In this document: positions 1 through 22,697 of the stretch, piece after piece
Position numbering within the stretch: the first letter of the stretch is position 1
How the letters are laid out: every line of letters begins with the position of its first letter
Assembly (NCBI GenBank): GCA_045837725.1
Contig: JBEWZL010000157.1
Location: forward strand, 62,001 to 84,697
Source of the DNA: Vermamoeba vermiformis
Taxonomy: Eukaryota
Direction of reading: 5' to 3'
DNA length: 22,697 nt
Program-made: the position numbers and the translations under genes
The notes under the pieces: model-generated
What the model was told of the DNA's origin: nothing
Database searches by the model: none
What the model saw: the letters and a program-made list of their open reading frames with translations, nothing else

Positions 1-10
1 GATTGGATAA

Positions 11-1081
11 ATGAACGTGGTCACATCTCTGAAAGAAGCTTTGAGAGAAATTGAAGACAAGCGGAGGCAAAAAGAAGAATCGCCAGATAATACATTAGAA
101 AATATATCTGAATTATTGAAAGTAGTGACAGCTCGATTTGAAGACCTAAACGAATCTGACGCGAACCAAGGTCTTTGTGCCGAGTTATTAGCGGAGGATA
201 TTCCAGTGCGATTAATCCATCATGTAATATATTTGAATAATAACGTTACGAAAGACGTGAAGAATTTTATTCAGGCCCTCTTGAAGTACAAAATTAACGA
301 TCAACAACCGGCATTAGCTTATTTCTCTTCAAATATTGCTGTTATATTGGACAGAATATTAAATGGCCTCGAGAATGCATTGACAGAAAATGGTGGATGG
401 TGGGCTATGGAAATTTTGACAGCTTGTATGAAATACGGATGCTTGACGGTTCAGATGCTAAATCTAGCGACAATCCGCAGACTTGCACAATGGGCGACAG
501 TAGACGATTTTGACATATCAGGTGCGGGAGTGCATGCATTACGACAGTTACTGTCCTCCCAGCCAGATTTGGTCTTGGAATTTCTGACACCAAATTTTGA
601 AGCGTTTTTTGACGTCATAATCGACATGGTGGACGCTAATACCCGTAACACGGGCAGAAGCGTTATGGGATTACTACGAAATATGTTGTTCCAGCCCACA
701 TACAAGCAATTTATGTTAAAGTTTGTGGCAGATGAGCCTCAAAAATACGCTGCGTTTGTTATCGAGCAGCAGTTAACGCCTTGGACTTCCTATCAATTAG
801 ACGTATGGCACGTTTTCAAATTATTTGTGGCCTATCCGAACAAAGTGAGTAAATTTCAAAACAGCATCGACTAGTCTACTAATTTTCTTCAGACTCCCGC
901 TACGAAAAGGCTGTTAATCGAGAATAGAGAGGACCTATTACCAGTAATTAACCGATTGAGAGGGCTCATTTGGAATCCTGATGATGTTGAGGAAGTGGAT
1001 CACGTTCATTACTTACTCTCAAATATGACCGAAGACTCGCATCAATTTAGCAGCAAAGAAATGGGGGCTGCGCAATTCTAA
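11..1081 (+). CDS. Mo25/CAB39-like scaffold protein (divergent), 2 exons
   Basis: ORF 11-844 spliced over a GT..AG intron (845-892) reads ...DVWHVFKLFVAYPNK|TPATKRLLIENREDLL..., matching the Mo25 C-terminal signature (FHVFKxFVANPNK). DFDISGAG...ALRQLL resembles Mo25 FDIAxDAFxTFKxLL. Stop TAA at 1079-1081. Confidence 0.8.
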
Positions 1082-1263
1082 AAGGAACATGACCAAGGAC
1101 CACGAGGAAGACTAGGGGAGCCGAAGACTAGCAACGGTTACTGGCGTCGCAAAATATTCGTCTTTTCATCGCGTGCTGACGTCGAGAGAACCACGCAATA
1201 ATTTGTTGTTTATTAAAACAGCGTGTACTATTAGTAAATATACACTTATATTACCACGAGAGA

Positions 1264-1975
1264 ATGCTGGATGAGCTGCCAAGCGAGATTCTGTTTCATA
1301 TTCTTGGTTACGGTTGCGATGATATTACATCGTTAGGTAAATTTAAAAATATTGAAATAATTCATTAATATTTTGGTGTTCATTTGGGAAGCCAGTGTAA
1401 CGCTGGCTTATCCATAGAAAATATTGAATTTAATATATTAATAACCATCAAGAATATTTCTGACTCGTTCGTTGCAGCAAAATTGGCCCTTGTTAATCAG
1501 CGATTCCATCAAATAATTAATAGCGAAGATAATTTCCTTTGGAAGCACATCTGCGAGGAGAACGGGTAACGCATCCGATAGCGTTTATTAAAAATTCAAC
1601 TAATGCCCGTTGCATCAGCTACTACGAAGCGGAAGTATTAACAGACCTTGGCGAAACAAATCCCTACAAAGGCGTGGCTATTCAACACTTTTTGTTGGAA
1701 AATCGCAAACACACTTACGTGGATCGCAGTTCGATAGAGACGGAGCGCGTTGATTATCATCAAGTGGTATTAGATAGAAAACACAAGCGATTTAATAATT
1801 GGGTACGTACCTTGACCTCCTCGCGGATGTACAGATAGATCTTAAAACTAACAATCCTGCTTAGGTTTTGGTCAACATATTGGTAGTAGCTGTCGTAGTA
1901 GTTGTAGCTGTCATGTACGGCGACAGTACTGGCGGCGAGGACTTGATTCTCAAAAAGAATTTGCAGCATATTTAG
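1264..1975 (+). CDS. Small F-box protein with predicted C-terminal transmembrane helix, 4 exons
   Basis: Exons 1264-1336, 1478-1565, 1619-1802 and 1865-1975 join in consistent phase. The N-terminus MLDELPSEILFHILGY..SLAKLALVNQRFHQII..DNFLWKHIC is a typical F-box. The last exon encodes hydrophobic VLVNILVVAVVVVVAVMY. Confidence 0.75.
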
Positions 1976-2054
1976 ACTAATGTGCAGTACTTTATTGTTA
2001 GTTTACCGTGCCTATATAAAGAGTAACTTATTGATAGTATTTACGACAATATTT

Positions 2055-4514
2055 TCAAAGGCGGAAGAACTCGTCGTCGCAGATCTCTCTGAAAGTGGGG
2101 CGTGCATTTTTGTCCACGGTGAGCAGGCGCGAGATGAAATTTCTTGTTTTTTCGGGCAATGCAGTGAACTCCGGCGCAGTCTTCTTCCAGTCACCAGCCA
2201 CTATGGAGTTCATGATCTCTTCTTCTCCGAGTTCGATGTTGTACGGAAATATGCCGGTGAAGAAAGCGTAGCACAAGATGCCGTAGCCCCACACATCGAC
2301 TTCTACGCCGTAGTTCTGTGCACCTTCCAGCGTGAACAGTTCTGGAGGTAAATTGTACACGGGCAAATTCTCAGGCGTAGCCGTGACTGGATGCTCACGG
2401 AAGAAGTTAATGGTTGTGAGGCGAAGATCGACTATAGAATAACGTGTCATCAGTTAACATGCTACAGCTGTAGGAGGCACTTACAAGTTTCCGGATGGAT
2501 CACAAACATGTCGAGACAGTGTGTCACGTAGTCCTTGGAAAACATCATGGCGGCGCTGAGTACTTGTCGTACGATGTCCTTCAAGACTCGTTCTTTGTCA
2601 GGCCAAACTTGGCTCTGTTGGACAACGAAGGACGATAAGGGTACGTAGCCGAGTTTGGTGTAGTCGATAGCTGCCACGTAGACATAACGGCCGCTCTCGC
2701 ACCAGTCCATGTACTCACTGACGTACGGAAGGCCCTTCAGTTTCTGGTACACTCTGGCTTCGTGCAGATATGAGTCAGTTTTGGGAATGGTTTTGTCAAG
2801 GACAACGGGGATAACTTTTCCGCTGCTCGGATCTGTTCGTTTTGCGCTGAACATTTGGTACTCCTCGTACATGGCCTGCACGTACTGTCGGACACCTTCG
2901 TCCACGTTATCCAAGTTTTTCGTTTCATCTTGCGTATCGGAGAATTGGCTCAACCAAGTTTTGAGAGCATCATATTGAGGATCTGCGACGATAACCTGCG
3001 GAGGCACTTCCGGCTCCTTAGGCACCACTTCTGGCGTCTGAGGCACGGTCAATGGCACATCTACGGGCACGGGTTGCGGTGTCGGTATCTCGGGTGCTTT
3101 AGTCTCAACAGCGGCATCGTCTTTGAATAAGAAACTAATGTCAACGCCAGTGACGTCGAGTACGAACGCGTCGTGTTCGATTTGGACCATAATCTGATGG
3201 CAGCTTCAGATCAGTACACGGAGTATTGCGACTATTATGCTAAGGTGATACTTACTTGTTTCAACTCGGCAATAGGCAAGTTGGGGGTAATACCAAACAT
3301 GGCAAAATGGCTGCGGAACTGTCTCGCCATGTCACGCATGGAAGTGTTTGTTCGATTCGAGCTGATACCTTCGTACCTAAAGGCGTTGGCTACTGCCTCG
3401 TGCAAGCTGGCTAAAATTGAGTTCAAAAGCGATGCGTTGCGTCATGGTCAAAAATCCGTGGTAGAACGGACCAATTGCGTGGGCAGGGGGCAACAGGCCG
3501 AGGATCAGTTTCGAGGCCTCCATGTGCATGCCCAGGTTCAGTTGTATGGTCTTCAAATTGAGCTCTTCGAAGCTGCAGTGAATTCAGTTCAGAATTCTAG
3601 ATTCCAAAAATGGATGCGGAACTTACCGTTGGGAAGACTCTGCTGAGAATTGAAGCTTTTTAAGGTGTGCATTTCTCAAAGCAGCCTCTAAAATACAAAA
3701 AAATTAATAAGGGGATCGAAACGTTACTTTTTTTTTCAAGGTTCTTACCCGCTGGTGCGGAGTGTACGATACTCATTTCAAGTGTTGCATGACGAACGTT
3801 GCCATGGGGAGTAACAGTGACGGATATGTCCTGGAACAGCATGCCCGCCATCGTTGCATTGATGGCGACGAAGAATTGCTTGATCTTTTCGGCATCCTGA
3901 TCTGTAGCTCCATTAGTGAGCTGGAATTCCAGGCGATAAAATTTTGCGGAGGTGCTCATTGACGTATATGACAATTTGATGGCAGCTTTAATGTCTTCAG
4001 GTGCCAGATTGCCAATCGTAATTTTCGAATCTACAACCAAGGTGTTTGGATCTCGTCCATTGGCGGATTTGGCGGCGATTGCGTTTCCATCGTTGGTATT
4101 ATGTTGTATTTTAGCCTTTTCTGCTTCTAAGTCATTCTTCGCTTTGTTGATTAAGTACGAGATGCTGCGCATCAGGCTTCTCGACTGCAGCTTAGCTTTG
4201 ACTTCCTTCAATTTATCCGCAGAGTGATCGCTGGAGTGAGTATTGTCGCGAGTGCACCACCAATCGAAGAACTCGTCGAACGAAATTGAACCGTTGCCAT
4301 CTCGATCGAGCACCGCCAAGTACTTAGCGACTTCCTCGTCGGTCATGATCTTGCCCATTGAATATATGAGATCATGAAACTCCTTGGCATCGATCTCGCC
4401 GCTTCCATCCGTGTCGAAAAGGTTGAAAACTTGACGAACTCTTTGTTTTAAAACTTCTCTGCTCTTCGGATTGGCGTATAATAGCTTAGTATCGTCTTTA
4501 TGAACTCGCTTCAT
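2055..4514 (-). CDS. EF-hand pair + uncharacterised domain + Pro-rich linker + C-terminal pseudokinase, multi-exon
   Basis: Two canonical EF loops (DTDGSGEIDAKE, DRDGNGSISFDE). Phase-consistent GT..AG introns near 3748-3688, 3626-3573, 3471-3411, 3254-3194 and 2484-2431 link these to a kinase fold with PPE, DVWGYG and RLLTVDKNARPT motifs but no HRD or DFG. The middle introns are the least certain; one uses a GTCCGT donor. Confidence 0.65.
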
Positions 4515-4722
4515 TGTTGTATTCGTTTGAGATAAATTTAAAATTCAACTGCCGGCAAAACGGTTATTTTTAGTCTTCGAGTCTCGCTAAAATCTCGCGT
4601 GGGAATTGGCGAGGTTTGTTGCCTTGGTTGCTGGCTCAATTCAATCCGATTTTAAAATACAATAAAATAGGACTGACTTACACCATTTATCATTCTCCAA
4701 AGCTTCGGCATAAATTCAATTC

Positions 4723-6154
4723 ATGAATACGAATCTCGTGCCAGCTTCTGTGCGTATTTTCAATGCCATAAAAATGAGGACTTGATTCATTAATTTAATT
4801 AACATCAGAGGTTACCTCGAGAAGTACTAGAAGTAATTTTTGACCACATGTTTTCAACCTTTCCTACTTGAAGATCAGTTAATACGCGAACAAATAATTC
4901 AAAAATTCTTCAAAAAACCGCACATACCAGAACTAGGCATGGAATCGGTATTTGTTCGTCAAAAGCGGATTTACAAGTCCGCATCTTCTCTTTTGACAGT
5001 CTGTAGAGCTTTGTAAGTCCCAAAAAATTGAATAATTGCTTACTAACGCGATTATTTACGTCCAAATTAGCTATGCTGCAATGCGTGCCTCGAATGTCAT
5101 TTGGCAAAAAATCTTTCATCTGACTACACTTGGTGCCAGTTCCTGGTTAACAAAGACTCCCGCGATTATTCAAGAGAAATTTAACGCGAGTTATTATCAA
5201 GCGTGCCAATACTTAATGACATTCGTCGAAAGGCTCGAATCTTTGACGTTTGACCAGCTCCATCCAGATTTGACATTTGTTGGCGTTGGAACTTCCTTCA
5301 TTTTGTTCCAGCAAGATGAAGAGTACCTAAGATACGATCTATCGACTCACTCACTGGTTTCTTTGACTGAGATTAAGCCCGCAGGCGTCTGTTTTGTGCG
5401 CGGCAAGTACTTGATTGTGGAGGACAACAATTTCAACACGGGCCTCTCAATATTGATTTATGACTTGATTGAAGACGAATTACTCCAACACTACGAGAAT
5501 GTAACGAGCACTTTGCGAGAGACTGGCTTTATATCGCGCCATAGTTTTGCGCGTAAGTTTTTATCTCTGGCTGTTTAATCACTTTCCTAACGCCGTACAT
5601 CAGGATACGGAGATTGGTTGTCCTATCAATTCTTTGTGCGGTCTACACGTGAAGGAGAGCATTATAACATGTTGTTTGGCATATCGCAGCACGTGGTGAA
5701 AGAACAAAAGTTATTTGATTACCTCAGATTCAAGGACGATGACACTCATTATTTGAACATTGTGCGCTCGGCTAGTGGGTGTGGGAGAGATGTTCTCTTG
5801 CGCTCTGTCATCAATGCAAACAGGTACGTTGTATTTGGGCTAATGAATACACTGCTAAATATTCAATATAGGACTTTTGAAACAGTCGCTGACCAGTCCG
5901 AAGAACTTAATCCAATTACACGCGAGTCAATATCGCGATTACCAGTAAGGCGAGCGAAGTTGCTTGGAAATTTTGCTATCGCCCAAAGCGAGGACAAATT
6001 GATCGCGATAACAACGTCCTTGAAGAGAGCTGTCAACTACGTCGATTCTGGTGCTCTCGGCTTCGCGCTTGAAAAGTTCTGCATTCGTGGCAATGAGCTA
6101 TTTGTAGTTCACGAGGGGAATTGCTTTGCTGCATTGTTGTGGGACGAAGAATGA
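4723..6154 (+). CDS. F-box protein with a probably beta-rich C-terminal region
   Basis: MNTNLVPAS|RLPREVLEVIFDHM...ASSLLTVCRAF|YAAMRASNVIWQKIF gives an F-box motif. Introns at 4750-4808, 5013-5070, 5553-5603 and probably about 5824-5871. The model needs either a +1 frameshift at T4 (4851-4854) or an intron ending at 4878. Confidence 0.65.
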
Positions 6155-6296
6155 CCAATCATCAAATATTCTAACGTAAATAATGACGTGTACTTACATA
6201 GCTTCGTCGTTTAATGACTGACCGGCTGGAATTTTGATAAGAGGTTGGGAACACAATTTTTTTCTTTGTTCTTTATATAATTAAGAACGGAGCAAA

Positions 6297-9239
6297 ATGG
6301 ACGTTAATTACTTCAACATTTTGTCAAATGAGGTGACATCTAGCATCATTTCATTTCTGGATGCAACGTCGTTCTTTCAATTTTGTCGCTGCTCTCAGGC
6401 CTTGTGCGAATTTAATAATATTACAAATGAACACTGGAGAATATTTTATTCGATTCAATGGTGCGTTGATGATGGGGAGCTGGTAGTATACAGCGAAGAG
6501 TAAGTCGGATTTGAATTATAAAATTAATTAAAAATTCGAAAACAAATTCCTATTGCGGTGTTGTGCAATTCTAGAGCATTTCTAACATAGATACACATGT
6601 AGAGATTGGCAAACTGTATTTAAACAAAGATTTAATGCCGAAAAGTCGTTTACACAACGCATCGAGCAAAACTTGCCTGTTACTGGGCCGTATGGCAATT
6701 CTTCATATAAAACCACTCCAATATCGTCCTTGGATCCAATCGAAGAAGGCCTCGGAAAACTACTAACGCTTGATCCCACGCGGCTTTTAGCAGGGAGAAT
6801 TTCTCATCCTCTTGCGCTTTGTAAGAATATTCCATGATGATTCGCTTACTAATCGAACCTAGACATGGATTCTCAGACAAAAATCGACCTGGAAGTCGAT
6901 CCGTTAGAGGTCACAGTAACAGCGATCGCGAAAATTCTACGACTCGACCCGGAAAAGTGGATTCAAGACCCAGTTAATGCAGGGGAATTATTTGCTTGTT
7001 TGGATGTTTTGGATAACTACATTCGTGCGTATTATAACGCAAGTCCATGGATTAACATGCCAAATTAGGAAATGTCAAGAGCCGGCCGTGCCTGGGGCTA
7101 GTTTCAGTTCTCAGGGATTTCATTGACGCGAAATTTCAACCGAAATCCATCAGAGCTGCCGCGGTCATATTTACTAATATTCGTACGTAACAATGATCAT
7201 CATGTGATTTATCAATATTGTTCTAATGATTGGCTGTTTAGTGATTCTCAGCAACAATGAGGATGATCCGCCTGATTATCGTGCGATGGCCGATAATTTG
7301 CATCTAGTACGACGCACGGTTGAAGTATTCGAGAAAGTGACGTCAGATCCATGGTTGGATGTTTCGTTGCTCTCCACACTCCGACATTTGCTCAAAAAGA
7401 GCTGCAAAGATTCAGCGGAATTAGTTCGAAGACCAGCGTTCATTAAAAGACTGAAAGAAGTAATGCAGAACAAAAAACCAGAGTATATCACCTAAAACTG
7501 CGAGCGGGCTGTTGACAAACGGAGCAGCAGTTGTATCCAACATCGCTTCCATAGGTATGTATAATACGACTGTTCAGTACAGCTAAGTTGACTGAAAACT
7601 GTAGATCCGGATTACGCCGCTAGTCAAGGCCTTCTTGAATTGCTGATTGATGTCGCTTACCAAATTGAGGGCGTAGATAAATGGCTGCTGTTTGACGTAG
7701 CTCAAGGATTGAAACGATTCAGTAATTCAAGTAAGATACATTGCCCAAATTCACCGCATCACGTACTCACGACATTTAGAAAATCTTCGCCTAAAAATTG
7801 CGAGCAATACTTCGCTTCTCAATCACATTATGAGATTGCTTCATAGCGCTGCAAAGAGTGGTGGAGTGCCTTTGTCCGATTTAAGGATGGTTTTCTTGTT
7901 GTTCCGCGAATTGTGTAGAAAATGTAAGTTGATGAAGTTGATGAACATTATTAGTCCGCATATTAACTAGTTTAGCGTTATCGACGATGTTTGACGGCGG
8001 TTATTTGGAGGAGTTGTTACCGTACCTCAAAAAAGTTCAAACAGATACGTTATTCGCTGACCTGTGCGATATCATGGGCTATTTTATTCGACATGGGATT
8101 GAAAACTGTAAGAGCTGCTCTCGCTTCTTATATCAATCATAGTTATAATATTTATTGCGCTAGTACGGTTGGATGCCGTGCACAAAAAGCTGGAGCCACA
8201 TTTGCAGACCATCATCAATCACCGGCACTTCAAAGAATCGATTCCATTCTGGCAAAATTATTATTGTGGTATGGACTTTGCGGGGTGTTATTTCAGCGTT
8301 GCTTAATGTTGCTCAGGAATGCCAATGCCTCGCGAAATAACGAAGAGTCTCGTTGAAAGAATCATTCCTGAAGTGCCTCTCGAAACTGATCTCGATTACG
8401 CTCGGTCGTATGCTGAGCTGTTGGCAAACATTGCTCAATCGGATCGTACGTTTAAATGATTGTCTTATCTATTTCTGACGTTTGAATAGGGGCTGTATTA
8501 TTAGAAATGGATATTCAAGTCGTCTTTGAACATTTTGCTTTGAAGTTGATTCTGGATGAAGACCGTGAAAACGACACGAACAGTCGCGGACTAATTCCAT
8601 ATCCAATTTGCTTCTTGTCTGCCTCCGCCTCTTTGCGTAAGATTTGACATTGTTGACTAGCATTGACTAACTTGTTTATAGCACAAGCAGCACAACTAGC
8701 GATACACAACAGCGCTTTATTAGACAAAATGAACTCGTTGTACTGCGATGAAGAAGAGAACGAGACGATTTACATGGTCACGCACTTCTACAGTCACCTT
8801 GTTACACTTGAAGGTAATGAATGGCAAGCAATGTAAGCGATTAAAGGAGTGTATTAGGCTGGGACAACAGAAAGGGACTCGATATCTTGGCTCGTTTCGG
8901 AGCTACAATGCCACTTGACGCGGAAATGTACTTCATGTTCACATTTATCGAACCTTACTCGCACTTGTTCCTGCGTGACAATCCAGTGGAGATGGTGCTG
9001 TTTGGCAGTTGGATGGTGGCTCGAATGTCTCAGAGAAGTACGGATTACCTTCGATTCAATCATATTGCAATCGGCTAACGTTGTTTATTACAGAGGAAGG
9101 GCGATTGGGATTGAAGAAATTGAGCGCAGATGTAGTCGAGTGGTTGTCAGGTCACTCAGACATGCGAATCAGAAAGAATATGAACCATTACCATCAAAAC
9201 ATGGAGAACGCCAAGAATCTGTACGACATTGAAGTCTAA
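6297..9239 (+). CDS. F-box protein with long helical (ARM-like) region, many short exons
   Basis: N-terminal F-box FNILSNEVTSSIISFLDATSFFQFCRCSQAL..EHWRIFY. A chain of phase-consistent ~50-bp introns runs to TAA at 9237-9239. Leu-rich amphipathic helices throughout. One apparent +1 frameshift in the A6 run at 7472-7477. Confidence 0.7.
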
Positions 9240-9351
9240 CATACAGAGTTCCGTTTGTCATGGGAAAGAAGATGACAGTAGCTCGTTATATTCATTAAAG
9301 AACAAGATATCTTACGCAAAAATCAAAATTGTTTATTGACAGTCCGTGTTA

Positions 9352-10556
9352 TTATTCGAACAAGGCCTCAGGATTGTGCACGAACACAGGGGCATCTTCA
9401 CCCTTGTATTCTGAAGGTTGACGTGCGGACACATGGCCAATGATGTAGCTCTCTTCACCGTGGTCTTTCAGCACTTTGCGCACGTGTTCAAGCTTGTCAG
9501 CAGCAACGACAATAACGAGACCAATACCCATGTTCCAGGTCTTCAGTAAGTCTGCAAAATTTGATTACTTACTCGTACATGAAGTATTAGAACGCCTTAT
9601 CAGAACTTACCATCAGCCGAGAATTTGCCTAAACTAATCAACCATTTGTAGACCGGAGGCAAAGGCCAGCTGCGCAAGTCCAAATCAACTTGGACGTTGC
9701 TGGGCACGACACGCGGAATATTCTCGGGCAAGCCACCGCCAGTGATGTGAGCCAAGGCCTTAATAGATTGGTCTTGAATGAGGGGCAGAACTTGCTTGAC
9801 GTAGATCTTAGTCGGCTCTAACAACGCGTCACCAATGCGTTGATGTTTTGACGGGAATGGCGGAGGTTGGTGCAAATCAATCTTGTTCACTGAAATGATC
9901 TTGCGGACCAACGAGTAGCCATTCGAGTGAATGCCTGAGGAGCTCAAGCCAAGTACGACGTCGCCAGGGACGACCAAGTCCAGCTTCGGCAACATCTGCT
10001 CGCGTTCAACAGCTCCGACAGCAAATCCAGCCAAGTCACTAAGACACTATTAGTATGAATGGAACCTGATTGTCAATATATAACGTACTATTCGCCAGGT
10101 TGGTACATGCCGGGCATTTCAGCAGTTTCACCACCGATCAGCGAGCAGCCACTTTGCAAGCAGCCATCAGCAATGCCCTTGACAACTTGATAACCTTCGT
10201 CAATGTTAAGAGAGGCACAGGCAAAGTAGTCCAAGAAGAACAACGGCTCGGCTCCTTGACACAGCACGTCGTTGACGGACATGGCCACAAGATCAATGCC
10301 AACTGTGTGATGCACGCCCATTTGTTGCGCCAACTTCAGCTTGGTGCCAACACCGTCAGTCTTGCTAACGAGGATGGGATCCTTGAAGTGAGTCTTGGAC
10401 ACGTCAAACAAGCAGCCAAAACCACCCAAAGCAGCGTCAGTGCCAACGCGTCGTGTGCTCTTGGCAAGAGGCTTGATGCGTTCAACGAGCTCGTCTTGAG
10501 CGGCAATATCGACACCAGCGTCCTTGTAGCTCAGTGACACCTTGCTAGTGCTAGTC
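9352..10556 (-). other. purM: AIR synthetase (PurM) domain of the trifunctional gene
   Basis: [38 protein letters not shown] and [22 protein letters not shown]. Confidence 0.95.
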
Positions 10557-12902
10557 CTTTCAAAGTCGTTAATATACTTGTCATCGAGCTGGTTAATTCC
10601 GACTTACTTCCAGTCCGGATCCAAACGACCTTGCTGTGCCATTCGAACTGCAGCTATCAGAGCAGGACCTTCAAGCGCTTGAACTTTAGCCTTCAAAGAT
10701 TCGGGAGTTTCGGCTGCTTCTACTTTGCAACGGTGTTGCACGATGACTTCTCCAGCATCAACTTCGGGCTCAATCAAATGGACGGAGCAGCCAGTCTCAG
10801 TCTTGCCACTCTCGAGCACTGCTTTGTGAACAGCAAGGTCCATCAAGCCCTTGAAGTCAGGGAGCAAGGACGGGTGGACATTGACCATAGGAATGCGCTA
10901 ATGAGAAAGTGAGTTATTGGTACCTTTCAGCGCTGAAATTCATTACTTACGAGCTTTTTGAAGTGTTCCACGAAGGGCTTGGACAAAATTCTCATCCAAC
11001 CAATCAGTAAAACCATGTCAATGCCTTCAAGGTACTCGATCAATTTAGCGTCGTATTTCTCTCTCGTCAAGCCATTGACTGGAATGAATTTGCACGGCAA
11101 GTTGTGCTCTTTGGCACGCGTCAAAATGTAAGCGTCAGATTTGTTGCTCAATACGATGCGGATTTCAGCGTTCAGTTCATTGGCGTTGATAGCGTCGATG
11201 ATAGCTTGCATGTCAGTGCCGCGAGTGGAGCCCAAGACGGCAAGACGCAGAGGCTTGAAACTCTTTTGAGCAATGTCTCTGCGGTACTGAGCACCTTCGA
11301 ATTTGATGTTTTCAAGAACTGCAGTAGATAGTTAATACAAAGTGTCGAGCTCTCGATATGATCGTACCTTCGTAGGCTCTGCCAGCAGCGCGATTAAGCG
11401 ACGAGTTGACAGCTGTCACAGCGAGCACGCGACCACCAGAAGTCACCAACTGACCGTCCTTAACTTGAGTACCTGCGTGGAAGATAACAACGTCCGACGA
11501 TTGAGCGTTGATGCCAGTGATGGGCTTGTTCGAGGCATAGCTGCCAGGATAGCCGCCCGAAGCTAAGACGACAGTAGCGGCCGACAGATTGCTGTGCCAG
11601 TGAACTTTAAGGCTGTCGAGAGTGCCATTGACGCAGGCTGAAGCAATTTCAAAGAGATCAGTCTTCAGCAAGGGCAAGACGACTTGAGTTTCAGGGTCGC
11701 CAAATCTGCAGTTGAATTCGAGCACGATGGGGCCTTTCTCAGTCATCATCAGTCCAGCAAACAAAACACCAACGAATGGAGTGCCTTCAGCGGCCATTCC
11801 TTTGATGGCAGGTTCGATGACTTTGGCTGTCAATTCGGCACGCAGCGCTTCGTAGTCTGGAACCGGAGCAAAAGCACCCATGCCTCCCGTGTTGGGTCCT
11901 TTGTCACCGTCATGGACACGCTTGTGATCCTGAGCGGTGGGCATTGAAATCACGTGCTTGCCGTCTGAAAAGGCGAGAAGGGAAATTTCTTCGCCGGACA
12001 AGACTTCTTCGAGCACCACTGCAGACAAGTCAGCTACGATTTCGCGAATAATAAATCATTGTTGTGAGGGGTAAATACCTGTGTCTCCAGCAGTTCCGAC
12101 GATTTTGTTTTGCATAATATCTTTGACTGCATCTTTGGCTGAAAAATTTTTGGTCAATACTTGACATCAAATCCAATTTTGATTTGTCTTACCTTCCTGT
12201 TTGTTTGCAGGAACGATTACACCTTTGCCGGCAGCCAAACCTGAGGCTTTGACAACAACGTTGTGGTCGAGCGAGTCGATGTACTGATAAATTTCTTCCA
12301 GCGATTGTGTATTCGTAAACGTTTTATACTGCGCGGTAGGAATGCCGTGGCGAATCATGAAGTCCTTGGCAAATGATTTTGAGGCTTCAATTTGAGCTGC
12401 TTTAGCTGTGGGACCGAAGCACGGGATCTTGGCGGTAGCCAGCTTGTCTAAATAAATTTTAAAATATTTTCGAACGGAATTTGCTGTATTTTAAAAAAGT
12501 TACCTGCTAAACCATTTGACAAAGGCACTTCAGGGCCGACAATCACGAGATCTACCTTTTGATCTGCGCAAAATGAAACAATATCGTCTTCTTTCGTAGC
12601 ATTATAATTTTCAATGGCAACCTTTTCATTTTTCATCGAGGCAGTTCCTACAAAGGGGAAGATAGCATTTAGATTCGTTCGTCATGATCTTTCGTGAAAT
12701 ATTAATATCTATTCAAATACCTCCATTTCCAGGGCAAACAACGATCCTATATTTTGATAATACATACAGGTCAAAAAACAATGTAAATTAAGGATCTGAT
12801 CTCGATCGCGCTCACCTTTTCGAGATGCGGGCTTTGCGCAAGCTTCCAAACGATAGCGTGTTCACGACCGCCTGATCCAACAACAACTACAGTTTTAGAC
12901 AT
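9352..12902 (-). CDS. GART: Trifunctional purine biosynthesis protein, domain order GARS(PurD)-GART(PurN)-AIRS(PurM), 11 exons
   Basis: Starts [21 protein letters not shown] (PurD). Contains DHKR, NTGGMGA and [12 protein letters not shown]; then [15 protein letters not shown] and [17 protein letters not shown] (PurN); then [45 protein letters not shown] and TWNMGIG (PurM). Stop TAA at 9354-9352. Nine of ten introns join in phase; the exon 1/2 junction is off by +1. Confidence 0.93.
10608..11253 (-). other. purN: GAR transformylase (PurN) domain of the trifunctional gene
   Basis: LIGWMRILS, catalytic N-x-H in NVHPSLLP, catalytic D in VDAG, and [14 protein letters not shown]. Confidence 0.95.
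11269..12902 (-). other. purD: GAR synthetase (PurD) domain of the trifunctional gene
   Basis: [55 protein letters not shown] and the terminal YRRDIA motif. Confidence 0.95.
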
Positions 12903-13088
12903 GCTTGGTAGCGTAAACAAATCGATATAAATTATAATAATAAACTTGGTGACCGTTGCACAAACAAGCGGTCAGAAAGTCGCAAAAAACTTTTCGACAA
13001 CCATTTACAACTTGTTTTTTAATCATTATTTATATATATAGCAATATATTGTACATACGTGATCGCTTTATAGCGAGCTTATTGTACA
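12903..13088. promoter_or_regulatory. Putative bidirectional promoter between the GARS-GART-AIRS gene and PurL
   Basis: 186-bp AT-rich interval between two divergent ATGs (12902 minus, 13089 plus). Contains a TATATATATA tract and an imperfect dyad at 12944-12980. Promoter function is inferred from geometry only. Confidence 0.7.
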
Positions 13089-16000
13089 ATGGCACTTTTA
13101 AAATATTTCAAAACTCCGGGCCTTTCTCCAGCCGAGGTTTCAGCCGTAAAAGACAAGGTTGCAACGTACTTTGGCAGCCAAATCACGTTAGAGCTCTTTG
13201 AGACCGAGAATTGCATTTATATTGACACTGATGGCCAGAAACTAGACGGATCAGATATTGAAAAATTATCCTGGCTCTTCCGAGAGACTTTTGAGCCTCA
13301 TAACTTTGGAACCTTATCCTTTATGGTACGTTCTTATTTTTAAAAATGAATTTCAGGTTTTGTGCACCAATTTCTCGACATACAAGGAACGATCTGATCT
13401 GCTTGTTTAGGACACTAAAGTAATGTCAGCTATCGACCCAACAAAAAGATGTGTTTTCGTGGAACTCGGTCCTCGATTGAATTTCTCTACAGCTTGGTCA
13501 ACAAACGCGATCAACATTTTCAGATCGTGTGGCTTGAGCAAAGTACAACGCATTGAACAGTCGCGCCGTTTGCTGTTACGACTTGCTTGCCACGATACAG
13601 TTGATGACGCTGCCTTCCATAAAGCTGAGAGCCAATTTATTTCCTCCCTTTACGATCGCATGACAGAAATGATCTACCGAGAGCCCCTGACAAGCTTCAA
13701 GTTAAATATGACTCCTGAGGTATTAATTAACGCTACAAGTAGCAATATAATAACATTTCTGACGGAATATTTCAGAACTGGTTTAAAGTGCCTGTCATCG
13801 AGCAAGGTCGTGCAGCGCTGGAGAAGATCAACAAAGAAATGGGCCTTGCATTCGACGATTGGGATTTGGACTATTACACTCAGTTGTTCAAAGAAAAGAT
13901 TCAACGCGATCCGACTTCCGTCGAGTGCTTCGATTTGAGTCAATCGAACAGCGAGCACTCTCGTCACTGGTTCTTCAAGGGAAAGTAAGTCGTTGACTCA
14001 AGTGCGCGTCAATCATATCTAACGGTGCTGATAGGATGGTCATTGACGGCCAAGAAATGCCGTTCTCTTTGTTTGACCTCGTTATGGACACGTTGAAGCA
14101 ATCACCTTCGACCAACTCGCTCATCGCTTATCGTGACAATGCTCGTGCCATCAAGGGCAGCACGATCAAACAGTTGCGCACGACAGATCCCACCACTGCA
14201 AGTCAAGTCGAGCCCGTTGAAAAAGAGTTCGCGCTGACGTTCACCGCCGAGACACATAACTTCCCCACGGGCATCGCACCCTTCCCCGGTGCTGAGACAG
14301 GCACTGGCGGTCGATTGCGTGACACTCACTGCGTAGGTCGTGGCGCGCTCATTATTGCCGGCACAGCTGGTTATTCCGTGGGCAATTTGAACATTCCCGA
14401 TTATCCTTTGCCTTGGGAGGACAACTCATGGAGCTATCCTTCAAATATGGCCAAGTACGTCTTTTTAATCCTGGGCGTCGTTACTTAATGTGCAACTTTC
14501 AGACCTTTGCAAATCGAAATCGAAGCTAGTAACGGAGCCAGTGATTACGGCAACAAGTTTGGTGAGCCAGTCATTCTCGGCTTTACGCGTTCATTGGGCA
14601 TCAAGACTCCCAACGGTGAACGACGCGAATACATCAAGCCCATCATGTTCACGGGTGGCTTCGGCCAAATGAGCATGGAGCATTTGAAGAAGGGTGATCC
14701 CGAGGTTGGTATGGTCATCGTTAAGCTCGGTGGTCCTGCCTATCGTATTGGAATTGGTGGTGGTGCTGCTAGCTCCATGGCGCAAGGTCAAAACGACGAG
14801 AACTTGGACTTCAATGCCGTGCAACGAGGCGATGCTGAAATGGTACGAATAATGAGCGCTTTAGAGTTGTATTAACGTTGTATGTTCAGGAATCCAAGAT
14901 GAACCGAGTCATTCGTGCTTGCGTGGAATTGGGACCTCGCAATCCAATCATCAGCATTCACGATCAAGGTGCTGGTGGCAATGGTAACGTGCTGAAAGAG
15001 ATTGTTGAGCCTGCTGGTGCTAAGATTGAGGTACGAATGAAACTCAAGTGCCCCATAACCGGATTTATTAACCGCGTGTTAGATCCGCAAAATTTTGGTT
15101 GGCGACGAAACTTTGTCAGTTCTCGAGATCTGGGGTGCTGAATACCAAGAAGCTGATGCCCTGTTGATCAAGCCTGAAGACATGACATTCTTTTCTTCTC
15201 TCTGCGAACGTGAAGGCTGCCCTGTAGCTTTCGTCGGTACTGTCACCGGTGATGGCCGTGTGGTAGTGCACGACGAGAAAGACAACTCCACGCCTTTTGA
15301 TCTCGAACTCGATCACGTGCTCGGTAAAATGCCGCGCAAGACGTTCAACAGCAACAGAGTGAAGATGGCTGGACAGCCGTTGTCCCTCAATGTCGGCGCG
15401 AAAGATCACCATGCAGCCACTAAGGCCATTCTCGACCGCGTTCTGCGCTTGCTGAGCGTTGGTTCGAAGAGATTTTTGGTTCACAAAGTCGACCGCTCAG
15501 TTAGTGGGCTCATTGCTCAACAACAGTGCGTTGGTCCTCTGCATATTCCTCTCGCGAACAACGCCGTCATCTCTCAAAGGTACGAGCCAATTGAATGTAA
15601 CGAAAGCGCTAGGGTACTAATACCGATTGCAGCTATTATGGCTTGACTGGTGGTGCTACATCAGTGGGTGAACAGCCGTTCAAGACTTTACTCGACCCCG
15701 CAGCGATGGCTCGTATGACTGTTGGAGAAGCGTTGACTAATTTGATCTTCACGAAAGTCTCTTCGGTAAGTTTCGTTTGCGCTTGAAAAAGATGACATTA
15801 AGTAATACCTGGATCGCAGCTCCAAGATGTCAAGTGCTCAGCCAACTGGATGTGGCCCGCGAAGTTACCCGGAGAAGGTGCTGCCATCTACGACGCCGTT
15901 CAAGGCTTGCACGATGTTCTCGTTGCACTCGGCGTTGCTATTGACGGAGGCAAGGACAGTTTGAGCATGGCCGCGAAGGTCACTCATCCCGACAACACCA

Positions 16001-17694
16001 CTGAAATGGTTAAAGCTCCTGGCACCCTCGTCTTGTCCACGAACTGCAGTGTACCGGATATCACGAAGAAGATCACCCCTGACATTAAAGCGGCTGGTGA
16101 AAGCAAGCTGATCTTCGTTAACTTGAGCGACAAACAACGGTAAGTTCTTCGGTGCATTTGATTGCAGATACCAATACATTACTTTAGACTTGGCTGCTCC
16201 GCTCTTACTCAAGTCTACAATCAACTCGGCGATGCTTGCCCTGATTTTGAGCACGTAGATTTATTCAAATCAACTTGGGAAGTCGTTCAGCACTTGATCG
16301 GCGAAGAGAAGCTGTTGGCAGGTCATGATCGCAGCGATGGTGGCTTGATCGTCACGCTGCTCGAAATGGCATTTGCTGGCGACTGCGGCCTGAACCTCTC
16401 ACTTGATGTCACCGGCGACTTCGACAAATCAATCGTCCCCTTCTTATTCAACGAAGAACTTGGTCTCGTGTTTGAAGTTCACAACTCCGTGCTGGAATCA
16501 GTGGTCAATGAATTTAAGAGCAAGTCAGTGTTCGTTATAGTCTTGGGCTCTACAACCGTTGAAAAGACAATCACAATCAAGGCTGGCGCATCTACGATTT
16601 TGCACGACAGTATGGTTGATTTGCGCGATGTCTGGGAGGCAACCAGCTTTGAACTGGAAATGCGCCAAAAGAATCCCAAGTGTATCGTGCAAGAGAAGAC
16701 CGGTCTAAAATCACGCAAGGCACCTCCAGTCAAGTTGAGCTTCAAACCAGTCGCATCGATCGAATCGCAATTGAAGGCTCCTACTAACCGTCCTCGTATC
16801 GCTGTGCTTCGCGAAGAAGGTAGCAACGGTGACCGCGAAATGGTTGCTGCTTGGTACACCGCTGGCTTCGATGTTTGGGACGTGAAGATGTCGGACTTTG
16901 TCACCTCTGACTTCAGCTTGAAATCGTTCCGCGGTGTTGCTTTCGTTGGCGGCTTTTCGTACGCAGATGTGCTGGGCTCGGCTAAGGGTTGGGCTGGCGT
17001 CACACGCTTCAACGAGAAGATTTTCAAGGAGTTCAACGATTTCTACGCTCGGTAATGATTAATTTGGTGTTTTATTTCTATGCGTGTCTAACCTCGTCAA
17101 TTGCAGCAAAAATACGTTCAGTTTGGGAGTTTGCAATGGCTGTCAATTGATGGCGTTACTAGGCTGGGTACCTTACGGCAAGGAAACACCCGATGAGAAG
17201 CAGCCTCGCTTCATTCGCAACCTTTCGGAGCACTTCGAGTCGCGTTACAGCACTGTGAAGATTTTGCCTAGTCCAGCAATTATGTTGAAAGGAATGGAAG
17301 GATCGACGCTTGGTATTTGGGTAGCGCATGGAGAAGGTACAAGTACAACTTTTACTAATTCAACTGCTAATGTATTCCTTCCAAAGGTCGCGCTTATTTC
17401 CCGGATCACGCAATTTTCGATTCGGTTATTCAAAAGAATTTGGCTCCGATTCGATACGTTGATGATGATAACAATCATACTGAGCAATATCCATTTAATC
17501 CTAATGGTTCACCGCTTGGCATTGCATCCTTGTGCTCCGAAGATGGCCGCCACCTAGCAATCATGCCGCATCCAGAGCGATGCTTCCTGAAATGGCAATT
17601 GCCATGGATGCCTGCAGACTGGAGGTCTTTGGAGGCTTCACCTTGGCTGAAAATATTCCAGAACGCTCGTATTTGGTGTGATGCAACTCTCTAA
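13089..17694 (+). CDS. purL: Phosphoribosylformylglycinamidine synthase (large PurL/PFAS/Ade6), 12 exons
   Basis: GPRLNFSTAWSTN, QSNSEHSRHWFF, AETHNFPT, GASDYGNKFGEP, HDQGAGG, KVDRSV, DGGKDSLSM, HDRSDGG, REEGSNGDREM, GGFSYADVLGS, and glutaminase GVCNGCQ and MPHPER. All 11 introns join in phase. Confidence 0.97.
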
Positions 17695-18015
17695 AGAACA
17701 AATTAGATTTTTGTTTGCCAAATAAACCAAAAAAATCATCATAGCCAGAAATAAGCTTAATTCAACCTGTCCCGAGTTTATTGATCAATCGAAGCAAACT
17801 GCAACGGAAACTCAAAACGTTTGGAAAGTTGGTCGTTTTCAGGTAATTCGAAACGTACCTCCATACGATCGACATTAATAACCCTTTAATTATTCAATAT
17901 TATACTTTTAATAAAATTAGTTTTTTAATCGCGCGATCTGTGACCAGTCACAAAGCCAATTGACAGTTGTCAAAACTTTTTTAAATCAAATTGGTTGTAG
18001 TTTAATATACACAAT

Positions 18016-19506
18016 ATGAAAACGACTATATTATTAGTATTGATTTTCTCAATTTCACTTGGCGCTGCGTCATATTCGGGCGACATTTGTGGAGGAGAGC
18101 TGTTACAATCGGATCTGGCCTTGGAGAAGCGCATGACCAGCCAAATTCGTTGCCAAATGCACGATTGTGATGACCCCGCGATTAGGTACTGCTGTTAATT
18201 AATATTAATAGCTTTTTAACCGTTTGTTTAATTTAGGAATCTGTATCTGCTCAATGGCGAATCTCCCCTCACTAACATTCGCCTAAATATTGTATATTTC
18301 GGTGATTTATCAGGTCAAAATCGAACTACTTATGACGCTCAGGTAAATTTACTGGTCTTATTTTGTTCGGATCTAATCCGTTTCAGCTCGAATTTTTTCA
18401 ACAAGCTTACCTCCAACAAATGAATATTACGTGGAATATTACCACTACAGTAGTAACTGACAAGTACCAAACCGTCGTCGGATCAGTCTCGTCGCAATAC
18501 AGAGTAGAGCACGAGCAGATGGCACAAGAATTCTATGTGCCTGGTTATATGACGTTACTATGGACCACGTTCTACCCTAATCTAGACTCAATTAGCGGAT
18601 ACGCGTTCACTCCTCAAACGTCGAACCTAACGGATCCCACTCAATGGTACGCGATCTTGAATTTAGGCGCAATCGCGCCAAAAAGCACTGTTATGATTCA
18701 TGAAGTCGGTCATATGTTAGGTAAGTTCTATTCACTGATATTACTGATCGCATTTTTCGCCGACAACAGAAAATTTGTTGTGCACAAAAGCGGAAAATTG
18801 GTTCAATTAATAATAATTTTTTAAACCTTTTCGATTTTAGGGCTGCTACATACTTTTGCCTCTTCTTATTACGGCTCTAGCTGTACTTATTGCAACGATA
18901 ACGTCAACTCCGAAAACCACGACATTGTCGGAGATTTATGCAGCGATACAAGACCGGTGTCGCAGACCAGTTATTGCGACCATTTGATCTCTGGTAATCA
19001 TAATCAAATTTAATATGACATCACGATTGGAGGTACATATATATTTAATGCTCATTGCTACAGGCTATGATTGCTCCTCTACACCCTACGGCAATATCTC
19101 ACTGTTGCCGCAAGACAATTTCATGTCATACACTAACTGTCCAACACGATTCACTGTGCAACAAACAGCTCGGGCACGGTGTTATTTGGACAGGCTCATT
19201 AATTTTGTGGTTAATAACAATGAACCTGTATCGTCTGAACCTCTTGCTGTACCAGATGCTCCAATTGCAAACACACCATTTGAGAACAACATACCACCAG
19301 CATCTAGCACCCCCTCAACTTTTGGACCAATCAGCGACAGCCAATCTGAACCGAGTACCAGCAATGTGCCTTCAGTGTCAAGTCCAGTACAATCTCCATC
19401 ATCGAATGTTGTTTCGACTGGTTCTCGTGCAGTGAAAGCAGCACTGTTAGGCCTGGTGTATGTAATAAATGCTCGTTTAATAAATAATTATCAACAAATT
19501 GATTAG
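18016..19506 (+). CDS. Secreted M43 (pappalysin-like) zinc metalloprotease with Ser/Pro-rich tail; 3' end uncertain
   Basis: Signal peptide MKTTILLVLIFSISLGAA. Splicing out 18721-18840 gives HEVGHMLGLLHTF (HExxHxxGxxH). GDLCSDTRP, Met-turn NFMSY and FTVQQTARARCYLD follow, then an S/P/T-rich stretch and a short hydrophobic segment. Confidence 0.88.
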
Positions 19507-19668
19507 CTTCTTGAGGACTTTGCAAGCACTACAACTTCCACTTCCTCCTCTCACACCAATCATTCACAACTCCAATGCTGTTGTTCACCCTGCTGCCAAG
19601 AACTTTTCTGAGTTGGATCAAAAGACTATCTACTTAAAAAAGTTACGGATGACTGCTTTTGGATGTAA

Positions 19669-19711
19669 GAGTGACTCCCCGATTTTGTCCCCGTTCCCCA
19701 ATTTTGTCCCC
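19669..19711 (+). repeat. Left terminal inverted repeat
   Basis: GAGTGACTCCCCGATTTTGTCCCCGTTCCCCAATTTTGTCCCC. Confidence 0.93.
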
Positions 19712-19816
19712 AGTATAATTTAACTGTACTTTATTATGATAAGGGATTAATCTGAGGTACAATATATAGTATTGTTCTACTTGATGATTACTAAAAGTAG
19801 AAGGCATGGTCAGCTG

Positions 19817-21533
19817 TTATTCGCTACTGTCATCGGATGAAAGCTCCATTTCATTGCCGGACAACTGGTTGATCTTCTCCATGCACTCGGCAGTGTGCAA
19901 TTCTGCTATGTTTGAGTCCTCCTGACAGACAAGACATGCCTTATAAGTTTCACATATCTCACAGGTCCAAAATTTGTGGTTGACTCGATATATTTTCTGA
20001 CATGTCGTACATGTACGCTGCTGGATCCAGTGCTGTTCCTTCTGTTTTTTCTTCTCAGCTGCCTCAGCTTTCTCTTTTTGAGCATCCTGTTTGTCCTTCT
20101 TGACTTGCTCTCTCTTCTGCTTGGCAGCATTCTTCTCTTCTTGCAATTTCTTGGCCTCAGCCTCGACTTTTTCAGCGTGTTCCAGCATTTCAGAACCAAG
20201 CATCAGTTTGTTCTTGGCAGCAGAGCGTCCTTGCCTGGGCTTTGTCTTGTTTGTGTTGGAGGTCACAACCTCCTTAACTGTGTCCACCATTGACAAGAAC
20301 TGTTTCTCTTCGGGCGGAGTAGCCTTCGACTTTTGTTGCCACAGGTACGCGTTGACAAATTTGTCGCGTATCACCTTTTCATCAAAGGGCCAGATGCCTG
20401 TGTGCTTGAATCCAGCTTGAATGACCTCTTTTGTGAATATTTGGGACTTGTTCTCTTCAAGTATCTCCTCAAGCATACCATCCATTGTCCCCAGAGATTA
20501 GTCGCTTCATTCTTTCCCACTCGACACTTTTGCGCATGTTGAATTTGAATGAGGCAAATATGACGTCATCAAGAGGTTGAAGCAAATGGGTAGTATGAGC
20601 AGGTAGGTACAGTGGCTGAATATTGTTATCCACCATTAGTTTGCAACTGGAAAGCTCAAGGTGGGTACTGTGTCGATCAAGAAGTAAGAGCGCTGGTCGA
20701 TTGGCCTTGAAGGCGTTAAGTTGCTCCACAAGTGCTGCTATAATTTGCTTCCATAATTCATTTGTTATAAATCCATTAGCAGTAGTTGCATAATAAGTGG
20801 GGCTAGAGCTCCTGGTAAGGCGAAGCTGTGGTATGACAGGAATCGTCGTGCCCTTGCCCGTGTCACCTTTTGACATCTCTTTGTAGATCAGCACGGTCAT
20901 CCATACTCTGCCAGACGCAGCAACAAAAGGCAATATAGTTCGTAGGTGACCTTTGGGAGTATTCATCCTCCCTTGCTTTTTTGACTTGGCACTCATTAGT
21001 AGCTTGCGAACTTCTGAATCATTGAACTTACATGGAGATTCGTCTGCATTAATGATGAAGTCCTCAGAATAATCGTTTTGAGCCAATAACTTCTTGTATA
21101 TAGCAATGAATTGATTTAATACATCAGGAGAGACTGAATTAACACGACCCATGTCAAGACCTTTTCCAAACGTGTGTGATATGAGATCGCCGCGTCGTTT
21201 TACAAATCCAGAAAACCAATGATCGCCTCGCCAATTGTCATCTAATTTCCAAATTGTCCGCACAAATGTTAAGAACATGGTACGTGAGAAAGGCATTCCA
21301 ACTGCCGAGAAGGCCAAAATTATCGCACAAAGTCGTTTTTCTTCCTCATCTGAAAACTTGCGATTTCCATGTTGCTTATTTTTTTGTTTTTTTGAACGCT
21401 GATAAGCCTTACGTAATGTTTCAAATTTGATATTATTATTTGCACTAATTTAGCAAATAATTTTGCGAGCGGAGGATTCTCCCGCCGAAATCCGCTGGTT
21501 GATCAGTGTGAATAATTCGCCGTACTTGCTCAT
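19817..21533 (-). pseudogene. Disrupted DD35D transposase (CENP-B-like HTH + DDE_1 + coiled coil + Cys-rich finger)
   Basis: ATG at 21533. WFSGFVKRR HTH, INADES, LLLDRHSTH and LQPLD (35 residues between the last two Asp), GFKHTGIWPFD, C-terminal CTTC..WTCEIC..CLVC. In-frame TAA at 21452-21450 and a +1 frameshift near 20490. Confidence 0.85.
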
Positions 21534-21648
21534 CAAGAAATAAATATATCTCTTATTAAAATTAATATACACTAGTGTGGTCTAGTGTTTAATATAAAAT
21601 AAATTTATTTCTGTTATTGTTGCGCGGGAGATAATGAGCAAAAACGGC

Positions 21649-21691
21649 GGGGACAAATTCGGGGGGTGGGGACAAAATCGGGGAGTCACTC
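21649..21691 (-). repeat. Right terminal inverted repeat
   Basis: Reverse complement reads GAGTGACTCCCCGATTTTGTCCCCACCCCCCGAATTTGTCCCC. Confidence 0.93.
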
Positions 21692-21711
21692 TAAAGTGCT
21701 CTACGGTAATT

Positions 21712-22126
21712 TAAAAAAATTTACTTTTTTGCGAAGTTGCTATTTTTGGTACCAAGTTGGTAGCAAGTTGTTACCGACTTGTTCCGGCGAGCTTCCTCGC
21801 ACTTCTTTGCAGCTGAAACAAGTGGATAGCAGTGGAGGGGTACTGTGTACACTACTATCCACTTGTTCTAGCTTGAACGGAGGTGTTTTTTTGTTGTTTC
21901 AAAGTTGCTACGAAGTTGCACTGCAGCAGGAACTTTCGTAGGTAACTTCTGTGCGAGCTTCCACGAAGAGCTGCGGAGTTCGCGCCAACGGCTTGCAGTA
22001 ATACCACTGCAATGGACACTGCAACGGAAGTCGCCAGCTCAAAATACTGCCGTTAAAAAAAATCTATTTTTGGTTCAAGTTGCTTACAACTTCGTAGGAA
22101 CTTTTGCTGAAAAGTAAATTTGTTTA
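21712..22126. repeat. Subtelomeric foldback/MITE-like element with degenerate internal repeats
   Basis: Imperfect ~31-bp inverted ends (TAAAAAAATTTACTTTTTTGCGAAGTTGCTA vs reverse complement TAAACAAATTTACTTTTCAGCAAAAGTTCCTA), recurring AAGTTGCT motif, and an internal 24-bp hairpin. Confidence 0.5.
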
Positions 22127-22682
22127 TTTTAGCGAAGAACGCTTTATGTGTTCCTCTCACTGCAAAAAGTTGCCTTTTTTTCTTGGAAATGACTATCTGT
22201 ACATTGTCATTCATTGCAAGCTGTAATTGGCAAAGCACCTTTTCCAGCTCTACTTTGTGTTGAAGAGTTGGTGGTGAAGGCCATTTCTTCATAAACCGAT
22301 TCTTTGAGTTCCATATTAAATGGACTGTCATCATGGATCAATCAATAGAGCCAAGGCTGACTATGAATGACTGGGAATGCTTGATAATTATTCCTTTTTT
22401 GGTTAAGAGATCCACAACTATTTTGTATTGAAAGAAATTGTTGTGGATTGAAGGAAATTTTGATTGAGCAACAGTTGAAGATATTTAAAGAATGACTCTT
22501 CACCGAATCCTCATAACGGCAGGTAAAATAAAAAGAAAAAATGGTAAAAAATTCTGTTTTTTATTTTATTCTTGTTGTTGCACGCCATGGGTTGTCCGTA
22601 ATGGAGCACTCTGGATAAATTGTAACGGTCACTTTAGAGATCTGTCACTGTTAATGCGTGCCGTTTGTCCACACACTCTTAT

Positions 22683-22697
22683 GGGTTAGGGTTAGGG
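22683..22697 (+). repeat. Telomeric repeat (TTAGGG)n, probable chromosome end
   Basis: Sequence terminates in GGGTTAGGGTTAGGG with the G-rich strand running 5'->3' toward the end. Only 2.5 units are visible. Confidence 0.75.

Follow-up and report, generated by a model that had tools for sequence, protein, structure and literature searches.

A divergent gene pair covering de novo purine synthesis steps 2 to 5 in Vermamoeba vermiformis and its plausible co-regulation

Two intron-rich genes, placed head-to-head on different strands of Vermamoeba vermiformis contig JBEWZL010000157.1, between them encode the enzymes that catalyse purine synthesis from step 2 to step 5. One is a fusion of GARS (step 2), GART (step 3) and AIRS (step 5), and the other encodes a large PurL, or FGAM synthase, which performs step 4, the one step missing from the fusion, as a previous reading made from the sequence only had recognized. 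The two ATGs, at 12902 on the minus strand and 13089 on the plus strand, leave a gap of 186 bp (12903-13088); judged from these start codons, the locus belongs to the head-to-head purine pairs, defined as de novo purine genes with starts <1 kb apart. Both are nuclear housekeeping genes, and they form a genuine divergent purine pair in a eukaryotic genome that is compact and rich in introns. A co-regulated reading of the pair is plausible and, on balance, we consider it probable, though by no means assured, that the two genes share one regulatory spacer and that their transcription is coordinated. All positions (Table 1) refer to the window, i.e., the whole stretch of 22,697 nucleotides that was analysed.

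Table 1. Features of the divergent purine gene pair and of the spacer between the two genes.
Feature	Position	Strand	Remarks
AATAAA	9332..9337	-	15 nt past fusion-gene stop codon
GARS-GART-AIRS fusion gene (purD-purN-purM order)	9352..12902	-	Pfam, spliced model, PDB matches
AIRS part (step 5)	9355..10550	-	exons 9-11; AIRS + AIRS_C (Pfam)
Fusion-gene intron 8, GART/AIRS junction	10551..10607	-	57 nt, GTAAGT..AG
GART part (step 3), Formyl_trans_N	10646..11247	-	Pfam and human GART alignment
GARS part (step 2)	11275..12902	-	lower boundary approximate; exons 1-6 and first codons of exon 7
Fusion-gene intron 1	12747..12816	-	frame demands 70-nt removal, non-canonical end
Fusion-gene exons 1-6	12902-12817, 12746-12721, 12647-12504, 12447-12193, 12138-12079, 12018-11368	-	
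Fusion-gene exons 7-11	11318-10951, 10897-10608, 10550-10089, 10038-9611, 9551-9352	-	
Spacer between the two ATGs	12903..13088	.	186 bp, 31% G+C
AT-rich TATA-like block	12925..12944	.	23-42 bp upstream of fusion-gene ATG; inverted repeat I1
Perfect palindrome TGACCG-N13-CGGTCA	12950..12974	.	mid-spacer, inverted repeat I4
AT-rich TATA-like block	13016..13046	.	43-73 bp upstream of PurL ATG; inverted repeats I1, I2, I5
TATTGTACA, two exact copies	13047-13055 and 13080-13088	+	second copy abuts PurL ATG
Large PurL / FGAM synthase gene (step 4)	13089..17694	+	Pfam, model, PDB, tree
PurL exons 1-6	13089-13325, 13411-13719, 13776-13984, 14035-14454, 14503-14842, 14890-15030	+	
PurL exons 7-12	15083-15579, 15633-15765, 15820-16139, 16188-17051, 17107-17336, 17387-17694	+	
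AATAAA	17721..17726	+	27 nt past PurL stop codon

The identity of the two genes rests on Pfam searches, spliced gene models and PDB sequence searches, the last of which support all four enzyme activities. Within 9352-17694, 19 of the 21 stop-to-stop ORF pieces match the expected families in Pfam, and the pieces with no match (13074-13343 and 13997-14488) correspond to PurL exons 1 and 4, which align in the spliced model. On the minus strand, from 12971 down to 9352, the order of the Pfam domains is GARS_N, GARS_A, GARS_C, Formyl_trans_N, AIRS and AIRS_C. The fusion gene ends with a TAA at 9354-9352 and has 11 exons and 10 introns; the model, free of internal stops, gives a product of 989 aa, which shares 57% identity over its entire length with a Balamuthia protein of 1036 aa (P0034) and with the database protein P0108. 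The GARS part contains GARS_N, GARS_A and GARS_C, with the human GARS domain 2qk4 as top PDB match (E 3.8e-69). Exon 7 holds the end of GARS_C together with the start of the GART part, and intron 7 falls within the GART part, which retains the catalytic N-x-H and D when aligned to the human enzyme (human segments MLNIHPSLLP and VDAGQII, the latter facing VDAGEVI here). The N- and C-terminal domains of AIRS follow downstream of GART in a single reading frame once spliced, with PDB PurM matches as good as E 1.1e-57.

The PurL gene, with 12 exons and a TAA at 17692-17694, encodes 1335 aa and is collinear with full-length PurL proteins, at 58-59% identity end to end. The plus-strand Pfam order is FGAR-AT_N, FGAR-AT_linker, AIRS_C, FGAR-AT_PurM_N-like, AIRS_C and GATase_5, so that a single polypeptide carries the N-terminal domain, the linker, the duplicated PurM-like synthetase core and the C-terminal GATase_5. 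The glutaminase motif GVCNGCQ, including the catalytic Cys, is present, and PDB matches to FGAM synthases are as good as E 8e-65. All 11 PurL introns are GT..AG and 47-85 nt long and, in the two genes together, this holds for 20 of the 21 introns, the exception being the first intron of the fusion gene. The coordinates, the intron counts (10 and 11) and the domain order of the sequence-only reading agree with Pfam and with the spliced models.

At intron 1, the in-frame options are GG..AG (12816-12747) or GT..GG (12815-12746), and excision at the canonical GT(12815)..AG(12747) takes out 69 nt, with a frameshift as the result. This intron would need either a non-canonical boundary or a 1-nt error in the assembly; should its sequence be right and be spliced canonically, the frame of the fusion gene would shift past codon 29. 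Such a frameshift is what speaks for a pair that does not work as a unit, either because the fusion gene is decaying into a pseudogene or because the locus is mis-assembled. We regard this as very improbable: over the other 960 codons the frame stays open and the alignment with homologues is collinear, catalytic motifs are retained, the remaining introns are canonical, and a 94%-identical database fragment (P0282) keeps the same exon end, while an error of one base in the assembly, or splicing by GT..GG or GG..AG, is a simpler explanation. At the other end of the fusion, GART-AIRS continuity rests on the removal of intron 8: an in-frame TAA directly follows the end of exon 8, so retention of this intron would truncate the protein behind GART. 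Another in-frame acceptor is located 6 nt downstream (exon start 10544).

The introns also bear on the origin of the pair. Bacteria group these genes, and a contig search for linked pur genes returned 11 loci, all bacterial, among them a MAG locus (L009) with purE-purF-purM-purN-deacetylase-purD-purL on one strand. In such operons, as in the window, steps 2-5 are genetically linked, but by separate intron-free genes on one strand, whereas the window has a divergent pair rich in introns, of which one member is a triple fusion. The PurL described here is 57-59% identical to database PurL proteins of ~1300 aa, which is a bacterial-type length, and 51-54% identical to named eukaryotic PurL. Descent from a bacterial pur operon, whose genes arrived together by transfer and gained introns later, would fit both observations, but is scarcely credible in view of the 21 spliceosomal introns, of the divergent and not co-directional genes and of the trees. 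In fact, the GARS part groups with the Balamuthia protein and two other GARS-GART-AIRS proteins, P0108 and P0291 (SH-aLRT 98), and PurL falls in a 15-row group (SH-aLRT 95) with named animals and stramenopiles and no named bacteria. The earlier exclusion of contamination and of recent operon transfer is thus upheld, both genes being intact-looking, intron-rich and eukaryotic according to the spliced models and the trees.

The order GARS-GART-AIRS is shared by the Balamuthia mandrillaris protein P0034 (source name ‘Phosphoribosylformylglycinamidine cyclo-ligase’), by P0108 and P0291, which are likewise proteins of other organisms, and by many other database proteins. Among the 51 relatives of the GART exon that were Pfam-scanned, of 150 listed, GART is followed by AIRS in 21 and the metazoan order is present in one. 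The metazoan trifunctional GART (TrifGART) unites these three catalytic domains in a single chain in the order GARS-AIRS-GART, whereas in the window GART stands between GARS and AIRS, and the fusion is therefore not of the metazoan type with a C-terminal GART after AIRS; the best PDB matches for its GARS and GART parts are human domains. Two further proteins of the 51 (P0295 and P0412), 47% identical to each other over 945 aa, are continuous GARS-GART-PurL polypeptides, whose PurL part can be aligned with the window's PurL starting at residue 3 of the latter; AIRS is not visible in them because both sequences end early at the C-terminus. FGAM synthase is thus coupled to GARS-GART elsewhere, as in the window, although by co-directional fusion and not as a divergent pair; this is an independent hint of functional coupling in favour of the shared-spacer reading. 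In the tree, the PurL parts of P0295 and P0412 are placed apart from the window's PurL, which argues for recurrent coupling and not for inherited linkage.

With only 186 bp between the start codons, the spacer would have to accommodate the two 5' UTRs as well as the two core promoters, and in it two outward-facing TATA-like blocks flank a central palindrome. The block upstream of PurL mirrors that upstream of the fusion gene, and 12925-12944 and 13016-13035 are arms of an 80%-complementary inverted repeat, a feature that is weak as evidence because the sequence is of low complexity. The palindrome TGACCG-N13-CGGTCA, a candidate shared factor site picked out post hoc, has a single match in the window, and at least one match occurs in 4 of 100 shuffles. 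TATTGTACA has just two exact copies in the window, both within the spacer; allowing ≤1 mismatch, there are 10 matches vs 5.5 expected, a number reached in 5 of 100 shuffles. The spacer motifs are, as a whole, post hoc and weakly significant. Since both promoters would occupy one short AT-rich spacer, a shared nucleosome-free regulatory region with coordinated transcription appears most likely, and the head-to-head layout probably lets both genes switch on together. Coordinated transcription would provide matched amounts of two enzymes that exchange intermediates, FGAR being presumably handed from GART to FGAM synthase and FGAM from FGAM synthase to AIRS.

A serious contender, to which we nevertheless assign less than an even chance, is that the pair is a chance neighbourhood in a gene-dense genome, with separate minimal promoters, neither conserved nor selected; any co-expression would then derive from trans-acting purine regulation that also reaches unlinked pathway genes. 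Its spacing is typical of the window: an unrelated divergent pair, formed by an EF-hand/kinase gene and a second gene whose family is unknown, is 208 bp apart, and the earlier caution that short spacing alone is ordinary is well founded. The post hoc choice of the spacer motifs also favours chance. Moreover, only two pathway genes are linked here, as Pfam detects no purine-pathway domain in any of 52 flanking ORF pieces scanned in the window (four have any match: Mo25, Pkinase, EF-hand and DDE_1). For this reason, ‘cluster’ is too strong a word, and of the ‘operon-like cluster’ proposed earlier the linkage of two pathway genes stands, while the window contains no third pathway gene and the genes are on opposite strands. 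Two genes fall short of a eukaryotic metabolic gene cluster, understood as at least three contiguous non-homologous pathway genes, and genes that run apart on opposite strands do not form a polycistronic operon. It also agrees with chance that literature searches found no published account of a GARS-GART-AIRS/PurL pairing, just as the sequence-only reading had known of none. Against chance, the number of head-to-head purine pairs expected is only 0.0004-0.0022 per genome, assuming 6-9 purine genes among 8,000-20,000 genes; the pair is not arbitrary, the fusion adjoining the one enzyme it is missing; and the same coupling is found elsewhere, as gene fusions and as a bacterial operon. The pair came from an open-ended scan for anything notable, so that this single instance, though rare for the pathway, is not decisive.

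A more ambitious form of the shared-spacer explanation, which we consider unlikely, is that of a selected ‘purinosome-core cassette’, in which one purine-responsive bidirectional promoter would act through the central TGACCG-N13-CGGTCA and the fusions found elsewhere would arise from the same selective pull. The cassette would ensure equal amounts of two enzymes passing FGAR and FGAM back and forth; proteins of the P0295/P0412 type could continue into AIRS, giving a steps 2-3-4-5 enzyme, and gene fusion and divergent pairing would be two outcomes of a pressure to couple steps 2-5.

A precedent for coordinated transcription from a shared spacer is offered by vertebrates, in which the GPAT (PPAT) and AIRC (PAICS) genes of chicken and human are reportedly divergent and driven by a bidirectional promoter, as is said to have been described by Brayton et al. 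in 1994 and by Gavalas & Zalkin in 1995. That pair had been proposed as an analogue with other enzymes, and the comparison is fair: in both cases, two de novo purine genes of a eukaryote lie head-to-head with a short common upstream region. The locus is not the PPAT/PAICS pair itself, since Pfam identifies GARS-GART-AIRS and PurL: GPAT/AIRC joins step 1 with steps 6-7, whereas the window joins steps 2, 3 and 5 with step 4. Promoter sharing is experimental for GPAT/AIRC and inferred for the window pair, and the former linkage is conserved between chicken and human, while the latter is described here at one locus.

The human TrifGART and FGAMS genes are not known to be neighbours. At the protein level, PPAT, TrifGART and FGAMS of human cells are reported to be the central purinosome group and to be able to assemble into tripartite clusters (PMC10912719), which also counts in favour of the shared-spacer reading. 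This core, which includes the same two proteins as the window pair, is a protein assembly, whereas the pair described here is one of genes; if the pair is indeed a shared regulatory unit, it would involve two proteins described as central in the human purinosome. Chance adjacency would reduce the arrangement to a mere annotation detail of a compact genome. If, instead, the linkage proves conserved and the spacer bidirectional, it would be a second, independent eukaryotic case in which a bidirectional promoter organises purine genes, and one 186-bp element would offer a handle on matched expression of FGAM synthase and GARS-GART-AIRS, on flux and on channelling. Together with the GARS-GART-PurL fusions, it would argue that the coupling of steps 2-5 has been repeatedly favoured.

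The GARS-GART-AIRS fusion gene (steps 2, 3 and 5 of purine synthesis) and the PurL gene, encoding FGAM synthase (step 4), form a divergent, head-to-head pair in a window with 43.8% G+C and zero N. When the region 9352-17694 was divided into stop-to-stop ORF pieces, 19 out of 21 matched purine-enzyme families in Pfam, the two without a Pfam match being exons 1 and 4 of PurL. Splice sites were read by eye from the sequence and then checked by script, and both products align end to end with database proteins: that of the fusion gene is 57% identical to P0034 (Balamuthia mandrillaris, 1036 aa) and P0108 (1028 aa), and that of PurL is 58-59% identical to full-length PurL proteins. GT..AG introns of 47-85 nt account for 20 of the 21, G+C pooled over introns stands at 33% for the fusion gene and 38% for PurL, with exons at about 50%, and an AATAAA lies less than 30 nt past the stop codon in both genes. 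Each enzyme identity is confirmed by PDB sequence searches; the catalytic Asn-x-His and Asp positions of GART line up with human GART in the alignment, and the glutaminase motif GVCNGCQ is found in PurL. The divergent arrangement is solid, and the spliced models reproduce the gene boundaries, intron numbers and 186-bp separation proposed by the sequence-only reading.

Features of the purine gene pair, its spacer and its neighbours (window coordinates)
Feature	Position	Strand	Details
Mo25	11-874	+	Pfam
Protein kinase domain	2055-2453	-	Pfam
EF-hands	3660-4544	-	Pfam
Fusion gene	ATG 12902, TAA 9354-9352	-	11 exons, 989 aa, no internal stop
Fusion-gene domains	12971 down to 9352	-	GARS_N, GARS_A, GARS_C, Formyl_trans_N, AIRS, AIRS_C (Pfam)
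Intron 8, fusion gene	10551-10607	-	exactly at the GART/AIRS junction
Exon 7, part matching P0282	10951-11211	-	94% identical
Intron 1, fusion gene	12746-12816	-	
AT-rich TATA-like blocks	12925-12944 and 13016-13046		80% complementary to each other
Perfect palindrome TGACCG-N13-CGGTCA	12950-12974		between the AT-rich blocks
TATTGTACA, two exact copies	13047 and 13080		in the spacer
PurL	ATG 13089, TAA 17692-17694	+	12 exons, 1335 aa
PurL domains	13411 to 17694	+	FGAR-AT_N, FGAR-AT_linker, AIRS_C, FGAR-AT_PurM_N-like, AIRS_C, GATase_5 (Pfam)
DDE_1 transposase-like ORF	20469-21449	-	Pfam

Intron 1 of the fusion gene departs from the regular pattern. On either side the reading frame is set by homology (…HLEK / IVVCPGNGG…), and it is kept only if 70 nt are removed, with the boundary GG..AG or GT..GG; canonical 69-nt GT..AG splicing leads to a frameshift after codon 29. 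Reading the sequence for a canonical alternative turned up no GT donor or AG acceptor that would preserve both the conserved motif and the frame. A one-base assembly error (one extra base) or non-canonical splicing would explain this most simply.

Both genes look like resident eukaryotic genes in quick trees of 37 rows each. In the GARS tree (chosen rows, SH-aLRT only) the window sequence, Balamuthia, P0108 and P0291 form one group with a support of 98, while in the PurL tree the window sequence pairs with P0236 (98) inside a 15-row set (95) that includes the named animals and stramenopiles but no named bacteria. The position beside Balamuthia in the GARS tree faintly suggests an amoebozoan-like origin. 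This grouping with eukaryotic rows upholds the view, first taken from the sequence, that the locus is neither bacterial contamination nor a recent operon transfer; that the pair is an operon relic or involves a broken gene is, for the two taken jointly, very improbable. In two PurL-exon searches, a Balamuthia PurL was found neither among the best 120 matches listed of the first nor among the 41 matches of the second.

In the flanks, 4 of the 52 ORF pieces scanned have a Pfam match and none matches a purine enzyme, so that the "cluster" consists of two genes: the proposed linkage of pathway genes stands for this pair and does not extend to further members of the pathway in the flanks scanned. 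The EF-hand and protein kinase pieces probably belong to one gene (2055-4514, -), with EF-hands near the N-terminus and the kinase domain downstream; the usual layout of calcium-dependent protein kinases is the opposite order. Next lies a long gene (4723-9239, +) that covers about 4.5 kb in multiple exons, without a Pfam match in any of its ORF pieces. The gene after PurL (18016-19506, +) has a signal-peptide-like start, MKTTILLVLIFSISLGAAS, a zinc-metalloprotease-like motif, HEVGH, and a Ser/Pro-rich end, again without a Pfam match. The DDE_1 ORF is pogo-like and 326 aa long, and the next ORF combines a stretch rich in lysine and glutamate with a Cys-rich tail; the interval 19817-21449 (-) is probably one transposon-derived gene. 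Rfam gave no match in the window, which leaves the spacer and the introns without any known RNA gene.

Genes are tightly spaced throughout the window: about 115 bp separate the stop codon of the fusion gene from the end of the gene upstream of it, the one downstream of PurL begins about 320 bp after it, and a second head-to-head pair, the EF-hand gene (ATG 4514, -) and its plus-strand neighbour (ATG 4723), has a gap of 208 bp. Short gaps between divergent genes are thus normal for this genome, and the caution originally attached to the pair, that short spacing alone is not evidence, was well placed. The ordinary spacing, together with the fact that the pair came out of an open-ended scan, would suit a plain chance adjacency of the two genes; however, only 0.0004-0.0022 head-to-head purine pairs are expected per genome by chance, and PurL is the very enzyme that the fusion lacks.

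The relatives of the fusion were collected with phmmer, using as query the exon 7 peptide, which runs from the end of GARS_C through the linker and halfway into GART. The search gave 3254 matches at E ≤0.001, of which the best 150 were listed. The top match, P0282 (105 aa), parts from the window sequence precisely at the donor site of exon 7 and hence looks like an ORF called on genomic DNA from a close relative that has this intron in the same place. For neither gene does the large database hold a near-identical full protein, the best among the matches listed reaching 62% and 54%. Domain architectures were determined with Pfam for 51 of the best 150, namely most matches about 350 aa long or longer and three short top matches. 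GART followed by AIRS, as in the window, was found in 21 of these 51, which makes GARS-GART-AIRS a common order among database sequences. In 15 of the 51, many of which look like fragments, GARS (or part of it) and GART are followed by nothing recognised; two pass from GARS-GART directly to PurL, one has the metazoan order GARS-AIRS-GART, and the remaining 12 are of other kinds (GART with FolD, PurC/E, PurH, PurF, PX or 2OG domains, GART alone, fragments). According to PMC8449271, GARS-AIRS occurs in Amoebozoa and Fungi, with the trifunctional form in Metazoa and "some protists". Bacterial fusions exist too, in the form of GARS-AIRS proteins of about 765 aa (P0076, from Anaerolineaceae, P0099 and similar).

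Intron 8 carries an in-frame TAA directly past its donor site, so its retention would yield a GARS-GART protein without AIRS. An alternative in-frame acceptor lies 6 nt further downstream.

The two proteins with PurL directly after GART, P0295 and P0412, are continuous GARS-GART-PurL polypeptides that share 47% identity over 945 aa. In both, a linker of 20-45 residues connects GART to PurL, which is present from its third residue on (FGAR-AT_N, linker, first AIRS_C). P0295 breaks off at either end and P0412 at its C-terminus, and the two sequences thus stop short of whatever follows PurL. Their GARS parts group with two GARS-GART-AIRS proteins (support 96, GARS tree); their PurL parts group together (98), apart from the PurL of the window, with a wider placement that is unsure owing to long branches. 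These are Rosetta-stone cases: independently of this locus, FGAM synthase has fused with GARS-GART on at least one other occasion. The steps of the window pair are linked in bacterial pur operons as well. A scan of bacterial and archaeal contigs with P0295 returned 11 bacterial loci, each an ordinary pur operon or a purD gene on its own; in one of them, L009, from a bacterial MAG, the order at 2813-12466 (+) is purE-purF-purM-purN-polysaccharide deacetylase-purD-purL, with 8 nt between purD and purL. In the protein Atlas, the leads for P0412, all below 0.9, were bacterial GARS-GART clusters (Spirochaetota, a candidate phylum) and one from Bacillota in which GARS occurs alongside FGAR-AT_linker, and the junction region of P0295 had no usable match. 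This recurrence of the same coupling as fusions and operons also speaks against chance adjacency, which we consider a real possibility, though a somewhat doubtful one.

The vertebrate GPAT/AIRC divergent pair is a known analogue of the arrangement in the window. Neither a GART/FGAM synthase pair nor a GARS-GART-PurL fusion of the P0295/P0412 type turned up in a literature search, but either may be described in the survey most likely to list protist domain orders (Chua & Fraser 2020). One review (PMC10912719) reports PPAT, FGAMS and TrifGART as occupying the purinosome centre in human cells.

By the geometry of the pair, the fusion gene and PurL share one short regulatory region, the spacer at 12903-13088, with a G+C content of 31%. 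Its motifs were picked post hoc, and with this proviso the palindrome is the sole match to its pattern in the window (4 of 100 shuffles contained one), and TATTGTACA, with at most one mismatch, has 10 window matches against 5.5 expected, a number reached in 5 of 100 shuffles. The layout of the spacer fits two outward-facing core promoters flanking a candidate shared site. On balance, we lean modestly towards the fusion gene and PurL being a functionally shared promoter pair, and the region between them would likely give coordinated expression of the two genes.

Follow-up and report, generated by a model that had tools for sequence, protein, structure and literature searches.

Introduction

The animal trifunctional GART enzyme unites in one chain the same three predicted activities of purine synthesis as the protein described here, GARS (PurD, step 2), AIRS (PurM, step 5) and GART (PurN, step 3), but in the order GARS-AIRS-GART. 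It is reportedly the subject of a 2010 paper by Welin et al., and structures of human GART include 1zlx and 1meo. The animal order had been given as established in the original prediction made for this locus, and a hemichordate control protein (P0062) reproduced it, with GARS at residues 4-425, AIRS at 495-772 and GART at 819-1001.

Another fusion is fungal. Ade5,7 carries an N-terminal GARS and a C-terminal AIRS in one chain, as our protein does; according to PMC8449271, no GART lies between them and a separate gene, Ade8, encodes GART. PMC10912719 deals with vertebrates and bacteria only.

We analysed a stretch of 22,697 nucleotides from Vermamoeba vermiformis (the window) that carries a third arrangement, GARS-GART-AIRS. 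We are highly confident that this is a real nuclear gene, spliced and expressed, which encodes a trifunctional purine enzyme and is a member of an existing and widely spread class.

Gene model and domain order

The gene begins with an ATG at 12902..12900 and ends with a TAA at 9354..9352 (Table 1). Spliced at the joints given by the contigs of run X1, it reads as a single open frame of 991 amino acids in which the sole stop is the terminal one. The fused gene that had been predicted is thus present, although it has ten introns rather than the few that were expected; these are 49-73 nt each, and nine of the ten are GT..AG.

Table 1. Coordinates of the features in the window
Feature	Position	Strand	Description
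Trifunctional gene, whole coding region	9352..12902	minus	11 exons, 2976 nt spliced, 991 codons
GARS (PurD, step 2) part	11268..12902 (low boundary approximate)	minus	Exons 1-6 and start of exon 7
Exon 7	10951..11318	minus	One uninterrupted frame with the GARS_C end, a few linker residues and the N-terminal GART half
GART (PurN, step 3) domain	10646..11247	minus	Formyl_trans_N; split by intron 7 (10950..10898)
AIRS (PurM, step 5) part	9355..10556	minus	Exons 9-11, AIRS and AIRS_C
Intron 1 as placed by X1 contig	12748..12817	minus	AG..TA on the window; joint 12747/12818
Intron 8	10557..10607	minus	51 nt, GTAAGT..AG, phase-preserving, joins GART to AIRS
Spacer between divergent start codons	12903..13088	.	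186 bp, presumed shared promoter region
FGAM synthase (PurL, step 4), multi-exon	13089..17557 (last matching exon ends near 17557)	plus	Assigned by Pfam

In a Pfam profile search, 8/8 exon translations matched the expected families, and the families follow one another along the minus strand as GARS_N, GARS_A, GARS_C, Formyl_trans_N, AIRS and AIRS_C. All six domains therefore stand in the predicted GARS-GART-AIRS order, which is also, as had been pointed out, the order of the pathway (steps 2, 3 and 5). A complete GARS module stands at the N-terminus of the protein: GARS_N (E-value 1.9e-9) extends over exons 1-4, GARS_A is matched over profile positions 1-64 and 81-194 (3.7e-19 and 2.4e-47) and GARS_C over 1-74 (1.9e-23), with its tail in exon 7. 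Formyl_trans_N is matched over positions 2-181 of 181 in exons 7 and 8 (6.1e-15 for 2-102; 1.8e-22 for 103-181). Its roughly 200 residues separate GARS from AIRS, so that the fungal/bacterial GARS-AIRS layout is not matched. At the C-terminus, AIRS (6.9e-21) and AIRS_C (1.3e-24 and 3.7e-8) share the reading frame of GARS-GART in the spliced model.

PurD had been said to run into PurN within one exon. Both domains do lie in the open frame 11331..10927, which holds the end of GARS_C and then Formyl_trans_N from residue 29, and the GARS-GART junction therefore requires no splicing. It aligns without change of length to 16 other proteins of the same order and is tightly conserved among them, while the GART-AIRS linker is variable.

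Conservation in a related contig

The exon/intron layout recurs in a related metagenome contig (L001), in which intron 8 has the same position. Its exons are identical to those of the window at 1158 of 1458 positions (79%) and its introns at 127 of 243, intron 8 itself at 22 of 51 (43%). The exon differences fall 42, 20 and 238 on the first, second and third codon positions (486 positions each). The layout is shown to be conserved under purifying selection in this related genome.

Transcript evidence and the GART-AIRS joint

Two contigs of run X1 cover the gene. The first, of 1966 nt, skips exactly 51 nt at the joint 10555/10607, reaches 62 nt into the AIRS side, and extends on through GART and GARS with all other introns there removed; the second, of 1030 nt, covers the rest of AIRS (9354..10492) with two introns removed. 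Their ten joints match all ten introns and their depths are near-equal (8.18 and 8.29). The contigs abut near 10493, the full coding region being spanned by no single contig or read. Run X1 is 95-99% alike to the window; its source is a relative or a different strain and need not be the same organism. Since it is labelled RNA by guess only, we take it for cDNA because all ten introns are missing from it. Read in this way, it confirms that a 51-bp intron at 10607-10557 links PurN to PurM. Three raw RNA runs with the same species label (X22, X23 and X24; 4, 10 and 38 reads at 90-95% likeness) support the joint 10038/10089; their depth over 10510-10770 is zero, leaving the key intron uncovered.

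Acceptors 6 and 12 nt downstream of that of intron 8 (AG at 10552-10551 and 10546-10545) would keep the frame. Neither is taken for the main form, since a 51-nt intron agrees with the X1 contig and with L001 alike.

The length of intron 8 is divisible by three, and its first bases create a TAA in frame, at which its retention would stop translation immediately. This allows for a GARS-GART protein ending at the TAA, with AIRS either a separate product or absent. GARS-GART proteins do exist, such as the bifunctional record of Lotharella globosa and those in 26 of the best 150 representative clusters (many of the 26 being fragments), and X1 consists of assembled contigs, which drop rare variants, so that a minor form with the intron retained could have been lost. 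We nevertheless consider this reading very unlikely: intron 8 is removed in the X1 contig, its 51 nt have diverged as the other introns have and not as exons, and the AIRS exons are in phase and under purifying selection. Moreover, AIRS lacks a separate start codon upstream of its conserved N-terminus. As predicted, the ORF listing gives no ATG between the intron-8 TAA and the conserved PurM start, and the first Met of the AIRS frame lies well inside the domain. A single fused product remains our reading of the joint.

Intron 1, as placed by the X1 contig, is non-canonical on the window sequence. The A-run at 12820..12817 has four As there, and the one GT..AG pair available, 12815..12748, puts the reading out of frame and leads to a stop at codon 42. 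Were this exon-1 frameshift real, the gene would be a pseudogene; alternatively, the domains could have been juxtaposed by assembly in a chimera. Both possibilities appear highly improbable to us, given that this very homopolymer is where the X1 contig departs from the window, by one A, that the downstream 2.9 kb is intact with a third-position-biased divergence from L001, and that the same layout occurs independently in the X1 contigs and in L001. The simpler reading of the exon-1 A-run is a single-base difference due to assembly or strain.

A divergent FGAM synthase gene

A gene for FGAM synthase lies head-to-head with the trifunctional gene. Successive plus-strand frames match FGAR-AT_N (1.8e-15), FGAR-AT_PurM_N-like (3e-21), AIRS_C and GATase_5 (1.7e-29), and the two start codons are 186 bp apart. 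The spacer, presumably a shared promoter, contains an imperfect inverted repeat (I2) of 12 nt, 83% complementary, at 12944-12955 / 12969-12980. This pairing brings steps 2-5 together at a single short spacer, a eukaryotic example of pathway clustering that can be tested.

Distribution of the domain order

The GARS-GART-AIRS order recurs in 18 of the 22 homologues scanned (16 full length and 2 truncated), in the Albugo and Aphanomyces proteins and in 3/3 giant-virus ORFs examined. Further named records that carry it are those of Balamuthia, Copromyxa, Chromulina and Salpingoeca urceolata. Among the best 150 representative clusters, 19 have this order, next to the 26 with GARS-GART and three with GART-AIRS, as clusters or fragments. 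The records that bear it come from Amoebozoa, oomycetes, a chrysophyte, a choanoflagellate (as a transcriptome), giant viruses (as contigs) and many metagenome proteins. The protein search with the GARS part gave no match above 62% identity, and one with the Mo25 frame of the window at E <= 1e-30 gave no match.

The original prediction had presented the architecture as new, on the understanding that finding it already widespread in databases would remove the novelty. It is widespread, and the window gene is a further example of an arrangement already in public databases, not a discovery. A literature search gave no paper whose title or opening abstract lines name the order, which would fit a recent, lineage-specific invention of the window organism, and a survey by Chua and Fraser (2020), cited by PMC8449271, may describe it. 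The records from the groups listed above share the order, the junction and the GART loop, and they refute such a recent invention, to which we attach next to no probability. The suggested value of the order as a phylogenetic marker is also doubtful: its wide and patchy spread makes it a weak marker and raises the question of which order is older.

Origin of the GART domain and of the fusion

The GART loop of the window protein reads G-S-T-R-G-T and is preceded, as in its relatives, by the short conserved GARS_C-GART junction. A motif count found the pattern G-[ST]-[TS]-R-G-[TS] in 32 of 37 same-order proteins as well as in the window protein, whereas animal GARTs have the loop S-G-x-G-T-N-L-Q, of the canonical PurN type (S-G-x-G-[ST]-N-L-Q). 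The window GART is 50-58% identical to same-order GARTs and 36-39% identical to those of animals, and in the GART tree the window and animal GARTs fall on opposite sides of a branch with 97% SH-aLRT. The catalytic Asn/His/Asp of animal GART are kept, at positions that correspond to 106/108/144 of 1zlx_A, the chain of the human GART domain, in a PDB alignment. By its sequence, the GART domain of this class is a PurN subfamily with a G-S-T-[RK]-G-[TS] loop, unlike the C-terminal GART of the animal enzyme.

Since the window GART comes from another PurN lineage than animal GART, its fusion is independent of the animal one. That part of the original prediction is upheld by GART identity, loop and tree branch; the idea of a lineage-specific arrangement is not. 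Regarding the order of events, we lean towards an AIRS added to an older GARS-GART gene, rather than a PurN inserted into an older GARS-AIRS gene, since the junction of GARS with GART is tightly conserved, the linker from GART to AIRS varies and GARS-GART proteins are many. Separate phylogenies for the domains had been proposed as a check: the GART tree splits the window from animals, and the GARS tree, where the branch of Salpingoeca urceolata is very long, does not separate the deep order of events.

A broader scenario, which we put forward as a speculation that is probably wrong, is that GARS-GART-AIRS on its own PurN subfamily is old, perhaps ancestral in several eukaryotic supergroups, that the animal order arose by a swap in the stem, and that steps 2-5 form one regulatory unit. 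If this were true, the animal stem would have lost the internal GART and gained a canonical PurN at the C-terminus, the pathway order in Salpingoeca urceolata would date the swap between choanoflagellates and animals, and the 186-bp bidirectional promoter would tie step 4 to the enzyme within that unit.

Proposed function

From its families, the window enzyme is predicted to have the activities EC 6.3.4.13, 2.1.2.2 and 6.3.3.1, the sequence check being confined to the GART residues. GARS would ligate glycine to phosphoribosylamine with ATP, GART would move the formyl group from 10-formyl-tetrahydrofolate by means of the conserved Asn/His/Asp, and AIRS would close the imidazole ring with ATP. 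The protein may dimerise through AIRS, as PurM and human GART do. Step 4 would be supplied by the divergent FGAM synthase gene, probably under the shared control region.

Comparison with known systems

The class is present but poorly named in public protein collections, and a single further gene matters little. What the comparison brings out is that names of the adenosine-3 type hide two non-homologous three-in-one builds, each with a different PurN subfamily, which matters for the use of domain order as an evolutionary character and for the transfer of structural and purinosome models from human GART. The animal build resembles the window protein at 52-56% identity in GARS and 43-55% in AIRS.

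Giant-virus contigs of the IMG/VR GVMAG set (L027, L028 and L034) carry the same order as the window in uninterrupted ORFs of 904-974 aa. They differ in being intron-free and in a viral context, with 30-35% identity over the junction exon. The oomycete proteins of Albugo candida (UniRef/NCBI, 1148 aa) and Aphanomyces euteiches (1166 aa) share the order and are 50-55% identical to the window; they have a loop of the G-S-T-R-G-S type and an N-terminal extension of about 170-190 residues, and in the GARS tree they fall into a group of their own, which is stramenopile-like. Both are named 'Trifunctional purine biosynthetic protein adenosine-3', the animal name for a different order.

Closer to the window are Balamuthia mandrillaris KAL6079274.1 (1036 aa) and its relatives P0009 and P0011, with the same order and identities of 58/57/60% for GARS/GART/AIRS. 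This group is the nearest to the window in the GARS tree (SH-aLRT 93, on a branch that is not starred). It shares the short GARS-GART junction and the G-S-T-R-G-T loop, and its GART-AIRS linker is about 20-25 residues longer than that of the window and rich in K/R/Q/E. The NCBI name of KAL6079274.1 is 'Phosphoribosylformylglycinamidine cyclo-ligase'. In the GART tree the nearest row is Copromyxa protea (EukProt EP01127 P014504), again on a branch that is not starred, and the two trees together place the window organism loosely, nearest to the Balamuthia and Copromyxa rows. Its protein has the same order, 992 aa against 991 aa, and identities of 55/56/53% for GARS/GART/AIRS; as the record is a Trinity transcript, it shows a fused mRNA independently.

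Gene model and domain order

Minus-strand stop-to-stop frames in the ORF listing of the window bear purine-enzyme segments from 12902 to 9352, and all eight translated frames have a Pfam match, in the order GARS (PurD), GART (PurN), AIRS (PurM) along that strand (see table). Frame 11331..10927 carries the GARS_C tail and then Formyl_trans_N from residue 29, so the GARS-GART junction does not depend on any splicing assumption, and PurD does run into PurN within one exon, as originally predicted.

We built an exon model from the minus-strand reading and the joints seen in public sequence data. A script joined the 11 exons into 2976 nt, or 991 codons, with the sole stop at the end; of the ten introns, nine have GT..AG ends and measure 49-73 nt. 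The first bases of intron 8 complete an in-frame TAA, and the ORF listing has no ATG between this TAA and the conserved PurM start, in agreement with the claim that PurM lacks an ATG of its own at this joint.

Features of the trifunctional gene and its surroundings (window coordinates)
Feature	Position	Strand	Basis
GARS_N	12681..12448	-	Pfam
GARS_A	12490..12167 and 12055..11312	-	Pfam
GARS_C, up to profile position 74 of 92	frame 12055..11312	-	Pfam
Formyl_trans_N, profile 2-102	11331..10927	-	Pfam
Formyl_trans_N, profile 103-181	10897..10604	-	Pfam
AIRS	10603..10088	-	Pfam
AIRS_C	10046..9600 and 9564..9352	-	Pfam
Exon 1	12902-12818	-	joint-based model
Exon 2	12747-12721	-	joint-based model
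Exon 3	12647-12504	-	joint-based model
Exon 4	12447-12193	-	joint-based model
Exon 5	12138-12079	-	joint-based model
Exon 6	12018-11368	-	joint-based model
Exon 7	11318-10951	-	joint-based model
Exon 8	10897-10608	-	joint-based model
Intron 8, GTAAGT..AG, 51 nt	10607..10557	-	original prediction
Exon 9	10556-10089	-	joint-based model
Exon 10	10038-9611	-	joint-based model
Exon 11	9551-9352	-	joint-based model
FGAM synthase frames	13089 to ~17557	+	Pfam
Spacer between divergent ATGs	12903-13088		
Imperfect inverted repeat in spacer	12944-12955 / 12969-12980		
Mo25-like frame	11-874	+	E 9.8e-34
EF-hand protein frame	3660-4544	-	
DDE_1 transposase-like frame	20469-21449	-	E 5.8e-16

Four consecutive As close exon 1, ahead of GTGAG (12811-12824, minus strand), and the acceptor region lies at 12741-12750 on the same strand. 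If intron 1 is spliced from the GT of GTGAG to the one AG acceptor available, the reading frame changes and meets a stop at codon 42. The spliced contig of X1, a public sequencing run with contigs matching the window, reads as though there were three As here; with three, a canonical GT..AG intron leaves the frame open. The window's fourth A probably reflects either a one-base error in this homopolymer or variation between strains.

Among solved structures, chains of the human GART domain match the second GART exon of the window's gene (E 4e-15). The alignment places Asn, His and Asp of the window's GART at chain positions 106, 108 and 144 of 1zlx_A, which we take to be the catalytic residues. 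For GARS and AIRS, likely activity was assessed from Pfam scores.

Splicing and comparison with a second genome

The X1 contigs are assemblies 95-99% alike to the window, and they lack all ten introns of the trifunctional gene. One of them, of 1966 nt, starts 62 nt within the AIRS exon, omits exactly the 51 nt of intron 8 and runs on through GART and GARS up to exon 1; the proposed intron has been removed in this contig, from a run whose label as RNA is a guess. A 1030-nt contig spans 9354..10492, without its two introns, and the depths of the two are 8.18 and 8.29, respectively. Since the two meet near 10493, neither record alone covers the coding region from end to end. Three raw RNA runs labeled as the same species contributed just 4, 10 and 38 matching reads (90-95% alike); these reads back joint 10038/10089, and their depth at the intron-8 joint is zero.

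Scanning metagenome contigs with the junction exon (exon 7) yielded 24 loci, including L001 (1729 nt), a contig of a related organism and a 90% match at the protein level. Between exon 5 and the beginning of exon 9, exons and introns of L001 are laid out as in the window; intron 7 is longer in L001, and an intron 3 nt longer than the window's lies at the intron-8 position. Identity with the window is 1158/1458 (79.4%) in exons, 127/243 (52.3%) in introns and 22/51 (43%) in intron 8, and the exon differences number 42, 20 and 238 at codon positions 1, 2 and 3 (486 each). These identities and the codon-position bias argue that the 51 nt act as an intron and that the flanks on both sides act as coding sequence which purifying selection maintains in another genome as well.

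Gene neighborhood

On the plus strand, frames matching FGAR-AT_N, FGAR-AT_PurM_N-like, AIRS_C and GATase_5 make up FGAM synthase (PurL, step 4). Its ATG at 13089 and that of the trifunctional gene at 12902 are divergent and 186 bp apart, so that one gene pair encodes steps 2, 3, 4 and 5; this pair may be under shared regulation. The DDE_1 transposase-like, Mo25-like and EF-hand frames are ordinary neighbors.

Distribution of the domain order

The possible novelty of the arrangement did not survive database searches: the gene adds a further example to a class already in public collections, in many lineages. A word-indexed search of longer proteins with the junction exon gave 31 matches, of which 22 were scanned with Pfam. 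Formyl_trans_N lies between GARS_C and AIRS in 18 (16 full length, two truncated); the other four are GARS-GART (two), GARS-GART-MGS-AICARFT (one) and amidotransferase-GARS-GART (one). By source name, the order occurs in records of the amoebae Balamuthia mandrillaris (NCBI KAL6079274.1) and Copromyxa protea, in Chromulina nebulosa and Salpingoeca urceolata (the last three from EukProt transcript or gene models) and, from a search with the large GARS exon, in the oomycetes Aphanomyces euteiches and Albugo candida. The Albugo protein bears the name of the animal trifunctional protein in UniRef. A hemichordate control was GARS-AIRS-GART.

Searched exhaustively with HMMER, a set of 1.84 billion cluster representatives gave 3333 matches at E <= 0.001. 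By blastp with three parts of the gene model, the best 150 of these 3333 clusters comprised 19 GARS-GART-AIRS, 26 GARS-GART (many of them fragments), three GART-AIRS (fragments), one GARS-AIRS-GART and 101 GART only. Viral contigs yielded 14 loci, and all three IMG/VR giant-virus contigs examined (L027, L028 and L034) encode GARS-GART-AIRS in one intron-free ORF each (904, 974 and 926 aa, respectively).

Our literature searches found no paper naming this order; the survey by Chua and Fraser (2020), cited in PMC8449271, may describe it. Passages of PMC8449271 place GARS-AIRS in Amoebozoa and Fungi, with GARt added in Metazoa ‘and some protists’, there without an order, and those of PMC10912719 are confined to vertebrates and bacteria.

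Order of the fusion events

In the same-order alignment, GARS and GART are joined by a junction of one fixed length, and linkers between GART and AIRS differ by as much as ~30 residues; Pfam scans also find GARS-GART joined to other partners. The fixed junction and varied partners lead us to lean towards a GARS-GART core that would be older than the joining of AIRS. Proteins P0020, P0022, P0024 and P0034 build on this core as GARS-GART-MGS-AICARFT (PurH), amidotransferase/PRTase (PurF)-GARS-GART and GARS-GARS-GART-AIRS, with duplicated GARS.

A GARS tree of 91 rows, in which 22 of 63 GARS-only and 22 of 41 GARS-AIRS rows were kept, joins oomycetes to Chromulina (SH-aLRT 97) and groups the window with Balamuthia and its relatives at SH-aLRT 93 (branch not starred). 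Deeper branching shows no clear order in this tree, and the branch leading to S. urceolata is very long. Many GARS-AIRS fusions nearest the window's GARS exon carry the names of Anaerolineae/Chloroflexi metagenome-assembled genomes (P0082, P0085, P0117 and others), so this fusion is not confined to eukaryotes if the bins are clean.

Independence from the animal fusion

The original observation stands on good evidence: the window's gene is a real GARS-GART-AIRS fusion, independent in origin of the animal enzyme's GART fusion; the predicted independence holds for the GART part. GART identity is mostly 50-58%, down to 42%, with same-order and GARS-GART proteins, versus 36-39% with animal trifunctional proteins (GARS 52-56%, AIRS 43-55%). 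An unrooted GART tree (109 near-complete domains, quick maximum-likelihood search, single-matrix model), from a sample biased to query relatives and omitting rows with <165 aligned residues, has a branch (SH-aLRT 97) setting 90 rows apart from eight animal rows and 11 canonical PurNs. The 90 comprise all 37 GARS-GART-AIRS, all 19 GARS-GART, four GART-AIRS, 29 free-standing GARTs and P0268.

P0268, a metagenome protein of 988 aa, has the animal-like order GARS-AIRS-GART with a G-S-T-R-G-S loop, within the protist-type GART group, and may have become trifunctional by yet another, third route. Free-standing PurNs of ~200 aa (P0168, P0161, P0225, P0188 and others) share a G-S-T-[RK]-G-[TS] loop, which therefore marks a PurN subfamily predating or escaping the fusions.

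Among proteins whose GART match starts <=15 residues from the domain start, G-[ST]-[TS]-R-G-[TS] occurs in 32/37 GARS-GART-AIRS, 27/36 GARS-GART, 3/4 GART-AIRS, 39/101 GART only, 1/8 GARS-AIRS-GART and 0/1 GARS-AIRS-GART-AIRS. All same-order proteins aligned have the constant-length junction followed by a loop of the G-S-T-R-G-T type, as in the window, whereas the GART loop of animal trifunctional proteins is S-G-x-G-T-N-L-Q.
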